Below, one piece after another: positions 1 through 64,000 of a stretch of 64,000 bases of DNA. The position numbers were made by a program, and so were the translations under genes. The notes under the pieces were generated by a model, which saw only the letters and a program-made list of their open reading frames with translations, had not been told where the DNA came from and ran no database searches. This stretch comes from Candidatus Atabeyarchaeum deiterrae (GTDB lineage Archaea; Asgardarchaeota; Atabeyarchaeia; Atabeyarchaeales; Atabeyarchaeaceae). Location of the stretch: assembly GCA_037310415.1 (NCBI GenBank), contig CP147780.1, forward strand, positions 224,001 to 288,000. The letters run 5' to 3'. Every line of letters starts with the position of its first letter. The first letter of the stretch is position 1.

Positions 1-183
1 TCGGTAAGGAAATGGCTGAACGCAAACTACATGGACAAGCAGATGGGACTGGAAGGAGAAGTCGAGACAAAGAAGAAACTATTTAGAATTTCAGTAATAT
101 TCATAATACTCACTTGGATATTGTTGTTCTTAGTGCCTTTCGTTTTTGCGTCTTGGGGTCCTCCGCCGCCCTCTAGCCCTTAG
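1..183 (+). CDS. 3' end of a membrane protein truncated by the window edge
   Basis: Frame 1 is open from base 1 and encodes KKK, a hydrophobic stretch (LFRISVIFIILTWILLFLVPFVFA) and PPPPSSP, ending in TAG TAG TAG. Confidence 0.55.
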   Translation, partial: SVRKWLNANYMDKQMGLEGEVETKKKLFRISVIFIILTWILLFLVPFVFASWGPPPPSSP

Positions 184-349
184 TAGTAGTCGACTAACCG
201 GCTAGCTTTTTAGTATTTATACTCCTTTTCCCAGAATAGCTATCTATCCGTATGCTTTGTAAGGACTCCATTGGCTAATGCGGGGACTTCATGAGATAGC
301 CAGCTACCTTTAAGAGGCTGTGACTAGTAATGAAGGAGGAACAATCCGA

Positions 350-1888
350 ATGAGTGACGTGAGACTCACAACTCAAAAACTATCAATCAGAGATGTTGTC
401 AGTGTTGCTCGTGGATTTGCCAAAGTGGAACTTTCCACCGAAGCCACAGAGAACGTCCAGAAAGCCCAGGCTACAGTTGAGAAAGCAGTTTCAGAAGGAA
501 GAATTGTCTATGGCGTTACCACTGGATTCGGAGCTCTGAGCGACAAGATCATTTCCAAGAAAGATGTGGAGAAACTACAGAGAAATCTCCTGCGCAGTCA
601 CGCTGCCGGTGTTGGCGAACCACTCGACACAGAGACAACTAGAGCGCTCATGATTCTCCGCGCCAATACGTTGGCAAGGGGCTACTCCGGCATTTCTTGT
701 GATACTCTTCAACTTCTTATCAGAATGCTGAACGCGCATATTCATCCAGTAGTTCCCGGAAAAGGTTCTGTTGGCGCAAGCGGTGATCTCGCTCCGCTAG
801 CACATATGGCGCTTGCCATGATTGGCGAGGGAAAAGTTGAGTACAAAGGTAGAATCATGCAATCTAATTGTGCTTTGAAGAAAGCTAGTTTAGATACTGC
901 CGCGCTCGGTCCTAAGGAAGGCTTAGCACTGATCAATGGATCGCAATTGATCACTGCGATAGGAGCGCTTACTGTCCATGATTCTGAGAATCTGCTAAAG
1001 ACCTCTCAGGTAGCGACAGCGATGTCGTTGGAAGCGATGAACGGAAGAGTTGAACCTTTCGATAAGAGGATCCATATGGTCAGGCCTCATGCCGGGCAGA
1101 TCGCTGTCGCGGAAAACATCTTGAAAATAGTTGAAGGTAGCTTAATACTCCATGAACCCAGCAACAAGAGAGTTCAAGATGCTTATTCATTGAGATGTTC
1201 GCCTCAGGTTATTGGCGCATCCAAAGATGCCATAGAATATGTTCGGCGGGTTGTCGAAGTTGAGATCAACTCTGCAACAGATAACCCGTTGGTCTTTGCA
1301 GAAGATGGTGAGATATTATCTGGTGGCAACTTCCATGGCCAACCCTTGGCAATCGCAATGGACCTTCTAGCTATTTCACTCTGTAACATTGGTAACATAT
1401 GCGAGCGGAGAATCGCCAGGCTAACCGACGAAAAACTAAGTGGAGGATTGCCTCCATTCTTGCTGAAGAAGAGCAGTGAGGAGGGAGTAAGTAGCGGATT
1501 CATGATAGCTCAGTGCACAGCTGCATCCCTCGCTGCCGAAAACAGGTGTTTATCCAATCCTTCGAGCGTAAACTCGATTCCGACTAGCGCCAACCAAGAG
1601 GATCATGTAAGTATGGGGGTCACAGCTGCAAGAAAAGCGAAGGAGATTCTGAAGAACACTGAACACGTCGTTGCTATTGAACTACTATGTGCAGCACAAG
1701 GACTTGAGTTTAGAGGCGTGAATAATGCCGGGATAGGAACACTAGAGGCATATCGACTGATTAGAAAAGTCGCGCCAAGCTTGGAAGAGGATACTGAATT
1801 GTCTCCACTAATAGAAGCCGTGGCTAGCTTGGTTCACAAGGCGGAACTTGTAGACGCCATTGAGAAAAAAGTAGGCAAGTTCAACTAA
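350..1888 (+). CDS. hutH: Histidine ammonia-lyase
   Basis: YGVTTGFG, the MIO-forming GSVGASGDLAPL, QDAYSLRC, GGNFHG and NQEDHVSMG motifs. ATG 350 follows GGAGG. Confidence 0.93.
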   Translation: MSDVRLTTQKLSIRDVVSVARGFAKVELSTEATENVQKAQATVEKAVSEGRIVYGVTTGFGALSDKIISKKDVEKLQRNLLRSHAAGVGEPLDTETTRALMILRANTLARGYSGISCDTLQLLIRMLNAHIHPVVPGKGSVGASGDLAPLAHMALAMIGEGKVEYKGRIMQSNCALKKASLDTAALGPKEGLALINGSQLITAIGALTVHDSENLLKTSQVATAMSLEAMNGRVEPFDKRIHMVRPHAGQIAVAENILKIVEGSLILHEPSNKRVQDAYSLRCSPQVIGASKDAIEYVRRVVEVEINSATDNPLVFAEDGEILSGGNFHGQPLAIAMDLLAISLCNIGNICERRIARLTDEKLSGGLPPFLLKKSSEEGVSSGFMIAQCTAASLAAENRCLSNPSSVNSIPTSANQEDHVSMGVTAARKAKEILKNTEHVVAIELLCAAQGLEFRGVNNAGIGTLEAYRLIRKVAPSLEEDTELSPLIEAVASLVHKAELVDAIEKKVGKFN

Positions 1889-1919
1889 CAGATCCTGCCT
1901 GTTTCATCCGAAAGAATAC

Positions 1920-3215
1920 TTATTCCACGATTCTCCCCTTTTCTGCCACCAACCTTCCTTTCTTGAAGACTTTTTCCGCCAAGTTAATGCCGTAGTGGTA
2001 CGGGAAATACCTGTGGTTGGGAGCGTCAAAAATGACTATATCCGCCATTTTTCCTTCTTCCAAAGTCCCCACCTCATGAGCTCGTTCTATTGAGTGAGCG
2101 GCATTGATTGTTGATGCCACAAGGGCCTCTTCTGTGGTCATTTTCATCTGCAGAACTGCAATGGTCATCATCATTTGCATCGATTCGCACATATCTGCTG
2201 CGCTTAGGTCAGTTCCCAATGCGACGGGCAATCCTGCGTTCATGATTTCTCTCGCCCTTGCATATGTGCCCAAATAGCAGAATGGAGTGGTCGGCAAGAA
2301 AGTGCCAATTATGCCCTTTTTTCTAAGGACTTCGATTTCCTCTGGGGGTGTAAAGATTAGATGGTCAGCTGAGATAACTCCCAACTCTGCCCCTAGTTTT
2401 GCTCCCCCGCTGTGGATAAGCCAGTCGGCATGAATTCTCAGCTTCATGCCATATTTCTTGCCAGTCTCAAGTATCCGCCTCGACTGTTCCACGTTGAAGT
2501 ATCCTTTCTCGCAGAAAACATCACAGTATTCGGCAAGTTTTCTCTTCGCGACTTCTGGGATCCATTTTCTGGCTATTTCATCTGTTAGCTGATCAACTTT
2601 GCCTTCGTACTCGAATGGAATTCCTTGGGCCATAAAAGTGGGGACAATGTCGATTGGATGCGCCTTATTGAGGGTCTTGATCATTTCCATCTGTCTGATT
2701 TCGCCTTGAAATGTCATTTCGTATCCGCTTTTCGCTTCTATCGTTGTCGTGCCGTGAATCAGCATCGTGTCAAGTATATGCGTAGTTCGTCTCAGCAGTT
2801 CCTCGGTGGAGGCCGCTCCTGTCTTCCTGAGAGTTGTTGGCATACCTCCTCCTTTGGCTTTGATTTCTAGGTACGGAATGCCTTTCACAGCCATTGCCTC
2901 AAGTTCTTCTTCTCTTGAGCCGGCGAAAACTAGGTGAACATGCGGGTCGATCAGCCCAGGTGTGACGAGTTTGCCGCTTGCATCTATGACTTCATATCCT
3001 TTCTCAAGTTTGTCTAAAACTTCCTTCGTAGTCCCAACAGCCATTATTTTTCCATCTTTGACTGCGACTGCTCCGTCTCTTATAATGCCAAGGTCGTTCA
3101 TTTCTTCTTTGATTTGGGGTCTGTCACTTTTCCCCTTCAGAGTGGTCAACTCATTTGCGTTGATTATTGTGAAATCAGCTTTCATTGCTTTGTCTTTCCC
3201 CTTTCTTGTTGACAA
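1920..3215 (-). CDS. hutI: Imidazolonepropionase-like amidohydrolase (divergent HutI)
   Basis: PGLIDPHVHLVFAGSR, GTTTIEAKSGY, DVFCEKGYF, SADHL and GTLEEGKMAD. Adjacent to hutH. Alternative start ATG 3185. Confidence 0.75.
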   Translation of the reverse strand: MSTRKGKDKAMKADFTIINANELTTLKGKSDRPQIKEEMNDLGIIRDGAVAVKDGKIMAVGTTKEVLDKLEKGYEVIDASGKLVTPGLIDPHVHLVFAGSREEELEAMAVKGIPYLEIKAKGGGMPTTLRKTGAASTEELLRRTTHILDTMLIHGTTTIEAKSGYEMTFQGEIRQMEMIKTLNKAHPIDIVPTFMAQGIPFEYEGKVDQLTDEIARKWIPEVAKRKLAEYCDVFCEKGYFNVEQSRRILETGKKYGMKLRIHADWLIHSGGAKLGAELGVISADHLIFTPPEEIEVLRKKGIIGTFLPTTPFCYLGTYARAREIMNAGLPVALGTDLSAADMCESMQMMMTIAVLQMKMTTEEALVASTINAAHSIERAHEVGTLEEGKMADIVIFDAPNHRYFPYHYGINLAEKVFKKGRLVAEKGRIVE

Positions 3216-4544
3216 CTAGACGTCTAGATACTTCTTTCTCTCCCACTCATGCACGGTGAAGCTGAATTCTTTCCACTCTTTGGTCTTGAGTTGCAGGAAT
3301 TTCTCGCTGAATGCCTCACCTAAGGCATCCTGCAGGTACTTGTCTTCAGAGAACTCACTTAACGCCTCCCCTAGATTTCCCGGAAGTACCTCTATACCTC
3401 TCTCAGTCCTTTGTTTTTCACTCATCTCATAGATGTCTTCCTCTACGGGCTCCGGAAGCGCGATTTTTCTTTTGATGCCATCCAATCCAGCGGCCAGAAT
3501 GCCAGCAAATGCAGTGTAGAAATTGCATGATCCATCCGTGGGTCTGTACTCCACCCTAGTTCTCATTTCTTTTCCAGGTGGGACCCTGATAAGAACTGAC
3601 CGATTATACTTTGCCCATGAAAGATATACTGGGGCTTCCCAGCCTGGTACGAGCCTCTTGTACGAGTTAACTGACGAGCTAGTCAGCGCTACCAGAGCCT
3701 TTGCATGACTCAAAATACCTGCTATGAAGTCCAAGGCTGTCTTGCTTAGACCATAGCTTCCTTTCGGGTCATAGAATAGGTTCTCAGACTTTTCGTCATC
3801 TGTGAGGCTAACATGAGTGTGGAGTCCACATCCATATCCATCATGGAAGGGTTTCGGCATGAAAGAAGCGACAAGACCCTTTCTGGCCGCAGTCATTTTC
3901 ACAACAAACTTAACCAAATAATTGATGTCAGCCATTCTCAATGCATCAGTGTAGACCAAGTTCAGCTCGTACTTTCCAGGAGGCACTTCGTGGTGATGTT
4001 TTTCAACCGTGATACCGCTGTTCCTAAGATTTTCAGTAATTTCAAGTCTTACATCAATGCCGAGGTCTGCTGGGGGACTGGCTAGAAATCCCCCTTCGTC
4101 ATATCGTTTGATGCTGCCGTCCTCGCCTTTCTTGAATAGGAAGTATTCTATCTCGCTGCACGCGTTATACTTGACAGTGCTCCCTAAGCTTTCCTTAGAA
4201 TCTTCCATAACTTTCTTAAGAACAAACCTCGGGTCAACCTCAAAAGGCCTATCTGATTCTGGCTCGTAAATGTCACATATTACTCTTGCCATTTTCTGAG
4301 CGAAGAGATTTGGCGGCAATATGACAAATGTGTCTACAACTGGCATCAGCTTCAAGTCGCTTTCGCTTATGTCCACCATATCGACAGATGAGCCGTCCAT
4401 GTGTATACCCTCTTCAGCCACCTTCGGAAAAAGGTCAGAAGGCACCCAAAGAGAGTGCAGGATACCAGATATGTCCGTAAACTGTAACGCAATCTCTTTC
4501 ACGTTCTCCTTCTTGACAATCTTTGCAATTTCTGATTCGCTCAT
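3216..4544 (-). CDS. glnA: Glutamine synthetase, type I-alpha-like
   Basis: DGSS, HHHEV, FMPKPF, NSYKRLVPGWEAP, NRSVLIRVP and EYR motifs. Abuts hutI. Confidence 0.85.
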   Translation of the reverse strand: MSESEIAKIVKKENVKEIALQFTDISGILHSLWVPSDLFPKVAEEGIHMDGSSVDMVDISESDLKLMPVVDTFVILPPNLFAQKMARVICDIYEPESDRPFEVDPRFVLKKVMEDSKESLGSTVKYNACSEIEYFLFKKGEDGSIKRYDEGGFLASPPADLGIDVRLEITENLRNSGITVEKHHHEVPPGKYELNLVYTDALRMADINYLVKFVVKMTAARKGLVASFMPKPFHDGYGCGLHTHVSLTDDEKSENLFYDPKGSYGLSKTALDFIAGILSHAKALVALTSSSVNSYKRLVPGWEAPVYLSWAKYNRSVLIRVPPGKEMRTRVEYRPTDGSCNFYTAFAGILAAGLDGIKRKIALPEPVEEDIYEMSEKQRTERGIEVLPGNLGEALSEFSEDKYLQDALGEAFSEKFLQLKTKEWKEFSFTVHEWERKKYLDV

Positions 4545-4693
4545 TCTAGTCCCTCTGAGAACATCGCCTCTCCTTCATCTTATATTACTTTCTTAGACGC
4601 GCGCAAATATCTAAGAGTAAGTTGTATAAATGCTTGGCAACGAGACTCATATTTAGTGAGAACTGATGATTCCGAGGATTGTGAGATTTCAAG

Positions 4694-5608
4694 ATGGAGT
4701 TTAAGGTTAATGGGGTACCGGTTGACGATACTTTCTGCGAGACCTTTACAGTACGCGTTGCTAGGATACTTGTGACGTCTGTCAATAGGAAGTGGGCCTT
4801 AGAATCAGCATTGGAAGCCAAAGGTCTTGGGAGATCGGCTACTATTCCACCTTGCGAAGCATCTATAGAGGCTGAGGCTAGAACTGAAGAGACTCCTGAC
4901 GGTAGACCAGGTTTCATAATTCAATTCATCGACAGGAAGATCGAGCAACTAAAAGAATGGTTCATAGTTCGAGTGAGAAAGGGTGTAGTGCCATACCCTA
5001 AGACCAACGTGTTTGATGCTCTGCCAGGGGAGACAGCCGAGGAGTTCTTGGATATCAGAGGCACAATCATACAGACCTTCGGAGATGGATTTGAAGAGGA
5101 AGTCGAAGCTTTTGGAAAACAGGTTTACAGAATACCAAGGATGGACGGGTATTTTCATATTCAGAATAGATTCGGAATTGCGAAAGGCGTGGCTGGCGGC
5201 ATGTTCATGATTCTTGCAGAGACGGATGAAGCAGCACTGAAAGCCGCCGAGCGAGCAACTGAAGGCGTGAAATCCATTCCATATGTTGTCGGTAAGTTTG
5301 CTGCCTCTGGAACCAAGGTTGGAGGAAAGAAGTACAAGGATGCTGTCGCTACCACCAACGACGCATACTGCCCGAGCCTAGCGGGAAGCGAAGGTAGCAT
5401 GATTTCTAAGGACGTGAAATGTGTATACGAAGTCATAGTAAGTGGATTGATGCTAGAGAATGTGACCAGGGCAATGAAAGTTGGCATACAAAACGCCACA
5501 AAGATACGAGGAGTGCTAAGAATAACCGCGTCCAACTACGGTGGAACACTCGGAAAAGGAAAAATCTTGCTTCGCGACCTATTCAACTCTGAGAATCAAG
5601 GGGCTTAA
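4694..5608 (+). CDS. ftr: Formylmethanofuran:H4MPT formyltransferase family protein (divergent Ftr)
   Basis: NGVPVDDTFCETF, TPDGRPG, FGDGFE, IPRMDG, GVAGG, TNDAYCPSL, YEVIVSGL and NYGGTLG. Confidence 0.82.
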   Translation: MEFKVNGVPVDDTFCETFTVRVARILVTSVNRKWALESALEAKGLGRSATIPPCEASIEAEARTEETPDGRPGFIIQFIDRKIEQLKEWFIVRVRKGVVPYPKTNVFDALPGETAEEFLDIRGTIIQTFGDGFEEEVEAFGKQVYRIPRMDGYFHIQNRFGIAKGVAGGMFMILAETDEAALKAAERATEGVKSIPYVVGKFAASGTKVGGKKYKDAVATTNDAYCPSLAGSEGSMISKDVKCVYEVIVSGLMLENVTRAMKVGIQNATKIRGVLRITASNYGGTLGKGKILLRDLFNSENQGA

Positions 5609-5769
5609 AGCAGGTTGCTATTGAAGCTCTTTCGCCTCCCTTCAGAAAAACAAATGAAAAACGGTGGAAGAACAGTGCACCACATGGTGGCTTTAAATAC
5701 GAACATTGGAATAGACTTGCAGTCTTAAACAAACGAAGAGAAAAAGCAACCTGAAGGTGAAGGCATCAT

Positions 5770-6039
5770 TTGAGTGAAACCATATCGTGTGAAGAAAATC
5801 AAAAGAAAATGTCCAATGAGCAATCCTTATTGATGCATGTTGATCCCCTTAACGCCGAAGACCGGATGAGAGCCGCTAGAGAGGTATTCACTTCTGTCAC
5901 ATGTGATTGCCCTTTTTTTGATCAGAAGCTCAGATCAAAATGTGTGGTTGACCCACATGTGATATTCATACCTGAATGCACTGGCAAAAGCTTTTCCAAC
6001 GGAATCTGCTGCCCAAAGATACTCCAGTCGTCTACCTGA
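5770..6039 (+). CDS. Small Cys-rich hypothetical protein
   Basis: Preceded by GAAGGTGA; contains CDCP..C..C..CC. The start may be ATG 5809. Confidence 0.45.
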   Translation: MSETISCEENQKKMSNEQSLLMHVDPLNAEDRMRAAREVFTSVTCDCPFFDQKLRSKCVVDPHVIFIPECTGKSFSNGICCPKILQSST

Positions 6040-6218
6040 AGGCGACACTGGAGCGGGTAATACGGAACTCGTCGACGCATCCTCGCTGGTGAATTGCTGT
6101 AGTTTTCCGACTGCCGAGTTTTGGCACCTCTTTCTTTTGCTCACTCACTACAATGCTCTGCAAGAACACAGAGATCCATTCTCTTATTTTTTGATGTAAG
6201 GCTGAGAGCCACGCACTA

Positions 6219-7490
6219 ATGCATTGCGTAGTTCACTATTGCTATTCTCGATTCGGGCGCATTCAAGGAAAACCTAAAATGTGTCGTACATCCACTGTCA
6301 ATATGGCTTCCCGATTGAATTCAAGTTCTTACGGAGAGGTAGGTAACTTGCCAGCACCCCGCCCCCCTGTTTCGCATGCTCTGCTTGACGATTTGAACTA
6401 TATAGCCAAGGTCGACACTTCCAAGATGCGCAATATAATGCTTTGCTACCCTGAATCTTGCCTCGAGGCATTTGAGTTGGCAGACGACTTGGATCTTCCC
6501 GAAATAATCTCTCCAATGCCTAAGAACATAGTATTCCTAGGCATGGGAGGTTCATCCATTGGAGGAAGTTTGATCAAAGCTTGGGCTACTGAACACTCCA
6601 AGATCCCAATTGTGTTAAGCCAAGATTATCATTTGCCCAGTTTTGTCGACAGGTATTCATTTGTTGTTGCAGTGAGCTACTCTGGAGACACGGAAGAAAC
6701 CTTGTCTGCCTTCGTTGAAGCCGTAGAGAGAGGATCTACAGTCGTATCTGTTGCTTCCGGGGGAAAGTTGGCGGAGTTCTCTGATGAGCTAAAGATCCCA
6801 TGTGTGAGGCTTCCGCCAGGGTTGCCCCCGAGAGGCGCTCTACCATATCTCTTCATGCCACTTTTGTCGCTCATCAGTAGAGCCGGAATAAACGTAGACC
6901 CTGAAGAAAGAGATGAGATGATAGAAGTAGGTAGAACACTAAGGAACGAATTGAGACCTGAGAGCAAGTTTAGTAACAACAGGGCGAAACAGATTGCCTT
7001 CGGGCTACATGGTTTTATTCCAGTGATCTACGGCTGGGGAAGATACGTTCCCGTAGCTCAGAGAATGAAAACTCAGTTGAACGAGAACTCAAAGATGCTC
7101 GCATTCTGGTCGACCTTACCAGAAGCAGATCACAACGATGTTGTAGGCTGGGAAGGAGATAAAGAGAACTCAAAGAAGTTCTGTGCACTAGTGATAAGAG
7201 ATTCTCAGGAACCCGAAGAAATCTGGAATAGGATAGAATCCACTAAGAGAATAGTTCTGGAAAGCAACCTTGGCAAGGTTATTGAAATAAGAGCGATTGG
7301 AGAGACACCGTTAGCAAGAATGTTCTCCGTAATATCCATGGGCGACTTAGTAAGTCTGTATGCGGCAATATTGAGAGGAGTTGACCCTACGCCAGTAAAA
7401 GTGATCGAGAGACTAAAAATCGACATGACTGGCAATCTTGGTGTAACTAGCCTTTTGGAGAAAAAAGTGAAGAACATGAAGTTCGGGTAG
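6219..7490 (+). CDS. Bifunctional phosphoglucose/phosphomannose isomerase
   Basis: SIS motifs GMGGSSIGG, SYSGDTEET, PPRGA, QLNENSK, PEADHN and GVDPTPV. The true start is probably downstream of 6219. Confidence 0.9.
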   Translation: MHCVVHYCYSRFGRIQGKPKMCRTSTVNMASRLNSSSYGEVGNLPAPRPPVSHALLDDLNYIAKVDTSKMRNIMLCYPESCLEAFELADDLDLPEIISPMPKNIVFLGMGGSSIGGSLIKAWATEHSKIPIVLSQDYHLPSFVDRYSFVVAVSYSGDTEETLSAFVEAVERGSTVVSVASGGKLAEFSDELKIPCVRLPPGLPPRGALPYLFMPLLSLISRAGINVDPEERDEMIEVGRTLRNELRPESKFSNNRAKQIAFGLHGFIPVIYGWGRYVPVAQRMKTQLNENSKMLAFWSTLPEADHNDVVGWEGDKENSKKFCALVIRDSQEPEEIWNRIESTKRIVLESNLGKVIEIRAIGETPLARMFSVISMGDLVSLYAAILRGVDPTPVKVIERLKIDMTGNLGVTSLLEKKVKNMKFG

Positions 7491-7495
7491 CCAAG

Positions 7496-8455
7496 TCAAA
7501 TTGGACACTTAATTCCCGACTTTGGATCCGTCATCTTCTTGTTTTTCAGAGCCCATACAAGGTTCTTGGTGTTGTGTGCCAAGCCGTAATTGTAGTTCTT
7601 GTCAATTGTTATTATTCCCATGTCAAGTCCCTGTTGTCTGCTATTCACTAGATCGATGCAGCGTCTTGCAGAGTCCTGGGCGTTTGATCCTTCTTCAATG
7701 TACTGGCACGCAGTTTTGGCTAGGCAGAGTCTAACCGCAACTTCCCCTATTCCCGTGCAGCTAGCTGCTGAGTTCATGTCAGCGTAATTCCCGCCGCCGA
7801 TTATTGGAGTGTCTCCAATTCTGCCTGGTAGCTTGAGCATCAATCCGCCAGTCGAGGTAGCAGCGGCAGTGTTTCCATCGGAATCAATGGCTAGAGCTCC
7901 AACGGTTTCGCCGAGGTCGGGAAACAACTTCATGAGATCCATCGTTTTTGGAAGATAATCTAGTCTCCCCTCATGGAATTTCTTCTTAGCTTCCTTCCAC
8001 ATCTCGACACGTTCAGCTGTTCTTGGGTCACAGCGTTCGAGTCCGAATTTCTCGGCTATTCTCTCCGCAGAGGTACCAGCGACGAACACATGGTCCGTCT
8101 TCTCCATGATGGCTCTAGCCAGAGAAACTGGGTGGCGGACATTTGAAATCATGGCAACAGCCCCTGCGTCAAGAGACTTGCCATCAGAAATAGATGCGTC
8201 CATCTCAATGGTACCTTTGATTGTCAAGACGGATCCTGTACCTGCGTTGAAGCTAGGGTTATCCTCCATGATTCCCACGCATTCTTCAACAGCATCTAGT
8301 GCGCTTCCTTGCCGCTCTAGTATTGAAGAGGCTCCGTTGACAGCTTCGCTTACGCCTTTCTCCACAATCTTCTCCCTTCCGGATCTAACTTCGCCAGCTC
8401 CGCCGTGAGCAACGATCAGATAGTTGTGCAATAGCATAAACTTCACCAAACACAT
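7496..8455 (-). CDS. Isoaspartyl peptidase / L-asparaginase (Ntn hydrolase)
   Basis: HGGAG, FNAGTGS, EMDASI, autocleavage site ETVGA, TSTGG and GRIGDTP. Confidence 0.92.
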   Translation of the reverse strand: MCLVKFMLLHNYLIVAHGGAGEVRSGREKIVEKGVSEAVNGASSILERQGSALDAVEECVGIMEDNPSFNAGTGSVLTIKGTIEMDASISDGKSLDAGAVAMISNVRHPVSLARAIMEKTDHVFVAGTSAERIAEKFGLERCDPRTAERVEMWKEAKKKFHEGRLDYLPKTMDLMKLFPDLGETVGALAIDSDGNTAAATSTGGLMLKLPGRIGDTPIIGGGNYADMNSAASCTGIGEVAVRLCLAKTACQYIEEGSNAQDSARRCIDLVNSRQQGLDMGIITIDKNYNYGLAHNTKNLVWALKNKKMTDPKSGIKCPI

Positions 8456-8778
8456 ATTGATTACGATTAGTTGGAACTGGGAACTTCCTCCCTTTAATCT
8501 TTTTACGAGGGGAAAACCTCAGACAAGAATCATTGGACCCGCCAACATAACGGCAAGAAAGAGATTGTAGAAAGATGCGACTCTAGCATATTCTGAACCT
8601 GGTATGTGCTATTTATTTACGGGTTTTTGTGATTTGCATTCGATTAGCAAGAGAAAAAACGTAAAAAGAGAACCCTCAAAGTATGATAATGTGATGACCC
8701 AAAAGATACTATCATCACTCGTTAATTCAAAGCAGTACACGTCGTTTTGAACTATACCTTGACTTATGGTGTACAACC

Positions 8779-10566
8779 ATGCCGCGAGTTGTCATATTGA
8801 ATAGGGACAGATGCAAGTCGAAGGACTGCGGAAGACCTTGTATCAAGTACTGCCCCAGAGTCAGAGCAGGAGATGAAACAATAGTCATCAATCCTGGCGA
8901 GGAGTATCCCTATATCGCCGAGAACCTCTGCTCGGGAGAAGGTATCTGCGTCAAGAAATGTCCTTTTGGAGCCCTCAGAGTAGTGAATACACCCGAAACG
9001 GTGGAAGGGGAGCTGATCCACCGCTATGGACCCAATATGTTTGAGCTTTATCGGCTTCCGATTCCACGGGCTGGAAAAGTCACGGGATTGGTCGGTCCGA
9101 ATGGGGCAGGGAAGACTACAGCGCTAAGGATCCTAGCAGGTGAAATCAAGCCGAATCTGGGTAAATACAACAATCCGCCAGATTGGTCGGAGATAATAAG
9201 GTTCTATCGCGGCTCCGAATTGCAGGGATACTTTGAGAAAATGGAAGCGGGAAAACTCAAAGTCATACATAAACCTCAGTATATCACGAAGTTGCCCAAT
9301 GTTGTGAAAGGCGAAGTTAAGCAACTCCTTCAGAAAGCAGACGAGAGAGGAGTATCCAAGGAGTTGATGAAAGAGCTGGGATTAACAAACGTCGCGGACA
9401 GAGATATTAGCGTCTTGTCTGGGGGAGAACTCCAACGAGTGGCCGTTGCCGCAACTCTGGAAAGAGATTTTGACGTATATCTTCTTGATGAGCCCAGCAG
9501 CTACCTTGACGTTAAGGAACGCATAATCGTAGCAAAGACAATTCGAAGCGTAGCGGAATTAGGGAAAACGGTTGTTACCGTCGAACATGATCTTGCCATG
9601 CTTGATCTTCTCTCCGACTACGTGTGCATGTTCTATGGAGAACCAGGTGCTTTCGGAGTGATCTCGCATCCATATGGGGTGCGTGAAGGAATCAACGCCT
9701 ATCTTGATGGATTCATCACAGATGAAAACGTAAGATTCAGAACCGAGTCCGTGAGGTTCGATGTCCGACCTGCTCCAGTTGGGACAACCAACGTCGAAGA
9801 CATCATTCTGAAATTCGAACCCATGACTAAGAAACTGGGAGATTTTACGCTTTCAACACAGGCGGGAGATGTAAGAAAGGGAGAAACTATAGGAATCCTT
9901 GGACCAAATGGAATAGGCAAAACAACTTTCGTAAAGTTGCTGGCGTGCATGGTGGAGCCAGACGAGGGTATTTCGCCGCCTGCAAAGATCAAAGTCTCCT
10001 ACAAGCCTCAGTATCTAAGCGCAGACTTCGATGGGACAGTGATGGATCTGCTGAAAAGCGCAGCTGGGAAAAACTTCTCAGCAGGAGCATACGATTCAGA
10101 GGTAATTCAACCCCTTGAACTCAGACCACTGCTTGATCGAATGATCAAAGAACTCTCAGGCGGAGAACTTCAAAAAGTAGCAATAGCAGCGTGTCTATCA
10201 AGAGAGGCAGATCTATATCTCCTTGACGAACCAAGCGCTTACATCGATGCCGAATCAAGACTCGCAGTTGCCAAGATGATTAGAAGAAATGTAGAGAAGC
10301 GGGGCAATGCCGCATTCGTAGTTGAACATGACATCATGATCGTTGATTGGATCAGTGATCGTCTGATGGTTTTTGCCGGTGAGCCTAGTATAAGGGGGGT
10401 AGCCTCCGCTCCTATGGATTTGAGAACAGGGATGAACATGTTCCTTCGTGAGCTTGGCATAACTTATCGACGTGACATCCATTCAGGTAGACCAAGAGTA
10501 AACAAAGAGAATTCGCGACTTGATACGGAACAGAAAGCGAAAGGAGAATACTACTACGTTGCTTGA
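8779..10566 (+). CDS. rli: Ribosome recycling ATPase ABCE1/Rli1
   Basis: N-terminal Fe-S Cys clusters, two ABC domains (GPNGAGKT, GPNGIGKT, LSGGELQ twice) and a C-terminal GEYYY. Confidence 0.96.
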   Translation: MPRVVILNRDRCKSKDCGRPCIKYCPRVRAGDETIVINPGEEYPYIAENLCSGEGICVKKCPFGALRVVNTPETVEGELIHRYGPNMFELYRLPIPRAGKVTGLVGPNGAGKTTALRILAGEIKPNLGKYNNPPDWSEIIRFYRGSELQGYFEKMEAGKLKVIHKPQYITKLPNVVKGEVKQLLQKADERGVSKELMKELGLTNVADRDISVLSGGELQRVAVAATLERDFDVYLLDEPSSYLDVKERIIVAKTIRSVAELGKTVVTVEHDLAMLDLLSDYVCMFYGEPGAFGVISHPYGVREGINAYLDGFITDENVRFRTESVRFDVRPAPVGTTNVEDIILKFEPMTKKLGDFTLSTQAGDVRKGETIGILGPNGIGKTTFVKLLACMVEPDEGISPPAKIKVSYKPQYLSADFDGTVMDLLKSAAGKNFSAGAYDSEVIQPLELRPLLDRMIKELSGGELQKVAIAACLSREADLYLLDEPSAYIDAESRLAVAKMIRRNVEKRGNAAFVVEHDIMIVDWISDRLMVFAGEPSIRGVASAPMDLRTGMNMFLRELGITYRRDIHSGRPRVNKENSRLDTEQKAKGEYYYVA

Positions 10567-10707
10567 CTCCAGAATCAAATAACGGGCAGGGCAACCAAAA
10601 GATAATACCTCAATGTCTCGTTTTCCTGCTATGTTTGCCCATGGTGATTCATTGATCGAAATTCCCTTCCCTATTTTCAGATGAGGGTGTTTTACAGCTA
10701 GAAAACA

Positions 10708-10716
10708 TTATATAAA
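10708..10716 (+). promoter_or_regulatory. Probable TATA box of fbp
   Basis: TTATATAAA after a purine-rich GAAAA, about 55 nt before the TTG start; GGAGG lies just upstream of the start. Confidence 0.5.
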
Positions 10717-10771
10717 CCTTGAATCTACCGAGTAAATTGAGGTTGACAAGAGTCGGAGGAGAAGTAAAAAT

Positions 10772-11875
10772 TTGGCTGATAAAACAACAGTTTCAATAAT
10801 TAAGGCTGACATCGGCTCCTTAGCTGGACATCACATCGTGCATCAAGATTGTATGGATATGGCTTCAGAGGCCTTGGAGAAAGCTAAGAAAGATGAAGTC
10901 ATCGTTGATTATCGCGTAACACATTGCGGTGATGACCTTGAGCTAATCATGTCGCATAAGAAGGGAGAGGATAGCACAGAGATTCATGAACTTGCATGGA
11001 ACACCTTCAAAGGAGCAGCGGAGGTAGCAAAAGAACTCAAACTCTATGCTGCTGGACAGGATCTCCTCAAAGACACATTCTCAGGCAATGTGAAGGGAAT
11101 GGGTCCGGGGGTTGCAGAAATGGAATTCGAGGAGAGAATAAGTGAGCCTGTTGTAGCGCTGCTTGCCGACAAAACCGCTCCTGGAGCTTTCAACTTGCCG
11201 CTTTTCAGGATATTTGCCGATCCGTTTTGCACAGCGGGCTTGATAATCGATCCAGAAATGCATGGAGGATTCAGCTTCGAAATAATGGATGTGAGGGAAA
11301 ACAAGGTGATCACCCTCAAGACTCCAGATGAGAATTATGACCTGTTGGCTTTGATTGGAACAACCGGACGATATATAATAAGGAGGATTCTCAGAACTAG
11401 TGACAACTTCTTCGCAGCTGCAGTAAGCACAACACGGTTATCGCTTATCGCAGGCAAATATGTTGGAAAGGATGACCCTGTCGCGCTTGTTAGAGCACAA
11501 CATGGACTTCCAGCGGTGGGTGAGATACTTGAAGCTTTTGCGTTCCCACATTTGGTGACAGGTTGGATGAGAGGAAGTCACTATGGCCCCTTAATGCCAG
11601 TCGGACTGAACAACGCTAAGTGCACAAGATTTGATGGACCGCCACGCATGGTAGCACTGGGGTTCCAAGTCAACAATGCTAGTCTGGTCGGTCCAGCAGA
11701 TCTCTTCGACGACTGTGCCTTTGACAGAGCAAGATCGATGGCAAATGAAATAGCGGATTACATGAAGCGACATGGACCATTTGAGCCAGGGAGACTTGAG
11801 ATGGAGGAAGTTGAGTACACTGGGATACAGAAAGTTCTCCAAGACCTCAAACCAAGATTCAAGCCAGTAGAGTGA
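10772..11875 (+). CDS. fbp: Fructose-1,6-bisphosphate aldolase/phosphatase
   Basis: IKADIGS..GH, GDD, YAAGQDLL, DKTAPGAFN, YVGKDDP, GWMRGSH and RFDGPPR. Confidence 0.96.
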   Translation: MADKTTVSIIKADIGSLAGHHIVHQDCMDMASEALEKAKKDEVIVDYRVTHCGDDLELIMSHKKGEDSTEIHELAWNTFKGAAEVAKELKLYAAGQDLLKDTFSGNVKGMGPGVAEMEFEERISEPVVALLADKTAPGAFNLPLFRIFADPFCTAGLIIDPEMHGGFSFEIMDVRENKVITLKTPDENYDLLALIGTTGRYIIRRILRTSDNFFAAAVSTTRLSLIAGKYVGKDDPVALVRAQHGLPAVGEILEAFAFPHLVTGWMRGSHYGPLMPVGLNNAKCTRFDGPPRMVALGFQVNNASLVGPADLFDDCAFDRARSMANEIADYMKRHGPFEPGRLEMEEVEYTGIQKVLQDLKPRFKPVE

Positions 11876-11988
11876 AAGCCAACGAGTCGATAGCCTCAAA
11901 GTAGTCGACCATCATTCATATATAACAATTCATTCATCTGATAAGACAATACCCTGCAACGCCACGAATAAGGAGGAACTGATAATCC

Positions 11989-12462
11989 GTGTGTCCTCTA
12001 AGAGGTAAGAAGAAGAAGGCAAAGAAGGAGGAAGAAGAAGAGGAGCAGCTGGAAGAAGAGAAGATTGAACTCCCACCACCACCTCTGCCAACGCCTGTAG
12101 AATGGCTAAGCGGGTTGACTAGCTCAAGCGAAGTGCAAAGCGACCTTCCGTTACTACCAGATGTTGACATGCAGTTCCAAGTGGGCAGCCACCTGGTCAG
12201 GTTCGTGAAGAAGGGACTCGAGAAACCCATGATAAGTGAAGAGAGAAGTCTCAGACCAGATGCTATCATTATGGTCTCAGAAAAAGCTTGGAGACAACTG
12301 CTCAAAGCGCACGACCTTGACGACTTCCTAAATCAGTATAGAAAGTATTCTAGAAACCCTGCACCCGAGGAATACATAAAGGTTCAGATCAATAAGGAGA
12401 AATTGCTTTCAGATCGAGGAATTCTGCGGTCGAGGCTCTTCAAAGGTCTCTTGGCAAGCTGA
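11989..12462 (+). CDS. Hypothetical protein with K/E-rich, polyproline N-terminus and possible SCP2-like domain
   Basis: GGAGG before the start; low-complexity N-terminus; PDAIIMVSEKAWRQLL resembles the SCP2 core. Confidence 0.55.
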   Translation: MCPLRGKKKKAKKEEEEEEQLEEEKIELPPPPLPTPVEWLSGLTSSSEVQSDLPLLPDVDMQFQVGSHLVRFVKKGLEKPMISEERSLRPDAIIMVSEKAWRQLLKAHDLDDFLNQYRKYSRNPAPEEYIKVQINKEKLLSDRGILRSRLFKGLLAS

Positions 12463-12533
12463 GTGAATACCAGTTGATATGTATTCAACTTCTTTTTCTT
12501 GCACTATAAGCGCAGTTAGGGGGATCAACTTTT

Positions 12534-13220
12534 TTGACGCGAATTGAGAAGCCAATGATTATACTGAATTTCAAGTGCTATGGTGAGTCGATCGGATCAA
12601 ATGCCGTGAAGCTCGCGAAGATCAGCAAGAAAGTGAGTGAGGATACTGGAATGACCATCATCGTTGCCCCGACATTCATCGACATCGAGAGAGTTGTCTC
12701 GGAGGTTTCGATACCCGTTTTCTCTCAACACATTGATTCAGTTGAGTTAGGTAGTCATACTGGGTATATCCCTCCTGAAGCTGTGAAGGAAGCCGGAGCG
12801 GTGGGTTCGTTAGTGAATCATTCGGAGAGGAGGCTCCTCCTTGCTGATGTAGACGCTTGCATTTCCAGGGCGAAAAGCGTGGGCCTTCAGACTTGTATTT
12901 GCTCAAATAACGCTTCTGTGAGCGCGGCAGCGGCCACTTTGAATCCAACAATAGTTGCTGTTGAGCCGCCAGAGTTAATCGGCTCTGGCAGATCTGTGTC
13001 GAAAACCAAACCTGAGGTTGTCACCAGTACGGTTGACTTGATCCGCAAGGTCAATGATGAGGTCATAATACTGTGTGGCGCTGGGATAGCTACGGCTGAA
13101 GATGCCCGCGCAGCGATCAAGTTGGGTACAGAAGGGATTCTTCTGGCTTCAGCCTTCACGAAAGCTGCAGATCCGCAGAAGGTTCTTTACGAACTTGTCG
13201 ACGGCCTGAACAAACGATAG
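12534..13220 (+). CDS. tpiA: Triosephosphate isomerase, archaeal type
   Basis: NFK, QHID, GSHTG, NHSERR, AVEPPELIG and CGAGI. Confidence 0.96.
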   Translation: MTRIEKPMIILNFKCYGESIGSNAVKLAKISKKVSEDTGMTIIVAPTFIDIERVVSEVSIPVFSQHIDSVELGSHTGYIPPEAVKEAGAVGSLVNHSERRLLLADVDACISRAKSVGLQTCICSNNASVSAAAATLNPTIVAVEPPELIGSGRSVSKTKPEVVTSTVDLIRKVNDEVIILCGAGIATAEDARAAIKLGTEGILLASAFTKAADPQKVLYELVDGLNKR

Positions 13221-13252
13221 AGACAGCGAAATGGGGAACGAGTGACTTTCAA

Positions 13253-14143
13253 TTGAAAGTTAAAAGGATATGCGCTGCCTGTATGTTGCACCGTGGAATC
13301 AAGGAAATTGAACTTGCAACTTCGGATCCCGAGATCGGGATACGCACCATTAGAAAACTACTCGGTTTTCTTTCAGAGAACTTTTCATCTGACGCTGTTT
13401 CTGCAATCCTTGGGACTAAGAGAGATCGTCTAATAAGAAAGGAAACATGCTGCGATGACCCTTACGAAGAGAAGAAAAAAATCTCAAATGATTACGCTCT
13501 GGAATTGCTTCCGAGCATAAGGAGAATTCTGAAAGGGGAGCAAGAGGGCTACAGTAGGTTCAGAAAGGCTTGCCTAGTGGCTATAGTTGCAAACTCCATC
13601 GAGTTTGACATGCTTGAACATGACCAGAAGTTTGAGAACTTTCCAGATCTAATTGCCAAAGCTGAGCAAGATCTGGAAATCGATGACATTCAGAGCATCT
13701 ACTCAATGGTCAAGGACGCGAAGAGGATACTCTACCTCACTGACAATGCCGGAGAGATTGTAATAGACGGTCTTCTTATTGAAGAGATAAAGAAACTCGG
13801 GCCAAACATTGTAGCGGCTGTGAAAGAAGGACCCGTCCTGAACGATGCCCTGATGAAGGATGCAGTCATAGCCAAAATACCACAGATAGCAGATCGAGTG
13901 ATCACAACTGGTACTGACTCAGTTGGACTCATAATCTCCGAGTCATCAAAGGAGCTAAAAAGATATCTTGAAGAATCAGATCTGATAATATCCAAAGGAA
14001 TGGGGAACTACGAAACAATAAGCGAAGAGAACTTATCCAGCAAGTGCATCGCCTATCTTCTTAGAGCAAAGTGTAGCGCAGTTGCAGAAGATCTAGGTGT
14101 CAAGCACGGTTCCAACGTAGCAAAACTGCACTGCTGGAAATAG
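13253..14143 (+). CDS. DUF89/ARMT1-like damage-control phosphatase
   Basis: CAAC, DPYEEKK, ANSIE, TDNAGEI, NDA and KGMGNYE. Confidence 0.88.
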   Translation: MKVKRICAACMLHRGIKEIELATSDPEIGIRTIRKLLGFLSENFSSDAVSAILGTKRDRLIRKETCCDDPYEEKKKISNDYALELLPSIRRILKGEQEGYSRFRKACLVAIVANSIEFDMLEHDQKFENFPDLIAKAEQDLEIDDIQSIYSMVKDAKRILYLTDNAGEIVIDGLLIEEIKKLGPNIVAAVKEGPVLNDALMKDAVIAKIPQIADRVITTGTDSVGLIISESSKELKRYLEESDLIISKGMGNYETISEENLSSKCIAYLLRAKCSAVAEDLGVKHGSNVAKLHCWK

Positions 14144-14180
14144 AGAACAGGATGACCTTTTCTTGAGCCATAGGGAATCC

Positions 14181-17100
14181 TCAATACTCTGGCGGGGCAC
14201 CCTCTGTCAATCTGACCCTTGTTCTGCGCTGAATGATTAGTATGATCATCACGGGAACAGCGACAGAAATTAACAGCACTGTGAAAATCATCAACACCGG
14301 GGTTTCCACTCGCGGCACAACCCAGACGTAGGCATAGTCTAATGAGTACGCTCCATCTGAATCCACGAGCAGAAGGAAAAGAGCATAAAGACTAGATGGA
14401 AAAGCCAGTTCCGTATTCGAAGCCAGAGTATAGACGTAAGTAGAAGACGGAATCGTCAACGTTCCCCTAAAGCCCTGCGAAGTATTATCATACTGCAGTG
14501 CAGATAGGACGACCTCCGAGTATAGGAAACCAGGTGCATAGTAAAGGTAAGGATCTATCAATATTGCATACGCTTTCATCGTACTCCTGGCTCCTGCGCC
14601 ATCATCTTCAACATCAGTACCGTTAACAACGACTGATATAGTGTCTCCCAGTCTGACAGACAGGATACTCGAGGGAGGCAGCGCCGTGAGCGGCTGTGAA
14701 TTAATCGTTGAGGTCACATTACTAAGTTGTGGGTCTATGCTCGCAACCATGATCATATTCACTTCGTTGAAGATCGATGAATGATTCCCGCTGGTTGCTG
14801 AAATCCAGTACATGTAAACGTCGGTGCTGTTGTTCGGGGTGGGCATGTATTTTGCATAGTAAGTTGTCGCGCTTGTTGGTGTCGTCTTCAGAGTAACGTA
14901 TGTGATGGTCTTGCTGTTTGGCAAGTAGAAGTTTGGATATCGCGTCAAGTATATGGTCACGTTTGAAATGCTTGATGTTGTGACAGTGAAGTTCACATAG
15001 TCCCCTCCATATCTCGTTATCATCGGCGCGCCACTTGGCAGAAGGCCTTGCAGGTATTGAGGGAGTGGATACGCGGGATTATGATAAGTTGCGAGAGCGA
15101 CATTCTGGATTTCCGGCGGGGAATTGACAACCTCGATCTCAAGAGTTCTTGCGATTTGTTGCCCGAGGTAGGTCATGTTGAAGTGGAAGGAGTAGAATCC
15201 TTCAGACTGAAGTGTTATGGACACGTTGTAATAGATCCCGCTAATATTCGTCAAACCAATGGGTATCCATGTTCCGTTGTAGGAAGTGCCTTCAACTTGT
15301 ATTGAATGGAGTAGCTGCCCAGAAGTTCTGTTGATTACCATTGCTCCGATCCCGAATGTCTCGCCACTCTTAACACGTGTTTTGGAGACAATGGTCTCAA
15401 TTGTCGCATTCTTCTTACTCAGCAGCCAGTTAACAATGTTCTCTATCAACTTTTTGTTGCCAGGAAATGAAGCGTCGTTCAACTGATCGTCCAGAGTGAA
15501 TTGGATGCTTCCAGAAGCAACTATTCTCCCACCATTTGGAACGTCGCATGCTGCCAACATGGGAGAGTAGTTCCATTCTTGAGGTGAAAATGCAAGCGAG
15601 TTCGCTTTGGATGTGTTAACTGAAAGACTTGAACCAAAATCGAAGAGGTAGCTGCCTACACCTGAGGTGATTGGATGAGTTGACAGATTTGATATAACAA
15701 CATCTGATGTTATTTGTTTCTCAATTGCCAGATCAATGTAATTTGCCACGTAGTCCGACATGTATCGAATGCCATAACGGGCTATTATCCCGTTCACGGC
15801 TTCTGTGACCATGTTAGGATAATGATCGCCCAGGATGAGCAGGGAACCATTGCCTTCAACAAACCTCTGGATTGCAGCTAATTCTTCTGAACCGAACATT
15901 ATTCTGGGATCTGGTAAAACCAGTATGTCATATTGACTTATCTTCGGGTAAGTTATCGGGCTATTGTCTTCGTAGACGCTATACCCGTGGGCAGTCAAGT
16001 CCGAGGCGAGTTTGTAGAGTGTGGATTTTGTAGAGTATGTAGAATCAGTATGAAATAGATCAAAGTACATGCGCCCCTTGGGGGCCGCAACGGTGAAACT
16101 CGTAGAGACGCTGCCAACCAATGCTCCAGAAGTTGTGTTTCTGAACAGAATCTGACCCATATACCGACCCAGACTTGCATTAACAGGTATTGAGACGTTT
16201 ACGTGTAGAGTTGAAAGACCTACTATGTTTGTGAAGCTTGAATTGCCAAGTCTAGTGAATTGTGTCGCATTTCCACCATTTAGAGAGACAGTCAGGTTTG
16301 TGGTGGAGGCGGCTAGCACGGACACCGCTACCTCAATCGAGTCGCCCAAGTACCCAACGAAGTAAGGCGGGTTTATCAACTGCGATGGGTAAAACATCAT
16401 GATCGGATAATGAGATCTAGAACCGAAGCGACTCAAATACTGGTAAGCGTTACCAACGTTGATCAGCCCTGAGCCAAAAGTGTTGACGTCAGAGCCAAGG
16501 CTCGTAGATGTATTCATCAACGCTATTCTGATTGTGGCGGCTATCTCAGCTTTGGTGGTTGTTGAATTGAGTGTGCTCAGAAGTGGAGAACTCAGTAGCA
16601 GAGCAACTGATCCTGAGACCAGTGGAGCTGCTGCACTTGTTCCACTTAGCGATACATAATCCCCAGTTGTTAAGCCGACGCGAGTCGCATAATAGAAGAT
16701 TGCTGAATCCGTTGATAACGTAGACACTATGTTAACGCCGGGCGCAAGAACATCGGGGTACGCTCGTCCATCTATCGTTGGTCCCCTACTGCTGAAGGAC
16801 GCTATGGAACTTGTTCCATCAGACGCTCCAACTGATATCGCAAGTCTCGCCGCCGCTGGAACGCCTCCAGTCGAGTAGCTTGGTCCTTCATTGCCTGCGG
16901 AGACCACAACGACTACCCCTTTTCTCACGGCGTTGTCAACTGCCAGACTTAAGGGGTCATCCGGGTCCGGTGATCCTCCGCCGAGCGATAGGTTGATCAC
17001 GTTGGCACTTTGATTAACAGACCATTCTACTGCTTTGATTATTCCAGCCGTAAATCCTTGACCGAACATATCGATGCATTTGGCGCTGATTAGACTTGCA

Positions 17101-17822
17101 CGCGGGGCAACCCCCTGATAATCTGGGGATATAACTCCAGCCCCCGCAACGATTCCAGCTACATAGGTTCCATGGCCAAAGTTGTCGGTAGTATCTTCGT
17201 CTTGGGTGTAGTTGTAGGCTGTCCGTACGAATGAAGCACTATCGATGACCTTGCCACTCAGATCAAGGTGACTTGAGTCGATACCGCTATCTGCAATCGC
17301 CACCTTTATACCCATTCCCCCGAACATGCTCCTTAGTGATGAAGCATTAATCGCGTCAATCCAGGGGGACCCAGGGGATCTCAAGTTCACAATGCCAGTG
17401 CTCTGGTACACTGGCTCGATTTTGATTTCCCTATTCAAGTAAATTGACTTGATTTCACCAACGGAGAAGAGCTCGCTGACTTTGTTTAGTGGAAGCTCAA
17501 CCAAAGCTGCCGGAATAATACTGAAAGTTGTGATTAGTTTACAGCCTGTGAGTCGCCTGATGCTCTCAAATGGCCTCGGATCAGATCCATCCTTGAGTAA
17601 AACTATTACCTGCACATTACTGCTTGTCGGATTGTTCAACAGTTCTTCCAGCTTGGGATCTATGCTGGGGAGTTGTTGCGGAATGTCAGCTGCGGGCACT
17701 ATATGCTGGCTAGGTCTTGCATTGAGTGGCGATATCAACATTGGCGGGGCGACGAAGATCGAGACCAAGAGTATAACAGCGGTTAAACGAACACAATATC
17801 TTATGTTGGCTCTACCTCTCAA
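14181..17822 (-). CDS. Membrane-anchored S8 subtilase with GIFT/DUF4350-like domain (Site-1-protease-like architecture)
   Basis: Signal peptide, prodomain, catalytic triad (ADSGID, GHGTYVAG, SGTSAAAP), GIFT-like domain (YFDLFH..GY.V..YDILVLP..GSLLILGD), C-terminal TM helix and basic tail. Confidence 0.85.
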   Translation of the reverse strand: MRGRANIRYCVRLTAVILLVSIFVAPPMLISPLNARPSQHIVPAADIPQQLPSIDPKLEELLNNPTSSNVQVIVLLKDGSDPRPFESIRRLTGCKLITTFSIIPAALVELPLNKVSELFSVGEIKSIYLNREIKIEPVYQSTGIVNLRSPGSPWIDAINASSLRSMFGGMGIKVAIADSGIDSSHLDLSGKVIDSASFVRTAYNYTQDEDTTDNFGHGTYVAGIVAGAGVISPDYQGVAPRASLISAKCIDMFGQGFTAGIIKAVEWSVNQSANVINLSLGGGSPDPDDPLSLAVDNAVRKGVVVVVSAGNEGPSYSTGGVPAAARLAISVGASDGTSSIASFSSRGPTIDGRAYPDVLAPGVNIVSTLSTDSAIFYYATRVGLTTGDYVSLSGTSAAAPLVSGSVALLLSSPLLSTLNSTTTKAEIAATIRIALMNTSTSLGSDVNTFGSGLINVGNAYQYLSRFGSRSHYPIMMFYPSQLINPPYFVGYLGDSIEVAVSVLAASTTNLTVSLNGGNATQFTRLGNSSFTNIVGLSTLHVNVSIPVNASLGRYMGQILFRNTTSGALVGSVSTSFTVAAPKGRMYFDLFHTDSTYSTKSTLYKLASDLTAHGYSVYEDNSPITYPKISQYDILVLPDPRIMFGSEELAAIQRFVEGNGSLLILGDHYPNMVTEAVNGIIARYGIRYMSDYVANYIDLAIEKQITSDVVISNLSTHPITSGVGSYLFDFGSSLSVNTSKANSLAFSPQEWNYSPMLAACDVPNGGRIVASGSIQFTLDDQLNDASFPGNKKLIENIVNWLLSKKNATIETIVSKTRVKSGETFGIGAMVINRTSGQLLHSIQVEGTSYNGTWIPIGLTNISGIYYNVSITLQSEGFYSFHFNMTYLGQQIARTLEIEVVNSPPEIQNVALATYHNPAYPLPQYLQGLLPSGAPMITRYGGDYVNFTVTTSSISNVTIYLTRYPNFYLPNSKTITYVTLKTTPTSATTYYAKYMPTPNNSTDVYMYWISATSGNHSSIFNEVNMIMVASIDPQLSNVTSTINSQPLTALPPSSILSVRLGDTISVVVNGTDVEDDGAGARSTMKAYAILIDPYLYYAPGFLYSEVVLSALQYDNTSQGFRGTLTIPSSTYVYTLASNTELAFPSSLYALFLLLVDSDGAYSLDYAYVWVVPRVETPVLMIFTVLLISVAVPVMIILIIQRRTRVRLTEGAPPEY

Positions 17823-18006
17823 AGTGCTCTCCCCGAGCCCTTACTCTTTGCTCCACAATTCGTTTATACAATCGGTACTATTCCTAATTAAGAGTTTCGT
17901 GTCGCTGAGACGCACAGCAGAGATCAAGACAAGACAGAATGAGACCGAGCGCAGCCAGATAGATCCAAAGGGTGGCACTCAGAGATCTTCAAGACATGCT
18001 GGCGTT

Positions 18007-19146
18007 CTAGACTGTTTCCAGTGGGAGTTTGTTAAGCACCTCTAAGCCATCCTCTGTGACGACCACTGTCTCCTCCATTCTCAGTCCTCCAACTTCCAGA
18101 ATTGATGTTTCAACTTTCACGCAGATGACCATGCCAGGTTTGATGAGATGTACTTCGTCTTCGGATATCCTTGGGTATTCGTAGAGCTCTAGACCAATCC
18201 CATGACCTGAAATGCCAATGATGTCTTCGACTGGTGTGCTCTTCAGGAATGCTCTGACTGAGGCAGTTACGTCGTCAGACGTAGTTCCAGGCTTGATTTC
18301 CTCAATCGCTTTCGCTAGAGCTTTTTTTGAGACTTCAAAAACCTTCTTGTGTTTCTCTCCTGGCTTTCCAGTGTAAATTGTTCTAGCGACATCTGAGCAG
18401 TATCCATTGTAAATAGCCGAAACATTTAGCACGACGAATTCATTCGTATTGATTCTCTTCTGTTTAGCTGAAGCCAGTTTGTGTCCACTTCTCAATCCCG
18501 ACGCAATTACGCTCTCAAAAGCTGTGCGGTTGGACCCAGCTTTCCTCATTATCCGCTCAACTTCGGCAGCAACCTCAACCTCGGTCATTCCTGGCTGAAC
18601 CAACTCAATTGCCGCCCGGATTCCTCTCTCGCTTATCTCCAGCGAGTCACGCAGTATTTCAACTTCTTCAAGATCTTTCACTGAACGGATTTCGAGAAGG
18701 TCCTGTGAGGCATCCTTGAACCCTGTTTTCTCAAGACCACCTTTGAGTATCTCAAACATGTTAACTGTTACATAAGAGAATTCTGTTCCCATTGTAGCAG
18801 AAGAGAGACCATGTGACCTGACTAGGTTCTGAATTTCTTCTATGAAAGTCTTGGACGCAACTGATCGATCCTTGACTGTCTTGCGGGAAGATAGGTGTGA
18901 AGAGTAATACTTTATGTTAGTGAGCCATGACGAATCACGGGACCTTTCAAGTTCTATCTCCGGTAGAACCAGACATGGCTCACCTTGGTTTGACAAGAGA
19001 ATTGCGATTGGCAGTCCTTCGACCATGGGAGAGAATCCTGACACATAGTAGACGTTTTTGGGGTTCATGAGGAGCAGCGCATCCAGTTCTTTGCGCTCCA
19101 TGACTTTACGTAACCGTTCTATTCGGTTGGAGAACTCGCGAATCAT
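18007..19146 (-). CDS. M24 Xaa-Pro peptidase/creatinase-fold protein with degenerate metal site
   Basis: Creatinase-N domain, RSVKD.EE, GYCSDVART, GHGIGLE and GGLRMEE. Confidence 0.85.
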   Translation of the reverse strand: MIREFSNRIERLRKVMERKELDALLLMNPKNVYYVSGFSPMVEGLPIAILLSNQGEPCLVLPEIELERSRDSSWLTNIKYYSSHLSSRKTVKDRSVASKTFIEEIQNLVRSHGLSSATMGTEFSYVTVNMFEILKGGLEKTGFKDASQDLLEIRSVKDLEEVEILRDSLEISERGIRAAIELVQPGMTEVEVAAEVERIMRKAGSNRTAFESVIASGLRSGHKLASAKQKRINTNEFVVLNVSAIYNGYCSDVARTIYTGKPGEKHKKVFEVSKKALAKAIEEIKPGTTSDDVTASVRAFLKSTPVEDIIGISGHGIGLELYEYPRISEDEVHLIKPGMVICVKVETSILEVGGLRMEETVVVTEDGLEVLNKLPLETV

Positions 19147-19315
19147 ATTGATGTCAACTCATTAGGGGTGTAAGAGAATTTCTGGCATTGAAAAACTTTG
19201 TGGGAGGAAGACTATTGGCATGAGTGCTCCTCTTTGCCATGTAGAATGAGAATAACGTATTATATTGTGGTGGTACATCTAGTTAGGGGGCACATTTGCA
19301 GAGGTCTGACCGTGT

Positions 19316-19804
19316 ATGAGTGAACCAATAACGGTGACTGTGAGAATTTCCAAAGAATTGCTTAAAGAACTAGATAGCAAGGTTGAGCCGAGGAACAGAT
19401 CTGAATATATAAGGCAGGCAATCATCGACAAATTGAAAGGCGAGTCCTTCCCAAGCCAAATGCAAAGCTCAACAGGTGAAATAAAGCAACTCAAAGAAAG
19501 GCTAGACGTTCTGGAAGAAGTCGTGAAGAGAATAAACAATCAAAGTGTAGAGATCCAAATCCCTGCCCTGTTGGAAATCATCGCCTCAGATGAAACAGAT
19601 AAGAAGATAATCAATTACATCATCGAAAAGAAAAGTGCCACAACAAAAGATCTAGAAAAAGTGGTGGAACTGAGAAGAAGAATGATTCTGGAGCGCATCA
19701 AAGCACTAGATATCAAACACAAAGACAAGTTTGGCAGGCCCTTTCTGAAGTTCATCAGAGGTAAGAAGGACGGAAAAAGGCAATCGTGGTGGCTAGCGAA
19801 CTAG
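19316..19804 (+). CDS. RHH (CopG-like) + coiled coil + winged-HTH transcription regulator
   Basis: ITVTVRISKELLKELD..NRSEYIRQAI, then a heptad segment, then DKKIINYI..ATTKDLEK. Confidence 0.75.
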   Translation: MSEPITVTVRISKELLKELDSKVEPRNRSEYIRQAIIDKLKGESFPSQMQSSTGEIKQLKERLDVLEEVVKRINNQSVEIQIPALLEIIASDETDKKIINYIIEKKSATTKDLEKVVELRRRMILERIKALDIKHKDKFGRPFLKFIRGKKDGKRQSWWLAN

Positions 19805-19847
19805 AAACGTTACACCACAAATCAGCGTTGTGACACATTCATGCCGT

Positions 19848-19938
19848 GGGCCCGTGGCCTAGTCAGGATAGGGCGTCGGCCTCCGAACTTATGGGGGAAA
19901 GCCGATGGTCGTGGGTTCAAATCCCTCCGGGCCCGCCA
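19848..19938 (+). tRNA. tRNA-Arg(CCG) with 13-nt canonical intron (19887-19899) and encoded CCA
   Basis: GGGCCCG/CGGGCCC acceptor stem, TCGGC/GCCGA anticodon stem, loop CT-CCG-A|A, BHB motif and TTCAAAT T-loop. Confidence 0.93.
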
Positions 19939-20170
19939 CCAAACTTCTTGAGTGGCGAGCGATACGAGAGAGTATTCATTCGTGCCCCTGCTCAACCAAC
20001 CCACAGACTATTTCTTCAGTTCAAGAGTCTAACAATAGAGTTTTATGGCTAGACATTTTAGTTTGATCCACAGGAAAAAGAGTATTGCCAATAAGCTGAA
20101 TGCAAAACAAGAACTTCGCCTCAATGTTGTTCGCATTGTTGAATCAGGCTTTCACAATTCCTTTCAGTAG

Positions 20171-22081
20171 GTGTATAGGTTGGCATCTAAGTTAAGTGAT
20201 GAAGTCAAGTCAGCGCTGGAAAGAGCGCTCTCAAAAATGAAAGTCAAAGTAAGTTTTTCCTTGGAGGAGACTCTTGAGAAGCCACCGGATACGAAGCTAG
20301 GTGACTTCGCGTCAACGGTTGCCTTGAGACTTGCAAAACAACTCAAGTTGAAACCCTTTGAAATAGCCAGAAAGATCAAAGAGAATATTCAGGTTCCAAG
20401 CCAAGGACTGATTGAAAGGGTCGAGGTGCAACCACCAGGTTACGTCAACTTCTTTGTAAGAACGGCAAACCTAGCGAAAGGCACCATTGACGAGGTGGCA
20501 AAGGGACAGAACAAATACGGGTGGAACAACTCTGGCAAAGGAAGAAAGGTTCTTGTCGAGCACACTTCGATCAACCCTACCAAACCTTTACATATCGGTC
20601 ATTTGAGGAACGCGATTATAGGCGATATCATTGCAAAGACCTACACCGCGTGTGGATGGAGTGTTGAGGTCGAGAACTTAATCGATGACATGGGCAGACA
20701 AGTCGCCATATTGGTCTGGGCTTTCGACAACAATATTCACCTGGAGGTTCCCAAGGATGACGATATGAAACTTGATTTATGGTATGGGCTTGTCTACTCC
20801 AGAGGGGACTCGAAACTAACTGAAAGACCTGATCTCGAGGGCGAAATCGAGAAGGTAATGCACGCGATGCACGATCATAATCATGAGATATCGAGATTTG
20901 CGAGAATCATATCTGAAAAGTGTCTCGAGTCCAACCTTGAGACGACCTCAAGATTAGGTGTCTTCTATGATATACTTGTATGGGAGAGTGACATAGGTCA
21001 GGCCGAGGTATGGAGCGAGGCCTTCGAGAAGTTAAAGAGCACACCTGAGCATTTTGGATTAGAAACGGAAGGAGAGCACAAAGGTTGCTTCGTTGCCAAG
21101 CTGGGTCATTTGGACGAATTCAGAGATTTGAAAAGCAGCGATAAGGTAATCGTGCGGTCCAATGGTGTTCCAACATATATTGCGAGTGACATTGCATACC
21201 AAATGTGGAAATTCGGTTTGCTGAAAACGGATATGAAATACAGAGCGCATCATGTTCAATCTGACGGAAGAGTGATTTGGACAACATCACCAATCCTCGC
21301 TAGTGAACAACGCGAGAAGTTCGCACATGCTGATAGAGTGATAAACGTGATTGGCTACGAACAGACATACCTTCAGCAGATCGTAAGGCTGTGCTTGAAA
21401 TTGCTGGGATACGAAAGTGAATTCAAGAACTCGATTCACTTATCATACAAGCACGTTGAGATTGCTGAGGGAAGATTCTCGGGAAGATCAGGGAATTGGT
21501 TTGGTTTCCATGCCGACGCTGTCGTTAATAGAACCATACTTCAAGCATACGAGCAAGTAAGTAAGAATCACCCCGATCTTCCAGAGCTCAAGAAGAGAGA
21601 AATCAGTGAAATCATAGGCGTTGGATCTGTAAGGTATTGGTTAGCAAAGTTCAGTCTTGATCAGACAATTATATTCGATTACGACAAAGTGACGGACTTC
21701 AACGGGGAAACTGGACCGTACATCCAGTACGCAACGGTAAGAGCAAACAGCATCATAGATAAGGCTGGATCAGGAGCTCTGACAAATCTGCCTAGAGTGA
21801 ACCTCGACGTGCTCTCTGACGAATCAGAAGTTGACTTGATCAAAAGTATTGCGTCCTTCCCAGATACAGTGACAAATTCTGCTGAAAGCCATTCACCCAG
21901 CTTTCTGGCAAATTACGCGCATGAATTGGCTCTGAAGTTCAACAAGTTCTACGAGAAACGACCAGTGCTGACAGCGCCGGAGAACGAAAAACAAGCTCGC
22001 CTTGCACTCGTACTCGCTGCGAGGCAAACACTATTCAATGCGCTAAACCTGCTTGGAATAAAAGTGCCGGAACAAATGTAG
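20171..22081 (+). CDS. argS: Arginyl-tRNA synthetase
   Basis: EHTSINPTKPLHIGHLRN, FSGRSG, GETGPYIQYA and a C-terminal LGI..PEQM. Confidence 0.96.
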   Translation: MYRLASKLSDEVKSALERALSKMKVKVSFSLEETLEKPPDTKLGDFASTVALRLAKQLKLKPFEIARKIKENIQVPSQGLIERVEVQPPGYVNFFVRTANLAKGTIDEVAKGQNKYGWNNSGKGRKVLVEHTSINPTKPLHIGHLRNAIIGDIIAKTYTACGWSVEVENLIDDMGRQVAILVWAFDNNIHLEVPKDDDMKLDLWYGLVYSRGDSKLTERPDLEGEIEKVMHAMHDHNHEISRFARIISEKCLESNLETTSRLGVFYDILVWESDIGQAEVWSEAFEKLKSTPEHFGLETEGEHKGCFVAKLGHLDEFRDLKSSDKVIVRSNGVPTYIASDIAYQMWKFGLLKTDMKYRAHHVQSDGRVIWTTSPILASEQREKFAHADRVINVIGYEQTYLQQIVRLCLKLLGYESEFKNSIHLSYKHVEIAEGRFSGRSGNWFGFHADAVVNRTILQAYEQVSKNHPDLPELKKREISEIIGVGSVRYWLAKFSLDQTIIFDYDKVTDFNGETGPYIQYATVRANSIIDKAGSGALTNLPRVNLDVLSDESEVDLIKSIASFPDTVTNSAESHSPSFLANYAHELALKFNKFYEKRPVLTAPENEKQARLALVLAARQTLFNALNLLGIKVPEQM

Positions 22082-22124
22082 GTCACTGTTAAATTAGTTG
22101 TTCGATACCATAGTAGAATGAGTA

Positions 22125-22215
22125 GGGCCCGTGGCCTAGTCAGGATAGGGCGTCGGCCTTCGAACTTATGGGGGAAAGCCGATGGTCGTGGGTTCAAATC
22201 CCTCCGGGCCCGCCA
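22125..22215 (+). tRNA. tRNA-Arg(TCG) with 13-nt canonical intron (22164-22176) and encoded CCA
   Basis: Identical to 19848-19938 except the first anticodon base (T22160). Confidence 0.93.
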
Positions 22216-22305
22216 ATCCCGTTGCTGAGATCTTTTGTAGGTTCCTTCGCCTCACCCTTGGATATCCATCCGAATTTTCGTTTCTGTTCCGATATTCCAG
22301 CGGAG

Positions 22306-22353
22306 TATTACGTCCTGTAATAGCCCTTACTGACTAGATTACCTCGTGTAATC
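22306..22353. promoter_or_regulatory. Two palindromic ATTAC-N5-GTAAT boxes (candidate operator array)
   Basis: TATTAC-gtcct-GTAATA at 22306-22322 and GATTAC-ctcgt-GTAATC at 22337-22353, upstream of a TATA-like TTAAATA near 22388. Confidence 0.5.
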
Positions 22354-22474
22354 AAGGCAAAATCATTCTGTGTACGCTTGAAAAGAATTAAATATGATTA
22401 CGAATCATGAGTGAACTTGAGACTAGACAAATTGTTGTCTCTTCTTTTCGGTCCTTCGAGGAGGTATTCATCGC

Positions 22475-23692
22475 GTGCCAAAGTTGTCCAAACAATTGTC
22501 AAAGATTAAGACTTCAGCCATTCGAAGAACAGCAGCATGGCTGGCATTAGCCAAGGACAAGAGGGAGATCATAAGTTTCGGAGGAGGTGCACCAAGCCTT
22601 CCGCCACCTCCTGAACTTGTCCAGAAATTGAGGGATGCGCTGAATGATCCCTGGAAAGCGGTTGCCTATGGTGGAACCCGCGGCTCATTAGATCTACGTG
22701 AAGCAATAGTTAGGGATCTAGCCAAGTATGGAAATGTTAAACTAGATGGCGCTGACAACGTCATAGTCACCCATGGTGGAACTGAAGGGATTTTCGCTTG
22801 TCTAGGCTCTATTGTCGACCCAGGTGACGAAGTGATAATCGCAGATCCAACCTACCTGGGGTATCCTGAAGTCATGAAGATAATGAATGCCAAAGCTGTG
22901 CCTTTGCCAGTTTACGTCGACGAAGGGTTCCAACCAGATACCGAGGCTCTGAAGAAGAAAATAAGCAGACACACCAAGGCCTTCGTCTTACTTTCACCTG
23001 ATAACCCTACTGGTCGGGTGATCAAACCTGAAATCGCGAAGGCGATCGTAGACCTTGCGTGCGACCATGACTTCTGGGTAGTCTGTGATGACGCATACAA
23101 GCACACAGTATTCGAGGGACGCCACAGCTGGGTTAGCACCTTCCCAGGTGCCGAGGAACGCACAATTACAATCTGTAGTTTCTCAAAGGAGGCCTCTATA
23201 CCAGGACTAAGACTAGGATACACCTACGGACCCATCGAAGCAATTGACGGCATGGAAAAGTATGCCCAGTACATTTCGCTCTGCCCTGAGACCCTCATCT
23301 CAATGGCTGTAGCAGCTTATTTGAATGACCCGAAGGCGAAAGATCGGTACCTCAATGAGCAGGTCATACCAACCTACAAAGAAAGATGCGACGCTATGTA
23401 CAAGTACATTCGACAACATTTGCCAGAAGCCAGAATCACAAAACCCCAAGGCGCATTCTACTATTTTGTGAATCTTGAGAGCTACTTAGAGAAGTTGAAG
23501 ATGAATGATGAGGAGTTTGCCGACGAGTTAAGGGTGAAGAAAAACACAATAGTGATACCGGGCGACGTGTTTGGCGAAAATGGAAAAAGCCATGCGCGAA
23601 TGACTTTTGTGTCCGAACCAGACAATAGGATCGAGCAAGGAGTCAAGCGAATAGAAGAGTACTTGAATGAGAAACTCAGTGGTAGACCATAG
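22475..23692 (+). CDS. PLP-dependent aminotransferase, class I/II
   Basis: YGGTRG..LREAI, SPDNPTG, DDAY, SFSKEASIPGLRLGY and PQGAFY. Confidence 0.9.
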   Translation: MPKLSKQLSKIKTSAIRRTAAWLALAKDKREIISFGGGAPSLPPPPELVQKLRDALNDPWKAVAYGGTRGSLDLREAIVRDLAKYGNVKLDGADNVIVTHGGTEGIFACLGSIVDPGDEVIIADPTYLGYPEVMKIMNAKAVPLPVYVDEGFQPDTEALKKKISRHTKAFVLLSPDNPTGRVIKPEIAKAIVDLACDHDFWVVCDDAYKHTVFEGRHSWVSTFPGAEERTITICSFSKEASIPGLRLGYTYGPIEAIDGMEKYAQYISLCPETLISMAVAAYLNDPKAKDRYLNEQVIPTYKERCDAMYKYIRQHLPEARITKPQGAFYYFVNLESYLEKLKMNDEEFADELRVKKNTIVIPGDVFGENGKSHARMTFVSEPDNRIEQGVKRIEEYLNEKLSGRP

Positions 23693-23720
23693 TACCAGAC
23701 TTTGAGAAAAGCTAAAGACT

Positions 23721-24956
23721 TTAGAATCTGACTGGAGCAAAGAACAAGATCATAGGACCGAGTTTGAGTTTTCTTCTTTTCGATTTGACTTCACTCGTTA
23801 TTGCCAACAGAGTGTTTAGATGCTCATCCAGGCTGGAGACGGTTGCGTCTCTGTAAAGTGCGATTGTGTTTATCTTCTCTTCTCGTACGAGAAACTGTAT
23901 TATGATCGGGTTAATTGAATAGTCATGTTTCCAAGGGTTATTTGGTGTTAACACAATCCTTCTGCTTTCCGGGATTAGCTCTACTTTTGTTCTTGCCATG
24001 GCGACTTGATCGACTGTTTCTGCTGAGCCTTTGTCGTCTTTTCCCTCGAAGTGTTCTAGTGTTCTGCCAAGTATTCCCAGATTCTCAAGGTTCCCCGAAA
24101 TAGATTGGTTTGCCTTGGCTTCCTGTTCCTTGCTGGGCAATACTTTCAGGCACATGTATAGAGGCACGTTGTCTTCCTCTAGCCTTCTTGAATACACCTC
24201 GAGAGTCTTGCGGGCAACTTCAGAACATTTCTCGTTACTACTGACGACCCTTAGTGCTGGGCCGAATATTGTTGACGTGTTCTCTGGAGGTTTTGAATTA
24301 GATGCTGAATATGATGGTTGGAATCGTTCTTTTATCTCCTCGAGAGCCGTCTCATATACGTGCGCTGATCCCATCACGGTGAGCAAGTCTCCACGTGAAG
24401 AAGTGCCACCGAAATGCGCAGCGACTTCTGTCAGGAATACAGCATAACTTCCTGAGACATCTTCAGACCATGCCCTTGCAATATCGTTGCTTCGGATATA
24501 TTCGACTAGGTTCACCTTCCCTTTTATCCGCTCAAACATCACTATGTTTATGCAGGGCGGATCTGGACTCTTTATATCCTCAACTGGATTCCAGAACTGT
24601 GCGAAAGCGGATGAAGCAGTGTTCTTCAACGCATCACTTATTTGTTGTATTTGGTTGAACCCGAATCTTTTCCTCATGCACCAACCATAAGTGTATGTGT
24701 GCTCACCTCTCTCCGCCGTAGAGTACTGAGGCCAGTATTGCTGTTCGATAACTTGGGGAGATAAGCCAATGTAATCTTGTGGAGTGATGCTCCCCGTTCT
24801 CCAGTCAGTTAGATGAGCAATTCCACAGAGACATTCAAGCGTTCTTTGTCCCTTTCTTTCAGTGTATGCGATTGTTCCTTTCTCAACGACGGTGTTGACG
24901 ATCGAACGCCATGCCGTATCGACGTTTCTGTTTCTGGTTAAGAATGGTCCATACAT
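23721..24956 (-). CDS. Tandem-domain thymidylate-synthase / dCMP-hydroxymethylase-fold protein
   Basis: Domain 1 has YTYG, WNP, PPC135, RSND...D166 and SAHVY. Domain 2 is degenerate (VDQV..SRR..NNP..QFLVR..YR). Confidence 0.82.
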   Translation of the reverse strand: MYGPFLTRNRNVDTAWRSIVNTVVEKGTIAYTERKGQRTLECLCGIAHLTDWRTGSITPQDYIGLSPQVIEQQYWPQYSTAERGEHTYTYGWCMRKRFGFNQIQQISDALKNTASSAFAQFWNPVEDIKSPDPPCINIVMFERIKGKVNLVEYIRSNDIARAWSEDVSGSYAVFLTEVAAHFGGTSSRGDLLTVMGSAHVYETALEEIKERFQPSYSASNSKPPENTSTIFGPALRVVSSNEKCSEVARKTLEVYSRRLEEDNVPLYMCLKVLPSKEQEAKANQSISGNLENLGILGRTLEHFEGKDDKGSAETVDQVAMARTKVELIPESRRIVLTPNNPWKHDYSINPIIIQFLVREEKINTIALYRDATVSSLDEHLNTLLAITSEVKSKRRKLKLGPMILFFAPVRF

Positions 24957-24971
24957 CTTCTACTACCTCAT

Positions 24972-26504
24972 TTATTGAACCGTCTCTTCGCCAAGCAGAC
25001 GATAGTAAGGATGTGGTGGACGCGGCAAGACACCCATAGTCTTAAGAGCCTCGTCTGCAATGGCAGCTTCCGCTCCAGCCACATCGGGGAAGATGTTTTC
25101 CGCGTTCTTAATAGGTCCATATAGGTTCAAGTCAATTCCGAAGATTGTAGGAAGGGTGTAATCAAAGTCGAATCTGATGTCGTCGTGGTTTTTCACTGAA
25201 GAGTGAAGGTTGTGAATGCCTATGGCTGTGGGAAAACCGAATTGATTTTTCAAGATCCATGCCTGCTCAAGTGCAGACAGCGCACCTCCTCCGAGTCTTG
25301 GCACTCCTGGATCGATTATTGGCTTCTCAACGATATTCTTGAAAAAGCTCAAAGTCTCGCTTGTCTTCTTGTCTGACTCCTCAGCGGATTCCGCGTAGGA
25401 CAAGCAAATGGCATACTTTACTCCTCCGATCTCTTTGAGACTGCCGCGTTCCTTGTCGCTTTTAGTGATTATTGAGTTGTAGATTGTTCTATCCTCGATT
25501 CCAATGTCTTTGGCGAGTCTCAAACCGTGAATCCGAGCTTCAGCAAAGCTGGAGTCAACTATAATCGGTGAATCAGTCTGATCAACCGCGAATAGGAGGT
25601 ACTGTTCGATTGCCTCGACGGTTTGTCCGACGATGTGAACCATAACCGGAATGCTATAGTGTAATGAAAGTTCGTCTTGCTTGTGGATTAGCTCGGCTGC
25701 AACTCTCCTGTCAAAAGTCCCAGTCTTCACGTCTGAGACTATCTTGTCTTTTGTGTAGAAAATCGTACCAGCCATGACAGTTGGGTACTGTCCTCTATAT
25801 CCACCGAGCTTAACCCCGCATAGGTCATAGACTTGAAGCTCTGTCCCAGTAAACGTGAACATAGAGCCCAGCGCGTTTCTGAGTCTCCTCTTGTCTACCT
25901 CGGTCCTCTTCACGAACGCAGAAATCGCCCTTTTCCAGTCGTAGATTTCTTTCCGCTCAGGGGGATAAATCGGTTCCATTTCAAGAGGCTTCAGGTCCGA
26001 ACGGGCGAATAGTTCGTCTATCTTCACTCCAATTTTTTCGAGCGAAGTTTCATCGCTAAGATCTTCAACAGAGGCTATTTGCTGTTGGAAGCGCTTGACA
26101 TATTCTGATGGATTAGCCCCTCTAAAATACGTTGGAAGAAGTGTGGGAATAGTCCCTTGGCTACCTATCACCGTGTATTTGTCGTCTATCCCATTTGAGT
26201 GAAGCGCTTTGAATGTCTGCCCAGGCTCGTGACCTTTAACGCGTTGACCGCAGACCACGACATACCTGATCTCCGGGTTTGATATTATGTTTTGAATTAT
26301 CTTAGCAAGACCCTCGTTTTCAGTTTCGCAGAATCCAGCTATGGCCACGCGATCCGCTCTAGTTTTGATGACTTTGCCCGGAAGGTCGTAGGATCCGCAA
26401 GTCATCACTGCTATCTTGGCTCCTGGGTTACTGACGACATAGTCGCCGGGCAGCGGGGGCCACCTTGTTGCTTTCTTTGTATTATGAACCTGCTTTTCTT
26501 TCAT
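24972..26504 (-). CDS. Soluble MtrA-MtrH fusion (corrinoid protein + methyl-H4MPT methyltransferase)
   Basis: MtrA: WPPLPGDYVV, TENEG..IISNPEIR, CG..VKGH92EPGQ, RFQQQ. MtrH: GG..G.YPTVMAGTIFY, G.FDR, IYNSI, PIIDP, YGPI.NA. No TM anchor. Confidence 0.88.
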   Translation of the reverse strand: MKEKQVHNTKKATRWPPLPGDYVVSNPGAKIAVMTCGSYDLPGKVIKTRADRVAIAGFCETENEGLAKIIQNIISNPEIRYVVVCGQRVKGHEPGQTFKALHSNGIDDKYTVIGSQGTIPTLLPTYFRGANPSEYVKRFQQQIASVEDLSDETSLEKIGVKIDELFARSDLKPLEMEPIYPPERKEIYDWKRAISAFVKRTEVDKRRLRNALGSMFTFTGTELQVYDLCGVKLGGYRGQYPTVMAGTIFYTKDKIVSDVKTGTFDRRVAAELIHKQDELSLHYSIPVMVHIVGQTVEAIEQYLLFAVDQTDSPIIVDSSFAEARIHGLRLAKDIGIEDRTIYNSIITKSDKERGSLKEIGGVKYAICLSYAESAEESDKKTSETLSFFKNIVEKPIIDPGVPRLGGGALSALEQAWILKNQFGFPTAIGIHNLHSSVKNHDDIRFDFDYTLPTIFGIDLNLYGPIKNAENIFPDVAGAEAAIADEALKTMGVLPRPPHPYYRLLGEETVQ

Positions 26505-26668
26505 GGTTTGATGAGGTCCTCAAGGGAGATAGGAGACTATTTAAGAAATTCCATTTCATTAGATATATACATAGCTCCGTTGTGATGGAGCAATAATGAT
26601 GACAAAAGAAGTATCTGATTCTGCATAATGGCCTGCTTATGGAAGAAAACTAGGAGGAGGACTACAAG

Positions 26669-26824
26669 ATGGTTGATAGGCGGCTCAAGGCAGCCACGAG
26701 GGAACTGGCGAGCTTGAGGCGAAGAGCTAATTTTCACGTGCATGATAAGAAGGCAATCGACAGAAAAAGACGAATCATACATAGGTTAAGGCTTTTGAAA
26801 GCAAAGTCGGCGATAGAAGCCTAG
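26669..26824 (+). CDS. Small basic protein (51 aa), not in the ORF track
   Basis: GGAGGAGG 8 nt before ATG; MVDRRLKAATRELASLRRRANFHVHDKKAIDRKRRIIHRLRLLKAKSAIEA. Confidence 0.55.
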   Translation: MVDRRLKAATRELASLRRRANFHVHDKKAIDRKRRIIHRLRLLKAKSAIEA

Positions 26825-26851
26825 AGGCTCCCTTTTCTGTCTGTCTGATTC

Positions 26852-27583
26852 TCAGTCTTCACTTTTAACTTTCGAGTTCTTGGTTATCCTCTTGCTTGGA
26901 AGACCGATGGCCCGCTCATATTCGTAGATAGCTCTGGCAGCAACGACCCAAGACTCAAGCATGGAGGAGTCTATCGAAACTCTCTCATCTGCTAGCTTGA
27001 AAGTGGTCTCGGACACATGCCCATGGGGAAATCCTCCGATCATTATTGCTGGCTTGCTTTGTTGGGACAAGTTTCGCATCGTTTCTTCCATGGTACCAGG
27101 TTTTCCCATTCTTGTGAAGAGGAGTACTCTAGTAGGATTTAGCCTTTTCAGCAAATCACTGATGGTTTCCTTTCTGATTCTCAGAAGAGGTCTGTCTGAT
27201 GAAGGAGGCACCTGACCAGCTTCAAACAACTGGCTCATCAGACCAGTAAAACGGTTGTAAATTCTTGGTAAACGTGTAGACGGATCAACTTCTATCACAT
27301 AGTTGTCTCTGGCATGAATGTAGACCTGTGCCAAGTTCTCTTTGCAGAGAGGAGATCCCAGGACCGAGAGCAAAGTTGTGTGAATTATGTCGGGTCGCCC
27401 GCGTCGTTTCTGGTCAAGAACAGTATGCATTATCTGGTGATGGATTGAAACATCAAGCAGCATACTGCTGGGTTTCACACCTCTCTTTCGAGCCTGCTTG
27501 ACTACGGTCGGGTCGGAAAGGAGTGTTTGAGGTATTGTCTCAAGCGCTGATTCGACTAGAATGAAAATAATCGTGTCAACCAC
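26852..27583 (-). CDS. nep1: 16S rRNA pseudouridine N1-methyltransferase Nep1/Emg1
   Basis: LLD.S.H, RGRPDIIH, TRLPR.YNRF.GL and IGGFPHG. Confidence 0.93.
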   Translation of the reverse strand: MVDTIIFILVESALETIPQTLLSDPTVVKQARKRGVKPSSMLLDVSIHHQIMHTVLDQKRRGRPDIIHTTLLSVLGSPLCKENLAQVYIHARDNYVIEVDPSTRLPRIYNRFTGLMSQLFEAGQVPPSSDRPLLRIRKETISDLLKRLNPTRVLLFTRMGKPGTMEETMRNLSQQSKPAIMIGGFPHGHVSETTFKLADERVSIDSSMLESWVVAARAIYEYERAIGLPSKRITKNSKVKSED

Positions 27584-27666
27584 CTCTTGGCCAAACTTCA
27601 GGACCTCGTGTTCAAAATCATCCTTATAGGGGGAAAACAGATTAATTTAGGTTAGGGTTTAGATCG

Positions 27667-28002
27667 ATGAGAAAAGGTAGTAGATCGCATTACTTCAGAA
27701 GGGTTAACCTCCTTTTCAAGGATATTGCGAGAGAGAGAATCAGACGCCTGCTCTCGTTAGCCGAGAATTCTCTCGCCAACGATCCTGATTTGGCAAGGGA
27801 ATACGTTGACATTGCTTCTAGGATAGGAATGAGATGCAAAGTCAGACTCCCCAGAAGCTGGAAGTGGAGAATATGTAGGGGATGTAATACGTTGCTGTAC
27901 CCAGGGCTGAATTGCACGGTCAGAGTTAGATCAAGACGTGAGCGCCATCTTGTTATCCGTTGCCTTAGCTGCGGAAGAATATCACGCAGAAATGTTAATT
28001 AG
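27667..28002 (+). CDS. rnp4: RNase P protein Rpp21
   Basis: IARERI..L, YV..A..I, CRGC...PG and CLSCG..R. Confidence 0.9.
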   Translation: MRKGSRSHYFRRVNLLFKDIARERIRRLLSLAENSLANDPDLAREYVDIASRIGMRCKVRLPRSWKWRICRGCNTLLYPGLNCTVRVRSRRERHLVIRCLSCGRISRRNVN

Positions 28003-28172
28003 CATATCTTCCTTTTTGTGCTCATTCGGCAGATTTATAAATCTCCCTTGATACACCTTTCGTTAAACTTCAGTGTGACGAATTGTCAGTAGGCTATCCA
28101 AGCTCAAGCAATTCGATCTATGAATCTGCCTGATGGGTCGCTTAACAGAAGATAACTTTGGGTGATGGTCAA

Positions 28173-28634
28173 GTGTCAACAGTCTATCTCGTGCCAGCTG
28201 CTGATTTCATAAAGGCATTATCAGAGGAGCTAAAGAAGACTTATACAGAGGCTATTCACGCTCCTCCTTGGGGAGAGTTTGTCAAGACAGGAGCACATCG
28301 AACTAGACCTCCTACTCAGCGTGACTGGTGGTACACAAGATGCGCTTCCTTACTCAGGAAACTCTATGTGAAGAATCCAATCGGTGTCTCACGGTTGAGA
28401 TTCGAATATGGAGGACCAAGCCAGAAGGATGTCACTCCTAACCGGCATACTAAGGGAAGCGGATCGATAATCAGAAAGCTTCTCCAGCAACTTGAGGGCG
28501 CTGGTCTCGTTGAGAAAAAGGAGACAGATGGAAGGAAGCTTACCACCAAAGGAACTTCATTGCTAGACAGGGTTGCCCATAAGGTTAGGTTGTCTCTTCA
28601 AAAGGAGGCAGTCCCAGACCTGCGGAAATACTAG
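28173..28634 (+). CDS. rps19e: Ribosomal protein eS19
   Basis: VKTG.H..RPP...WWY.R.ASLLRK and GSGSIIRK.LQQLE; GTG start after GGTGA. Confidence 0.95.
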   Translation: MSTVYLVPAADFIKALSEELKKTYTEAIHAPPWGEFVKTGAHRTRPPTQRDWWYTRCASLLRKLYVKNPIGVSRLRFEYGGPSQKDVTPNRHTKGSGSIIRKLLQQLEGAGLVEKKETDGRKLTTKGTSLLDRVAHKVRLSLQKEAVPDLRKY

Positions 28635-28843
28635 GATAATTGAATCATCACTCTTTGAGAACAAGCTTTCAGTGGACGGAAGACCTACATTTCAACAACC
28701 AATTGGTCTGAAACTGTACCCTGGATGTTGACTGCTTAGAGTAGATCTAACAAAAGATGCCTTTGGATTGAATAATCTAAAAGATATAGAAATTGGGAAA
28801 ACCAGACTTGTCCCTGGTATTTCGGTACGTGGAAGGTGATAGA

Positions 28844-29176
28844 TTGGCTGAAGACGAGGAGATTGAGGATCTGAAGAAAAAGAGGATGCTTCAACTTCAA
28901 CAACAAATCGCTGATGCTCAGAGGCAAGAGGAAAACCGCCGAGAATTTGAGGCTAAGAAGCAAGGTGCGCTCAGACAGATTCTCACAGACGAGGCTAGGA
29001 GCCGCCTCATGAACATCAAGATGGTCAAACCGGAATTCGCAGAGCAGCTAGAACTTCAGCTGATTCAACTGGCACAGAGCGGCAAGATAGCTATTCCTAT
29101 AACCGACGAACAGATGAAAGAGATCCTCCTGAAACTGCAAAGCAAGAAGAGAGAATCAAAGATATCATTCAAATAG
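28844..29176 (+). CDS. PDCD5-like dsDNA-binding protein
   Basis: LRQILT.EARSRL..IKMVKPE.A...E.QLIQLAQSG; TTG start after AGGTGA. Confidence 0.9.
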   Translation: MAEDEEIEDLKKKRMLQLQQQIADAQRQEENRREFEAKKQGALRQILTDEARSRLMNIKMVKPEFAEQLELQLIQLAQSGKIAIPITDEQMKEILLKLQSKKRESKISFK

Positions 29177-29352
29177 AGACTGACAAAAGAAACTAGACAA
29201 ATGAAGCGCCTGCTTTCCGTACGCATGAACTTCCGTCAAGCTGCTGAAGACGAGCGGGAGGAATTTGTGAAAAGCCAAAGGGTTAAGAAGCAGAAGAGCA
29301 TCTCTTAGCCAGAGAAGAATTGGGATCAGAAAAGCCAAGGAGATTAGCAGAT

Positions 29353-29508
29353 ATGGCGCGCAACAAACCACTTGGCAAGAAACTGAGACTTGCACATGCC
29401 TTGAAAGAAAATAGATCTACCCCTACTTGGATAGTCATGAAGACTAATAGAAAGGTCAGAACGCACCCTGGAAGGAGGAACTGGCGTTCTAGCAGCGTGA
29501 AACCATAG
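29353..29508 (+). CDS. rpl39e: Ribosomal protein eL39
   Basis: [14 protein letters not shown]...P.W...KT...HP.RRNWR. Confidence 0.95.
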
Positions 29509-29529
29509 GTATAGAGGATGTGATAGAAC

Positions 29530-29925
29530 ATGGCATCAGAGCGCGTAAACCGCGGGGGAAAAGCAGAGTCATCTAAGAAAGAAACCAAGGTCAAGCCAGA
29601 GCCAGCTGAGAAGGAGATCAAAGCCAAGACAGAGCTGGCAGAGGAGGAAAGGAAAAAGCCTACTGAGGCAGCACCTCTAGAAGAGAGAGTTTACACGGTT
29701 CCATTATCAAAGACTCGCTATGTGCCATACTACAAGAGGGCATCCAAGGCAATTCTCTTGCTAAGAGGTTTCTTCACGCGACACATGAAGGCTGAGAGGG
29801 TTATATTCTCGAAGGAGTTAAACGAGGCTATTTGGGTTAACGGGATTAGAAACCCACCTAGGAAAGTTAGAGTTCGTGCCACAAAAGACGATGAAGGAAA
29901 TGTAACTCTCTATATTGCTGAGTGA
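29530..29925 (+). CDS. rpl31e: Ribosomal protein eL31 with K/E-rich N-terminal extension
   Basis: ERVYTVPL, KRA.KA, RHMK and LNEAIW..GI.NPPRKVRVR. Confidence 0.93.
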   Translation: MASERVNRGGKAESSKKETKVKPEPAEKEIKAKTELAEEERKKPTEAAPLEERVYTVPLSKTRYVPYYKRASKAILLLRGFFTRHMKAERVIFSKELNEAIWVNGIRNPPRKVRVRATKDDEGNVTLYIAE

Positions 29926-29987
29926 CTTCCTTCGCTGATTCCGATTTCTATTGGTGATCAAATTCTGATTCGTGTTGCTTTCTTATT

Positions 29988-30674
29988 TTGGCGGTGAGAC
30001 AAGGTTTGTCTGCTATCCGTGTTGCCTTCTTAGGCAACCCCTACATTGGAGTCTATGCTCTGTCGACTGACAGATATTCGTTGGTTCCGATCGGGCTTCC
30101 CGCGAAAATTAAGAGAGTTATCGAGGAGACGCTCAGAGTCAGAGCCATTGAGACGAAAATCTGTCAGACCACTATGCTTGGTATATTGATTGCCGGTAAC
30201 TCCAATGCAATGGTTGTTCCTTGGACCGCTTCAGATGAGGAGATCGAAACCATACAAAGCGCTCTTGGCGTTAAAGTGTCTAGATTAAACACAAGTCTAA
30301 CCGCACTAGGCAACATAATACTGGCAAACGATCATGGCGCCATAGTCCACCCAAATCTCAGAGAGGCTACAATAGCGTCCATCAAAGCAACTCTAGGCGT
30401 CAAGGTTGTTTCGGGCAAGGTTGCAGGATCAGGTCTCGTAGGGTCATCAGCTCTAACAACAAACAAGGGAGCTTTGGTTTCTCCACGCGCAACGGAAGAG
30501 GAACTTGACCAGTTGTCAAATACCTTGGATGTCCCCACTAGTGTGGGGTCCGTTAATCGAGGCGTGGCATACGTCAGATCTGGACTCATGGCCAACTCGA
30601 GCGGAGCGATTGCAGGAAACGACACCACTGGACCCGAGCTTAACAGAATAGAGGAAGCTTTCGATCTAGTTTGA
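29988..30674 (+). CDS. eif6: Translation initiation factor aIF6
   Basis: GNPYIGV, ALGNIILANDHGA, GSVNRG and TTGPEL..IE. Confidence 0.94.
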   Translation: MAVRQGLSAIRVAFLGNPYIGVYALSTDRYSLVPIGLPAKIKRVIEETLRVRAIETKICQTTMLGILIAGNSNAMVVPWTASDEEIETIQSALGVKVSRLNTSLTALGNIILANDHGAIVHPNLREATIASIKATLGVKVVSGKVAGSGLVGSSALTTNKGALVSPRATEEELDQLSNTLDVPTSVGSVNRGVAYVRSGLMANSSGAIAGNDTTGPELNRIEEAFDLV

Positions 30675-30788
30675 AGCGCGTTAACTTGACAAGACTTAAA
30701 AGGGATTGCACTACTCACATCTGTAACCTTCAATTGAAGTAACGCTGCGCTGTCAATGACTGTGACGGTGTGTTCAGGTGGAAGTGAC

Positions 30789-30983
30789 ATGGAAGTAAAA
30801 ACATATCTTATCTCTGGAATCTTCACAAAGGGCAAAACACACCAAAAATTCTCGACTCACGTTCGAGGTATCAAGAAGGAAGACGCGATCGAGAAAGTGG
30901 TTTCAGAGATCGGTGGAAGATTCAAGGTGCAGAGACGAATGATCAAGATCGAAAAAGCAGAAGAAACCACACCTGAAGAGTGA
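30789..30983 (+). CDS. rpl18a: Ribosomal protein eL20 (L18Ae/LX)
   Basis: VK.Y.ISG...F...VRG....A.EKV.SEIG...V.RR.IKI, in its conserved position after aIF6. Confidence 0.88.
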   Translation: MEVKTYLISGIFTKGKTHQKFSTHVRGIKKEDAIEKVVSEIGGRFKVQRRMIKIEKAEETTPEE

Positions 30984-31037
30984 ACTGACATACTTGCGAC
31001 CTGCAATTCGTCTGGTAGTGTTGGAGGTTCATGACAC

Positions 31038-31469
31038 TTGTCTGAGTCTGAGTCGAAGTATAGACAGCTATTGGCTGAATTGAGGCTGAATGAAGAGCAG
31101 TTCAACGATCTGCAATCTCGCATGGAAATGATCTCAGCACAAATACAAGAGCATATAAGTGCTGGGGTGACCATGAACAACTTGAAAGGGGAGCAAGGAC
31201 GAGAGATCCTAATACCCATTGGGGCCCAGATCTATGTCCGCGGGACTCTAATCGATGCAAGCAAAGTGTTGATAGGTCTCGGAGCCGGAATATCGGCTGA
31301 GAAGACCGTTGAGCAAGCAAGCACCGATCTTGAGACAAGAGTCTCAAATCTGCAGAAGATACTCGCGAGCCTCCGCGATGAGTATGTTAAAACTGCTGAC
31401 AGAGTTAACAAACTTCGGTCTCAGCTTGGAGACACTGCCCAGCAGATACTCAGGACAAAACAGGGATAG
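31038..31469 (+). CDS. pfdA: Prefoldin alpha subunit
   Basis: Coiled coils flanking EILIPIGAQIYV and VLIGLGAG..AEK. Confidence 0.92.
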   Translation: MSESESKYRQLLAELRLNEEQFNDLQSRMEMISAQIQEHISAGVTMNNLKGEQGREILIPIGAQIYVRGTLIDASKVLIGLGAGISAEKTVEQASTDLETRVSNLQKILASLRDEYVKTADRVNKLRSQLGDTAQQILRTKQG

Positions 31470-31653
31470 AAGCGCGGAGCACACAGGTAGAGCGAGTTGT
31501 AGTAGAAGGGTTTGCATCTCATTGGCAGATGACTGAACCAGTTACTGAAACCTATAAACCGGTTAATATGCTGTTGCTCATTCTACGGGAGATATTGTCG
31601 AATGATTCGTAACTCTGACCAGATGGTTTCAGATTTAATGGTGTGTGGAAGAC

Positions 31654-32571
31654 ATGTTCGAGAAACTGAAGGATGCCTTGGGCAAGTTTGTCTCTTCAGT
31701 AGCAAAGAAAGAACTAAGTGAGAAAAGGCTTGATGATGCATTTCAAGACTTGAAAGTTCTACTAGCTGGAAACGATGTCTCGTACAAAGTGGCGGAAGCA
31801 ATATGTGATGAAGTGAAACGGAGACTGCTTGGTATTAAGGTTGGGCTCACAAGAAACATTAAGAAACTCGTATTCGACGCTTTGAAGGAGTCAGTTTCAG
31901 CAATTCTGGAGCAAGGCGGGGAAGTCGATATCTTGAAGCTCTCAGACGAAAAGAAAAAGGCTGGTTCTCCGCTCGTTCTGATGGCTGTCGGGATCAACGG
32001 AACCGGCAAGACCATGACTTTGGCCAAACTTGCTTACTTTCTTCGAAAGAAAGGGTTCTCATGCGTCTTCGCAGCAGCAGATACGTTCAGAGCCGGAAGC
32101 ATAGAGCAACTTGAAAAACATGGTCAAGCTCTAGGGATAAGAGTAATAAAGCACACATACGGAGCTGACGCCGCTGCCGTTGCATGGGATTCTGTGGAGC
32201 ATGCGAGAGCACATCATGTAAATATAGTACTCATTGATACCGCAGGGAGAATGCAGACCAACAAGAACTTGCTCGATGAAATGTCCAAAATCCATCGTGT
32301 CGTGACCCCTGACCTCGTCTTGTTTATTGGTGATGCTCTAACAGGCAATGATGCAGTCGAACAAGCAGAGAAGTTCAACCAGACGGTCGCCATAAGTGGA
32401 ACAATCTTGACAAAGGTAGACGCTGATGTCAAGGGTGGAGCCGCCATCTCGATAACATACGTAACAAAGCGACCAATACTCTTCGTCGGGGTTGGACAGA
32501 GGTATCAGGATTTGGAGACCTTCCACCCAGAGTGGTTTATTGACAAGATCTTTGGGAAGACATCCGAGTGA
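31654..32571 (+). CDS. ftsY: SRP receptor GTPase FtsY
   Basis: GINGTGKT, DTFRAG, IDTAGRM, TKVDAD.KGG and GVGQ.Y.DL. Confidence 0.96.
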   Translation: MFEKLKDALGKFVSSVAKKELSEKRLDDAFQDLKVLLAGNDVSYKVAEAICDEVKRRLLGIKVGLTRNIKKLVFDALKESVSAILEQGGEVDILKLSDEKKKAGSPLVLMAVGINGTGKTMTLAKLAYFLRKKGFSCVFAAADTFRAGSIEQLEKHGQALGIRVIKHTYGADAAAVAWDSVEHARAHHVNIVLIDTAGRMQTNKNLLDEMSKIHRVVTPDLVLFIGDALTGNDAVEQAEKFNQTVAISGTILTKVDADVKGGAAISITYVTKRPILFVGVGQRYQDLETFHPEWFIDKIFGKTSE

Positions 32572-32775
32572 TGGATGAATCAGTGCAAGTTCACTCACAT
32601 GAGCCATCTTACATCAAAGAGAACTAGGAATTTCGATCCCAAGAAGCCAAGGAAGAACATTTTCCAGTTATTTCTGAAACTGAGGTTTGTGGTAAACCAA
32701 TAGGTAGGTTTAATTTCTGCAGGGGCACTACTTCCAAGTAATACCTGCGAGAGGATATTGGAGGTCGTCACCCAG

Positions 32776-33708
32776 ATGAATCTGAAAGGTAGACATCTCA
32801 TAACAATGGAAGAATTCAGCAAGGAAGAGATCTATCTAATTCTGGATCAAGCTTCTGAATTCAAGAGAAGAAGGTATCTTGGTGAGAACTACGCAAATGT
32901 CCTTAGTAACAAGGCTGTCGCCATGATATTCGAGAAACCTTCGACAAGGACCAGAGTAAGCACAGAAGTTGCGATTACCGAACTCGGCGGAAGACCATTG
33001 TACTTGAGTTCGAACGAGATGCAGCTTAGCAGGGGAGAAACTGTCGAGGACACCTCGAAGGTTCTAAACAGGTATGTCTATGGGATCGTGGCGAGATTGG
33101 CTTCACACGATACTATGGTCAAACTCGCAGAGCACTCCAAGGTTCCTGTCATCAACGCGTTAACTCCAATTCACCATCCAATGCAGATACTGGCAGATCT
33201 GATGACGATCAGAGAAAAGAAAGGCAAACTTGAAGGCTTGAAACTTTCATTCGTCGGAGATGGCAACAACATATGTCATTCTCTCTTGATCGGGTGCAGC
33301 ATGGTTGGGATGGACATCAGCGTCGGAACCCCCTCTGGTTACAAGCCCAATAGTGATATCGTAAAAGCAGCAGAAGATATCGCCAAGATCAACGGATCCT
33401 CCGTCAATGTTTTGAACGATCCTGAAGAAGCTGTGAAGGATGCTGATGCGGTCTATACAGATGTCTTCGTATCAATGGGACAGGAAACAGAAGCAAAAGA
33501 AAGACTAAGAGTCTTCCCGCCGTTCCAAGTAAACAAGAAACTCATGTCGAACGCCAATGAAAGATACATATTTCTGCACTGTCTGCCAGCACATCGTGGG
33601 CAGGAAGTAGCAGCCGACGTAATAGATGATCCCTCTCACTCTGTTGTCTGGGATGAAGCGGAAAACAGACTTCACATAGCCAAGAGCATTCTTGCACTAC
33701 TAATCTAG
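32776..33708 (+). CDS. argF: Ornithine carbamoyltransferase
   Basis: FEKPSTRTR, HPMQ, TDVFVSMG, HCLP and EAENRLH. Confidence 0.95.
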   Translation: MNLKGRHLITMEEFSKEEIYLILDQASEFKRRRYLGENYANVLSNKAVAMIFEKPSTRTRVSTEVAITELGGRPLYLSSNEMQLSRGETVEDTSKVLNRYVYGIVARLASHDTMVKLAEHSKVPVINALTPIHHPMQILADLMTIREKKGKLEGLKLSFVGDGNNICHSLLIGCSMVGMDISVGTPSGYKPNSDIVKAAEDIAKINGSSVNVLNDPEEAVKDADAVYTDVFVSMGQETEAKERLRVFPPFQVNKKLMSNANERYIFLHCLPAHRGQEVAADVIDDPSHSVVWDEAENRLHIAKSILALLI

Positions 33709-33951
33709 GAGAAGCATAGACAAGTAAAAACCATTTCTGACTCAGATCGAGAGGATTCCAGCAAGCTTAATAATCATTTCAGGTAATCCTTCAGCATACC
33801 CAGCTGACAGTGTGTTAGTGAGGGAAAAACTACTCCCATTATTTAAATACACTAATCGCAGTATTATGGAAATAATAGGGGATACGAGAAACAGAAGTGG
33901 ACAGTTGTCTAACGGCAGATGCCAGGCGAGCAAAAAGGTGATGAGTAACCC

Positions 33952-34137
33952 ATGGGAATAAGAAGTTTCTTCAGTAATGCGAGGCGCATCTTGAAAATAG
34001 CTTCAAAACCCAAAAGGAAAGAAGTTTGGACCACCACAAAAGTTGTTGCACTCGGAGCACTTCTCATAGGACTTTTCGCATTTGTAATTCACCTAATCTT
34101 CATGGTCTTATGGCTGAGACCCACTGGTACAGCGTAA
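33952..34137 (+). CDS. secE: SecE/Sec61-gamma
   Basis: RRILKIASKP..KE followed by one TM helix; lies before spt5. Confidence 0.9.
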   Translation: MGIRSFFSNARRILKIASKPKRKEVWTTTKVVALGALLIGLFAFVIHLIFMVLWLRPTGTA

Positions 34138-34273
34138 AGCTATGCAATGGATGAAAACATAGAGAGTCTGTTTTCATCCCGACCGACCTCGTCTATGTTA
34201 GTGAAGACTTAGTCTCTGCAATGTCAGGACTTTCCACGTCTAACTATATCCACTTGTGAGGAATCGATCCTAT

Positions 34274-34801
34274 ATGTCAAAGAAAGGTGATGGTGAAACC
34301 ACGGTTTTCGTGGTAAGAACAACTATAGGACAGGAGGCTGGCGTAGCGGCGCTTATCGAAGTTCAGGCTAAGGCTAAGAAGATTCTGCTGAAAGCGATTC
34401 TTGTCCCGGAGAATGTCAGAGGTTACCTTTTCATTGAGGCACCTGAGCATCGACTCGTTGAACAAGCTGTTTCGGGCCTTGCTCATGTTAGGGGAGGAAC
34501 CATAGGCAGGATAAGCGAAAAGGAACTTGATGGTTTCCTAGTTCCAAAGAAAATTACAGAGGGGCTCTCGATCGGAGATATTGTCGAAATCACTGGAGGA
34601 CCATTCAAAGGAGAGAAAGCGCGTGTTGGAAAGGTAGACATCGAGAAAGAGGAAGTCGTGCTCGAACTGCTTGAAACACCCTATAACCCAATTCCTGTCA
34701 AAGTTAAAGCCGATTACGTGAGAGTTATAGAAAGAGTACAGCCCTCCGCAAAATCAGCTGAAGAGGAAGAGGAGGAAGAAGAAAAAGAGAAATTCGAGTA
34801 G
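34274..34801 (+). CDS. spt5: Transcription elongation factor Spt5/NusG
   Basis: RTTIGQE, GYLFIEA and the KOW motif GDIVEITGGPFKGEKA; acidic tail. Confidence 0.95.
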   Translation: MSKKGDGETTVFVVRTTIGQEAGVAALIEVQAKAKKILLKAILVPENVRGYLFIEAPEHRLVEQAVSGLAHVRGGTIGRISEKELDGFLVPKKITEGLSIGDIVEITGGPFKGEKARVGKVDIEKEEVVLELLETPYNPIPVKVKADYVRVIERVQPSAKSAEEEEEEEEKEKFE

Positions 34802-34946
34802 ACCTTGAACCAAGTACGACTTTTCCCAAGGGAAAAGCTTTTTTATTCACTTGTGCATTCAACATCAGCACCACAAGGCGGTCGCATCCACAGAATTCAT
34901 CTCAGATTCATTTCACAGGATCAAGCATTCTACTGAGTGATCTGGT

Positions 34947-35441
34947 ATGGCTAAACTAGTAAACGTCAACGCACTGGTAGAAGGAGGAAAGGCCTCTGCA
35001 GGCCCTCCAATCGGACCAGCTTTGGGACCTACTGGAGTCAACCTGTACCAGGTGGTTCAGAAGATTAACGAGACCACAAAGGACTTCGCTGGTCTTAGGG
35101 TTCCAGTCAAGATAACTGTTGACACGGAAACCAAGTCGTTCCAAGTAGAAGTAGGCTTACCGCCTACCTCTGCTCTTGTGCTGCGCGAAGTGAACCAGCC
35201 TAAGGGTAGTGGAAAACCAAATGAGCAAAAGGTTGGGGACCTCAGCTTCGCCAGCTTGGTTAAGGTTGCCACCATTAAGAAAGAGTCGCTTATGACCAAA
35301 GACATCAAGCAGGCTGCTAGGGCAGTTCTTGGCACCTGTGTAAGTTGTGGGGTGACAATCGACGGCAAGGATCCCAAAGTCGTCCAGAAAGAGATAACCG
35401 AAGGAAAGTATGATGACCAGTTTTCAAAAGAGGGTAAATGA
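34947..35441 (+). CDS. rpl11: Ribosomal protein uL11
   Basis: GGKASAGPPIGPALGP and GTCVSCGVTIDG. Confidence 0.96.
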   Translation: MAKLVNVNALVEGGKASAGPPIGPALGPTGVNLYQVVQKINETTKDFAGLRVPVKITVDTETKSFQVEVGLPPTSALVLREVNQPKGSGKPNEQKVGDLSFASLVKVATIKKESLMTKDIKQAARAVLGTCVSCGVTIDGKDPKVVQKEITEGKYDDQFSKEGK

Positions 35442-35483
35442 GAACTCTGTCAACGCAAAAGATGACTGGGGGTTGTTCAAACA

Positions 35484-36149
35484 TTGCCAATAGACGCTGA
35501 AGCCATCAACAAAGCAATAAAGAAAGTTAGAGACACTACGAAGAAGAGGAAATTCAAGCAATCCATCGACATGTCCATCAATCTGAAGGATCTAGACATG
35601 AGCAAACCCGAATCCAAGATAAACCTTGAAGTAGTGTTACCGAAGCCTGTGCCTAAACAGGTCAAAATCTGTGCCCTTGCATACGGAGAGATGGTGCTGA
35701 AAGCCAAGCAAGCTGGGGCTGACAAGATCGTGGAACGCGAGGAAATCGAGAAGCTCGGGGGAGACAAGAAAAAAGCCAAGAAACTTGCCTCGCAGTATGA
35801 CTTCTTCATAGCTAGGTCGGATCTAATGCCATTGATCGGCAAAAACTTGGGACCTGTACTTGGTCCCAGAGGGAAGATGCCTACACCAATGGCTCCGAAT
35901 GCCGACCCTGCACCTGTGATACAAAGGCTGAGGCATGTTGTTAGGATTAAGCTCAGTCGTTCTCCGACAGCTGCTGTCAGAGTTGGAACGGAGGACATGA
36001 AAGACGCAGAAATTGCAGAGAATATGCAGAAGGTAATTGATGAGCTTACAGGCAAACTTGAGAGAGGAGATAGAAACATAAAATCAGTGTATATAAAGAC
36101 GACAATGGGCTCCCCCGTTAAGTTGGAAACCGGAAGACGATCTCAATAG
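35484..36149 (+). CDS. rpl1: Ribosomal protein uL1
   Basis: RKFKQSID, LGPRGKMP and KTTMG. Confidence 0.96.
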   Translation: MPIDAEAINKAIKKVRDTTKKRKFKQSIDMSINLKDLDMSKPESKINLEVVLPKPVPKQVKICALAYGEMVLKAKQAGADKIVEREEIEKLGGDKKKAKKLASQYDFFIARSDLMPLIGKNLGPVLGPRGKMPTPMAPNADPAPVIQRLRHVVRIKLSRSPTAAVRVGTEDMKDAEIAENMQKVIDELTGKLERGDRNIKSVYIKTTMGSPVKLETGRRSQ

Positions 36150-36188
36150 GAAGTAACAGATTGGGCTGAACAGGGAGGAATCACAAAA

Positions 36189-36995
36189 ATGGCAGTGGCC
36201 ACGAGAGCATCGAAGACATATCCGAAAAAGAAAGTTCAGCAAGTAGATGAATTAAGGGAACTAGTCAAAAAGTACAATGTGATAGGCATAGTCAAGATCA
36301 GTGGAATCGGGACTAGACAGTTGCAGGGGATCAAACGAAGTCTGAGCGATAAGGCCGTGATCAAAGTCGTAAAGAATACGTTAGTCAGAAAGGCCATTGA
36401 GGGTGTGGGTGGAAAGAAAACTGGTGTAGAAAAAATCCTCCCGTTGTTGAGTCAACAGAATGCCATCATATTCACGGACATGGTTCCTCATAGACTGAGC
36501 ATAATATTCTCCAAGAACAAGGCCAAAGCGCCGGCCAAACCTGGAAGCATTGCCCTGAACGATGTTCTCGTGTCAGCTGGCAATACCGGTTTTACTCCTG
36601 GTCCCATTATAAGTCAATTGGGTGAGGTTGGGTTGCCAACCCGTGTCGAATCAGGGTCCATCGTGATCACTAAAGACACTGTCGTCGCAAAGAAAGGGAA
36701 CAAGATTTCACAGAATCTAGCTATCGTTCTGTCAAGGTTAGGGATAGAACCTTTCGAGGTTCAACTTCGCTTGGCTTCCGCGTATGAGAACGGTGAAATA
36801 ATATCTGGCAATGTGCTGGACATAGACGAAGAGAAAGTGCTGAATCAACTTCGCGAAGCATACCAGTCAGCAATCAACCTATCCGTCTTTGCCGGAATAG
36901 TGAATTCCGACACAATAAAGACAATGATAGCAAAAGCAGAAATGGAAGTCAAAGCAATCCAGAACGCAATCGAAAGCAAGAAGAAAACCAAGTAG
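36189..36995 (+). CDS. rpl10: Ribosomal protein uL10 (P0), lacking the acidic C-terminal tail
   Basis: KNTL, APAKPG.IA..DV, GNTGFTPGP and L..LGIEP. Confidence 0.94.
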   Translation: MAVATRASKTYPKKKVQQVDELRELVKKYNVIGIVKISGIGTRQLQGIKRSLSDKAVIKVVKNTLVRKAIEGVGGKKTGVEKILPLLSQQNAIIFTDMVPHRLSIIFSKNKAKAPAKPGSIALNDVLVSAGNTGFTPGPIISQLGEVGLPTRVESGSIVITKDTVVAKKGNKISQNLAIVLSRLGIEPFEVQLRLASAYENGEIISGNVLDIDEEKVLNQLREAYQSAINLSVFAGIVNSDTIKTMIAKAEMEVKAIQNAIESKKKTK

Positions 36996-37070
36996 GCAGT
37001 ATGGATAGCCTTAAATGCGAAATATCAAATCCTTCAGGATTCAATCAAGAAAGAAGGTGAAAAATCCAAA

Positions 37071-37358
37071 ATGGAAAGCGTCTACGCCTCGTTGCTCTTG
37101 CACAAAGCTGGTCAGAAGATTTCAGAAGACAAGATTGAGAAGATTCTTCAAGCTGCAGGTGCGAGTGTCGACAAGACACAAATCAAGGCCACTGTTGCAG
37201 CCCTAGAGGGCATTAATATCGCTGATGCGATAAAGACAGCGGCAATCACTGCTGTTGCCGCGCCAGAAGCAGGTGCAACAAAGAAGGAAGATAAGAAGAA
37301 GGAAGACGAGAAGAAAGAAGAGGAAGCTGTCGCTGGTCTCGGAGCACTCTTCGGCTAG
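37071..37358 (+). CDS. rpl12: Ribosomal stalk protein P1 (aL12)
   Basis: [11 protein letters not shown] and [13 protein letters not shown]. Confidence 0.96.
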
Positions 37359-37404
37359 GATCTGACACCGAAGGTCTATATGGTGAAAGGGCATTGCAGT
37401 TTAA

Positions 37405-37439
37405 CATGGGGATCACTCGTTTGTCTTGATCCCCCCATG
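37405..37439. terminator. Hairpin between convergent rpl12 and alaS
   Basis: CATGGGGATCA (37405-37415) pairs with TGATCCCC(CC)ATG (37427-37439). Confidence 0.35.
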
Positions 37440-37495
37440 CCCTGCGGCAGTCGATTGACGTGTTTTCAGAACTTGCTTCTAGGTTACTGAGCATG

Positions 37496-40171
37496 CTAAA
37501 TCAATTTGAAACCCTTTGCTTCTTTCTTGTCTCCATCGACAACTCTGCAGAATCTACTGAGTTCTAGTCTGATATCCACTTTGTCATTAGCTGAGACACC
37601 ATATGCGAATGTTACAGCTCTGATGATGAGAGCGCGGCGATCCAATTCCTTATTGATCATCTTTGATGCGATCGCAGCAACTACCTTGAGATCATCAATG
37701 GTCGTGTTGACCTTCACTAGGGGCTCAGTTGTAGATGACGCAGCCTTGAGAATCTGCATTGTGACCATTTCGCCTTGGAACTGAAGTAACGTCCTGTTTT
37801 GCTCCTTCCTCTCTTCTAGGCTTTTCTCAATAGTTTTGACAACTGTGTCCAAGGAGGAGCCAGTAAGAGCGCCAAGTGACTTGACCACATCGTCAAGCTT
37901 CTGCATATGTTCGATCGCTGGTTCGCCTGCGACAAAGTTCAATCTGACGACACCATCTTGGATGCGTTCAGTTGATAGAATCTTGATTAATCCCACTTCG
38001 CCAGTCGATGAGGCGTGCGTCCCACCGCATGCTTCCACGTCGAAGTCCTTGATTTCCACAACCCGTATCTTTCTGCCAGGGACGGCACCACCTTGATACA
38101 ATCTAAAGCCATATTCTTTCTCAGCTTGATCTCTGCCCATTATAGTTACTGTGACCGGTCGATTCTCCATAACTACCTTGTTTGCAAGGGATTCAATCTT
38201 CTTCTCTTCTTCAGGTGTGAGTCCTCTGAAATGTGTGATGTCTAGCCTTGATCTCTTTGTGGTTTTCTCTGCCCCAGCCTGCCATATGTGCGGTCCCAGA
38301 ATCTCACGAGCTGAAGCGTTCAATATGTGGGTAGCCGTGTGGTGTCTCATTAACGCATGTCTTCGTTCCAAGTCTATCTTTCCCTTGACGATTGTCCCTT
38401 CCTCAATTTGAGCCTGTTTGCTCAACTCATGAACGATAATGTTGCCACTTTTTGCTACCCCGACGACTTTCACGCCATTTATCGTTCCTGTGTCAAACTC
38501 TTGACCACCAGAAGTTGGATAGAACATTGTCTTGTCCAAAATCACGAACTTACCGTTAATTATCTTAAGAACGCGAGCATTGAACTCAATGCCACGAGGC
38601 TGCTCGTAGTACAACTGTATGGTTTCGGGGATGCCAGTGATCTGCGTGGGCGAAAAAGCAGGAACCTCACGTCGAGGCGTATTCGATTCCTCGGCTTTCG
38701 AGAAGTGTTTCTCTTCCACCATACTGGTGAAATCCTCGGGTATCGAGACTTGGCACCCATAGCCACTAGCGATCTCCTTGACCGTCTGAGGCGTGATGCC
38801 ATGAGAATCATAAAGTTCCACAAGATTGGCCGCGCTAACAACCTTCTTGGATTTGACAAGTCTTTCAACCAATGTTCTGCCTTTTTCGAGACTCTGCTCG
38901 TATCTAGACTTCTCGAGTTTCAGAATCTCAAACAAAGACCCAACATCTCGCAGCTCTGTAAACCATGGCCCGAATTCATCGATGTGCCATTGAACGACGT
39001 CCCCAAACTCAACGTTGAGTTTGTATTCGCTGATCAGACTGAGAGCCCTTCGTAAGATATATCTAAGGTTGTAACCGCCACCAACATTACTGGGCAGCGC
39101 TCCATCGTGAACCGCTACGAGAAGTGAACGGGCGTGCTCAGCCACTGAATATAGGGCTCTAATAGAACTAATCTCCTTCTTCAACGTCTCAACGTCCCAG
39201 CCCGTATACGACGCGGCCGACCGCCACATCAGTTCTGGATCATCTATCTCAGTTACATCGAACCTGCCAGAGAAGAGCGCAAACTTCTGCAGAACATTCA
39301 TGTTAGGTTTGATTCCTGTTTGATGGAACAACTTATCGAGAACCTTGGGAAAAACAACGTCGTAGCTTGTTGGAGTGCCATTACAGATCCATGGATATCT
39401 TTCAAGTCCAGTTCCGTGGTCAATGACTGTTGTGTCCAACGTCCTAGTGCTCCCGTCAGGTAGCTGTTCATATTGCATGAAAACCTGGTTTCCGAGTTCT
39501 AGACCTCGCACGAAATATTCGATGCTTGGACCGAAGTTACCTCCTCCAGCCCAGACATCTTCAACAAAAGTCACTTCTTCGCCAGGGATTCCAAGCCCGC
39601 TTGTCAACCGTTCGTAGTTATAGCGGACGCACTCGTCCTTGAAGTATATGAATTTTCCAGGTTTGTTGAATACGTGCTGACCAACCATTATGAATCCCGT
39701 ATAGTGCCTGCCAGTCAAGCCTACGTTATCAACGTCATTAAATCTCAAAACGAATTGCGGAACTATCAGAGGATTGGCGGGTGGGTCAACTTCACCTGAA
39801 ACTACGTGAGGTTGAAAGTCGTAGATTGACGCCTCAACGAAATAAACGTCATCTCTCCAGCGAGCGACGACGGGATAACGATTTATCGGAGTATGACCAG
39901 ACTTGGTGAAGACTTTGACAAACTCATCCCAACATTCCTTGTAAGATAGTTTCCGATTCGTGGGCGGGGAGCCTATGAAGCGATATCCCCCGACGCAGGA
40001 TGGATCCCCACAAGTCTCAGTATCAGGGTTGATCGTCCAGAAATTATTGCCACATACCCTGCACATCTTTCGAGCAAACCCAAGTTCTTTGAGGGTTTCC
40101 GTCGGATAGAACTTAGTGTAGTCTTTTGAGAACTGCTGTTTCAATTGCTTTTTGAATGACTTTAAACTCAT
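37496..40171 (-). CDS. alaS: Alanyl-tRNA synthetase, archaeal type
   Basis: YPVVARWRDD, SIYDFQP, WAGGGN.GP, the editing motifs HTATH and EACGGTH, and IQDGVVRL. Confidence 0.96.
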   Translation of the reverse strand: MSLKSFKKQLKQQFSKDYTKFYPTETLKELGFARKMCRVCGNNFWTINPDTETCGDPSCVGGYRFIGSPPTNRKLSYKECWDEFVKVFTKSGHTPINRYPVVARWRDDVYFVEASIYDFQPHVVSGEVDPPANPLIVPQFVLRFNDVDNVGLTGRHYTGFIMVGQHVFNKPGKFIYFKDECVRYNYERLTSGLGIPGEEVTFVEDVWAGGGNFGPSIEYFVRGLELGNQVFMQYEQLPDGSTRTLDTTVIDHGTGLERYPWICNGTPTSYDVVFPKVLDKLFHQTGIKPNMNVLQKFALFSGRFDVTEIDDPELMWRSAASYTGWDVETLKKEISSIRALYSVAEHARSLLVAVHDGALPSNVGGGYNLRYILRRALSLISEYKLNVEFGDVVQWHIDEFGPWFTELRDVGSLFEILKLEKSRYEQSLEKGRTLVERLVKSKKVVSAANLVELYDSHGITPQTVKEIASGYGCQVSIPEDFTSMVEEKHFSKAEESNTPRREVPAFSPTQITGIPETIQLYYEQPRGIEFNARVLKIINGKFVILDKTMFYPTSGGQEFDTGTINGVKVVGVAKSGNIIVHELSKQAQIEEGTIVKGKIDLERRHALMRHHTATHILNASAREILGPHIWQAGAEKTTKRSRLDITHFRGLTPEEEKKIESLANKVVMENRPVTVTIMGRDQAEKEYGFRLYQGGAVPGRKIRVVEIKDFDVEACGGTHASSTGEVGLIKILSTERIQDGVVRLNFVAGEPAIEHMQKLDDVVKSLGALTGSSLDTVVKTIEKSLEERKEQNRTLLQFQGEMVTMQILKAASSTTEPLVKVNTTIDDLKVVAAIASKMINKELDRRALIIRAVTFAYGVSANDKVDIRLELSRFCRVVDGDKKEAKGFKLI

Positions 40172-40363
40172 TTTCCAGTCCCCACCTGAACTGGCACAAA
40201 GCTAGTACCGAATCAACTCCAACTTCCTGAACCGGTCATCATAAGACAGCGATAGCTCACGATGTGGAGAGTCTGCCTAGGAATCCTTTTTACACTAAAT
40301 GGCGAAGACGAGTTAATATAGCTTATTAGCAGATTCTGAGGCAGGAAGGAGCAGGTAGAGACC

Positions 40364-41023
40364 ATGCTTATGACTGAGGACTTGACCAAAGCCATTCAGG
40401 ATGTCCGATACTTGCTGTCCCGCGGCTATAATCGTGTCGTGACCATTAGGTTTGTAGCGGATAGCCGCAGAGTCACTTTGAGCGAAAGATATGTACTGAT
40501 TCGCGGTGTCTACGACGAGACCGAGGCTGAAAAGAGAAGAAAAAAACTCGTAAAAACCAGGAGTATAGCTGACCAGATTGTCTCAGTAGATGGGTACAAC
40601 CTCCTAATTACTGTTGAAAGCATGTTAGCTGGCAAACTTCTCATCCAATGTGACGACTCTACTACTAGGGACATCTCAGCAGTTTTTGGAAAACATAAGA
40701 TAACCAAGAGAACGTTTCAAGCCCTTCAGATGATTCTTCAAATCTTCAAAGAGAATAATCCGAAGGAAGTCCGCTTCTACTACGACAAACAAGTGAGCAA
40801 GAGTGGACAACTCGCTTCTGTAACACGCAGAATGCTGGAAGAGGTCGGACTGAAAGGAACTGCGGCAACGGCCCAGAAATCTGACATGGCAACATTGAAA
40901 TCGGGAGGAATAATCGTGAGTAGTGACAGTGTCGTGGTACAGAAAGCCGAAAATGTACTGGATCTCGCAGGCGAGCTGGCAGAGCGTGCATCCTACAAGA
41001 ACATGATTAAGCTACCCCGTTGA
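40364..41023 (+). CDS. DUF434-family protein (PIN-like)
   Basis: D.RYLL.RGY, VDGYNLLITVES, DD...RD, D..VSKSG and SSDS.V. Confidence 0.8.
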   Translation: MLMTEDLTKAIQDVRYLLSRGYNRVVTIRFVADSRRVTLSERYVLIRGVYDETEAEKRRKKLVKTRSIADQIVSVDGYNLLITVESMLAGKLLIQCDDSTTRDISAVFGKHKITKRTFQALQMILQIFKENNPKEVRFYYDKQVSKSGQLASVTRRMLEEVGLKGTAATAQKSDMATLKSGGIIVSSDSVVVQKAENVLDLAGELAERASYKNMIKLPR

Positions 41024-41301
41024 TCGTTCTTGGAAAAAAGATTATACCATATAGAGAGCTATCCCAACCGTTTAATATGCTCGAAGCGCATATAAGACAC
41101 ATAATGTTATGCGCTTGTTCGGTTATCTTCGTAAGAAACCCGAACTGGGGGAAGGCTTGAAAATGTCTCGCAGAAACAAGAAAGGAGAATAGACTAATCG
41201 AAAGAGTATGTCAATTCTCTTGGATAAGCAGAGCCAACTGAAAGTTCTGTATAACCCAATAAAACTGAGTTACCGGTTGACATCAATGTAGGGCGATTGC
41301 A

Positions 41302-41664
41302 ATGACGCTTGATAAATTGGTGAGAAATGATCCTGAGATTGTTGCCGCTTGCGTTATGAAGGATGGTATATCAGTGGTTTCTTGCGCGCCTAATGTTGAT
41401 CCGAATGTTCTACGAGATATTTGTAGATCAATTGAAAAGGTAACTGTTGTCGCAGAAGGAACCGGAAAGGTCCCTCAATTGATGAACTATGGTAAATGGC
41501 AAATATACGTTGCTGTTGTTATGCAAGATCCTCATCTTGTTGGCTGGGTTCTGGTGAAGCGTATCTTATTTAGTAACTCGGAGGAGGATCGCAAGAAGAA
41601 GGTAACCGAGATAAATGCAATTCTCTCTGATCTCGTAGCCGAGATAGCAGTAAAGATCATGTGA
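41302..41664 (+). CDS. Small alpha/beta protein, Roadblock/profilin-like
   Basis: L..L....PEIVAACV..DG..V pattern, helix, three strands and a C-terminal amphipathic helix; 120 aa. Confidence 0.5.
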   Translation: MTLDKLVRNDPEIVAACVMKDGISVVSCAPNVDPNVLRDICRSIEKVTVVAEGTGKVPQLMNYGKWQIYVAVVMQDPHLVGWVLVKRILFSNSEEDRKKKVTEINAILSDLVAEIAVKIM

Positions 41665-41893
41665 TGTGATTTAGGAGCCGACTAAGCTCAGGGTTTATTC
41701 TTGGCAGGCAATAGGACGGTTATGTGACGAGTTATATGCCAAGCTTATCTGTGACAACTCTGATCCCTACGTTATGGTCATAGCAAACGGCCAAAAACAG
41801 CTAGATCGAGATATCTGGACTCTTGGGGTATCAGGTATGACTCTTTCTGTCACTTCTAGCCAAGAAGCACGATCCGCAATTTCCCGTTCTCTA

Positions 41894-42079
41894 TCATGGT
41901 ACCCAGTAGAATTCAGTGTACTTGCAGGTCACACAGATTATGATGTTGAACTCTCGGCCGGTTGCTAACAACGCCCTGCTTTGACCTGCTACCGTCACTA
42001 CTTCCATCTCGGATTTTGATGACTCACATTTGGGACATTTCACGGGCCTGGGCACGCCAAGCTCGCTTATTATCGCCAT
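41894..42079 (-). CDS. Zinc-ribbon protein (DUF2082-like)
   Basis: CPKC...C.TCKYTEFY; probable start ATG 42079. Confidence 0.75.
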   Translation of the reverse strand: MAIISELGVPRPVKCPKCESSKSEMEVVTVAGQSRALLATGREFNIIICVTCKYTEFYWVP

Positions 42080-42214
42080 CTCACTTTCGAAATCCTCTGC
42101 TTCTTTCTCTTCTTTGCCCTTGTGCAAAATGCTGAACCTCCTTTCTCCAGACGAGTTTCACGGCTCCTTCTTCCTCGATCCTCAAGAACATGGAAATCAT
42201 TATATGAAGACAAT

Positions 42215-42451
42215 CTATAGAAATGGCAGCATGGATCTCAAGGCAAATGAGAACACAAAAAGGAAACATGCAATGAGAAGGTAGGTAACCATGTTTGCGC
42301 GAATCAGCGACAGCATGTTCGGCTTGCTTGAGAGGACATCTTTGACCTCCTTCTCAGGAGGACTCCTAGGAACTGGATATGTGGGTTTCCAATCGTCCTC
42401 TACTGGCTCCTCAAACCCGCCGTCAGCTAATACACCCCACAACGCGCCCAC
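42215..42451 (-). CDS. Small C-terminally anchored membrane protein
   Basis: GGGTGA adjacent to the GTG start, acidic/Pro-rich N-terminus and one C-terminal TM helix. Confidence 0.45.
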   Translation of the reverse strand: MGALWGVLADGGFEEPVEDDWKPTYPVPRSPPEKEVKDVLSSKPNMLSLIRANMVTYLLIACFLFVFSFALRSMLPFL

Positions 42452-42759
42452 TCACCCACCAATTGATCAGTCTCGAATCGACTTCAATAAACACTACGGT
42501 AATCTCATACATGTAGGGTAATCGATTACACAAAGCAAAATACTTCTGGCAATGCAACGTCGAGAAACGAGAGGCAATGAGCGCAGTGAATTCGAGCGGA
42601 TAACTGGCAGAGCACCCAGAACTTGGGCTCGCGCTCACTGATGAGGTGTTTGCTAAGACATTCTGTACAATCAACAGTCTTGCTTTGGAGCACCAGCATG
42701 AAAAAAAGATTTTAATAGTGACGTGAGACTACTACTTACCTCGATATCATGTCAAGGGT

Positions 42760-42856
42760 GGGCCCGTGGCCTAGTCAGGATAGGGCGTCAGCCCTCTATG
42801 AACAATAATGCAGGGAAAGCTGATGGTCGTGGGTTCAAATCCCACCGGGCCCGCCA
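42760..42856 (+). tRNA. tRNA-Arg(TCT) with 19-nt canonical intron (42799-42817) and C at position 33
   Basis: Same body as the other two tRNA-Arg genes; TCAGC/GCTGA stem, loop CC-TCT-A|A, GTGGG/CCCAC T-stem and CCA. Confidence 0.85.
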
Positions 42857-42923
42857 TATTCGCTCGTGTGGAAATCAGAGACTTCTACCTTGCTGAGGCA
42901 AAAGACAACAGGGTTTTCGCTCT

Positions 42924-43724
42924 ATGAAGAGAAAAGTCGGTGAAGAAGCGTATAGGATAGTAGAGGTAGACGAAAGTAATATCGATTATTACGGTCTTTT
43001 CTGTCAGAAGTCGAAGAAGAACTCTGAAGGTTATAGAAGCAAGGTCAGATGGGTGAAGGAACGTTTCAAAGAAGGCTTGCGAACAAGACTACTTCTTGTG
43101 AACGAGGGGCCAAAACGTGGTCTCACGTCGAGAGGCTTTATCGAAAACATTCCAGGCGAGTATACATGGCGAGGCATCGACGCGAAGGGGTACATGGTTA
43201 TCCATTGCATTTGGGTAGTGGGTAGAAATAGGGCCCACGGATATGGCACAATGCTGCTTGAGCAGTGTGAGAAGGATGCAAAAGGAATGAGTGGTGTCGC
43301 TGTTGTGACTTCAGACATGCACTGGCTACCAGGCAGGGATCTATTCCTAAAACATGGTTTCGAAACAGTCGACACGATGCCCCCTTACTTTGAACTTCTT
43401 GCAAGACGATTCTCAGATCATGCCTCGCTTCCCAAATTTAGTCATGTCCCAAAGCAGAGGTTCGAGAAATACCAGTCTGGGATAACTATCTTCAAGTCAG
43501 ATCAATGCCCATACACTGCTGATAGTATGAAGGAGATTACAGAATTCGGGAGAGAGCATGATCTTCCTGTACGAATAGCGAATGTAAGGAACTGCAGAGA
43601 AGCGCAGAACGGCATTCATCCATATGGAACATACTGCATTCTACTGAATGGAAAAGTGGTTACGTATCGTCCCATTGGCAAAAACCGAATGAATGAAATC
43701 ATTACCGAAGAAATGAAAGCATGA
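42924..43724 (+). CDS. GNAT acetyltransferase with C-terminal YoaP-like domain
   Basis: GFIE.IPGE, IHCIWV, AHGYGTMLL, F.KHGF and SDQCPY. Confidence 0.85.
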   Translation: MKRKVGEEAYRIVEVDESNIDYYGLFCQKSKKNSEGYRSKVRWVKERFKEGLRTRLLLVNEGPKRGLTSRGFIENIPGEYTWRGIDAKGYMVIHCIWVVGRNRAHGYGTMLLEQCEKDAKGMSGVAVVTSDMHWLPGRDLFLKHGFETVDTMPPYFELLARRFSDHASLPKFSHVPKQRFEKYQSGITIFKSDQCPYTADSMKEITEFGREHDLPVRIANVRNCREAQNGIHPYGTYCILLNGKVVTYRPIGKNRMNEIITEEMKA

Positions 43725-43790
43725 TGACATTCAATTTGACTTGTAGCGTTTAATCTGGCAAACCGAGAGCGTACCCAATAACCGAATCCG

Positions 43791-45533
43791 CTAGATCTCG
43801 ACCATGTTTTTTACTTGGTCGAAAGTTCCTCCATGAAGTAGTTCCTTGAGTTCATCGATGCTGGTTATCGGCCGCTTCCTCATCACGTCGAAAACTTCCT
43901 TCTGAGACATTCTCGGCAATGCTTTGAGCAACCTAGACGAGGCAGTATTCAGATTGAGAGGAAAAGGTATGCCCGTCACTGAACGATAACCGTGACCGAC
44001 AATCGACACGTCCAGCCACATGTTCAGTTGTATGGCATCAGGCACGGTAACGAGAAGAGGGTACGTCCCGACTTGGCGTGCATGAGTCATATTGCCCTCT
44101 CGAATCTCAGTCCTTACACGTCGGACGACAGTCCCGATTGGAACAAGTCTTCTCAGCATAGGAAGGTCAACTTCGCGTCTCATCTTTTCCTTGTATGCCA
44201 AAAATACGCTCTTGTTCTTTCTAACTATCCTGTTACCAATGCTACTCATCTTGGTGTTGGCGAATGGTATTACTTGGCGTATGTTGATTCTTCGGACGAG
44301 AAGACCTCTCTTCAGAACGTCTTTCATGAATTCAAGGTTCAATCTATAGGTTTCTGGAGTCTCGCCCATTAGCCCGTGTAAGAAGTTTATTCCTGGAAGT
44401 AGCTCGGGTAGACCATTGCTTCCTCGTGCAGACCCAACCTTGTTGATTAGTTCGACCGCAGAGAGCGTCTGTTCGGGTTGAGCCTTAAGATTGTTCATTC
44501 TTATGACCAAAGGATCAACACTTTCAACTCCGAAGGCTGCCACATCTCCAGGCGTGTGGTATTGAACTATTATTTTGGCGATTTCTTCACACTCTTTCGG
44601 GTGCCTTGCGATGACACCTGGATTAGCATTGTCTATGTGGAGCGTCTCTATGTCTGGGCATTCAGATCTAATACCCCGGAACAACTTTCTCAGCGCTTCT
44701 GGGTTGGGTTTGGGAAATTCATCCTCGCCAATTCCAGTGGCCATATATGTGAAGATGTCAGGCTGACGACCTATGCGGAAATGCTTAACACCTAGCATGT
44801 TGAGAGTTCGAGCTTCAGCGACGACATCATCTATTGGTCTGAAGTCTGGTAAGCCGTATAATGGCTCTATGCAAAAAGAGCATCCTCCCGTGACAGATCT
44901 AGCGCATCCCCGATAAGTCTCAATTTCACAGATTAGAGTCTCAGGGTAATTTGGGTGTTGTTTGACTATTTCTGCTCCTTTGATAGCATACTGGGCGATC
45001 TCAGCAGCTCCACCGCGCCTTGACGCTCTGTCCACTTTACTCTCAGATAGTTTCTCCTTAACTAATTCAGCTACCACAACTTCGACATCTCCACTGACTA
45101 TCACGTCGAACAGAGATGAAATCATCCTGTCAGGTCGTTCGGCAAGTTCCCCTCCTTCAACTCCACAACCAAATGCAGCGGCCGGTCCACCCAATACCAT
45201 GACAGGCTTACTGATGAGACGCATATAGCGAGCAATCTCTCGAAGATCTGCAGGTGTTCCACCTAGGTACTTTCCGGGAACGGCAACACCAGCTATAACT
45301 ACTAGCAGATCAGAGTCATCAAGCTGAGGCAGAACCTTCGAGGCATTTTGTCTCAGCTGGTCGATCGTGAAATACCTGACCTTGCCCTCTGGATTTCGTT
45401 GGAGTATGGCTCCCGTAACATAACGCGGATAGGGCGACAGGTAAGGAGGAACTCCAAGACAAGCTGGCTCATCAACGTAGCAATCAAGGATTGCTGCTTT
45501 CACAGTCACTGCACCTACAACCAAGAGAATCAT
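43791..45533 (-). CDS. Radical SAM protein with C-terminal TRAM-like and HhH domains
   Basis: DEPACLGVPPY, ETYRGC-x7-CSFC, HFRIGRQ, RRINIRQV and LNLNTAS..LL..LP. Confidence 0.85.
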   Translation of the reverse strand: MILLVVGAVTVKAAILDCYVDEPACLGVPPYLSPYPRYVTGAILQRNPEGKVRYFTIDQLRQNASKVLPQLDDSDLLVVIAGVAVPGKYLGGTPADLREIARYMRLISKPVMVLGGPAAAFGCGVEGGELAERPDRMISSLFDVIVSGDVEVVVAELVKEKLSESKVDRASRRGGAAEIAQYAIKGAEIVKQHPNYPETLICEIETYRGCARSVTGGCSFCIEPLYGLPDFRPIDDVVAEARTLNMLGVKHFRIGRQPDIFTYMATGIGEDEFPKPNPEALRKLFRGIRSECPDIETLHIDNANPGVIARHPKECEEIAKIIVQYHTPGDVAAFGVESVDPLVIRMNNLKAQPEQTLSAVELINKVGSARGSNGLPELLPGINFLHGLMGETPETYRLNLEFMKDVLKRGLLVRRINIRQVIPFANTKMSSIGNRIVRKNKSVFLAYKEKMRREVDLPMLRRLVPIGTVVRRVRTEIREGNMTHARQVGTYPLLVTVPDAIQLNMWLDVSIVGHGYRSVTGIPFPLNLNTASSRLLKALPRMSQKEVFDVMRKRPITSIDELKELLHGGTFDQVKNMVEI

Positions 45534-45573
45534 AGAAGATATTGTTCGGAATAAAGGAAGAAGCGAATATGCC

Positions 45574-45903
45574 TTAATTCTCTTCGATCTTGAATAGTGG
45601 GGAGGTGATTCTTTCGCTTTTGCACTTTGGGCACCTACCTGGGACTTTGGGTTTCTCCAGTTTCTTGAATGTGAAGTTGCATACTCTGCAAGTCGGAGGG
45701 ATCATGATAACATGTTCCTTACCTCTGGACTCTCCATAGACAGTCTTCGCCACGTGATGCAAGTCCTCGTAGACTGATTTCAAGTCTGTCCGCTCACCGA
45801 GTAGTGCTGCTATGTCTTCTGCACTAACAGGGTTCCTGCACTCTCTCAGCAACTGTTTGATTCGTTCTCTTCTACTTGGAAGCACCATGGAAGCCCCAAC
45901 CAT
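45574..45903 (-). CDS. HTH + Zn-ribbon transcriptional regulator
   Basis: RRERI..LL, VYEDL.HVAKT, PP.CRVC.F.F and RCPKCKSE.I. Confidence 0.85.
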   Translation of the reverse strand: MVGASMVLPSRRERIKQLLRECRNPVSAEDIAALLGERTDLKSVYEDLHHVAKTVYGESRGKEHVIMIPPTCRVCNFTFKKLEKPKVPGRCPKCKSERITSPLFKIEEN

Positions 45904-45935
45904 TAAATACCCCGCGGAAGAATAGCAATATGCGT

Positions 45936-46940
45936 CTATTTGAAGTGCTCGTAACCCTTAGGCTCTATTTCTCTGTTCTCTTCCTTTGTCTCAAGAATTA
46001 TCTTACGTTCTTTTGTTACTTGCCCTATTCTGAAGAGGGTTCCTCCCGCCTTGCTGATTGCTTTCTCAGCCTCACTCCATAAGTCACGTTTAACCGTAAC
46101 TACCAACTCATATTCCTCTCCCCCATAGAGCGCCAAGTCTATGGGATTAAGATTGTTCATTCCCGCAAACTTGACCACTTCCGCTGGTATTGGAATATCT
46201 TCAACCTCGAATCCCACTTTGCTTGCTCTTGCCAGCTCATATATTGACCAAGCCAAACCATCTGAGCTGTCTATAGAAGATGAGAGAACCCTTGAAGAAG
46301 CCAGTGCGACACCTTCACTGACCTTGGCTCTAGGCTCGTAGACCGCTTTGATCAAGCGCTCTCTTATTGGCGGCTCAGATTTCATTCCCTGAAGCAGAAG
46401 CTTCAAGCCAGCGCCAGTTAACCCGAACGGACCAGTAACAGCCAACACATCCTCAACCGCAGCGCCACTTCTCTTGACTAGCCTTGACTCGTCGGTCAAC
46501 CCGAATGCCATCCCCGAAACGATCAGGTCCGAAGCCTCGCCCGTATCGCCGCCCATCATACAGGCATTATATTGCCTGCACTCGCTAACAATCCCCTTCA
46601 TTAAGTTGAGAGCCTCTTCCACATCGAAGTCGCGAGGCAATCCCAAAGATGCCAAAAAGCCTGTCGGTTTTACTCCCTTGGCTGCGAGGTCACTGAAGTT
46701 CATCGTGACGACCTTTCTTCCTATCTGTGTGTTTGACATGCCTGGAGGAACATCCGTTGTACCAACCAACATGTCGGCTTTAAGAACAAGCGCTAACCCA
46801 TTACCCAGACTGAAACCAGCAGCATCGTCACCAATGGGCAGGGCTTCCCTCGGACAGGGACTCAGAAGTTTAAGAATCCTCTCGACTACTTCCCGCTCTC
46901 CCACGTCACTCAAAGACAGACGGCGCAAATCGATATTCAA
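45936..46940 (-). CDS. thiL: Thiamine-monophosphate kinase
   Basis: IGDDAA, NFSDLAAKG, GGDT, DSSDGL and GGEEYEL. Confidence 0.94.
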   Translation of the reverse strand: MNIDLRRLSLSDVGEREVVERILKLLSPCPREALPIGDDAAGFSLGNGLALVLKADMLVGTTDVPPGMSNTQIGRKVVTMNFSDLAAKGVKPTGFLASLGLPRDFDVEEALNLMKGIVSECRQYNACMMGGDTGEASDLIVSGMAFGLTDESRLVKRSGAAVEDVLAVTGPFGLTGAGLKLLLQGMKSEPPIRERLIKAVYEPRAKVSEGVALASSRVLSSSIDSSDGLAWSIYELARASKVGFEVEDIPIPAEVVKFAGMNNLNPIDLALYGGEEYELVVTVKRDLWSEAEKAISKAGGTLFRIGQVTKERKIILETKEENREIEPKGYEHFK

Positions 46941-47216
46941 TTCCCTCTACACCACATTAAGACATTGATCTGCTCATACTATATATTAGTAGATAAGAGA
47001 ATTGACGCAGAGCACCATGACTATTCACACTCACGCGCAAGCTAGAAATAGCCAAGACTGACCAAAAAAGGAGGACTATGACCGGTGCAAAAGATTAGAA
47101 GCTTGTTGATTCAGACTTACTTGAGCCGGAGAACAAATGTGGGGGGAGAAGGGTAAAAGAGATATATACGTGAACGATCATCAGGAAAAACCAAGAAAAA
47201 CAGGATCTGAAGACGT

Positions 47217-47392
47217 GCGGAGGTAGCCAAACAGCGAAGAGCGCTGGGCAACGCCTGGTCAAAGGCGCAGGAATGAGGGTCCTGTTCCGTAGGGATTATG
47301 GTCCGCTCAACTAGCGGATAATCCCGAATCGAGGGTTCAAAACCCGAGGCAAAAACTCTACCTCGATGGTGAAACTCCCTTCCTCCGCACCA
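47217..47392 (+). tRNA. tRNA-Leu(GAG) with three non-canonical introns (47231-47252, 47297-47328, 47342-47375)
   Basis: Removing three BHB-like inserts gives GCGGAGGTAGCCAAGCCTGGTCAAAGGCGCAGGAATGAGGGTCCTGTTCCGTAGGGATTCGAGGGTTCAAATCCCTTCCTCCGCACCA, a class II Leu cloverleaf. Confidence 0.9.
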
Positions 47393-47640
47393 AGACTTCT
47401 CGAGAACAGGTCTGCTATACTCTTCTATGATTGCCTGAGAACACTTGTTCACGGTCTTCTCGGTCAATCGCGATAATTAGCTATTCTATTCTTTCAGATA
47501 AAGCAAGATTAATGACACTGAATAACTGTTATCTGCTGAAGATGATCATTCCATTAGAAAACTACGTTCTCGCAAATACTCCATGCGAGTTGGATACACG
47601 CAGGGAACTAGTCCAACAGATCTGAGGTGCGGGTCTCCCA

Positions 47641-49338
47641 ATGGCTTTCGAACTCAAATGTAAGGATGTCGCCGGAAGAATAGGAAAGCTCACCACAAAG
47701 ACTGGTGTGATTGAGACACCTGTCTTGCTCCCTGTTGTCAACCCTTTTGCTTCTCAAGGGATCCCCCCATCGGTTCTAGAGGGTGAATTCAAATGTGAAG
47801 CGATAATTACTAACGCATATTTGCTGTGGAAGCAGGCCCGACAAGAATCTATTCAGTTAGGCCTTCACCGACTGCTCAATTTCTCGAGAAGCATCATGAC
47901 CGATTCAGGAGCATACCAATTGCTAACGTATGGTACCGTGGAAGTCACACCGGACGAGATAATAGCTTTTGAAGAGGATATCAAGAGCGATATAGCGGTC
48001 ATCCTCGATGTGCCAACAGGGGGTCATGAGAAACGTGGGAGAGCTACTTATACAGTCGAAGAAACACTGAAACGTGCCCACGCCTGGGAAACAACAAAAA
48101 GAGAAAGTGATGTGCTTTGGGTTGGACCAGTTCAAGGGGGAACTTACTCGGATCTGGTTGAGCGTTCGGCCAAGGAAATGGGAAAAATCGGTTTTGACAT
48201 CTTTGCAATTGGTAGTCCGACGCAAATTATGGAGAATTACAGATTCGATAGACTTGTTGACTTGATAGCAACTGCTAAACTAAACCTTCCCATAGAGAAA
48301 CCCACCCACTTATTCGGCGCCGGTCATCCAGCAATGTTTTCTCTTGCGGTAGCAATGGGATGCGACATTTTTGACTCAGCTTCGTATGTCCTTTACGCCA
48401 AGAATGATCGATATATGACCAACTTTGGAACGCGAAGGCTCAACGAATTGAGGGAAAAAGTCTGCTTTTGTCCTGCATGTGAGAAATTCACACTGCATGA
48501 AATGGTAAGTCTGTCTAAGGAAGAACGGTTTAATGTTGTCTCGAAGCATAATCTTTACGTCTGCTTGAACGAGATCCGAGTAATTAAACAGTCGATTTAT
48601 GAGGGGAGACTCTGGGAACTTGTAGAGACCAGAGCCAGAACCCACCCTCAACTTCTGGAGGCACTGAAGAGGCTAAAGAAATACCGTGAATACCTCGAAA
48701 AGTATAGCCCCGTTGTCAAGACACGCGCGGTCTTCTACAGTGGCCCAGAGTCACTTACAAGACCTGAAGTAACAAGACACCTCACGAAACTCAGGTCGAT
48801 GCCAGTTCCGTCCCCTGCAGATCTTCTCATAATTCTTCCTGAGCCAGGCAAGAGACCATTTAGCAAGTCAAAAGACCAGAGGAAGTATAGAAAGATCATA
48901 CGAAGCGTCATCAATGATAGAAACGAGTTGAGAAGAGTTCACATATGCACTGTTTCAAAGTTATTCGGACTGATCCCAATGGAACTCGACGAGACCTACC
49001 CACTGGCTCAACATGAGGTTCCAAAAACGCCAGACCTAGAATCGAGGAAACTGATACTCCACACGATCAAATCCTACATCAGAAACCATAGTTACAGGGC
49101 ATTAGTGATCCATTCAGATCACAAGATGACTGGAAAAAACGCCTTAGCGAAGATACTAGACCAATGCAAGAGACTTGGATTGTACGCCGCTGCAACGCCA
49201 AAAGAATCTATGAAACCAATAAGCAGGCAGGCGCTGCGGGAATTCGCGGAAGCGGTATCAGAGGCTCATAAAGCGATAGCGGGCTCATCCCAGCAAAGCT
49301 CTATTCGGATCAAAACAGAGGAGTGGGAGACGAAGTGA
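47641..49338 (+). CDS. tgtA: Archaeosine tRNA-guanine(15) transglycosylase
   Basis: ETP.LLPV, ITNAY, MTDSGAYQL, HLFGAGHP, FDSASY and the Zn site CFCPAC..HN. Confidence 0.93.
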   Translation: MAFELKCKDVAGRIGKLTTKTGVIETPVLLPVVNPFASQGIPPSVLEGEFKCEAIITNAYLLWKQARQESIQLGLHRLLNFSRSIMTDSGAYQLLTYGTVEVTPDEIIAFEEDIKSDIAVILDVPTGGHEKRGRATYTVEETLKRAHAWETTKRESDVLWVGPVQGGTYSDLVERSAKEMGKIGFDIFAIGSPTQIMENYRFDRLVDLIATAKLNLPIEKPTHLFGAGHPAMFSLAVAMGCDIFDSASYVLYAKNDRYMTNFGTRRLNELREKVCFCPACEKFTLHEMVSLSKEERFNVVSKHNLYVCLNEIRVIKQSIYEGRLWELVETRARTHPQLLEALKRLKKYREYLEKYSPVVKTRAVFYSGPESLTRPEVTRHLTKLRSMPVPSPADLLIILPEPGKRPFSKSKDQRKYRKIIRSVINDRNELRRVHICTVSKLFGLIPMELDETYPLAQHEVPKTPDLESRKLILHTIKSYIRNHSYRALVIHSDHKMTGKNALAKILDQCKRLGLYAAATPKESMKPISRQALREFAEAVSEAHKAIAGSSQQSSIRIKTEEWETK

Positions 49339-50003
49339 AACACTTGAAACTAGACTTGCACGTTCACACTTGGTACTCCAAGGATGGCATCCACTCGCCT
49401 GAACTAGTTTTGAGATCGGCTGCTTCGAAGGGATTACATGTTGTTGCGATAACAGACCACAATACTGTCCGTGGGTCAAAAGAAGCAAGAAAGTGTAAAA
49501 CTGGCGTATTGGTAATACCTGGGATCGAGGTAGATACAAAAGAGGGTCATATCATAGGACTCGGGATTGAAGATGTCATAAAGCCATGGCTCTCCGCGGC
49601 AGAAACTGTTGATTTAATCAGAGACGCTGGGGGAACTGTTGTAATCCCCCACCCATTTGACTATATTAGACGAGGAATTGGGTCAATGGCGAAGATCCTG
49701 AAGGCAGACGCCATTGAAGTGATGAACTCCAAGACAAACACACCTCTCTCAAATACCTTCGCCAAAAGGCTGGCAAAAAAAATCAATAGCCCAATTACCG
49801 CGGGAAGCGATGCCCACCTAGCTGAGGATGTCGGAAATGCTTACATGATCATTCAGCCAAGAGAGAACCCCAACGTTAACATGATACTCAAGATGCTGAG
49901 AACGCAAAAAAGCAACACTGTGGAAATTGTAGGGAGAATAACGCCACTGAGTAGCAGGGTCAAAAAGATAGCATTACAAGCAGTAAAGAAAAGCGTTCAC
50001 TAG
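49335..50003 (+). CDS. PHP-domain metal-dependent phosphoesterase
   Basis: DLHVHT..S.DG, ITDHN, GH, PHPF and GSDAH. Confidence 0.9.
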   Translation: MKHLKLDLHVHTWYSKDGIHSPELVLRSAASKGLHVVAITDHNTVRGSKEARKCKTGVLVIPGIEVDTKEGHIIGLGIEDVIKPWLSAAETVDLIRDAGGTVVIPHPFDYIRRGIGSMAKILKADAIEVMNSKTNTPLSNTFAKRLAKKINSPITAGSDAHLAEDVGNAYMIIQPRENPNVNMILKMLRTQKSNTVEIVGRITPLSSRVKKIALQAVKKSVH

Positions 50004-50015
50004 CTAAGAAAGCCC

Positions 50016-51248
50016 TCACATTTTTCTAAGTCCCAGATCTATCTCACCGTTTCTCTTCTTCTGTTGCTGTTGAAGCGTGCCGCTTCTTGCTACACTAAGA
50101 TCGCCAACTCGCACATCACGTCTCTTGAGATCTTCTATCCTGCCAGTAGTTTCGATCATGCTCTCCTCCACATCGACTCCAAGCTCCCTCATCTCGGCAA
50201 GCTCATGGAATCCTGCCTGGAATCCGGTGAGATCGGCGTCCGGACCAAGAACTGAATCTCCTTTAATCCCAGTCAACACCAATATCGTTCGAATTATCCC
50301 ATTGAGAGTTGGAGTGACTCTTGCACCCCAGATGACTTTAGAGCTTGGAGCCATCCTGCTAGTAACAAGTTCAGCAACATGGGTAGCCTCGGAAAGAGTC
50401 ATATCGGGGCCACCTGACACATGAACCAACGCACCAGTAGCACCATTGATGTCGATCGATAACAGATGATTGTTCAGCGCCTCGTTGACTGACCTCTCAG
50501 CTCTATTCTCCCCTTCAGCCTCACCTATGCCTATTATTGCCACTCCACCTATGCCCATGATCGACTTGATGTCAGCGAAGTCGAGGTTAATCAATGATGG
50601 GAGCTTAATTGTCTCGGTTATCCCCTTGACCATAGTCGCCAGGACTTCATCAGCCACAGCGAAAGCCTCTTCAATTGGGTAGTCTGGCGCGACCTCCAAC
50701 AACTTGTTGTTGTCCACGACGACAACAGTGTCAACGTGTTCCCGCAGCTTGCTGAGCCCTTCACGAGCCCTCGCGTTCCTGAGCTCACCCTCAACCCCAA
50801 AAGGTAAAGTGACAACGCCAATTACTATTGCGCCGATCTGCTTCGCGACTTCAGCGACAATAGGAGCCCCACCTGTACCTGTCCCGCCGCCCAGTCCACA
50901 GGTAACGAAGACCATGTCAGCGCCCTCCAGCGCTTGAGACAAGATCATTCGACTTTCCTCAGCCGCGACGGCACCCAACTCAGGATCTCCCCCTGCGCCG
51001 AGACCCCGAGTGGTCTTCTCCCCGATCAGTATCTTTCTATGAGCCGGAACCGAATCCAGGTGTTGTTTGTCCGTATTAACGGCTATGCACTCGGCCCCTT
51101 GAATGCCGAGATGCATCATTCTCTTGACAGTGTTGTTCCCGCCACCACCGATACCAAGGATTATGATAACAGCTTTGCCAGGTTCCCGAATGTTGGCTGA
51201 TCTCTCTTCTTTCGCATGTTTGATGGCGTTCTGGATAATCGACTTCAT
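50016..51248 (-). CDS. ftsZ: Cell division protein FtsZ
   Basis: GIGGGGNN, NTD, GLGAGGDP, GGGTGTG and the T7 loop LINLDFAD. Confidence 0.96.
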   Translation of the reverse strand: MKSIIQNAIKHAKEERSANIREPGKAVIIILGIGGGGNNTVKRMMHLGIQGAECIAVNTDKQHLDSVPAHRKILIGEKTTRGLGAGGDPELGAVAAEESRMILSQALEGADMVFVTCGLGGGTGTGGAPIVAEVAKQIGAIVIGVVTLPFGVEGELRNARAREGLSKLREHVDTVVVVDNNKLLEVAPDYPIEEAFAVADEVLATMVKGITETIKLPSLINLDFADIKSIMGIGGVAIIGIGEAEGENRAERSVNEALNNHLLSIDINGATGALVHVSGGPDMTLSEATHVAELVTSRMAPSSKVIWGARVTPTLNGIIRTILVLTGIKGDSVLGPDADLTGFQAGFHELAEMRELGVDVEESMIETTGRIEDLKRRDVRVGDLSVARSGTLQQQQKKRNGEIDLGLRKM

Positions 51249-51299
51249 TGGCCCCCATTCCTTAACGTGATTGAACCCATCTTCTCACGTGAGACCTAG

Positions 51300-51488
51300 T
51301 CACCTTAAACTACTACCAGCAGAGATAGATGGACGCTCCCACAACTCATTCTTCAGCAAATCCCTTACTGCGATCCTAATTGCCTCTGAACGGTTAGGGT
51401 ATATTCTAGACCTAACAAGTTCCTCAATGCCTTCCAAGAAGGCTTCAGGAAGGTGTATTGTAACGAGTTTTAGACCTCTATGTTCCAT
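51300..51488 (-). CDS. cdrS: Ribbon-helix-helix regulator, CdrS-like
   Basis: LVTIHLP...IEELV....PNRSEAIR.AVRDLL, directly upstream of ftsZ. Confidence 0.8.
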   Translation of the reverse strand: MEHRGLKLVTIHLPEAFLEGIEELVRSRIYPNRSEAIRIAVRDLLKNELWERPSISAGSSLR

Positions 51489-51899
51489 GATTACACTCAC
51501 CCCACATCAATAAGGGTAGTCCCTGCATATAAGCTTAGGTAATCTCAGCGACATACAGAGGTATTACACCTTGCCATCTCTTTATAACATTAACTATTCT
51601 CTGGCTTAATGCAGAAAATCTTGGGTTCAGATCTGGACAGAAAAGTGCTGCTTCACAGGAATGCAGTTCTGAACGCCGATCGATGTGCCCACCTGGTCTT
51701 TCTCACAGAATTCTCCGCTTGAAAATAGTTGATAATCTGGGAATAGTTGTTCCCAGATTTGGGGTTATTTCCATTGGCATAAGATATGGGACGGAACTTG
51801 GCGTTGGTATAGAGGTGAGAACGCCAGAAGAAGAACCAGTGAGGATGAGAACGGGAAGCACCATCATGCAACCAAACCGTCGGGTTAACAATGGAGCTT

Positions 51900-52208
51900 T
51901 CATCCACCCGATATTGGAGGGAGTATCGCTATCACGTCATTGTCCCTAACCATAGTGTTCAGGTTTTCAAGGTTTCTTATGCTCTGCCCGTTGATCATTA
52001 TTGACACCTGAGATCTCGTCGATTTGCAGTCACGTCCTTCGAACATGTAGTCTCTGAATTCCTTCCCGAGCGCTTTTGAGAGGTCTTCAAGGATCTCAAG
52101 TACCGTTGTCTTCTTCCTTGGTAACCGTACTTTCATCTCCCTTTTTCCAGCTATGTCTCTAAGGGCTGCGAAGAATTTCACTGTTGCGGTTTCCATCATC
52201 TTCACCAT
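51900..52208 (-). CDS. Ubiquitin-like SAMP/MoaD sulfur carrier
   Basis: VKFFA.LRD.AG, ING and a C-terminal LPPISGG. Confidence 0.92.
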   Translation of the reverse strand: MVKMMETATVKFFAALRDIAGKREMKVRLPRKKTTVLEILEDLSKALGKEFRDYMFEGRDCKSTRSQVSIMINGQSIRNLENLNTMVRDNDVIAILPPISGG

Positions 52209-52231
52209 TACTGCCCAGTTTCAATATTCAC

Positions 52232-53791
52232 CTATTCGGGTGTCTTCTTTCTCTTTTTGTTAAGCATACGCCATGTTAGGCAAAGTGTTCTCGGATGAGC
52301 TGCTTTCGGTTCATCTAGTCTTCTTCTCGATGTGTTGAAGGGTGCTTCGTGAAGCTTTTGCGGGCAGCTGTGGGCCTCTTTCACTGTTTCCTCTATTACT
52401 TCTACGAAGTTGTCAAGGTCTTCCCTGGTTGCTGATTCTGTGGGCTCCACCATCAGTGCTTCATCGACTATTGAAGGGAAGTATATGGTAGGTGCATGAA
52501 TCCCATGGTCTAGGAGGTTCTTTGCGACGTCTAGGGTTGTGACTCCCGTTTCCTGCTTGAGTTTCGCCCCGCTAAGGACTGATTCATGCTTCCTAGGTTT
52601 TGCGTCCAACGGCGGTTTCAATGTCAGCAGTCTTGAGAGTCCCGAAGCAAGGTAATTGCTATTTAGCACGGCAATATCACCTGCGGTGGATAGACCCTCC
52701 GCGCCCATCGTAAGGATGTATGTGAATGCCCTTACCAGAACTCCGAAGTTTCCGTAGAATCCTTTCATTTTTCCTATTGATTGAGGACGGTTATAGTCGA
52801 GAAAATAGCGCCCTTCTTGAAATTCGACTGTTGGAATCGGTAGGAATTTCTCAAGTGGTTGGGTAACACCTACTGGCCCCGCTCCTGGTCCGCCTCCGCC
52901 ATGCGGTGTAGAGAAGGTTTTGTGAAGGTTCATGTGAACTATGTCAAATCCCATGTCGCCTGGACGAATTCTTCCAAGAATCGCGTTTAGATTTGCTCCG
53001 TCGTAGTGCAGTAATCCTCCAGCTTCGTGGACTACTTCGACTATCTCTTCAATGTCTTCCTCGAATAGCCCCAAGGTGTTCGGGTTGGTGATCATTAGCC
53101 CCGCAGTCTTCTCTGACACCGCCTGTCTTAGTGCTTCTACGTTCATACATCCATTCTCGTTAGATGGAATTGTTATTACGTCAAAGCCACCCATTGCCGC
53201 ACTCGCGGGGTTTGATCCGTGTGCCGAGTCCGGTATTAGCATTTCAGTTCTTCTGTCAAGCTCGCCGTTGAGTTTGTGGTATGCTCTAATTGTTCGGATT
53301 CCCGTAAATTCCCCATGCGCACCGGCTGCGGGCTGAAGAGTCACTCGACTCATCCCCGTTATCTCGGCGAGCCACTTCTCCAACTTGTACATTATTTCCA
53401 AGGCACCTTGAACCGTGTCTGGATCTTGGTACGGGTGTATCTCTCTTAATTTCTCTAGACCAGCCACGACTTCATTGATCTTCGGGTTATATTTCATTGT
53501 GCAGGAGCCAAGTGGGTAGAACCCGCAGTCTACGCCGTATGTCATTTGTGATAAACGGGTGAAGTGCCTTACGACCTCAACTTCAGAAAGCTGTGGCAAC
53601 TGCGGCGGTGTCTTTCTGCGCATCGTTGGTGGAACTAGCGTGTCAACTTCGCCTACTAGCTTTCCTATTTCTTCGGGGATCTGAGGTACCTTGAAACCAG
53701 TTCTTCCATCACCACCAAGATCGAATATCAAGGGTTCACACCATTTTGCCTGTCTGAATCCACTTCGGTTTCCCGTCATGACGATCACCAA
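52232..53791 (-). CDS. gcvPB: Glycine dehydrogenase subunit 2
   Basis: PLGSCTMKYNP, QPAAGAHGE, SAHGSNPASA and NLHKTFSTPHGGGGPG. Confidence 0.96.
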   Translation of the reverse strand: MVIVMTGNRSGFRQAKWCEPLIFDLGGDGRTGFKVPQIPEEIGKLVGEVDTLVPPTMRRKTPPQLPQLSEVEVVRHFTRLSQMTYGVDCGFYPLGSCTMKYNPKINEVVAGLEKLREIHPYQDPDTVQGALEIMYKLEKWLAEITGMSRVTLQPAAGAHGEFTGIRTIRAYHKLNGELDRRTEMLIPDSAHGSNPASAAMGGFDVITIPSNENGCMNVEALRQAVSEKTAGLMITNPNTLGLFEEDIEEIVEVVHEAGGLLHYDGANLNAILGRIRPGDMGFDIVHMNLHKTFSTPHGGGGPGAGPVGVTQPLEKFLPIPTVEFQEGRYFLDYNRPQSIGKMKGFYGNFGVLVRAFTYILTMGAEGLSTAGDIAVLNSNYLASGLSRLLTLKPPLDAKPRKHESVLSGAKLKQETGVTTLDVAKNLLDHGIHAPTIYFPSIVDEALMVEPTESATREDLDNFVEVIEETVKEAHSCPQKLHEAPFNTSRRRLDEPKAAHPRTLCLTWRMLNKKRKKTPE

Positions 53792-53843
53792 GAGGTTTTC
53801 TTATTCTCGTATCCTAGTATCCTCAGTTTTGATGCTGCTCCTG

Positions 53844-55253
53844 TTACTGCTCCGCTTCCATGATTTCCTCAGCAGCAAGTATCAGTTTGTCTATATCTTC
53901 TTTCGAGTGTGTCTCTGTTACACAGAGTAGCGCAGTGTTTCCAAGCTCTGGGAACTCACTGTCGATTGGGTGCCCTCCCTGTATTCCTCGATTCAGTAGC
54001 TCCTTGTTGAAAGTGTGAATGGACTTTCTTGACTCATCAATATTAACAGTGAACTCCTTGAAGTGTGAAGACTTGAAAACCGGAGTTCTTAAGCCCTTGA
54101 CCCTGCTGAGTTTCCTGATTGAATAGTTCGTTTGTGTAAGAATTGTTTCGCCAACTTCTCTGATTCCTCTTGCCCCTAGAAGGGAACAGTAGATTAGCGC
54201 GGCTAAGGCACAGAGCGCTTCATTGCTTGTGATATTTGAAGTTGCTTTCTCTCTTCTTATGTGCTGTTCCCTGGTCTGCAGAGTCAGCACAAATCCAGTC
54301 TCATTTCCGTCCAGTGTAGTAGTCAGACCAGTTATTCGCCCCGGCATCTGTCTCATCATTTTCTGGTCATCTCTGCAGCTGAATATCCCGAGAAGCGGTC
54401 CACCAAAATTCATGTGGTTTCCAAGAGGTTGGCCTTCTCCAATGGCCACGTCAGCGCCATAGTCTCCCGGAGGGCGAATAACCCCAAGCGATATTGGGTC
54501 TACCCCTGCAATGAACAGACTCCCTTTCTCATGGGCTATTCTTGAAATCTCGTCAGCTTGTTCCTCAATGAATCCAAGATAGGACGGGATTTCAACGTAG
54601 ACTGCTGCTACGTCGTCTGAAGATTTGTCTCTCAGCTTCTGGAGAGAGAGTTGCCCACTTTCTTTGTCACAGGGTATTCTGTGTATCTTCATACCCGAGG
54701 CTTCTGTGTATGATTCAAGTACCTTGAGTCTATCCGGGTGGATTACGTATGGGACTAGAATATTGTTTCTCTGCGTCACCCTCTTTGCCAGCAAGGCTGC
54801 TTCTCCAAGCGCAGTGGACCAATCATAAAGAGAGCTATTGACTACATCCATGTCCAGTAGCTCTGCAATGACACTTTGGTATTCGAAAAGGGCTTGCAAC
54901 ATTCCCTGTGATATCTCAGCTTGGTATGGTGTATATGACGTCAAGAACTCGCCGCGGCTAACGATGGCATCTACTACTGCAGGCACGTAGTGAGGCCAGA
55001 CTCCCGCCCCAAGAAAAGTCTGCATCTCGCGTGTGCTTTTGTTCTTCTGGACTATTGACTGCACGGTGCGGAGGACTTCAATTTCGGATTGTGGAATCGG
55101 CAATCCCTTGAGTTCATGCCTGGGGATCCTCTGAGATATGTCTCGGTATAGCTCATCCATTCTGTTGATACCCATCTTCTTTAGCATATCTTCAACAGCT
55201 TTCTTGGAAGAGTTTGGGACATAAGGATTTGAGTTATCGTTCATGTTATTCAC
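53844..55253 (-). CDS. gcvPA: Glycine dehydrogenase subunit 1
   Basis: FLGAG..HYVP, YTPYQAEISQG, FGGP.LG and TREQHIRREKATSNI. Confidence 0.96.
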   Translation of the reverse strand: MNNMNDNSNPYVPNSSKKAVEDMLKKMGINRMDELYRDISQRIPRHELKGLPIPQSEIEVLRTVQSIVQKNKSTREMQTFLGAGVWPHYVPAVVDAIVSRGEFLTSYTPYQAEISQGMLQALFEYQSVIAELLDMDVVNSSLYDWSTALGEAALLAKRVTQRNNILVPYVIHPDRLKVLESYTEASGMKIHRIPCDKESGQLSLQKLRDKSSDDVAAVYVEIPSYLGFIEEQADEISRIAHEKGSLFIAGVDPISLGVIRPPGDYGADVAIGEGQPLGNHMNFGGPLLGIFSCRDDQKMMRQMPGRITGLTTTLDGNETGFVLTLQTREQHIRREKATSNITSNEALCALAALIYCSLLGARGIREVGETILTQTNYSIRKLSRVKGLRTPVFKSSHFKEFTVNIDESRKSIHTFNKELLNRGIQGGHPIDSEFPELGNTALLCVTETHSKEDIDKLILAAEEIMEAEQ

Positions 55254-55546
55254 GCACCTACTCTTGCCTACCTAGTCTTGGACCACCTTGCTTGGACGTC
55301 ATTTTGACGAGAATGTCAGCAACTGATCATGATACTCAGCATGATCATCGTGGTTTTTCTCGTATTCTAAATTGCTCCGTCATCTTAACGACTTTATTGC
55401 TAGTTGGTTCTTAAGTGTTATCAGTTAATGACTCACTTCAATCGCGTCTTGACATAGAGACTAGGCATTTATGTTTGCAGTGCAAAAAGCTTATTAAGTA
55501 ACTTCTCTTCAAATGAATTCTACTAACACGTGGTGGGTTTGCAGGG

Positions 55547-57337
55547 TTGAGAAGTAAAAGCTCCAGAACACTTTTGCTTGCCTCGCTGGTGTTGTGTCTA
55601 GTCACATTCTCTTGCATAGGGCATGCTGCTGTGATACCCACTTCTAGCCTCGCTACAAACAGTCCGTATCATAATGTCGATTCTGGAAATTACGCATTGT
55701 TTTCCCAGCGTGGACCTGTACCTCCCGACGAAAACGCGTCACTGCGCAATACTCATGTGGATCGAGTAATAAGCGTAGGAGACTACGGTCTTGTGACCGT
55801 GACGGATACTGTCAATGTCACCAATGTAGGAAGCTCAGTAGCGACTTCCTGGGTGTTTTACCTTCAACCCGATGTTTTTGGCAAACTGACGTACATTGCG
55901 GCATCTGCTGGAGGAACCAGCTTGGACGTGGTTGCAGCCCAGACTTTCTCGTCTTTCATTGGTATGAAGGTAAGATTAGTAGGGTTGCCTAGTGGCGGAC
56001 TCGCACCGGGCGCGTCCATCGAAATCAGTTTGGTTCAGGAGTTTTATGGACTGGTTAGAATATCATCTGGGAGCCTAGCACTGTACTACTACAAGTTCAT
56101 TGTCTCACCATACTTCACTACAATGCACAACACAACTCTCGAAGCTCCTTCTGTCGCTACTGCATTCTCTGGAGGTTCTGTATCACCTTTCAACTCTACC
56201 TTGCTAGGTACTTCCTCGGATGGTGGTTACACTATAACCGCTACTACATCCTTGATTGACGTAATCAGCATTGACCGCAGTGTTGTGCTCGACATTGGAG
56301 GCTATCTCACAACAACCGAAACACACCATGTGAAGAACCTTGGACCAAATTCCTTGCAGATTATCAATTTTACGATTCCGATTACCGAGATCAACGCGAG
56401 CCTGGAAGTTCGTGACAACTCAGGCAAACTACCGGCAACGGTAGTCGGAAATCTAGTCACGGCCCAATTCCCATACCCGGTACCAGAGAACAGTACATAC
56501 ACCTATCAAGTTACCTACAAGACACTGACAGTTGATTACAGAACTGTTGAAGGTGGACTTGAGGTCATCACAATGAGTCCCGTCACCGTGTACGGAGGTA
56601 TTGTGGATTTGGAGACAGTCTCTGTGACTTTGACGCCTGACGCAATTTTGTTTTCAGCTGGCCCAGCAGCCAATCATTACACTGTGACCAGTGGCAATAG
56701 TATAGTGATTTCCTTCACATTCAGGAACGTTACAATCCTGAATACGGGGAACATCGAATTTCGATTTGCTGAGAGTCTTGCCCAGACTCTCGCCCGTCCA
56801 ATTCTATTCACCCTAGGGGTCTACATAATAGGAATAATCTATGTAGCGATCAGAAGACTCCGTCGCAAGGCAGCTCCAGGAGGAGTCAAAAGAGAAGGTA
56901 TTGCAAAGGAACGTGAGCTTGCAGGAGCAATAAATGATTTCTGCACAGACTACGAGGAGAAAGTTGCTCTCACACTGGAAATAGAGGAACTTGGGAAAGA
57001 CAGAAGCAAGGGCAGAGTCAGCAAAAGAGCCTATGTGGAGAGAATGAATGTTGCCAGGAGACGACTCGCCATGCTTATGAATCGTCTCAGTGAACAAAAA
57101 GTGAAAATATCTGCGGTAAGCAGGAGGTATGCGACCATGATCAAGCAACTTGACACGTACGACGAAGAGCGGGAGAGCGCCAGAGCAAGCCTGGAGAATC
57201 TGGAGTTTAGAAGGCGACAAGGCAAAGTCTCAGGTGACGTGTATAACCGCCTCAAATATGATATCACAAAGAAGATTGAGAAAGCCACATCAGGAATCGA
57301 CAGGACAATAGTCGAATTACGACAGGAAGCCGTTTAG
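55547..57337 (+). CDS. Ribophorin-I-like type I membrane protein
   Basis: Signal peptide, two repeated beta modules (VDRVISVGDYG.V.V.D / IDRSVVLDIGG.L...E), RPI + TM helix and a cytosolic coiled-coil tail. Confidence 0.7.
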   Translation: MRSKSSRTLLLASLVLCLVTFSCIGHAAVIPTSSLATNSPYHNVDSGNYALFSQRGPVPPDENASLRNTHVDRVISVGDYGLVTVTDTVNVTNVGSSVATSWVFYLQPDVFGKLTYIAASAGGTSLDVVAAQTFSSFIGMKVRLVGLPSGGLAPGASIEISLVQEFYGLVRISSGSLALYYYKFIVSPYFTTMHNTTLEAPSVATAFSGGSVSPFNSTLLGTSSDGGYTITATTSLIDVISIDRSVVLDIGGYLTTTETHHVKNLGPNSLQIINFTIPITEINASLEVRDNSGKLPATVVGNLVTAQFPYPVPENSTYTYQVTYKTLTVDYRTVEGGLEVITMSPVTVYGGIVDLETVSVTLTPDAILFSAGPAANHYTVTSGNSIVISFTFRNVTILNTGNIEFRFAESLAQTLARPILFTLGVYIIGIIYVAIRRLRRKAAPGGVKREGIAKERELAGAINDFCTDYEEKVALTLEIEELGKDRSKGRVSKRAYVERMNVARRRLAMLMNRLSEQKVKISAVSRRYATMIKQLDTYDEERESARASLENLEFRRRQGKVSGDVYNRLKYDITKKIEKATSGIDRTIVELRQEAV

Positions 57338-57462
57338 AAACGCGTCCAAGGAACAGATGTTGTTTAACTAAAAAGATGTCAGAAAAAGTTTTTAACCACC
57401 GACCTTTAGTCTCTTTCTCGTTGCATCTATCATACTTCAGCCAATAGGAGGTAATTGACACA

Positions 57463-57651
57463 ATGCCAAAAGTCAATGTTGACAACGACAAATGCACTGG
57501 TTGCGGAACATGCGTCGATGTGTGTCCCCAAACAGTCTTCGAGCTTGATAACGAAGCAGGTAAGACAAAAGTCATAAACGAGGGCGAATGCTTAGCATGC
57601 AGAGCATGCGAGTCCCAGTGCGAGAATCAGGCGATCAACATAGAAGAGTAA
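57463..57651 (+). CDS. [4Fe-4S] dicluster ferredoxin
   Basis: CTGCGTCVDVCP and CLACRACESQC; GGAGG upstream. Confidence 0.93.
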   Translation: MPKVNVDNDKCTGCGTCVDVCPQTVFELDNEAGKTKVINEGECLACRACESQCENQAINIEE

Positions 57652-57791
57652 GGAAGGGGACAGAAAATCGCACTTATCGCCCTTCTTATTTCAGTTAGTG
57701 TTTTCGCACATACGGGAAAGACGGATTCCCTCCCATGAAAGGGAATCCTCAGAAAATGATTTTAGACCGTGAGCAATATAGTCATTCAGGG

Positions 57792-57926
57792 AGCCCCGTG
57801 GTCTAGCGATCCGAAGTCTGAAGAGGACTTGGGCTGGAAGCCAATGATGGCGGGCTTTGGACCCGTTGACGGGAGTTCGAATTGTCCGACGAATTTGTGG
57901 AGACGAAATTCTCCCCGGGGCTACCA
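57792..57926 (+). tRNA. tRNA-Gln(TTG) with two non-canonical introns (57809-57839 D-loop, 57882-57909 T-loop)
   Basis: Spliced product AGCCCCGTGGTCTAGCGGCCAATGATGGCGGGCTTTGGACCCGTTGACGGGAGTTCGAATCTCCCCGGGGCTACCA; A1-T72 pair typical of archaeal tRNA-Gln. Confidence 0.9.
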
Positions 57927-58091
57927 TTTTTCTTCTGCCTTGATCGGTCAACTTTCTGGACGCATCACAGGTCTCTGCATAAAGCATTAAATACGGTTAG
58001 CAAAGGTACAAATTACTGTCCATCAGAAGCTCCAATCTACCGATCTCGTGGGGTTGTGATATTCGGTCAGAACCTAAGGATATGAAGCCAT

Positions 58092-59450
58092 GTGAGGTCA
58101 CCCGAGATGCTGGAGAAGAGTCTCATCGATGAGTACGTAAAGCGGACGCCTCGATCCAAAGAGCTGTTCGAAAGAGCAGTGAAACTTACTCCTAGTGGTG
58201 TAAGTCACAATATCCGTTTCTTTCACCCTTATCCCTTCTTTGTCAAGAGCGGTAAGGGGTCTCGCTTGCACGACATTGATAACAATTCCTATACTGATTA
58301 TTGGATGGTCCACATGGCCGCAATTCTCGGTCATGCGCATCCAGAGGTTGTTCGAGCCGTTTCCAAGCAAGTTACCAAAGGCTTCCACTACGGAACTGTG
58401 AATGAAGTAAGTGTGGATCTAGCAGACGTAATTTGTAGGAATCTTCTATGTGGTGACATGCTAAGGTTCTGCAACAGTGGAATGGAAGCTACGCACTATG
58501 CTGTCAGATTGGCTAGAGGTTATACGGGCAAGAAAGTTATCTTGAAAATGACTGGCGGGTGGCATGGCGGCAATGAGCTACAAGTTGCTGTCACCCCTCC
58601 TTTTGACAAAGTGGAGTCGATGGGACTTCTTGATGAGCTATCAAGGTTTGTCATAGCAGTTCCTTTCAACGATATCGATGGAACCTCATCGACTCTCAGG
58701 AGGTACTCTGGTCAGGTTGCTGCCATAATTGTGGAGCCGATGCTCGGCGCCGGGGGATGCGTACCTGCCGAGAAGGATTACTTGAAGTACTTGAGAGAGG
58801 CCGCTGACAGAGAAAGTGTGTTGCTGATCTTTGATGAGGTTATAACTGGCTTCAGGGTTTCGTTAGGATCGGCGCAAGGGTATTTCAACATTAAACCCGA
58901 CCTGACTACATTAGGAAAGGTTATTGGTGGTGGTTTACCAATCGGAGCTTTGGCAGGTGTACGTGAAGTAATGAAGTTGAGTGATCACACCAGTGGGGGT
59001 GGAAAGGGAAGCTATGTCTGGATCGGCGGAGGAACCTTCTCAATGAATCCTATGTCGATGACATCAGGTCTTGCAACACTAAGACATCTGACTCGGAATC
59101 CAGAGTCATACGATTATATCGGAAAGCTCGGGGAGGCTGCACGCATGGGCATTGATAAACAGTTTTCCGACCGCGGTATCCACACGAAAAGCATCGGTCT
59201 GGGTTCTCTCTTTCAAACCCACTTTCTGCGCGAAGAGGGATTGGATGTTAAGAACGCCGAAGACAAATCGGCAAATACTATAAGAGAGAAGCTGGCTGAG
59301 TTTCATTTCCGGCTCCTACTTGAAGGAATCTTCTTCCTTCCGGAACACGAAGGAGCCATCTCGACCGTGCATAGTAAAAAGGACATTGCAGAGCTTGCTG
59401 AGGCATCAGGAAGAATAGCTGAGGCGATGCGCGAAAAAGAGGATCGTTAA
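58092..59450 (+). CDS. Class III aminotransferase, glutamate-1-semialdehyde aminomutase-like
   Basis: LGHAHP, NSGMEA, FDEVITGFR, TLGKVIGGGLP and GTFS.NP. Confidence 0.85.
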   Translation: MRSPEMLEKSLIDEYVKRTPRSKELFERAVKLTPSGVSHNIRFFHPYPFFVKSGKGSRLHDIDNNSYTDYWMVHMAAILGHAHPEVVRAVSKQVTKGFHYGTVNEVSVDLADVICRNLLCGDMLRFCNSGMEATHYAVRLARGYTGKKVILKMTGGWHGGNELQVAVTPPFDKVESMGLLDELSRFVIAVPFNDIDGTSSTLRRYSGQVAAIIVEPMLGAGGCVPAEKDYLKYLREAADRESVLLIFDEVITGFRVSLGSAQGYFNIKPDLTTLGKVIGGGLPIGALAGVREVMKLSDHTSGGGKGSYVWIGGGTFSMNPMSMTSGLATLRHLTRNPESYDYIGKLGEAARMGIDKQFSDRGIHTKSIGLGSLFQTHFLREEGLDVKNAEDKSANTIREKLAEFHFRLLLEGIFFLPEHEGAISTVHSKKDIAELAEASGRIAEAMREKEDR

Positions 59451-59462
59451 AGAATCCTACGC

Positions 59463-60182
59463 TTACCGCGGCTTTCTTCTTTTTCTCTCGGAGATCTCTG
59501 TCTTCAAGTTGAAGGGTTTACCTTCATTCAGTACACTCTGAGGCAGTTTATTCGACCATCTCTTCAGAAATGCGATGTCTTCATCTACGTTCCTCAAGTC
59601 GTCAGGCAGCATGTGAGGAATGGTTTCGATTACGGGATACCACCTTTGACATTTGCCACAAATGATCAACCCTTCTTCAATCTCGGTCAAGAAGAAATAC
59701 CAATTCAACAAATACATTTCTGGTAAGATGTCTTGAAGGATTTTCTTTCCTTCTGCTAGGCTGATCACGTCTTTCGCTGATTGAACGACTTTGATGGTCT
59801 TGCTTACCTTATCTGTTGCTTTAGATCTCACTTGGTCCAGGACCGTGGTTGCGGATGTGTTGGTTGCGTCGGTGATGGTTTGCGCCGACCTGATTTTTCC
59901 ATTTAGATCCCCCAAGTATTCGGGAAGCGATTTCTTTTCTCGAGAAAACTCGTCCTCAATTTCGATGAACCTGTCTTCGGAGAACTTCACACATTTATCC
60001 CTTTTGCCGTTGGGGAGTGTCAATACACAGCTACTTTCAAGTGCTGATAGCTGACGACTCTTGAATGCTGATTCAATCTGGGAAAAGGCTTTTTCGTTAG
60101 TCTCCCACTTGAGTATCTCAAGATCAAGAGGGTAGTGCTTGCAGATTGGACAAGCCAATATGTCAAGAAGCCATATTCTCAT
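59463..60182 (-). CDS. Trm112-family methyltransferase activator with a large insertion
   Basis: LLDILACPICK.YPL ... IEEGLIICGKCQRWYPV.E.IPHMLPD. Confidence 0.8.
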   Translation of the reverse strand: MRIWLLDILACPICKHYPLDLEILKWETNEKAFSQIESAFKSRQLSALESSCVLTLPNGKRDKCVKFSEDRFIEIEDEFSREKKSLPEYLGDLNGKIRSAQTITDATNTSATTVLDQVRSKATDKVSKTIKVVQSAKDVISLAEGKKILQDILPEMYLLNWYFFLTEIEEGLIICGKCQRWYPVIETIPHMLPDDLRNVDEDIAFLKRWSNKLPQSVLNEGKPFNLKTEISERKRRKPR

Positions 60183-60228
60183 TGTATGTTTCCACAACCA
60201 TCCTTTTGACACTAGGTTTAGGAGTGCT

Positions 60229-61359
60229 TCACGTTCTTATGACTTTTCCTTGTTCTACTGTAAGACCGGGTTCCAATCTGACGCCAGGACCTATTACGAC
60301 ATTCTCGCCCAATGTGCATCCTGCACCTATTATAGCTGACGAGTCTATCTCGGTGTTGGATCCTATTTTACATCTCTCATCTAGAATACATTTGCTCAAC
60401 GAGACTCTTGTATGAATTTCGGTTGAGCCAAACACTATGGCACTGTCTAGTCTTGAGTTTTCTCCCACGTTGACCCTACGTTTGAGCATTGTTCCAGGGG
60501 TTATCTGTGTCCCCTTCCCTATCGTACATGAATCCTCGATGAATGCTGGTCCCTGAATTCTGACATCTGTTTCAAGAATCGTTCCGTCTCCTATCCAAAC
60601 CGGGCCCTTGATTGTGGCGCGATTAACGTCGGCTGTACGCGAGATCGAATGACCAAGTTTATCCAGAAGCCAAGCTGATGCCTCGAGAAATCCTTCGACA
60701 GTCCCGATATCCGTCCAGAAACCTGCTGCCCTAAAGCCATAAAGGGGTATTCCCGTTTCAATGATGAGAGGGAAGACATCATTTGCGAAGTCAAAAGGCT
60801 TGTTTCTCGGGATCAGATTGAGTACATCGGGTTCGAGAAAATACATGCCAGTATTTGCCAGATTGCTTTGACACTCCTTCGGCGAGGGCTTCTCTTTAAA
60901 GTCTATAACCTTGTTCTCTTCATCCAGCTCCACGACACCATATCTCCAAGGTTTCTCGACTGGAACAACACCTAGTGTGACCAAGGATCTCTTTTCCCTG
61001 TGATATGCCAGTTGCTCAGCTAAGTTGATATCTGTCACGCTATCGCCTTGTATCACGGCAAAGGTCTCGTCCAGATATTTCTCAGCATTCTTAACTGAAC
61101 CAGCTGTTCCAAGAGGGCTCTCTTCTCGAGGATAACGTAAGCTCACTCCAAACTTCGAACCGTTGCCAAAGTAATTCTCAATCTGCTCGCGAAGATAGTT
61201 AGCCGTGATAACTATTTCATCAAAACCCTGTTTAGAGAGTGATTCGATCAAATACTGTAGAACGGGCTTCGGTCCCACAGGTAGTATTGATTTAGGTCTT
61301 GAATACGTCAAGGGGCGGAGTCTTGTGCCAAAGCCTCCCGCAAGTATCACGGCTTTCAA
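60229..61359 (-). CDS. Sugar-1-phosphate nucleotidyltransferase (GMPP-like) with LbH domain
   Basis: ILAGGFGTRLRPLT..RPK, PLGTAG, F.EKP, W.DIG and hexapeptide repeats. Confidence 0.92.
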   Translation of the reverse strand: MKAVILAGGFGTRLRPLTYSRPKSILPVGPKPVLQYLIESLSKQGFDEIVITANYLREQIENYFGNGSKFGVSLRYPREESPLGTAGSVKNAEKYLDETFAVIQGDSVTDINLAEQLAYHREKRSLVTLGVVPVEKPWRYGVVELDEENKVIDFKEKPSPKECQSNLANTGMYFLEPDVLNLIPRNKPFDFANDVFPLIIETGIPLYGFRAAGFWTDIGTVEGFLEASAWLLDKLGHSISRTADVNRATIKGPVWIGDGTILETDVRIQGPAFIEDSCTIGKGTQITPGTMLKRRVNVGENSRLDSAIVFGSTEIHTRVSLSKCILDERCKIGSNTEIDSSAIIGAGCTLGENVVIGPGVRLEPGLTVEQGKVIRT

Positions 61360-61447
61360 TCGTCCACCATCTCTGCTTGTGGTTCATTGCCTTCGTGCGG
61401 TTGTCTTGATCATGGCTCAGTTGGAATAACGACCTGTTTACTTATCC

Positions 61448-61741
61448 TTATCTCTTCCTTTTGCCCTTCTTCTCGAATGGCTTTGCAGGAGTCTGATTTA
61501 GGTTTCTTAGGAAATAACCTCTAACGAGCATATTCCAAGAGTAGAGCCACACAAAAACAATGAAACCCGCCACCAACAAACCCACGATATTTGACGTAAG
61601 TCTATCTCTGAAAGTGTCTGTTAACCAACTTGCTGAGTACAACAAATAGTAAACAATATCGAGGCAAATAATCATTGTGACCCAAATTATGGGAACAGTT
61701 AGGATCAACCCGAATAGATATTTCTTGCTCGACATTGTCAT
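61448..61741 (-). CDS. Small two-TM membrane protein
   Basis: Two hydrophobic helices and a basic tail, co-oriented within the operon. Confidence 0.7.
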   Translation of the reverse strand: MTMSSKKYLFGLILTVPIIWVTMIICLDIVYYLLYSASWLTDTFRDRLTSNIVGLLVAGFIVFVWLYSWNMLVRGYFLRNLNQTPAKPFEKKGKRKR

Positions 61742-61762
61742 GCACTCCTCTCTCCAGAGTTT

Positions 61763-62782
61763 CTATGTGATCATCATTATTGCTGTCAGTACCGACAGAA
61801 TTGAACTACATGCTGAGAGTATGAACAATACTCTGACGACTTCGTACTCACGCAGTGGTGTTTTTGCCACTATTATCCTAGTCAAGGTTATTGGAGCTTT
61901 GGGGTCGGGGTTTGCGGCAATTAGGTCCCCTTTTTGAAGGTAGGTTGGTCTTTGTTTAACCTGATGTCTTTCGAATAATCTTCCTATGCTTGCTAAGCTA
62001 TGAAATGAATTCATTATGAAAGGTATAACTGCAACGACGCAGACAACTTCAAGTCTGCCGATGATAGCTGTGGCAGCTATTACCGATCCTACAGTGAGCG
62101 AGCCGACGTCTCCATCGAAAACTCTTGCAGGGAATCTATTGAATCGATAGTACGCTATCAGAGCGCTGGCCAATATTGCTGAGAGTATCATACCTTCAGT
62201 TGATCCGAAAATAATCGAACATACGAGCAGCGCGATGGCGACTGGAATACATGTACTTGGCATGGCCCCATTGAGAACATCTAGCATATTCACAGCATTC
62301 GCTGCCATGGCCGTACCAACGGGGATCAGTAGCGCGTATAATATTGTTGGTGAAGTCGACCCTATGAAAGGAAAAACTGGATGAGGAACATACGTATCAA
62401 ACAAAAAAATCGGCCAGCAAGCGGCGGCTGTAAGAATGGGCTTTATTTTTGGTCCTAGCTTCTTTAGGTCATCAACCAAGCCGATCACAGCAACCGTGCC
62501 CAACATGAGCAGGGCCGAGATCACTTTGACACTTGTCTGTGGAATGAGGATTATGGCAAGAATATCTCCTATCATCAAGGCTACTACGATCCCTATTCCG
62601 CCCATTTCCGGGATCTCAGGTCTGGCAGCCTTGTGATAATCTACTCCAGTTATGCCTCTTCGTTTCAGTTTCTTGATCAAGTAGGGCATCGTCACCGTGG
62701 CGACGGCGAAAACGATTAGCGAGATGAGCAGAGTCATGAGAAGGGCTTGCGCATCTGGAAGACCAAGGCTTACCATGTTCAT
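61763..62782 (-). CDS. Polyprenyl-phosphate GlcNAc-1-P transferase (AglH/Alg7, MraY family)
   Basis: G.D.HK...IPEMGG, GLVDD, NAVNMLDVLNG and FPARVFDGDVGS. Confidence 0.88.
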   Translation of the reverse strand: MNMVSLGLPDAQALLMTLLISLIVFAVATVTMPYLIKKLKRRGITGVDYHKAARPEIPEMGGIGIVVALMIGDILAIILIPQTSVKVISALLMLGTVAVIGLVDDLKKLGPKIKPILTAAACWPIFLFDTYVPHPVFPFIGSTSPTILYALLIPVGTAMAANAVNMLDVLNGAMPSTCIPVAIALLVCSIIFGSTEGMILSAILASALIAYYRFNRFPARVFDGDVGSLTVGSVIAATAIIGRLEVVCVVAVIPFIMNSFHSLASIGRLFERHQVKQRPTYLQKGDLIAANPDPKAPITLTRIIVAKTPLREYEVVRVLFILSACSSILSVLTAIMMIT

Positions 62783-62894
62783 CAGCTTTCCCTTTGAACG
62801 TGTAAACAGTCGGTTGTGACGGGCTTCTCAGCATATTTAGTTTTCTGTTTCGTGTTCGTCCTCTATGTTTAGAGAAATAAGTGCTTTGCTCAGT

Positions 62895-63914
62895 TCATTC
62901 GCTCAGGAGTCTTACACCGTACCTTCTGATGAAGGTGGCAAATTCGTTCGCTAGTCCGTTCAAGTTGGAACTGCTTGTTTCGCTGCCCAGCTCGATCCAG
63001 TCATGATCTTCACGAAAAGAATCTGGCACGGCAAATGACACTACACAGAATTTGCCAATCGCTCTGATGTCAGCACTTTTCATGAATTGCAGATCAGGCT
63101 TCCCTGAATACACTAGGTTTCCAATATCACTCTTAGTGATCACTGCTCCATTGACTGTCTCTTTTTGCGTTATTGATCTGTTTCCAATGAATTCTTCAAA
63201 ATATCTCCGAAAGTCTTTGAGTATTTCCACCGCCAGCTTGTCCATCTCTTTTGGACCGAGAGCTTTGGGATAGTCTCCGCGCCGTATGACTTTAGCCGGA
63301 ACACCCGCGACAAGCGTATAGTCAGGAACGTCCTCGGTGACCACTGATCCCCCAGCAATGGTACTTCCCTTCCCTATTGTGACACCCGGCATGACAAACA
63401 CATGCCAAGGTAGCCATGCATCATCCTTTATTTCGACTTTTCCGAACTGAAAGGGATATCCCTTGAAAGCATTCTGCCACACGCCATGTGTAAAAATCAT
63501 GCAGTAGCCGCCGATTCCAGCATTATTTCCGATAATGACTTCTCTTGTCGTGTTTATGTAGGTGTGATGTAATACCACACAACGGCTACCAATCGCAAAA
63601 TAGCTTCGCTCACTTTGCATGCCCGCAGCGACAACTCCTCGGTCGATGAGGGTATCATTACCTATTTCTATTCCCTTAAACGCGTTAATAGCGCTCCCTT
63701 CTTTGATCTGGACATGGTGACCGACCGTGACGTCACCCTTCGAGAGTATTATTGAGTCATTGATCTTAGTCTCGTGACCGATGAAGAGACTCTTAGCCTC
63801 AGCCCTGACATTCGTAAGTTTGGCGTTGTCTTCTATAGTCACAGAATCCGCAGTGATGGTTACATTTTCCAAGGACGCGTTTTCCGCTATACTCTTCGAC
63901 TTGGCGTTTATCAT
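62895..63914 (-). CDS. Hexapeptide-repeat acyltransferase
   Basis: LbH repeats, IFTH and VMPGVTIG...AGGSVVT.DVP...VAGVPAKVIR. Confidence 0.85.
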   Translation of the reverse strand: MINAKSKSIAENASLENVTITADSVTIEDNAKLTNVRAEAKSLFIGHETKINDSIILSKGDVTVGHHVQIKEGSAINAFKGIEIGNDTLIDRGVVAAGMQSERSYFAIGSRCVVLHHTYINTTREVIIGNNAGIGGYCMIFTHGVWQNAFKGYPFQFGKVEIKDDAWLPWHVFVMPGVTIGKGSTIAGGSVVTEDVPDYTLVAGVPAKVIRRGDYPKALGPKEMDKLAVEILKDFRRYFEEFIGNRSITQKETVNGAVITKSDIGNLVYSGKPDLQFMKSADIRAIGKFCVVSFAVPDSFREDHDWIELGSETSSSNLNGLANEFATFIRRYGVRLLSE

Positions 63915-64000
63915 TCACATCTCCCCTTTCTCAATCATTTTTACTAAGTCAATGCCTCTTTTTACTTGAAGCTGCTTCCTTGACGCCAGATACTTCATTA
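63915..64000 (-). CDS. 3' end of an upstream gene truncated by the window edge
   Basis: Open frame ...KYLASRKQLQVKRGIDLVKMIEKGEM-TGA abutting the acyltransferase ATG. Confidence 0.45.
   Translation of the reverse strand, partial: MKYLASRKQLQVKRGIDLVKMIEKGEM

Follow-up and report, generated by a model that had tools for sequence, protein, structure and literature searches.

Formylmethanofuran:tetrahydromethanopterin (H4MPT) formyltransferase (Ftr, EC 2.3.1.101; PDB 1ftr, 2fhj, 1m5h, 1m5s) has a two-lobe fold with a catalytic glutamate, and its family is known only with H4MPT as acceptor. SCOP sets Ftr and the transferase domain of FtcD side by side. That domain, glutamate formimidoyltransferase (EC 2.1.2.5; PF07837, TIGR02024), uses tetrahydrofolate and acts as a last enzyme of histidine catabolism. 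The hydrolytic last steps, catalyzed by HutG (formimidoylglutamase) or by HutF plus N-formylglutamate deformylase, remove the same C1 group of the HutI product and release formamide or formate. FhcD, from the bacterial formyltransferase/hydrolase complex (PDB 6s6y), is an Ftr homolog that serves catabolic C1 flow outside methanogenesis. Its active site retains the Ftr residues, including Glu252 as the equivalent of the catalytic Glu, and it uses methylofuran while docked to FhcABC (PMC6926001).

The locus described here contains a member of this family, FtrL, in the neighborhood of histidine-degradation genes. FtrL shares with Ftr both Pfam domains, the two-lobe fold, the catalytic Glu and the TPDGRPG, TN..YCP and NYGG.LG motifs. 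However, its neighbors are hutI and glnA, whereas that of the canonical copy is mtd.

Histidine genes of the window and the genome

The window, the whole 64,000-nucleotide stretch of DNA analyzed, is part of the closed Atabeyarchaeia-2 genome. Histidine ammonia-lyase is encoded by hutH (320–1888, + strand; PF00221; TIGR01225, 658 bits versus a cut-off of 539). On the − strand lie hutI* (1920–3215), encoding a distinct, module-specific subtype of imidazolonepropionase (TIGR01224, 399.5 bits versus 298), and glnA* (3216–4544), encoding a module-specific subtype of type I-alpha glutamine synthetase (GS; TIGR00653, 454 bits versus 429). By ORF coordinates, hutI* abuts glnA* with a gap of 0. FtrL (4694–5608, + strand), a candidate H4MPT-dependent formimino- or formyl-glutamate C1 transferase, faces away from glnA*, with 149 bp (4545–4693) between the two genes. 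The layout of hutH, a hutI-glnA pair and a divergent Ftr homolog is that described in the original prediction.

Outside the window, hutU is located at genome positions 219081–220829, ~3.2 kb before the window start, and its product contains all three urocanase domains. Profile scores indicate that the upper Hut pathway (hutH, hutU and hutI) is fully encoded, with HutI* as the sole HutI of the genome. A whole-genome profile search of the closed genome detected no FTCD_N, FTCD_C, FGase or hutF. FtcD, HutG, HutF, N-formylglutamate deformylase, cyclodeaminase, FolD and FTHFS are all missing from the genome, and its single arginase-family gene is an agmatinase. Near FtrL, hutG, hutF, ftcD, fwd and mch are all absent, as had been claimed for the cluster; mch, mtd and a canonical Ftr are encoded in the genome. 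The genome is one with hutH, hutU and hutI but no known last-step enzyme.

FtrL as a member of the Ftr family

FtrL contains full-length Ftr domains (PF01913, 130.5 bits; PF02741, 144.2 bits) and falls slightly short of both NCBIfam cut-offs for Ftr (NF002554, 294.7 versus 297; TIGR03119, 286.0 versus 292.6), whereas the canonical copy of the genome reaches 415.6 and 394.2, respectively. Since FtrL lies within 3–7 bits of these curated cut-offs, it may still act on formylmethanofuran. The FtrL model (pLDDT 94) adopts the Ftr fold, matching 1ftr with a TM of 0.92 and an rmsd of 1.7 in Foldseek, and 1m5s with a Z of 38.5 and an rmsd of 1.5 over 292 aligned residues in VIA-align. FtrL has no sequence relationship to the FtcD families, its sequence matches being to Ftr families only; the Foldseek and VIA-align matches listed for FtrL contained no FtcD chains, only Ftr and generic ferredoxin-like alpha/beta sandwiches.

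Three Ftr paralogs are present in the genome, and published annotation tables assign K00672 to all of them. FtrL is about 40–43% identical to canonical Ftr (42% to the genome's own canonical copy). The question of a separate canonical ftr, raised with the original prediction, is answered by the copy beside mtd. The purD link of the third paralog was not kept in the single informative relative.

In a quick tree, FtrL fell apart from canonical Ftr into its own clade with very short branches (SH-aLRT 99). Core FtrL sequences form one cluster at 50% identity and are 67–84% identical across Bathyarchaeia and four Asgard families. Of 18 FtrL loci, 16 have a glnA of their own and 15 a hutI of their own beside FtrL, with contig ends accounting for the exceptions; the hutI-glnA pair is beside FtrL in every locus with sufficient flank. 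Linked loci come from Bathyarchaeia, Heimdall-labelled genomes, Atabeyarchaeia and two further Asgard families, and no core FtrL locus has fwd, mch or mtd as an FtrL neighbor. Full hut rows including the FtrL-glnA-hutI trio were found in L015, L022 and L050, as a co-directional row FtrL-glnA-hutI-hutU-hutH in L015 and as hutU-hutH-FtrL facing glnA-hutI in L050; hutH is linked to the module in these three loci and in L049. The hutH and hutU genes lie within 10 kb in just 3–4 of the 18 core loci, and hutU is encoded in 14 of 17 further FtrL genomes. Because the genomes with FtrL are related to one another, these counts overstate independence. The proposed co-occurrence of this clade with hut genes was borne out, with the neighborhood kept across two phyla.

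All of the motifs read from the sequence in the original prediction, both kept and altered, are present in FtrL. TPDGRPG, TNDAYCP, VYE and NYGGTLG are retained. In contrast to Ftr, GLGRSATIPPC occupies the position of canonical GF(G/A)TS..CP (GFGTS to GLGRS), RVRKGVVPYP that of R(I/V)(G/T)QC (RIGQC to RVRKG), GGN is changed to GGM, and in place of TPFPGG..SGSK the loop is deleted and GKFAASGTK follows. The GGM and SGTK changes are confined to the core FtrL clade, whereas KGLGRS and RxRKG also replace the conserved Ftr motifs in hut-linked relative lineages. These changes are invariant in 10–11 of 11 clade members and rare among 26 canonical sequences. The signature residues of FtrL are K43, L45, R47, P52, R95, K96 and G97, with E246 kept. 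E246 (VYEV), near-invariant in the family, lines up with VYE in 1ftr and 1m5h; the catalytic residue of Methanopyrus kandleri Ftr is Glu245. The combination of KGLGRS, RxRKG, a basic residue at position 201 and the loop deletion tracks hut linkage; it takes the place of near-invariant Ftr motifs and adds several basic residues and positive charge, leaving the catalytic Glu and the fold unchanged. FtrL likewise shares fold and catalytic Glu with FhcD, but its motifs are altered and no fhcABC-like genes were seen near it.

More distant relatives also show hut linkage. Those with 56–58% identity to FtrL are divergently paired with hutU in 4 of 4 cases, and the partner gene of an Ftr-like outgroup sequence, P0123 (46% identical), encodes an N-formylglutamate deformylase (TIGR02017, 335 bits). 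Another relative, P0122 (52% identical), has a GS gene at a distance of 5 kb but lacks hut genes within 8 kb; its signature is incomplete, and for that reason it was dropped and not counted as support for the hut link.

Partner enzymes and distribution relative to FtcD

HutI* is 45% identical to Bacillus subtilis HutI (2bb0) and keeps the metal ligands. H154, Q197, W265 and SAA occur at the positions of B. subtilis Y152, H185, E252 and NPG. Of 15 module HutI proteins, at least 14 show each of these four changes, in which they differ from three FtcD-linked Asgard HutI proteins. Because residues that ordinary HutI conserves are lost in HutI*, the true donor of FtrL may not be formiminoglutamate. 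GS* is the only GS-family gene product of the genome (single PF00120 match) and is ~50% identical to the solved GS I-alpha structures 7tdp and 4lnf. Its subtype motifs, KPFH..[YF]G[CA]GLHTH, GWEAP and HHHEVPPGK, are conserved in 15 module copies, whereas 10 other GS copies from FtrL genomes lack them; most FtrL genomes have further GS copies. In GS*, an aromatic residue occupies the position of N264. Recapture of ammonia by GS* is plausible.

When the glnA*-FtrL intergenic regions of 15 loci were compared, only two TATA-like elements recurred, CTTCTT(T)TATAT near glnA and AGAyTTATAT ~45 bp before the FtrL start; they may be promoters. One small wetland metatranscriptome yielded RNA contigs on hutI (2547–2796) and glnA (3596–3778); no contig covered FtrL, hutH or hutU, which, with data of this kind, has no bearing on whether those genes are silent.

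FTCD_N was detected in 241 of 400 Asgard genomes, comprising 0 of the 11 with FtrL versus 241 of the 389 others; a further 17 FtrL genomes gave 0 matches as well. FtcD, identified as a true FtcD by its TIGR02024 match, is often encoded beside hutI in other Asgard genomes, and in L046–L048 ftcD occupies the same position beside hutI as FtrL. Within a single family, one genus (g24) has FtcD and another (g25) has FtrL. The distributions of FtrL and FtcD are complementary and mutually exclusive among Asgard genomes.

Proposed function and competing explanations

The analysis documents what FtrL genomes encode, how the genes are arranged, how FtrL branches, how its distribution complements that of FtcD, and its fold and signature residues; the donor, acceptor and reaction direction of FtrL and the role of GS* are inferred. 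We consider it fairly probable that FtrL is a neofunctionalised Ftr member that performs the last step of histidine catabolism in place of FtcD or HutG. It is rather likely that FtcD has been displaced by FtrL acting as an H4MPT-dependent formimino- or formyl-glutamate transferase. FtrL would fill the same pathway role and hut-cluster place beside hutI as FtcD, but accompanied by a dedicated GS and HutI subtype. HutH, HutU and HutI* would convert histidine to an N-C1-substituted glutamate, most likely N-formimino-L-glutamate, which would bind in FtrL at the site that takes formylmethanofuran in Ftr; FtrL would then move the C1 group to N5 of H4MPT and free glutamate, and the co-inherited GS* would use up glutamate and ammonia. 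Since FtrL stands, in this Asgard archaeon and many Bathyarchaeia, in place of the usual last enzyme of histidine breakdown, histidine C1 probably goes to H4MPT, by a route new to the literature; a literature search for such a transfer found nothing relevant, and the main text of the Atabeyarchaeia paper mentions neither histidine nor Ftr. The central claim of the original prediction, that this paralog may provide an H4MPT version of the last Hut step, gains support from the clade, paralogy, synteny, missing step and FtcD complementarity, and all the computational checks suggested with it turned out favorably. Observations that run against the proposed pathway are the lack of a cyclodeaminase in the genome to convert 5-formimino-H4MPT to methenyl-H4MPT, the HutI* changes, the presence of hutH and hutU near few core loci, and the Ftr-like profile scores.

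Some of these observations would fit a different donor, N-formyl-L-glutamate or another N-formyl product of HutI*. Ordinary Ftr chemistry, formyl transfer from an amide nitrogen, would then suffice, and Mch, which the genome has, would cyclise the resulting 5-formyl-H4MPT, so that no cyclodeaminase would be needed. The pairing of outgroup P0123 with a true N-formylglutamate deformylase is consistent with such a donor, and the HutI* changes hint at altered chemistry. However, a HutF-type deiminase is absent, HutI* passes the HutI equivalog cut-off with its metal ligands kept, and ammonia release or another ring-bond opening by HutI* is conjectural, leaving a formyl donor a tentative possibility. 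It is unlikely that HutI*, GS* and FtrL form a co-evolved route in which HutI* opens imidazolonepropionate to an N-formyl product, FtrL passes the formyl group to H4MPT without a cyclodeaminase, and GS* processes the remaining glutamate derivative.

The altered pocket residues of HutI* and GS*, both distinct subtypes, could alternatively mean that the trio serves a non-histidine substrate, such as another imidazolone, a hydantoin-like compound or a nitrogen-regulated glutamate or glutamine derivative, with FtrL removing C1 from a HutI*/GS* product. Strict conservation is limited to the trio, with hutH and hutU often elsewhere, and the additional GS copies of most FtrL genomes point the same way. 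Yet the hutU genes of the further FtrL genomes and of the 56–58% identical (tier-2) relatives, the three full hut rows that contain the trio, and the status of HutI* and GS* as the only HutI and GS of this genome make such a substrate improbable. Even less credence is given to FtrL being a redundant formylmethanofuran:H4MPT formyltransferase isoenzyme of the Wood-Ljungdahl pathway, with its neighbors reflecting co-regulation or chance. Its fold, catalytic Glu, near-cut-off profile scores and K00672 assignment are those of such an isoenzyme, but a canonical copy is already beside mtd, FtrL branches apart and has conserved motifs replaced, its link to hutI-glnA holds strictly from phylum to phylum, FtrL and FtcD exclude each other, and its sister lineages are tied to hutU and deformylase.

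Among anaerobic degraders of peptides, Bathyarchaeia and Asgard archaea are abundant. The reconstructed histidine pathway of FtrL genomes is currently without a last enzyme, and FtrL is counted as a Wood-Ljungdahl gene. If the co-evolved route of HutI*, GS* and FtrL were true, histidine degradation would have a fourth variant, a carrier-conserving one, and in Asgard archaea and Bathyarchaeia the fermentation of amino acids would be tied to the archaeal Wood-Ljungdahl pathway. More generally, should FtrL load histidine C1 onto H4MPT, FtcD would have its first H4MPT-dependent counterpart and the Ftr family its first substrate other than a furan coenzyme. In contrast to the hydrolytic last steps, FtrL would keep the C1 group on its carrier, and amino-acid carbon would be fed to acetogenesis or C1 oxidation without loss as formate or formamide. 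K00672 and Ftr counts would then overestimate Wood-Ljungdahl capacity wherever the FtrL clade occurs.

The hut genes and C1 carrier genes of Atabeyarchaeia-2

The closed genome of Atabeyarchaeia-2 (PMC11291895) is a single contig of 2,756,679 bp, of which the window covers positions 224001–288000. Open reading frames and family scores in the window reproduced the arrangement noted originally: hutH (320–1888, + strand), hutI (1920–3215, − strand) abutting glnA (3216–4544, − strand), and an Ftr-family paralog, hereafter FtrL (4694–5608, + strand), divergent from glnA across 149 bp and containing all of the motifs originally quoted for it. hutU (genome 219081–220829) is found shortly before the start of the window, separated from hutH by thiN, a thiL-like gene and a hypothetical gene. 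This interval (genome 221113–223321; L006:15113–17321) encodes a ThiN fused to an HTH domain, the ThiL-like protein and a 244-residue protein with no family match, and the hutU–thiN/thiL–hutH order is retained in Atabeyarchaeia-1 (L022). RNA contigs from one wetland metatranscriptome mapped to hutI and glnA, and for Atabeyarchaeia-2 the published supplement reports 10 hutI and 3 hutH transcripts.

The absence of known last-step enzymes, first noted for the cluster, extended to the whole genome. Genome-wide searches found hutU but no FTCD_N, the transferase domain of FtcD, the glutamate formimidoyltransferase that is the usual carrier-linked last enzyme of histidine breakdown, and no FTCD_C, N-formylglutamate deformylase family or hutF. 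The arginase family has a single member in the genome, an agmatinase (262 bits versus the agmatinase cut-off of 174) that falls short of the hutG cut-off (157 bits versus 229). HutH, HutU and HutI are thus left without a known last-step partner. Additionally, neither FolD nor formate–THF ligase was found in the genome, whereas genes for tetrahydromethanopterin (H4MPT)-linked enzymes, including mch, were, making H4MPT the only recognisable C1 carrier system.

The FtrL neighbourhood and the distribution of FtcD

The FtrL clade does co-occur with hut genes. Across 17 clade loci in species-representative genomes (Bathyarchaeia, one Heimdallarchaeota-labelled genome and Atabeyarchaeia-1), hutI and glnA adjoin FtrL wherever there is enough flank, with identities of 74–86% for hutI and 63–86% for glnA. 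An all-against-all comparison of open reading frames at 18 loci returned only glnA (16/18) and hutI (15/18) as conserved neighbours; within 10 kb of FtrL, hutU was present in 4 of these loci and hutH in 3. The order varies from a co-directional row, FtrL–glnA–hutI–hutU–hutH (L015), to hutU–hutH–FtrL facing glnA–hutI (L050). hutU occurs somewhere in 14 of the 17 FtrL genomes, and FTCD_N in none of them. At another locus (L049:6797–8665, genome G124), the module-adjacent hutH is a single 623-codon open frame that matches the window HutH in two blocks with ~96 codons between them, a pattern suggestive of an insertion within the lyase. The archaeal hutI–glnA–FtrL module, 78–85% identical to the Bathyarchaeia and Asgard copies, also occurs on a contig (DATKLC010000087.1, L011) that bears the label Krumholzibacteriaceae bacterium but is probably mis-binned.

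Among 400 Asgard genomes, hutI was found in 282 and FTCD_N in 241. FtrL-clade genes (at least 68% identity and >480 bits; next best match, 238 bits) were found in 11 genomes from four families, none of which has FTCD_N, although these counts are not independent events because the genomes are related. Within one family, all 15 genomes of genus g24 have FTCD_N and lack FtrL, whereas all 4 genomes of genus g25 have FtrL and lack FTCD_N. The pattern nonetheless recurs in four Asgard families and in Bathyarchaeia. In FtcD-type genomes, ftcD (TIGR02024, 360–387 bits) lies directly beside hutI, either divergent from it (L046, L047) or in a hutU–ftcD–hutI row (L048), thereby holding the position that FtrL holds in the module loci.

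The FtrL clade and its signature residues

FtrL forms a clade of its own, apart from canonical Ftr; in a quick ML tree of 72 sequences, the SH-aLRT support of this clade is 99 and the branches within it are very short. More than 120 clusters at the 90% identity level are 72–84% identical to FtrL, their named members being labelled Bathyarchaeia, Njordarchaeota or Promethearchaeota. Among 50%-identity representatives, the clade is a single entry (P0121, 74%), followed by P0122 (52%), P0123 (46%) and canonical Ftr (~40%); P0123 and P0122 are its successive sisters (SH-aLRT 96 and 99). The predicted structure (pLDDT 94) superimposes on solved Ftr structures with a TM score of 0.92 to 1ftr and a Z score of 38.5 to 1m5s.

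All hut-linked lineages have in common K43, L45, R47 and P52 (KGLGRSAT.PP), R95, K96 and G97 (RxRKG), an aromatic residue at 101, K/R at 201 and deletion of the TPFP loop. The first seven of these positions are occupied in the canonical enzyme by T, F, T, C, G, Q and C, which are among its best-conserved residues; in contrast, the catalytic Glu (E246), TPDGRPG, TN..YCP and NYGG.LG are the same in both. From this pattern we infer that one substrate site was rebuilt with extra positive charge while the catalytic centre was retained; such a site would suit a small dicarboxylate instead of methanofuran. P0122 has a partial signature only, and no hut link was seen at its locus.

In a Bathyarchaeia sample limited to 201 genomes, the core FtrL clade was represented by 2 genes; 4 further genes, relatives at 56–58% identity, are all divergently paired with hutU. 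At two of the latter loci (L052:4352–8314 and L054:3810–7705), three genes come after the Ftr-like gene: one of the mandelate-racemase/enolase superfamily, a glutamine synthetase (GS) gene with 42% identity to that of the module, and one for an M24 Xaa-Pro-type peptidase. This row looks like one for peptide and nitrogen scavenging. P0123 (L035:4786–6688), which has the FtrL signature, is divergently paired with an N-formylglutamate deformylase gene (TIGR02017, 335 bits versus a cut-off of 279) on a bacterial-looking contig that carries Rho. This pair could represent an Fhc-like route in which glutamate is the carrier between formyl-pterin and formate, or a point at which the fate of N-formylglutamate branches. 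Each of the three related lineages thus has a different hut partner: hutI in the core clade, hutU in the relatives at 56–58% identity and the deformylase gene in P0123.

Alternative roles and the module as a possible unit

The genome has three Ftr-family genes, all assigned in the published supplement to K00672 and the Wood–Ljungdahl pathway. One is a separate canonical copy (NF002554, 415.6 bits) adjoining the gene for F420-dependent methylene-H4MPT dehydrogenase, so FtrL is not the sole copy; its own scores, 294.7 and 286.0 bits, fall just below the cut-offs of 297 and 292.6. That FtrL is simply an ordinary Ftr isoenzyme is very improbable. The third, more divergent copy (259 bits, below cut-off; G000:C1:155512–159006; L003:1042–2070, − strand) lies directly downstream of purD and belongs to a separate clade of 11 sequences (SH-aLRT 100, same tree). 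This copy is a candidate for a further non-canonical H4MPT formyltransferase, conceivably one serving purine synthesis. Its sole informative relative (L056) is not beside purD but has a 4HFCP synthase gene, of methanofuran biosynthesis, nearby.

The module GS shares ~50% identity with GS I-alpha enzymes of solved structure and has subtype motifs (Y/F at the N264 position, GWEAP and HHHEVPPGK) absent from ten other GS copies in FtrL genomes. Most FtrL genomes have 2–4 GS-family genes; Atabeyarchaeia-2 has the module copy only, which must therefore also serve as its working glutamine synthetase. A role for the trio outside histidine breakdown is unlikely. The module HutI (also in L007–L022, L049 and L050) is likewise a distinct subtype with its metal ligands kept: at least 14 of the 15 copies from module loci have H154, Q197, W265 and SAA at the positions aligned with B. 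subtilis Y152, H185, E252 and NPG, and three FtcD-linked Asgard HutI proteins differ from them there. Its product may be non-standard.

Together, the HutI and GS subtype features suggest that FtrL, HutI and GS evolve as a unit, and either formiminoglutamate or an N-formyl intermediate remains compatible with them. In the literature searched, no paper ties Ftr homologs to histidine. Comparative genomics supports the original prediction of an Ftr paralog acting as an H4MPT version of the last Hut step. FtrL is probably an H4MPT-dependent C1 transferase acting on formimino- or formyl-glutamate that has displaced FtcD, with the formyl version, a sub-variant of this reading rather than an exclusive rival, the less expected form, though a conceivable one.

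What the first reader, a model, noticed from the sequence alone, without database searches (positions are those of the whole stretch)
23721..26504. Candidate new pathway: corrinoid-dependent pyrimidine C5-methylation (MtrA-MtrH fusion + thymidylate-synthase-fold enzyme)
Seen: two co-oriented genes 15 bp apart with GAGGT before the second start. The first fuses MtrA (Co-ligand His92 in GHEPGQ, no membrane anchor) to MtrH, with no mtrB-G nearby; the second has a TS fold with Cys135. Known: MtrH transfers methyl from methyl-H4MPT to the MtrA cobamide. TS-fold enzymes activate C5 by Cys attack at C6 and normally use a methylene-pterin, oxidising it. Soluble MtxAH proteins have no established role that I know of. 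Inference: methyl flows methyl-H4MPT to MtrH to the MtrA cobamide to Cys-activated C5. This would be a nucleotide methylation route distinct from ThyA and ThyX that needs no pterin re-reduction.
Basis: partly seen in the sequence, partly recalled or inferred. Interest (0 to 1): 0.93.

Follow-up and report, generated by a model that had tools for sequence, protein, structure and literature searches.

The report
B12 methyl-carrier coupled to thymidylate synthase
In this Asgard archaeon and its relatives, the only recognisable thymine-making enzyme is an unusual single-chain thymidylate synthase that always follows, and is predicted to bind, a vitamin-B12-type methyl-carrier protein. This points to an untested third way of making thymidylate.

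Summary
On the minus strand, a 510-aa MtrA-MtrH fusion (24972-26504) lies 15 bp upstream of a 411-aa thymidylate-synthase (TS) family protein (23721-24956).

The fusion keeps the corrinoid ligands: His92, Glu62 and the GTIP loop.

The TS is a single-chain pseudo-dimer with one active site:
- The N-half keeps Cys135 and RSND but has lost the Arg-Arg pair.
- The C-half is a dead TS fold that supplies Arg332-Arg333.
- Asp166 replaces the uracil-specifying Asn.

The TS is the only TS in this complete genome, and no ThyX or thymidine kinase was found.

Among 201 Asgard genomes, 17 others carry the long TS. In all 17 a relative of the fusion (one split or partial) sits directly upstream on the same strand. 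The full-length fusion was found nowhere else.

A complex model scores ipSAE 0.83 against 0.00 for controls.

No paper in the searched library links Mtr to TS. Earlier notes of this scan describe the same module in other Asgard genomes and related MtrA-like/TS fusions in CPR and DPANN organisms.

The proposed chemistry (methyl-pterin to cobalt to C5) is plausible and is my leading reading, at about 0.5. It is untested. Classical methylene-pterin chemistry and a cytosine substrate are not excluded.

The parts
24972..26504 (-). Gene for the soluble MtrA-MtrH fusion (P0001, 510 aa); the end coordinate includes the stop codon
   Evidence: ORF; Pfam MtrA and MtrH; ten orthologues aligned
25974..26477 (-). 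MtrA (corrinoid-binding) domain, residues 10-177. The His92 codon is at 26229-26231
   Evidence: Pfam PF04208, E 4.9e-39. Aligned to 5laa/5l8x with His84, the Glu of TEN and the GAIP loop conserved. C59, E60, E62, N63, G91, H92, P94-Q96 and G117-P120 are invariant in 10 orthologues
25032..25838 (-). MtrH (methyl-pterin:corrinoid methyltransferase) domain, residues 223-491
   Evidence: Pfam PF02007, E 5.3e-56. Matches PDB MtrH 8z9u (E 2e-39) and MtgA 6sj8 (E 1.6e-36). Asp317 and Asn432 align to the positions altered in the deposited MtgA variants
24957..24971 (-). 15-nt spacer with a GAGGT Shine-Dalgarno-like motif (24965-24969) before the TS start codon
   Evidence: Sequence read. In orthologous loci the spacing runs from a 4-bp overlap to about 60 bp
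23721..24956 (-). Gene for the single-chain pseudo-dimeric TS-family protein (P0002, 411 aa)
   Evidence: ORF; Pfam and NCBIfam; AF2 model with pLDDT 86.8 and pTM 0.91
24318..24956 (-). N-terminal TS half (residues 1-213), which carries the catalytic residues. Cys135 codon 24552-24554; RSND 155-158; Asp166 codon 24459-24461; Tyr90; His199. The Arg-Arg motif is lost (AFAQFWNP)
   Evidence: Alignments A1 and A3. VIA-align Z 19-21.6 to TS, MilA and AfhB over model residues 2-218
24267..24317 (-). Linker between the two halves (residues 214-230). It has low confidence in the monomer model and is the main predicted contact with the MtrH domain
   Evidence: pLDDT below 50 at 214-225. Interface residues 212-235 in the complex model
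23724..24266 (-). C-terminal degenerate TS half (residues 231-411). It keeps Ser331-Arg332-Arg333 (codons for 332-333 at 23958-23963) but has no Cys (NP in place of PC) and no RSxD
   Evidence: C-halves of four orthologues hit only TS models, E 1e-4 to 4e-3. The C-half modelled alone has pLDDT 87.3. Its top seven wide-search hits are all TS family, Z 10.4-12.9, and the next hit is Z 5.1

Best explanation
The two genes encode one enzyme system that makes this organism's thymine nucleotide.

The MtrH domain takes the methyl group from methyl-H4MPT (methyl-folate in lineages that have MetF). It loads the methyl onto the cob(I)amide held by the tethered MtrA domain.

The TS-fold protein is a single-chain pseudo-dimer with one active site: Cys135, Arg155 and Ser156 from the N-half, and Arg332 and Arg333 from the dead C-half. 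It docks on the MtrH barrel through its N-terminal strand and inter-half linker. It binds a pyrimidine 5'-mononucleotide and adds Cys135 to C6. The activated C5 then takes the methyl from methyl-Co(III), followed by beta-elimination.

The product is dTMP from dUMP or, given Asp166, possibly 5-methyl-dCMP. The pterin leaves as H4MPT, so no dihydropterin has to be re-reduced.

Shown: the gene anatomy, the conserved residues, the strict linkage, the sole-TS status and a predicted complex. Inferred: every chemical step.
For: 1. Linkage. In a sample of 201 Asgard genomes, 17 others (families f1, f7, f10, f15, f18) have the full-length long TS at 37-67% identity. All 17 have a relative of the MtrA-MtrH fusion directly upstream on the same strand; one of these is split or partial. 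No other genome had a match covering the whole fusion. Flanking genes differ between families, so only the pair is conserved. About ten further metagenome contigs appear, by matching contig length, to carry both genes.

2. Essential role.
- P0002 is the only PF00303 hit in the complete genome.
- No ThyX and no thymidine kinase were found.
- ThyX was not found in any sampled genome of the five families, but it is present in 98 of the 201 genomes.

3. Intact corrinoid site. The ligand residues are invariant in 10 orthologues at 47-67% identity.

4. Complex model. ipSAE is 0.83 (runs 0.86, 0.80, 0.83) and the best of 3 controls is 0.00. That mark was reached by 58 of 80 solved complexes and 2 of 110 mismatched pairs. 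The runs agree in at least 65% of contacts, and the partner pLDDT is at least 87. I know of no solved TS-MtrH complex, so recall of a known structure is unlikely.

5. TS changes found only with the partner. The long form differs from all stand-alone short TS by Asn to Asp at the E. coli Asn177 position, by reciprocal loss of active-site halves, and by the docking linker.

6. Methyl-pterin supply. Mer scores above its cut-off in f1, f7 and f18. MetF is present in f15 (3 of 4 genomes) and in f10. PMC11291895 reports the H4MPT Wood-Ljungdahl branch in this lineage and says the fate of the fusion's methyl group is uncertain.

7. No FolA-type DHFR in any of the 18 genomes.

8. Independent association. 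About 98 CPR/DPANN representative proteins fuse an MtrA-like domain to a short TS. In one Kerfeldbacteria contig the fusion sits in an operon of dCMP deaminase, kinase, TS, thymidylate kinase and dUTPase.
Against: - No biochemistry exists for any member.
- The N-half keeps Asp158 (the pterin-contacting Asp169 of E. coli TS), Tyr90 and His199, so classical methylene transfer is not excluded.
- The confident interface is MtrH-TS. No confident MtrA-TS contact was reported.
- In the CPR/DPANN fusions the His92-equivalent is His in only 3 of 98, and the GTIP loop is deleted in more than 90. The MtrA fold can therefore accompany TS without His-on corrinoid and may serve another purpose.
- Short homologues stand alone in virus-like contigs and in Nezhaarchaeales.
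- A distant pseudo-dimeric clade (P0031) has no MtrAH within about 6 kb.
- Asp166 argues for cytosine, yet no cytidine/dCMP deaminase family gene is present to turn 5-methyl-dCMP into dTMP.
- The published metatranscriptomes report fewer than 10 transcripts for the mtr genes (PMC11291895).
Confidence: 0.5

Rival explanations
1. P0002 is a classical ThyA-type enzyme that uses methylene-H4MPT as both C1 donor and reductant. MtrAH is bound or co-expressed for another reason. Possible reasons are pterin delivery or partitioning between the methylene and methyl pools, or supplying methyl-corrinoid to another acceptor such as a core methionine synthase.
For: The classical catalytic set (Cys135, Arg155, Ser156, Asp158, Tyr90, His199, Arg332/333) is conserved. 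Short relatives work without any corrinoid partner in viruses and other archaea. CPR/DPANN MtrA-like domains fused to TS lack the cobalt ligand. In the model the TS touches the pterin-binding MtrH domain, not MtrA.
Against: This reading gives no role to the invariant cobalt ligands. It does not explain why this fusion clade occurs only with the long TS. It does not explain the Asn to Asp change, which in my recollection of the published N177D/N229D mutants cripples dUMP turnover. No FolA-type reductase was found, although methanogens also lack it.
Confidence: 0.28
2. The TS-fold enzyme is a cytosine-nucleotide (dCMP or CMP) C5-methyltransferase or hydroxymethylase, with or without the corrinoid. 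Its product is 5-methyl-(d)CMP, used for a modified nucleotide pool or converted to thymidylate by an unrecognised deaminase.
For: Asp166 is invariant in 17 orthologues at the position that is Asn in every short and fused TS examined. The best sequence match among the L. casei entries is the N229D mutant (1njc). The top structural matches are dCMP hydroxylase AfhB (Z 21.6) and CMP hydroxymethylase MilA (Z 21.2), just above ThyA at about Z 19.
Against: The protein is the only possible source of thymidylate. No PF00383 deaminase was found. dCTP deaminase and a dUTPase-like gene are present, so dUMP can be made. A second dCTP-deaminase paralogue is not co-distributed with the long TS. The Z differences are within about 2 units.
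Confidence: 0.15
3. The adjacency is inherited gene order without functional coupling.
For: All carriers belong to one phylum, so the 18 genomes are not independent.
Against: Only the pair is conserved while all flanks differ between families. Spacing runs from a 4-bp overlap to about 60 bp. Co-occurrence is exclusive. The complex model passes its controls.
Confidence: 0.04

Closest known systems
Short archaeal/methanogen-type thymidylate synthase (NCBIfam TIGR03283, ThyA superfamily PF00303)
   Same: The N-half aligns over the whole 201-position model. It keeps the PPC cysteine, RSxD, YTYG and SAH.Y motifs.
   Different: P0002 scores 97 bits against a cut-off of 174.55. It is twice as long, a single-chain pseudo-dimer with one active site. 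The Arg-Arg motif has moved to the dead C-half. Asp replaces the uracil-specifying Asn. It has an obligate MtrAH neighbour.
MtrA and MtrH of the methyl-H4MPT:coenzyme M methyltransferase (PDB 5laa, 5l8x, 8q3v, 9qtp), plus soluble MtgA (6sj8)
   Same: Same folds. The cobalt ligand His, the Glu and the GAIP loop are kept. The MtrH domain is about 35-40% identical to MtrH and MtgA.
   Different: The two are fused in one soluble chain. There is no membrane anchor, no mtrB-G genes next to it and no second MtrA in the genome. The only conserved partner is a TS-fold protein, not MtrE/CoM. This fusion clade was described in PMC11291895 without an acceptor.
Three-component corrinoid methyltransferase systems (MT1, corrinoid protein, MT2), such as MtaBCA or MtgA with its corrinoid protein
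   Same: A pterin-side methyltransferase plus a corrinoid carrier plus a third protein that would activate the acceptor.
   Different: The third component would be a TS-fold enzyme and the acceptor a carbon nucleophile on a nucleotide. No such member is known to me. No reductive activase was looked for.
TS N177D/N229D mutants, T4 dCMP hydroxymethylase, MilA and phage AfhB
   Same: Asp at the base-specificity position, and close structural matches.
   Different: Those enzymes are homodimers that use methylene-folate or flavin. Here the protein is the sole TS of a cellular genome.
CPR/DPANN three-domain proteins: MtrA-like, short TS and DUF4346 (PF14251)
   Same: An MtrA-fold domain is physically joined to an archaeal-type TS, in one case inside a dTTP-synthesis operon.
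   Different: There the TS keeps SRR and Asn. The MtrA-like domain has lost His, Glu and the GTIP loop, and there is no MtrH domain. The Asgard module is the version with a complete corrinoid and pterin methyltransferase.
Bifunctional DHFR-TS of protists and plants
   Same: A TS is coupled to the enzyme that handles its pterin cofactor.
   Different: The partner there is a reductase that repairs the oxidised pterin. Here the partner is a methyl-pterin:corrinoid methyltransferase.

Membership tests
ThyA-type thymidylate synthase (PF00303 / TIGR03283) | TS alpha/beta fold | tested here: met
   N-half: VIA Z 19-21.6, rmsd 1.9-2.6, about 198 residues aligned. C-half alone: Z 10.4-12.9 to TS-family chains only.
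ThyA-type thymidylate synthase (PF00303 / TIGR03283) | Catalytic Cys in the P-C motif, plus the phosphate-binding Arg-Ser of RSxD | tested here: met
   Cys135, Arg155, Ser156 and Asp158 are invariant in 17 orthologues and align to solved TS structures.
ThyA-type thymidylate synthase (PF00303 / TIGR03283) | Arg-Arg pair donated by the partner subunit of a homodimer | tested here: met
   The pair is present, but it comes from the fused C-half (Ser331-Arg332-Arg333, invariant). The N-half has AF at that place.
ThyA-type thymidylate synthase (PF00303 / TIGR03283) | Asn at the E. coli 177 position, which specifies uracil | tested here: not met
   Asp166 is invariant in the 17 long forms. All 15 short or fused TS aligned have Asn.
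ThyA-type thymidylate synthase (PF00303 / TIGR03283) | Score above the curated family cut-off | tested here: inconclusive
   Pfam: 55.8 bits against a cut-off of 24.3, passes. TIGR03283: 97.3 against 174.55, fails. TIGR03284: 51.1 against 108.35, fails.
ThyA-type thymidylate synthase (PF00303 / TIGR03283) | Uses 5,10-methylene-pterin as C1 donor and reductant, releasing dihydropterin | not testable with these tools
   Needs an enzyme assay.
MtrA corrinoid protein (PF04208) | His lower axial cobalt ligand, H-bonded Glu and the GAIPF meander (PMC4915002) | tested here: met
   His92, Glu62 and G117-T-I-P align to 5laa/5l8x and are invariant in 10 orthologues.
MtrA corrinoid protein (PF04208) | C-terminal membrane anchor and membership of the MtrA-H complex | tested here: not met
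   The MtrA domain is followed by a linker and the MtrH domain. There is only one MtrA match in the genome, and no mtrB-G-like genes lie in the flanks.
MtrH / MtgA methyl-pterin:corrinoid methyltransferase (PF02007) | Family match, plus Asp and Asn at the positions altered in the deposited MtgA variants | tested here: met
   Pfam E 5.3e-56. Asp317 and Asn432 align to those positions and are invariant. That these are the catalytic residues is my inference from the variant sequences.
Three-component corrinoid methyltransferase system | A second methyltransferase that takes methyl from methyl-Co(III) to an acceptor | not testable with these tools
   The TS-fold protein is the only conserved candidate. 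Activity is untested.
ThyX flavin-dependent thymidylate synthase (PF02511) | Presence of the family in the genome | tested here: not met
   No match in G000 or in any sampled genome of the five carrier families.

The most novel reading that the evidence does not exclude
This would be a third mechanistic class of thymidylate synthesis. A TS-fold enzyme would receive an intact methyl group from a protein-bound methylcobamide loaded from methyl-H4MPT. Thymine would then be made without oxidising the pterin (unlike ThyA) and without flavin and NADPH (unlike ThyX). The degenerate MtrA-like/TS fusions of CPR and DPANN organisms would be relics or variants of the same partnership.
Probability: 0.45. 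Interest if true: 0.95.

Novelty: new variant of a known kind. Interest (0 to 1): 0.86.

Why it matters
Only two ways of making thymidylate de novo are established, ThyA and ThyX. Both use methylene-folate.

If the sole TS of several Asgard lineages takes a ready-made methyl group from a cobamide, three things follow:
- It would answer the open question, raised in the paper describing these genomes, of where the methyl group of the Asgard MtrAH fusion goes.
- It would explain why archaeal-type TS biochemistry has been hard to pin down.

Even under the classical reading, two features are undescribed in the searched literature. One is a single-chain TS with reciprocal loss of active-site halves. 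The other is a TS bound to a corrinoid protein. The system is two soluble proteins and can be tested directly.

Tried and rejected
- hhalign of the N-half against the C-half gave only probability 1.8% and E 0.027. The duplication claim therefore rests on family scans and the fold search.

- RNA evidence. One 198-nt metatranscriptome contig lies inside the fusion gene (25456-25652). Nothing bridges the two genes. This says nothing about co-transcription or expression.

- Idea: a second dCTP-deaminase paralogue turns 5-methyl-dCTP into dTTP. Two paralogues occur in f1, f16, f19 and other families, not in step with the long TS. Dropped.

- Idea: short TS in general have corrinoid partners.
  - No MtrA-like gene lies within 1.5 kb of the short TS of family f6.
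  - Short TS stand alone in virus-like contigs and in Nezhaarchaeales.
  - One contig (L058) has a short TS followed by truncated CdhD- and CdhE-like corrinoid/Fe-S genes.
  - An 82%-identical gene pair (L060) shows no TS C-terminus in its 109-nt upstream stretch.
  - This is not counted as support.

- P0226, a different MtrA-MtrH fusion, sits at a contig end, so its downstream gene is unknown.

- Nyce and White 1996 could not be read.

- Paper searches for any Mtr/corrinoid link to thymidylate synthase found nothing relevant.
Full report
**What is there.** The window is part of a one-contig 2.76-Mb genome. Its relatives are named as Asgard archaea of the Atabeyarchaeia group: P0017 and P0202 come from Atabeyarchaeia-1 at 62-65% identity. 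The flanks hold archaeal housekeeping genes: argS, an aminotransferase, Nep1, an RNase P subunit and ribosomal proteins.

Two genes lie on the minus strand. ORF 24972-26504 (P0001, 510 aa) is followed after 15 nt, which contain GAGGT, by ORF 23721-24956 (P0002, 411 aa).

**The first protein.** P0001 is an MtrA domain (residues 10-177) joined by a linker to an MtrH domain (residues 223-491).
- Against the solved MtrA structures, GHEPGQ aligns with GHIVGQ/GHITGQ.
- His92 is therefore the equivalent of the cobalt ligand His84.
- The Glu of the TEN motif and the GAIP loop are also present (residues as defined in PMC4915002).
- In ten orthologues at 47-67% identity these positions are invariant.
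- The MtrH domain matches MtrH and the methylcorrinoid:tetrahydrofolate methyltransferase MtgA.
- The genome has four MtrH matches but only this one MtrA.
- PMC11291895 describes this fusion clade in Atabeyarchaeia and Freyarchaeia, and states that the fate of its methyl group is uncertain.

**The second protein.** P0002 is not an ordinary TS. Its N-half (residues 1-213) matches the whole 201-position methanogen-type TS model.
- The N-half carries Cys135 in the PPC motif, Arg155-Ser-Asn-Asp158, Tyr90 and His199.
- It lacks the Ser-Arg-Arg motif that in TS homodimers reaches into the partner's active site.
- The C-half (residues 231-411) keeps exactly that motif (Ser331-Arg332-Arg333, invariant).
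- The C-half has no cysteine and no RSxD.
- C-halves of four divergent orthologues hit only TS models.
- Modelled alone (pLDDT 87.3), the C-half's seven best matches among 48,161 chains are all TS-family proteins, Z 10.4-12.9. The next match is Z 5.1.

The protein is thus a single-chain pseudo-dimer with one composite active site. At the position of E. coli Asn177 all 17 long forms have Asp166, while all short and fused TS that I aligned have Asn. The closest structures are a phage dCMP hydroxylase and the CMP hydroxymethylase MilA, just ahead of ThyA.

**Is the linkage more than chance?** I searched 201 Asgard genomes.
- Seventeen others, in five families, carry the full-length long TS at 37-67% identity.
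- In all seventeen a relative of the MtrA-MtrH fusion lies directly upstream on the same strand. In one fragmented assembly it is split.
- No other genome had a match covering the whole fusion.
- Flanking genes differ between families, so only the pair is conserved.
- Spacing runs from a 4-bp overlap to about 60 bp.
- The 18 genomes are relatives, so this is not 18 independent events. Even so, the pair has stayed together while everything around it changed.

**Role in the cell.**
- P0002 is the only TS-family match in the genome.
- No ThyX, thymidine kinase or cytidine/dCMP deaminase was found.
- Two dCTP deaminases and a dUTPase-like gene are present, so dUMP can be made.
- ThyX was not found in any sampled genome of the five carrier families, although 98 of the 201 genomes have it.
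- FolA-type DHFR was found in none of the 18.
- Mer or MetF was found in 17 of the 18; the exception is about 76% complete.

The long TS is therefore the only visible route to thymidylate in these lineages.

**Do the proteins bind?** A complex model of the two alignments gave ipSAE 0.83 (runs 0.86, 0.80, 0.83).
- The best of three controls scored 0.00.
- That mark was reached by 58 of 80 solved complexes and 2 of 110 mismatched pairs.
- The runs agree in at least 65% of contacts, and the partner pLDDT is at least 87.
- On the TS, the interface is the N-terminal strand (residues 5-22) and the inter-half linker (212-235).
- On P0001, the interface is MtrH-domain residues 227-339 and 494-498.
- These MtrH residues lie in segments that precede the strand bearing Asp317. 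I infer that the TS sits on the side of the barrel away from the pterin site, leaving that face free for the tethered MtrA domain.
- No confident MtrA-TS contact was reported.

The model supports binding but does not show it.

**Wider context.** A profile of the long TS found only a handful of full-length relatives, and every one that carries a source name is Asgard.
- It also found about a hundred 420-625-aa proteins of CPR bacteria and DPANN archaea that join an MtrA-like domain, a short TS and a DUF4346 domain.
- In one Kerfeldbacteria contig this protein sits between dCMP deaminase and a nucleotide kinase on one side and thymidylate kinase and dUTPase on the other. There it is evidently the thymidylate synthase.
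- In these fusions the cobalt-ligand His is kept in only 3 of 98, and the GTIP loop is deleted in more than 90.
- So they show a recurrent MtrA-fold/TS partnership, but not corrinoid chemistry.
- Short TS in virus-like contigs and in Nezhaarchaeales stand alone.

Earlier notes of this scan report the same Asgard module in other genomes (e1-5396361, e1-5425240). They also report a DPANN operon with MtrA, MtrH, ThyA and MetF (e1-910922), which I did not test.

**Mechanism.** MtrH loads methyl from methyl-pterin onto the MtrA cobamide, and the Cys135-activated C5 takes it.

It accounts for:
- the invariant cobalt ligands;
- the exclusive co-occurrence;
- the one-site asymmetric TS that can dock one MtrAH;
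- the altered specificity residue;
- the need for Mer or MetF.

From my own knowledge, polar methyl transfer from methylcobalamin to an sp2 carbon has precedent in TsrM. Transfer from corrinoid proteins to small acceptors has precedent in core methionine synthases (PMC7857596).

Against it:
- there is no assay;
- classical residues are retained;
- the CPR/DPANN domains lack the ligand;
- the substrate is ambiguous.

The main rival, at about 0.28, is classical methylene-pterin chemistry with MtrAH attached for another purpose. A cytosine-nucleotide product (about 0.15) overlaps with both. Mere inherited adjacency is unlikely (about 0.04).

**Novelty.** The fusion and the TS annotation are each published or routine. 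I found no paper in the searched library that links Mtr proteins or corrinoids with thymidylate synthase. The papers on these genomes and on Asgard thymidylate metabolism do not mention the link.

I class it as a new variant of known kinds: a three-component corrinoid methyltransferase system whose third component is a TS-fold enzyme. If the chemistry holds, it would be a third mechanistic class of thymidylate synthesis.

Noticed in passing
P0028, P0180, P0182, P0037 and about 95 other proteins; loci L046-L050, L054, L055: A large uncharacterised family in CPR bacteria and DPANN archaea joins an MtrA-like domain, a short TS and DUF4346. The MtrA-like domain lacks the cobalt ligand. In one Kerfeldbacteria contig the gene lies inside a dTTP-synthesis operon. 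DUF4346 also ends the archaeal DHPS-like protein model TIGR00284.
   Followed up: partly
L058:666-3154: A short TS that scores above the TIGR03283 cut-off is followed after 9 bp by truncated CdhD-like and CdhE-like (corrinoid/Fe-S protein) genes. An 82%-identical CdhD/E-like pair on another contig (L060) shows no TS C-terminus in its 109-nt upstream stretch, so the link is unproven.
   Followed up: partly
P0030, P0031: A second, distant clade of about 416-aa pseudo-dimeric TS shows the same reciprocal loss: Cys in the N-half and Arg-Arg in the C-half. P0031 has Asp and P0030 has Asn at the specificity position. P0031 has no MtrAH within about 6 kb.
   Followed up: partly
G000:C1:577937-578488 and 1215571-1216092 (outside the window): There are two dCTP deaminase paralogues, both above the TIGR02274 cut-off, plus a dUTPase-like gene. 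The second paralogue also occurs in families without the long TS.
   Followed up: yes
Family f6 genomes, for example G154:C7, G166:C2, G102:C1: In Asgard genomes with the short TS, an MtrH gene lies a steady 18-20 kb from the TS gene. This is conserved synteny at a distance, not an operon.
   Followed up: no
L059, L061, L064: Short archaeal-type TS genes occur in virus-like contigs, beside DNA polymerase, terminase or anaerobic ribonucleotide reductase.
   Followed up: no

Follow-up and report, generated by a model that had tools for sequence, protein, structure and literature searches.

Which nucleotide is used by a thymidylate synthase (TS)-fold protein that carries aspartate at its base-specificity position, and which one-carbon donor does it depend on? 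The question is raised by P0001, a protein encoded in a 64,000-nucleotide stretch of the Candidatus Atabeyarchaeum deiterrae genome (the whole stretch analysed, hereafter the window). To our knowledge, thymidylate is synthesized in only two ways, by ThyA and by ThyX. P0001 is the sole ThyA homologue in the source genome (G000), which is complete and consists of a single 2.76-Mb contig. A preliminary description of the window took Asp166 of P0001 as the mark of cytosine specificity and proposed dCMP or CMP as the substrate. We tentatively prefer another explanation, to which we give somewhat less than an even chance: P0001 would be the catalytic part of the sole thymidylate-forming system of the cell, coupled to a corrinoid together with the MtrA-MtrH (MtrAH) protein P0002, and its substrate would be dUMP.

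Domain Architecture and Active Site of P0001

PF00303 is the only Pfam family matched by P0001 (55.8 bits, cut-off 24.3). The top NCBIfam model is the methanogen-type TS TIGR03283, with 97.3 bits, which is under the cut-off of 174.55. The best Foldseek matches are TS chains (probability 1.00) and T4 dCMP hydroxymethylase (dCH), the latter with an E value of about 6e-8 and 18% identity. The coordinates of the gene, its domains, and its key residues are given in Table 1, together with those of the partner gene.

Table 1. Features of the TS-MtrAH locus, in window coordinates
Feature	Position	Strand	Basis
MtrA-MtrH fusion gene (P0002, 510 aa), upstream of and co-oriented with the TS gene	24972..26504	-	Pfam MtrA 134 bits, MtrH 190 bits
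His92 codon, MtrA domain, predicted cobalt ligand (motif GHEPGQ)	26229..26231	-	aligned to the QGH-motif His of the M. fervidus MtrA homologue 5laa
GAGGT ribosome-binding site, inside the 15-nt gap between mtrAH stop and TS start	24965..24969	-	sequence read
Gene for the 411-aa tandem TS-fold protein (P0001)	23721..24956	-	ORF list; stop codon included
N-terminal TS domain, predicted to be catalytically equipped (about residues 1-225)	24282..24956	-	invariant Cys135, Arg155-Ser156-x-Asp158, Asp166, His199-x-Tyr201
Codon of the predicted catalytic nucleophile Cys135 (PPC motif)	24552..24554	-	aligned to E. coli Cys146 and T4 Cys148; invariant in alignment A1
Asp166 codon GAT, base-specificity position	24459..24461	-	column of E. 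coli Asn177 and T4 Asp179
His199-Val-Tyr201, putative sugar 3'-OH binders	24354..24362	-	aligned with TS His207/Tyr209; role from PMC5175136
C-terminal degenerate TS domain (about residues 228-411)	23724..24275	-	weak PF00303 match, E 0.1; without Cys, RSxD, HxY
Ser331-Arg332-Arg333, predicted phosphate-binding pair	23958..23966	-	ESRRIVLTPNNP aligned with E. coli DSRRIIVSAWNV; invariant in A1

The segment singled out in the preliminary description, 24354-24554, covers precisely the stretch between the Cys135 and Tyr201 codons, both included. Within it, Arg155-Ser156-Asn-Asp158 is invariant and aligns with E. coli ThyA, and His199 and Tyr201 are likewise invariant. In TS-family enzymes, the sugar 3'-OH is bound by the His and Tyr residues of the HxY motif (PMC5175136). 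A conserved insert (residues 53-93) stands in place of the usual cofactor-binding region. In the alignments, an Arg-Arg pair is missing from the N domain, where the corresponding stretch reads TASSAFAQFWNP. In ThyA dimers, the phosphate-binding Arg pair is supplied by the other subunit; in P0001, the predicted pair is found in the C-terminal half. This half aligns with the TS core (alignment A2), and its AF2 model has pLDDT values of mostly 81-93, with one 10-residue block at 65. Judging from these alignments, P0001 mimics a dimer of the short archaeal TS fold within a single chain (a pseudo-dimer), with one predicted active site and an apparently dead C half.

Position and Distribution of Asp166

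Asp166 follows Arg155 at a spacing of eleven residues (motif RSNDIARAWSED in the translation of 23721-24956, minus strand), as had been described. Its proposed equivalence to Asn177 of E. coli ThyA and Asp179 of T4 is borne out by three independent alignments, with no gap between RSxD and Asp166. These are phmmer against PDB chains, MAFFT with E. coli ThyA and T4 gp42 (both sequences taken from their genome records), and the Pfam PF00303 match. At the specificity position, the MAFFT rows read RSCDVFLGLPFN for E. coli and RSNDVVFGFRND for T4. In the phmmer search, the L. casei chains 1njc/1njd rank third and have Asp in the same column. The neighboring residue 165 of P0001 is also acidic.

Asp is invariant at position 166 in all 15 aligned close relatives. 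Orthologues with mostly Asn would, by the preliminary description, have spoken against its reading; Asp is present in 32/32 members of one Asgard clade, and Asn in the remaining 110/110 archaeal-type TS domains of the tree. The Asp-bearing TS form this one clade with an SH-aLRT of 100, corresponding to a single change on the tree. Since Asp is invariant throughout the clade and arose in a single change, Asp166 is not a chance substitution. By sequence comparison, the Asp, the tandem architecture, and the pairing with MtrAH have a joint single origin. Among the 150 best matches, there is only one further Asp-bearing short archaeal TS outside the clade, P0131, which is located on a virus-like contig.

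Substrate Specificity and Thymidylate Supply

Reading a cytosine nucleotide from Asp166 is legitimate, because there is ample documentation of the Asn/Asp rule (Graves et al. 1992, Hardy & Nalivaika 1992, and Liu & Santi 1992, all cited in PMC8670742), which has also been shown for MilA, BcmA, and T4 CH (PMC5175136). The characterized natural TS-family enzymes with Asp at this position (T4 dCH, MilA, and BcmA) all use a cytosine nucleotide (PMC5175136). Asn-to-Asp mutants of ThyA are dCMP methylases (cited in PMC8670742), and Asp in phage TS genes correlates with modified cytosine in DNA (PMC8670742). CMP, however, is an unlikely substrate. The CMP hydroxymethylases MilA and BcmA resemble P0001 in their TS fold and in the Asp at the specificity position, but at the positions of Ser167 and Arg126' they carry Ala176 and Lys133', which suit ribose, whereas P0001 has the deoxyribose signature, Ser156 and Arg332, both invariant in the alignments (PMC5175136). 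Genome context argues against plain dCMP as well.

Neither ThyX nor thymidine kinase was found in the complete 2.76-Mb genome G000. Since P0001 is the sole ThyA homologue there, its place must be on the route to dTMP. ThyX was found in none of the 18 sampled genomes of the Asp-type families f1, f7, f15, and f18, and 16 of these genomes, including the complete G012 and G037, carry a TS homologue. Among the genes of G000 are two of the DCD family, one of them for a canonical dCTP deaminase (TIGR02274, 227 bits), and one that is dUTPase-like. The only known purposes of dCTP deaminase and dUTPase are the supply of dUMP and the removal of dUTP. DCD-family genes are present in all six Asp-type genomes tested (G000 and five others), and so is thymidylate kinase (6/6). 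dTMP as the product of P0001 is consistent with the sole TS, the supply of dUMP, and the thymidylate kinase.

The strongest competitor of the dUMP reading, and the main option of the preliminary description, is a deoxycytidylate C5-methylase, which we nevertheless hold to be rather unlikely. Asp166 would protonate N3 of dCMP as in T4 dCH, the methyl donor would be MtrAH-cobamide or methylene-H4MPT, and some deaminase would convert 5-methyl-dCMP to dTMP. The Asn/Asp rule fits all characterized family members and mutants (PMC5175136, PMC8670742). Furthermore, Asp in 32/32 members of the clade vs. Asn in 110/110 elsewhere points to a change of function, a deoxynucleotide is what Ser156/Arg332 and His199/Tyr201 suit, and the presence of thymidylate kinase implies that dTMP is an intermediate. 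The route through deamination, which the preliminary description had also suggested, is nonetheless left without an enzyme. A CDA-fold (zinc) deaminase was not found in four of the six Asp-type genomes (G000, G012, G006, and G075), the CDA-fold match in G037 is TadA-like, and a ComEB-like gene occurs only in G040. Thus, of the dCMP/dCTP deaminases that the preliminary description had thought worth seeking, the canonical dCTP deaminase is there, and the CDA-fold enzyme was not found in those four genomes. A deoxycytidylate methylase is also at odds with the retention of the canonical dCTP deaminase and the dUTPase-like gene, and a source of dCMP was not identified. No conserved third gene accompanies the module, and no DCD paralogue follows the Asp-type TS.

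The second DCD paralogue of G000 was considered as a specialized 5-methyl-dCTP deaminase and rejected, since orthologues with 52-59% identity occur in many Asn-type genomes. Searching families f7 and f18 for this paralogue gave only weak matches (30-36% identity) that are consistent with canonical DCD. Common in Asn-type genomes and only weakly matched in these two Asp-type families, the paralogue does not follow the Asp-type TS.

The MtrA-MtrH Partner and the Proposed Methyl Donor

The preliminary description was partly supported: the positional equivalence of Asp166 was right, but the pairing with MtrAH was overlooked. An MtrAH gene adjoins the Asp-type TS gene directly upstream and in the same orientation at all ten loci read, and among 301 genomes, a full-length MtrA-MtrH fusion is present in 18, precisely those with an Asp-type TS. 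The pairing spans five families at 40-69% identity. Because Asp always occurs with an upstream MtrA-MtrH gene, a changed one-carbon donor offers an alternative reason for it.

P0002 appears to be a genuine corrinoid protein. Its MtrA domain matches 5laa with 117 bits, and two of its residues, His in GHEPGQ and Glu in CETEN, fall on MtrA His84 and Glu54 (PMC4915002 numbering; PDB 5laa). The QGH-motif His of MtrA, His84 in M. marburgensis numbering, is the cobalt ligand (PMC4915002). This His and the partner Glu are retained in 9/9 Asgard fusions. In contrast, where an MtrA-like domain is fused to an Asn-type TS, the cobalt-ligand His is lost in 48 of 50 cases. Asp thus accompanies a true corrinoid partner. 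The strict pairing with such a methyl carrier suggests that no dihydropterin is formed at all.

In the corrinoid-coupled synthesis of dTMP from dUMP that we prefer, the N half of P0001 would supply the Cys135 nucleophile, Arg155/Ser156/Asp158, Asp166, and His199/Tyr201, and the dead C half would supply the Arg332/Arg333 phosphate clamp. As judged from the known MtrA and MtrH families, MtrH would move the methyl group from methyl-H4MPT to the cobamide on MtrA. Cys135 would add at C6 of a 2'-deoxypyrimidine 5'-monophosphate and thereby activate the base, whose C5 may accept the methyl group from methyl-cob(III)amide. It is the gene pairing that points to this transfer to the TS-bound nucleotide. 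dUMP would be the most probable physiological substrate, giving dTMP directly. On chemical grounds, Asp166 and the acidic residue 165 may be a base-activation adaptation to a new, weaker methyl donor and not a cytosine switch. We know of no TS-fold enzyme that uses a methyl-corrinoid donor. The H4MPT methyl branch is present in these archaea, and the methyl acceptor of MtrAH is not known (PMC11291895).

A complex prediction with the TS (alignment A1) and the MtrA domain (alignment A3, residues 1-190) gave a score of 0.01, which speaks neither for nor against an interaction. Expression of mtr is weak in these archaea (PMC11291895); one metatranscriptome run gave a single 198-nt contig in mtrAH and none on the TS gene, and a second run gave no contig at all here, which is too little to judge expression. 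Several points were counted against the corrinoid-dUMP explanation: Asp means cytosine in characterized enzymes, mutants, and phages; an Asp-bearing TS lies on a virus-like contig; a TS-fold enzyme with a methyl-corrinoid donor is not known; the metatranscriptome is scant and mtr expression weak; and the role suggested for Asp166 with dUMP is a purely chemical argument.

If P0001 were instead a classical archaeal TS, it would convert dUMP with methylene-H4MPT and oxidize the pterin, MtrAH would be a co-regulated C1 neighbor, and Asp166 would be tolerated or locally compensated. The sole TS homologue, the full set of genes for supplying dUMP, and the dTMP kinase would suit such an enzyme, and the methanogen-type TIGR03283 is its nearest curated family. 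In favor of a tolerated Asp, Liu and Santi reportedly found in 1993 that L. casei TS needs Asn229 for full catalysis but can do without it. However, adjacency at 10/10 loci and co-occurrence in 18/18 genomes, across five families and at 40-69% identity, exceed co-regulation, and an invariant Asp is hard to reconcile with a neutral variant. The TIGR03283 score is also far under its cut-off (97 vs. 174.55), and the insert at 53-93 is found where the cofactor-binding region is usual. We therefore consider a classical TS unlikely. A third kind of thymidylate synthesis that starts from dCMP is also doubtful: the methyl group would pass from methyl-H4MPT to the MtrA cobamide and on to Cys-activated dCMP, and 5-methyl-dCMP would be an obligatory intermediate that is deaminated to dTMP and might leak into DNA as 5-methylcytosine.

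Genome Neighborhood

As the preliminary description had it, the TS gene lies in a housekeeping region without phage genes nearby; the neighbors encode ArgRS, an aminotransferase, Nep1, RNase P Rpr2, S19e, and eIF6. The GC content is level across the whole window, and the context of the module is syntenic among relatives. No third conserved gene stands beside the module, whose two genes are the only ones common to the nine loci compared. In none of the compared loci do mtrB-G flank the MtrAH fusion, and glucosyltransferase, dCTPase, and other modification-pathway genes are absent among the module neighbors there. For the three-domain Asn-type relatives in DPANN, the genomic surroundings were not informative.

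A cellular enzyme that, like those of phages, methylates or hydroxymethylates dCMP to provide modified cytosine for DNA or a metabolite, with thymidylate coming from an unrecognized enzyme or uptake, is very improbable: it would agree with Asp at the specificity position and with viral Asp-type precedent (PMC8670742; P0131 on its virus-like contig), but it would leave the complete genomes G000, G012, and G037 without a thymidylate synthase of either known class, and it conflicts with the failure to find thymidine kinase in G000 (the one genome tested), with the syntenic housekeeping context, and with the lack of modification-pathway neighbors. The modified-base-only role raised in the preliminary description is unlikely for the same reason, namely that P0001 is the sole ThyA homologue and neither ThyX nor thymidine kinase was found beside it in G000.

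Comparison with Known Systems and Implications

Archaeal ThyA (TIGR03283/PF00303) and P0001 have the same fold and the PPC, RSxD, AW, HxY, and YTYG motifs in common, and each is the sole TS of its genome. Archaeal ThyA, however, is a homodimer with an invariant Asn, whereas P0001 has Asp and combines a live and a dead TS domain, as predicted, in one chain, with Arg-Arg in the dead half. P0001 further differs in falling under the equivalog cut-off and in being always paired with an MtrA-MtrH gene. T4 gp42 (PDB 1b49, 6a9a) and the phage dCMP methylases share with P0001 the Asp, the Ser/Arg deoxyribose signature, HxY, the catalytic Cys, and the Glu in the LE.Y helix. These phage enzymes are homodimers of viral genomes and occur alongside a host TS and the genes for dCTPase and glucosyltransferase; P0001, in contrast, is encoded on the chromosome as the only TS homologue, next to the corrinoid protein gene to which it is coupled. 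The ThyA mutants L. casei N229D (PDB 1njc/1njd) and E. coli N177D have the same Asn-to-Asp substitution as P0001. They are folate-dependent homodimers with a Gln165/His147 hydrogen-bond network, and since the archaeal family is without both residues, the Asn/Asp rule may not apply to it in the same form.

The closest sequence relatives outside the clade are the three-domain MtrA-like/TS/DUF4346 synthases of DPANN archaea, in which a TS core and an MtrA-fold module are linked, as here. They differ in having Asn and in being fused into one chain, which has a small pterin-binding-like tail but neither MtrH nor a second TS domain. Our literature search found no paper on DUF4346 and none connecting MtrA with thymidylate synthase. 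Asgard thyA genes were counted in PMC9931769, in which nothing was found on dCMP, fusion, or methanopterin.

A set of Asgard lineages (Atabeyarchaeia, Freyarchaeia, and three further families) thus has neither ThyA nor ThyX in the usual form. Three complete genomes belong to this set, which comes from the group closest to eukaryotes. These cells probably obtain thymine for DNA via an undescribed route. Methylation of dUMP with a corrinoid and conversion of dCMP to dTMP through 5-methyl-dCMP would each be new, and one textbook rule must break, either that Asp here means cytosine or that cells methylate dUMP.

The methanogen methyl-H4MPT:coenzyme M methyltransferase MtrA-H resembles P0002 in having MtrA with the His/Glu cobalt-ligand pair and a full MtrH. 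Unlike methanogen Mtr, P0002 is a fusion without a membrane anchor and appears to be soluble, and the proposed acceptor is a nucleotide instead of coenzyme M. The full Mtr complex is absent from these archaea (PMC11291895). The orphan MtrAH fusion, whose methyl acceptor was left open by PMC11291895, thereby gains a candidate acceptor.

A tandem protein with one predicted active site

P0001, a protein with the thymidylate synthase (TS) fold, matches Pfam Thymidylat_synt at 55.8 bits (cut-off 24.3). Its best curated family is TIGR03283, the short methanogen-type TS, for which it scores 97 bits, far under the cut-off of 174.55. The best structural matches of its AlphaFold2 model (pTM 0.78, mean pLDDT 70.7) are TS chains and T4 dCMP hydroxymethylase. 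Aligned with its relatives, E. coli ThyA, and T4 gp42, P0001 divides into two TS domains in tandem. The N half retains Cys135, Arg155-Ser156-x-Asp158, Asp166, and His199-x-Tyr201, and its Arg-Arg pair is gone. The C half no longer has the Cys, RSxD, or HxY but keeps an invariant Ser331-Arg332-Arg333, aligned with E. coli Ser125-Arg126-Arg127. In ThyA dimers, the Arg-Arg pair extends into the active site of the partner subunit. Since this pair sits in the C half, the chain should, judging from its sequence, have one active site.

Residues 53-93 form a strongly conserved, clade-specific segment with pLDDT <50 in the model, standing where ThyA has its folate-binding helices. Invariant residues of the segment include His48, Asp51, Gly64-Leu65-Ser66, and Gln73-Tyr74. 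Trp92-Cys93-Met94 after YTYG is also invariant, again only in the Asp clade.

Coordinates of the TS genes and associated features
Feature	Position	Strand	Remarks
P0001 ORF, 411 aa	window 23721-24956	minus	ORF list and translation
Span flagged in the preliminary description	window 24354-24554	minus	Cys135 codon to Tyr201 codon
Clade-specific segment	window 24680-24800		P0001 residues 53-93
RNA-library match on mtrAH	window 25456-25652		198-nt contig
Thymidylate kinase gene and module	G040:C6:269534-275597		family f15
P0131	L064:4743-5477		short archaeal-type TS
PF00303 proteins of G041	L010:1354-2082; C76:43745-44416		L010 on contig 209
Asn-type TS of f9	L047:5645-6661		G227; also L046, L048, L049, L050
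Extra divergent TS homologues	L065:3023-3802; L066:2240-2869		G046; G087

Asp166 and its origin

The motif RSNDIARAWSED is found in the P0001 translation. Three alignments (a phmmer run on PDB chains, MAFFT with E. coli and T4 proteins from genome records, and the Pfam match) align Asp166 with E. coli Asn177 and T4 gp42 Asp179, gapless from RSxD. At the sequence level, the proposed equivalence to ThyA Asn177 is thus borne out. L. casei 1njc, with Asp in this column of the printed alignment, ranks third among the PDB sequence matches by phmmer.

Orthologues mostly bearing Asn would have spoken for another reading; instead, all relatives found in the Asp166 clade carry Asp. Njordarchaeia and Atabeyarchaeia contribute about 20 close relatives, at 62-69% identity; the more distant, at 41%, come from MAGs labelled Lokiarchaeota. 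The wider family, comprising short archaeal TS and three-domain MtrA-like/TS/DUF4346 proteins, has Asn throughout. A maximum-likelihood tree built on 142 TS domains unites the 32 Asp rows in a single clade (SH-aLRT 100) and requires one change. With this pattern, Asp at this position goes beyond chance. The tandem architecture and the upstream MtrAH gene are two further traits that arose together with Asp.

Base, sugar, and thymidylate pathway

Mutagenesis and all natural examples follow a rule in which Asn selects uracil and Asp selects cytosine (PMC8670742, PMC5175136). By this rule, a cytosine nucleotide, as first proposed, is a reasonable substrate; the genome context favors a dUMP route, and the two point in different ways. 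CMP, the other nucleotide proposed, is unlikely, since P0001 has the deoxyribose signature (a Ser that follows the motif Arg and an Arg within the lent pair) and lacks the MilA/BcmA ribose signature (Ala, Lys).

The genome of the window, a single contig of 2.76 Mb (97% complete), encodes a canonical dCTP deaminase, a second gene of the dCTP deaminase (DCD) family, and a dUTPase-like gene. DCD-family genes are also present in all five other Asp-type genomes tested, and thymidylate kinase in 6/6. Because these enzymes are present, the path dCTP -> dUMP -> dTMP -> dTDP is complete if P0001 uses dUMP. The rule above would also accommodate dCMP -> 5-methyl-dCMP -> dTMP, which we consider possible but rather doubtful: it needs at least one further deaminase and a dCMP source, neither among the recognized genes. 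The search for a deaminase did not sustain the suggested dTMP synthesis by deamination, as no CDA-fold deaminase was found in the 2.76 Mb and a ComEB-like dCMP deaminase occurs in only one of six Asp-type genomes. The deaminase match in a complete Freyarchaeia-type genome is TadA-like.

The second DCD paralogue was rejected as a marker of Asp-type TS, being common to many Asn-type genomes. In family f15, a thymidylate kinase gene lies ~4 kb from the module.

The MtrA-MtrH partner

The MtrA-MtrH fusion gene lies 15 nt upstream of the TS gene in the same orientation, and a GAGGT site precedes the TS start codon. Among 301 Asgard genomes, Asp-type tandem TS occurs in 18 (five families), and the full-length fusion in exactly these 18. 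The two genes are adjacent in 10/10 loci read and are the sole conserved genes over nine loci compared. The MtrA cobalt-ligand His and its Glu partner (PMC4915002) are retained in the fusion by alignment. In the MtrA-like domain of Asn-type TS fusions, this His is gone in 48/50. The H4MPT methyl branch has been reported for these archaea, and the acceptor of the methyl group of the fusion is given as unknown (PMC11291895).

We tentatively favor the module as the thymidylate-forming system of these archaea, with methyl transfer from MtrA cobamide to dUMP C5. MtrH would load the methyl of methyl-H4MPT onto the MtrA cobamide, and the TS-fold enzyme would pass it to C5 of Cys-activated dUMP. Asp166 and acidic residue 165 may be an adaptation to the different methyl donor. 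It is unlikely, beside the matching distribution of the two genes, that P0001 is a classical methylene-H4MPT enzyme and MtrAH an unrelated neighbor. Cytosine modification by P0001, with another source of thymidylate, is very improbable; P0001 is the only ThyA homologue of its genome, neither ThyX nor thymidine kinase was found in the 2.76 Mb, and ThyX was found in 0/18 sampled genomes (two complete) of Asp-type families f1, f7, f15, and f18.

The literature search found no description of this arrangement and no paper linking MtrA or DUF4346 with TS. Asgard thyA genes are counted in PMC9931769, where no mention of dCMP, fusion, or methanopterin was found; PMC11291895 describes the MtrAH fusion, and no mention of thymidylate was found there. 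On the module, RNA libraries gave one sequence only: a contig from a wetland metatranscriptome run that matches mtrAH without mismatch.

Other Asgard TS homologues

P0131 (motif RSNDMLEAWACD) is the sole Asp-bearing protein outside the clade among the best 150 matches. Its virus-like contig carries small co-directional ORFs with Dam, N6/N4 DNA methylase, and HNH nuclease; it resembles an archaeal virus or mobile element and may be cytosine-modifying. The Asgard MAG G041 has two high PF00303 scores (155-157 bits); in the one protein read, the specificity residue is Asp (RSNDLLYGLPYD). This protein could modify dCMP and be of viral or acquired origin. This MAG also encodes ThyX.

Among the Asgard families sampled, f9 is the largest (68 genomes); its TS, 335-350 aa long, is Asn-type (motif RSRDLFRAWEAN). 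As TIGR03283 matches residues 11-311, the N-terminal part of this TS holds an insertion of some 100 aa. The flanks read (L046-L050) contain no MtrAH gene. In two MAGs of the Freyarchaeia-type family, the Asp-type module is accompanied by an extra divergent TS homologue (TIGR03283, 111-115 bits); the G046 copy, the only one with its motif read, has Asn. G037, a complete genome of the same genus, carries the module only.

What the first reader, a model, noticed from the sequence alone, without database searches (positions are those of the whole stretch)
23721..24956. Single-chain pseudo-dimeric TS with reciprocal loss of active-site halves
Seen: an internal duplication (MYGPFL/IFGPAL; FNQI..SSA..WNP versus VDQV..SRR..NNP). 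Domain 1 keeps Cys, RSND and HxY but lacks the RR pair; domain 2 keeps R332-R333 but lacks Cys, RSxD and HxY. Known: TS is an obligate homodimer in which the RR pair binds the nucleotide phosphate in the other subunit's active site. Inference: the two domains form one intramolecular dimer with a single active site, and the complementary losses argue for selection rather than decay. The dead half may dock the corrinoid partner.
Basis: partly seen in the sequence, partly recalled or inferred. Interest (0 to 1): 0.72.

Follow-up and report, generated by a model that had tools for sequence, protein, structure and literature searches.

The report
Single-chain pseudo-dimeric thymidylate synthase homolog
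This Asgard archaeon's only thymidylate-synthase-type gene encodes two fused copies of the enzyme fold, one keeping the catalytic residues and the other only the phosphate-binding arginine pair. It therefore looks like a one-chain "dimer" with a single active site, always encoded right behind a vitamin-B12-type methyl-carrier gene.

Summary
The gene lies on the minus strand (23721..24956, 411 aa).

- **Fold:** residues 1-218 are a thymidylate synthase (TS) fold (Z 13-15). Residues 232-411, folded alone, match only the TS superfamily (Z 10.6-13; next hit Z 5).
- **Motifs:** domain 1 keeps Cys135, RSND155-158 and H199-x-Y201. It has variable residues (Ser-Ser here) where relatives have the Arg-Arg pair. 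Domain 2 keeps only S331-R332-R333.
- **Packing:** a two-chain model joins the halves through homologous strands (ipSAE 0.94, best control 0.00). R332 touches R155, S156 and S197. This may partly reflect the model's memory of solved TS dimers.
- **Selection:** domain 2 is under purifying selection (dN/dS 0.16-0.26).

- The uracil-selecting Asn is Asp166 in all 24 family members, against 1 of about 145 single-domain relatives.
- In 18 of 151 sampled Asgard genomes (5 families) the gene always follows an MtrA-MtrH fusion.
- None of those 18 has ThyX. In 16 of them it is the only TS homolog.

Substrate and one-carbon donor remain open. The idea that the dead half docks the corrinoid partner was not tested and gets no support from conservation. 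Other agents of this scan noted the same system earlier on other DNA.

The parts
23721..24956 (-). Whole ORF, 411 aa plus stop (P0001): tandem TS-fold protein, called 'TS2' here.
   Evidence: Pfam PF00303 scores 55.8 bits on residues 73-213. It is the only PF00303 match in the closed 2.76 Mb genome.
24303..24956 (-). Domain 1 (residues 1-218): the catalytically equipped TS fold.
   Evidence: VIA Z 13-15 to MilA and ThyA chains over residues 8-218. TIGR03283 covers residues 7-207.
24609..24614 (-). S115-S116: the position of the Arg-Arg pair in relatives. It is lost and variable in domain 1.
   Evidence: 0 of 24 family members have RR here, whereas most single-domain relatives do.
24552..24554 (-). 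Cys135 in the PPC motif: the catalytic nucleophile position.
   Evidence: Invariant. Aligned with the TS 'PPCH' motif.
24483..24494 (-). R155-S156-N157-D158: the phosphate- and pterin-binding RSxD motif.
   Evidence: R155, S156 and D158 are invariant. R155 and S156 are predicted to touch R332.
24459..24461 (-). Asp166, at the position of E. coli Asn177 / L. casei Asn229 (the pyrimidine-specificity residue).
   Evidence: It lies at R155+11 with no gaps and is aligned to the TS 'PFN' motif. It is Asp in 24 of 24 family members and in 1 of about 145 single-domain hits.
24354..24362 (-). H199-V200-Y201: the HxY motif.
   Evidence: H199 and Y201 are invariant.
24264..24302 (-). Inter-domain linker (residues 219-231).
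   Evidence: pLDDT is below 50 for residues 214-226 in the full-length model.
23724..24263 (-). Domain 2 (residues 232-411): a TS fold without Cys, RSxD or HxY.
   Evidence: Model pLDDT 87. Only TS-superfamily matches at Z 10.6-13. dN/dS 0.16-0.26.
23958..23963 (-). R332-R333: the Arg-Arg pair retained in domain 2.
   Evidence: Invariant. R332 (chain 2, residue 111) is predicted to touch R155, S156 and S197 with an expected error of 0.5-0.6 A.
24957..24971 (-). 15-nt spacer between the mtrAH stop codon and the TS2 start codon. It contains GAGGT about 9 nt before the ATG.
   Evidence: read directly from the sequence. Consistent with co-transcription.
24972..26504 (-). Upstream gene: a soluble MtrA-MtrH fusion, 510 aa (P0192). 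It is the only MtrA in the genome.
   Evidence: Pfam MtrA on residues 10-177 and MtrH on residues 223-491. E=1e-32 to solved MtrA structures, with the 'GH' cobalt-ligand motif aligned. Only MtrA match in the genome.

Best explanation
The gene encodes a single-chain, asymmetric pseudo-dimer of the thymidylate synthase fold.

Domain 1 (residues 1-218) carries the whole catalytic apparatus of one ThyA subunit: nucleophile Cys135, R155/S156/D158, Y90 and H199/Y201. It has lost the Arg-Arg pair that a ThyA subunit normally lends to its partner. Domain 2 (residues 232-411) is a second TS fold that has lost all catalytic residues. It keeps the dimer-interface sheet and S331-R332-R333.

The two domains pack back to back like the two subunits of ThyA. 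R332/R333 complete the nucleotide-phosphate site of domain 1, so the protein has one composite active site instead of two. Domain 2 is kept by selection as the structural and phosphate-binding half.

What is shown here: the folds, the motif pattern, their conservation, and purifying selection. What is predicted: the packing and the R332 contacts.

What is inferred about function: it is the lineage's enzyme for C5 one-carbon transfer to a 2'-deoxypyrimidine 5'-monophosphate. Cys135 would add to C6. The base is either dUMP or, because of Asp166, dCMP (roughly even odds). The enzyme works together with the MtrA-MtrH corrinoid protein encoded immediately upstream. My odds are about 35% that MtrAH delivers the methyl group through methyl-Co(III), and about 35% that the chemistry is ordinary methylene-pterin chemistry with MtrAH in an auxiliary role. 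The confidence given (0.78) is for the architecture: one chain, one composite site, domain 2 as the selected partner half.
For: **Fold**
- Domain 1 scores Z 13-15 against TS and MilA chains.
- Domain 2 folded alone scores Z 10.6-13.0 against seven TS-superfamily chains. The next match is Z 5.
- The domain 2 profile hits TS in the PDB at E=7e-4.

**Reciprocal motifs**
- They are conserved over 24 sequences down to 41% identity.

**Packing**
- The full-length AlphaFold model has pTM 0.78.
- The two-chain prediction gives ipSAE 0.94 against a best control of 0.00. That mark was reached by 58 of 80 solved complexes and 2 of 110 mismatched pairs. The runs share at least 96% of contacts, and the partner's pLDDT is 87-88.
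- The contacts pair homologous strands (1:138/153 with 2:131/146). They place R332 on R155, S156 and S197, and Q354 on R155 and G196.

**Selection**
- Conserved domain 2 residues are enriched at that interface (p=3.6e-4).
- dN/dS is 0.03-0.10 for domain 1 and 0.16-0.26 for domain 2.

**Role in the cell**
- It is the only PF00303 match in the closed 2.76 Mb genome. There is no ThyX, no TK1-type thymidine kinase and no DHFR.
- Of 151 sampled Asgard genomes, 18 (5 families) carry it. None of the 18 has ThyX, although 78 of 151 overall do. In 16 of the 18 it is the only TS homolog.

**Link to MtrAH**
- An MtrA match lies 2.1-2.3 kb upstream on the same strand in 18 of 18 genomes.
- The pair is kept in three lineages whose flanking genes differ, with a 3-nt gap or a 4-nt overlap between the genes.
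- The closest single-domain relatives are MtrA-TS-DUF4346 fusions.
Against: - No coordinates were available, so the model could not be superposed on a ThyA dimer. The geometry rests on the contact list of one predictor.
- TS dimers are abundant in the PDB, so the high score may be memory of those structures.
- The two halves are not detectably similar by sequence.
- NCBIfam's equivalog cut-off for methanogen-type TS is not reached (97.3 against 174.55 bits).
- Asp166 argues against dUMP as substrate.
- If the substrate is dCMP, a route from 5-methyl-dCMP to dTMP is not evident. The genome has no PF00383 deaminase, and only 2 of 5 other carrier genomes have one.
- The invariant D158, which binds the pterin in ThyA (from knowledge of that enzyme), fits ordinary methylene-pterin chemistry better than a direct methyl-corrinoid donor.
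- The MtrA-like domain of the DPANN fusion P0027 lacks the His aligned to the cobalt ligand. This weakens the fusion argument for corrinoid chemistry.
Confidence: 0.78

Rival explanations
1. Ordinary thymidylate synthase chemistry. The pseudo-dimer methylates dUMP with methylene-H4MPT (or methylene-folate) and releases the dihydropterin. The MtrAH gene upstream is a co-regulated C1-metabolism neighbour, not the methyl donor.
For: - Cys135, Y90, RSND and HxY are all kept. D158, which binds the pterin in ThyA, is invariant.
- The genome has three dCTP-deaminase/dUTPase-family genes that can supply dUMP.
- The lineage encodes the H4MPT methyl branch (PMC11291895, read).
- It is the only TS homolog and there is no ThyX.
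Against: - Asp166 replaces the uracil-selecting Asn in 24 of 24 members.
- MtrAH adjacency is 18 of 18 across 5 families and survives complete turnover of the flanking genes.
- MtrA-TS fusions exist in relatives.
- No DHFR was found. This is weak evidence, since H4MPT users need a different reductase.
Confidence: 0.3
2. It is not a thymidylate synthase. It is a deoxycytidylate (or cytidylate) C5-methylase or hydroxymethylase. dTMP is made downstream by deamination, or the product serves DNA modification.
For: - Asp166 sits exactly where T4 dCMP hydroxymethylase has Asp, and where the Asn-to-Asp mutant of ThyA gains dCMP activity (established knowledge).
- The L. casei N229D entry 1njc scores higher against the domain 1 profile than the wild type (36.0 against 33.3 bits).
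- The best fold matches include CMP hydroxymethylase MilA and a phage dCMP-modifying enzyme.
- The only single-domain hit with Asp (P0130) sits on a virus-like contig next to DNA methyltransferases.
Against: - The gene is chromosomal, in housekeeping synteny: argS, Nep1 and ribosomal protein genes.
- It is the sole TS-family gene in genomes that also lack ThyX and TK1, so some route to dTMP must pass through it.
- A PF00383 deaminase is absent here and in 3 of 5 other carrier genomes.
Confidence: 0.35
3. Domain 1 still forms a classical homodimer with domain 1 of a second chain. Domain 2 is an appended accessory module, for example a docking platform for MtrA or a regulator, and not the partner half.
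For:
- Many single-domain relatives have also lost one or both Arg residues, so an RR pair in trans may not be essential in this clade.
Against: - Domain 1 has no RR to give to a twin.
- The invariant residues of domain 2 (S331, R332, R333, Q354, L356, R358) all lie in the predicted domain 1 interface next to R155, S156 and S197.
- No conserved surface remains on domain 2 outside that interface (one search compared).
Confidence: 0.07
4. Domain 2 is a decaying relic of a tandem duplication with no present function.
For: It evolves 3-6 times faster than domain 1 (52% against 72% mean column identity; dN/dS).
Against: - dN/dS is 0.16-0.26, well below 1.
- There are no stops or frameshifts in 18 genomes of 5 families.
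- The fold is predicted with confidence (pLDDT 87).
- The invariant residues cluster at the interface.
Confidence: 0.03

Closest known systems
Homodimeric thymidylate synthase ThyA, short archaeal/methanogen type (Pfam PF00303; NCBIfam TIGR03283, MJ0757 type)
   Same: - Same fold in both domains.
- Domain 1 keeps Cys, Y90, RSxD and HxY.
- The phosphate site is completed by an Arg-Arg pair from the partner half.
- The interface is formed by the back-to-back sheets (predicted).
   Different: - One chain instead of two identical ones, and one active site instead of two.
- Reciprocal loss of motifs between the halves.
- Asp instead of the uracil-selecting Asn.
- The score is below the TIGR03283 equivalog cut-off.
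- Obligate operon with MtrA-MtrH.
T4 dCMP hydroxymethylase, CMP hydroxymethylase MilA, and the Asn-to-Asp ThyA mutants that methylate dCMP
   Same: - TS fold.
- Asp at the specificity position.
- MilA is among the best fold matches (Z 14.8, rmsd 2.1, 165 residues aligned).
   Different: - Those enzymes are homodimers of phages or antibiotic pathways.
- This one is chromosomal, single-chain, the only TS-family gene of its genome, and linked to a corrinoid protein.
MtrA-TS-DUF4346 fusion proteins (about 445-510 aa) of DPANN archaea and some Asgard genomes
   Same: - They are the nearest sequence relatives of domain 1 (E 1e-18 to 1e-10).
- The TS fold is physically linked to an MtrA-type domain.
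   Different: - They have a single TS domain, mostly with RR and always with Asn.
- MtrA is fused rather than encoded upstream, and there is no MtrH.
- They carry a DUF4346 tail.
- The MtrA-like domain of P0027 lacks the aligned His.
About 790-800 aa MtrA-like/TS/DUF4346/TS'/DUF4346 proteins of CPR/DPANN (P0126; earlier scan notes e1-1223084, e1-3678979, e1-4459344)
   Same: A tandem TS fold in one chain, with the nucleophile kept in only one copy.
   Different: - The duplication is recent and near-identical. Only the Cys is changed (to Ser) in the second copy.
- There is no reciprocal Arg-Arg pattern.
- The active site is altered (RTHN, no HxY).
- It probably arose independently.
MtrA/MtrH of the methanogen methyl-H4MPT:coenzyme M methyltransferase
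   Same: The upstream gene has genuine MtrA and MtrH domains. The cobalt-ligand His motif aligns to solved MtrA.
   Different: - Soluble fusion, with no membrane anchor and no MtrB-G.
- No MCR in these lineages.
- The published description leaves the methyl acceptor open (PMC11291895).

Membership tests
Thymidylate synthase ThyA (PF00303, EC 2.1.1.45) | TS alpha/beta fold | tested here: met
   Domain 1 scores Z 13-15. Domain 2 scores Z 10.6-13.0 with the next fold at Z 5.
Thymidylate synthase ThyA (PF00303, EC 2.1.1.45) | Score above Pfam's gathering threshold | tested here: met
   55.8 bits against 24.3, from domain 1 only. Domain 2 alone scores 11.9 bits, E=0.12.
Thymidylate synthase ThyA (PF00303, EC 2.1.1.45) | Catalytic Cys, RSxD, the Tyr of the YG motif, and HxY | tested here: met
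   C135, R155/S156/D158, Y90 and H199/Y201 are invariant in domain 1. All are absent from domain 2.
Thymidylate synthase ThyA (PF00303, EC 2.1.1.45) | Arg-Arg pair donated to the partner's phosphate site | tested here: met
   The pair is absent from domain 1 (S115-S116) and present in domain 2 (R332-R333). R332 is predicted to touch R155, S156 and S197. This is a prediction only.
Thymidylate synthase ThyA (PF00303, EC 2.1.1.45) | Asn at the uracil-selecting position (E. coli N177) | tested here: not met
   Asp166 in 24 of 24 family members.
Thymidylate synthase ThyA (PF00303, EC 2.1.1.45) | Homodimer of identical subunits with two active sites | tested here: not met
   The sequence allows only one complete site per chain. 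The predicted packing is domain 1 with domain 2. The oligomeric state in solution cannot be tested here.
Thymidylate synthase ThyA (PF00303, EC 2.1.1.45) | dUMP to dTMP activity with a methylene-pterin | not testable with these tools
   Only indirect evidence: it is the sole TS homolog, and the genome has no ThyX and no TK1.
Methanogen-type TS equivalog (NCBIfam TIGR03283) | Score above the curated equivalog cut-off | tested here: not met
   97.3 bits against 174.55, covering residues 7-207.
dCMP/CMP hydroxymethylase-type TS homologs | Asp at the specificity position | tested here: met
   Asp166.
dCMP/CMP hydroxymethylase-type TS homologs | Phage or secondary-metabolite context alongside a separate TS | tested here: not met
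   Housekeeping chromosomal synteny and no other TS.
MtrA-TS-DUF4346 fusion family | MtrA domain and DUF4346 in the same chain as the TS domain | tested here: not met
   P0001 has no MtrA or DUF4346 Pfam match. MtrA is encoded in the upstream gene, fused to MtrH.

The most novel reading that the evidence does not exclude
TS2 and MtrAH together are a third, B12-dependent route to thymidylate.

- MtrH loads the methyl group of methyl-H4MPT onto the Co(I) corrinoid of MtrA.
- The single active site of the pseudo-dimer, with Cys135 added to C6, takes the methyl from methyl-Co(III) onto C5 of dUMP or dCMP.
- No dihydropterin is formed and no dihydropterin reductase is needed.

This would also name the so far unknown methyl acceptor of the Asgard MtrAH fusions.
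Probability: 0.3. Interest if true: 0.92.

Novelty: new variant of a known kind. Interest (0 to 1): 0.74.

Why it matters
Thymidylate synthesis is essential, and only two enzyme classes (ThyA and ThyX) are known. In at least five Asgard families the only candidate departs from ThyA in three ways:
- it is a fused asymmetric pseudo-dimer;
- it carries a cytosine-type specificity residue;
- it is locked in an operon with a corrinoid methyl carrier.

This has four consequences:
- It is a natural experiment on half-of-the-sites reactivity in TS. One site per dimer evidently suffices.
- It offers a concrete acceptor for the MtrAH fusions, whose methyl fate was published as 'uncertain' (PMC11291895).
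- It means that surveys treating Asgard 'ThyA' as ordinary (PMC9931769) combine at least four architectures.
- It makes a possible B12-dependent thymidylate route directly testable with two recombinant proteins.

Tried and rejected
- **Sequence-only detection of the duplication:** BLASTP of the two halves and hhalign of the two domain profiles are not significant. Fold evidence was needed.
- **Fold searches on the full-length model:** these reported only domain 1, so domain 2 had to be folded alone.
- **Direct superposition on a ThyA dimer:** impossible, because model coordinates are not exposed. The contact list was used instead.
- **DPANN fusion neighbourhoods:** no MtrH or pterin-binding gene lies nearby, so they say nothing about the donor.
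- **Paper searches:**
  - 'MtrA + thymidylate synthase + corrinoid': 0 papers.
  - 'DUF4346': 0 papers.
  - 'thymidylate synthase + MtrH': 1 irrelevant paper.
  - TS plus pseudodimer terms: nothing relevant.
  - The search was badly chosen (MTRH is a hospital acronym).
- **Route from 5-methyl-dCMP through a CDA-fold deaminase:** PF00383 is absent here and in 3 of 5 other carriers, so this route is not general.
- **Thymidine salvage:** no TK1-type kinase.
- **Binding of TS2 to MtrAH:** not tested. The single complex job went to the domain 1/domain 2 question.
Full report
**What is there.** The finding's coordinates hold one ORF on the minus strand, 23721..24956, encoding 411 aa (P0001). Pfam sees a thymidylate synthase (TS) domain only in residues 73-213 (55.8 bits). 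NCBIfam's methanogen-type TS model covers residues 7-207 but scores below its equivalog cut-off (97.3 against 174.55 bits). The next gene upstream on the same strand (24972..26504) is an MtrA-MtrH fusion. It is separated by 15 nt that contain a GAGGT. The window's other genes (Nep1, archaeal argS) and the names of the homologs place it in Asgard archaea of the Njord/Atabeyarchaeia group.

**The observation.**
- Domain 1 has invariant C135, R155-S156-x-D158, Y90 and H199-x-Y201.
- Its two residues at the Arg-Arg position (S115-S116 here) vary freely and are never RR.
- Domain 2 has invariant S331-R332-R333 inside a DQ...SRRI...NP segment. It has nothing at the Cys, RSxD or HxY positions.
- Both domains begin with an invariant Gly-Pro.

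The two halves are not significantly similar by sequence. The duplication is shown in two other ways:
- Weak profile hits of the C-terminal half to TS (E=3e-4; E=7e-4 to PDB TS chains).
- Fold. Domain 2 modelled alone (pLDDT 87) matches seven TS-superfamily chains at Z 10.6-13.0 with 147-159 residues aligned. The next match has Z 5.0. Domain 1 matches TS and MilA at Z 13-15.

**Do the halves form one dimer-like unit?**
- The full-length model has pTM 0.78 even though the linker and residues 53-93 are poorly modelled.
- A two-chain prediction of domain 1 with domain 2 scored ipSAE 0.94 against 0.00 for the best of three controls. That mark was reached by 58 of 80 solved complexes and 2 of 110 mismatched pairs. 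The runs agree in at least 96% of contacts, and the partner's pLDDT is 87-88.
- The contacts pair homologous strands of the two domains. They put R332 against R155, S156 and S197, and Q354 against R155 and G196. This is the arrangement known from ThyA, where the partner's Arg-Arg pair joins the RSxD arginine and serine on the dUMP phosphate (established knowledge).
- TS dimers are many in the PDB, so this pass shows likeness and may be memory. I could not superpose coordinates.
- Independent support: 12 of the 18 conserved domain 2 residues lie in the predicted interface, against 41 of 172 others (p=3.6e-4).

**Selection, not decay.** In within-genus pairs with unsaturated dS, dN/dS is 0.03-0.10 for domain 1 and 0.16-0.26 for domain 2. 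The frame is intact in 18 genomes.

- *Asp166.* It lies eleven residues after R155, at the position of E. coli Asn177 / L. casei Asn229. It is Asp in 24 of 24 members of the two-domain family, but in only 1 of about 145 single-domain hits. That single exception (P0130) sits on a virus-like contig. By established mutagenesis this residue selects uracil (Asn) or cytosine (Asp). Fittingly, the L. casei N229D entry scores above the wild type against the domain 1 profile.
- *Sole TS homolog.* The genome is one 2.76 Mb contig. This gene is its only PF00303 match. There is no ThyX, no TK1-type thymidine kinase, no DHFR and no PF00383 deaminase, but there are three dCTP-deaminase-family genes.
- *Distribution and MtrAH link.*
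  - In a sample of 151 Asgard genomes, 18 from five families carry the two-domain gene.
  - None of the 18 has ThyX, although 78 of 151 overall do.
  - In 16 of the 18 it is the only TS homolog.
  - In 18 of 18 an MtrA match lies 2.1-2.3 kb upstream on the same strand.
  - The MtrAH-TS2 pair also persists in two 41-42% identical lineages whose flanking genes are entirely different, with a 3-nt gap or a 4-nt overlap.
  - This MtrA is the only one in the genome. It is a genuine MtrA, with the cobalt-ligand His motif aligned to the solved structures.
- *Nearest relatives.* The closest single-domain relatives of domain 1 are MtrA-TS-DUF4346 fusions of DPANN archaea. The same fusion occurs in an Asgard genome.

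**Mechanism.** The architecture is well supported (about 0.8): one composite active site, with domain 2 serving as the structural and phosphate-clamping half. The chemistry is open.
- For ordinary methylene-pterin chemistry: the full set of ThyA catalytic residues, including the pterin-binding Asp158, is kept. dUMP can be made by the DCD-family enzymes.
- For a methyl-corrinoid relay (methyl-H4MPT to MtrH, to Co-MtrA, to C5): the invariable operon, the fusions, the absence of any other MtrA, and the fact that the published account of these MtrAH fusions leaves the methyl acceptor unknown (PMC11291895).
- Against leaning on the fusions: the MtrA-like domain of the DPANN protein P0027 lacks the aligned His.
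- Asp166 points to dCMP. However, a general path from 5-methyl-dCMP to dTMP is not evident.
- I put the relay at about 0.3-0.35 and a cytosine substrate at about 0.4-0.45.

**The docking idea.** I did not test whether domain 2 docks MtrA. Conservation does not favour it. Outside the domain 1 interface, the conserved residues of domain 2 are only Pro, Gly, Ala and Asn. Domain 1, by contrast, has a long, invariant and poorly modelled segment (residues 53-93) on the cofactor side.

**Literature and earlier notes.**
- The study of Asgard thymidylate metabolism treats Asgard ThyA as a normal archaeal ThyA. It mentions no tandem domains or Mtr genes (PMC9931769).
- No paper in the searchable library links TS with MtrH, or describes a pseudo-dimeric TS.
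- Other agents of this scan have already noted the same system on other DNA (e1-5396361, e1-5499172, e1-5483881), and related five-module tandem-TS proteins in CPR/DPANN (e1-1223084 and others). I reached the points above from my own calls. The note that an MtrAH contact had already been predicted elsewhere only influenced my choice to spend the single complex job on domain 1 with domain 2.

**Verdict.** This is a new architectural and active-site variant of the TS family. Its operon partner raises a realistic, testable possibility of a new route to thymidylate.

Noticed in passing
L034:848-2185 (G083:C277) and G058:C13: Two Asgard genomes of other families (f22, f19) carry MtrA and TS in one frame. 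The 445-aa protein is MtrA-TS-DUF4346, the architecture otherwise seen in DPANN.
   Followed up: partly
L033:1284-2297 (G146:C8): In Asgard family f9 (24 of 25 genomes) the TS match lies in 333-360 aa frames. The 337-aa protein has its TS match at residues 199-312 and an unassigned N-terminal stretch of about 110-190 aa. This looks like a further ThyA architecture.
   Followed up: partly
P0027 residues 62-90 against window 24972-26504 (-): The MtrA-like domain of the DPANN MtrA-TS-DUF4346 protein has a 2-residue gap where MtrA has the cobalt-ligand His (KGHEPGQ against SG--SGQ). It may not bind a corrinoid in the MtrA manner.
   Followed up: no
P0126 (786 aa, metagenome protein): A recent tandem repeat of TS plus DUF4346 behind an MtrA-like domain. 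The second TS copy is near-identical, but its Cys is Ser (APC against VPS). Both copies have RTHN and no HxY.
   Followed up: partly
L035:4743-5477 (P0130): This is the only single-domain hit with Asp at the specificity position. It keeps RR and lies among many small same-strand ORFs with Dam and N6/N4 methyltransferases. It is probably an archaeal virus nucleotide-modifying enzyme.
   Followed up: partly
G000:C1 at 577937-578404, 1215571-1216032 and 2119351-2119737 (outside the window): Three dCTP-deaminase/dUTPase-family paralogs occur in a genome with no CDA-fold deaminase. One could act on 5-methyl-dCTP if TS2 methylates dCMP.
   Followed up: no
G000:C1 at 1912391-1913260, 2370449-2371291 and 820750-821601 (outside the window): Three stand-alone MtrH homologs exist besides the fused one, yet the genome has only one MtrA.
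   Followed up: no
window 14181-17822 (-): A 1213-aa subtilase with an IFT52 GIFT-like / ABC_transp_aux domain after the S8 domain.
   Followed up: no
L002:8900-10095 (Atabeyarchaeia-1, CP147779): The syntenic locus of the relative has an MJ0013-like gene plus a Cas12f1-like/TnpB gene inserted between the aminotransferase and argS. The window has no such insertion.
   Followed up: no
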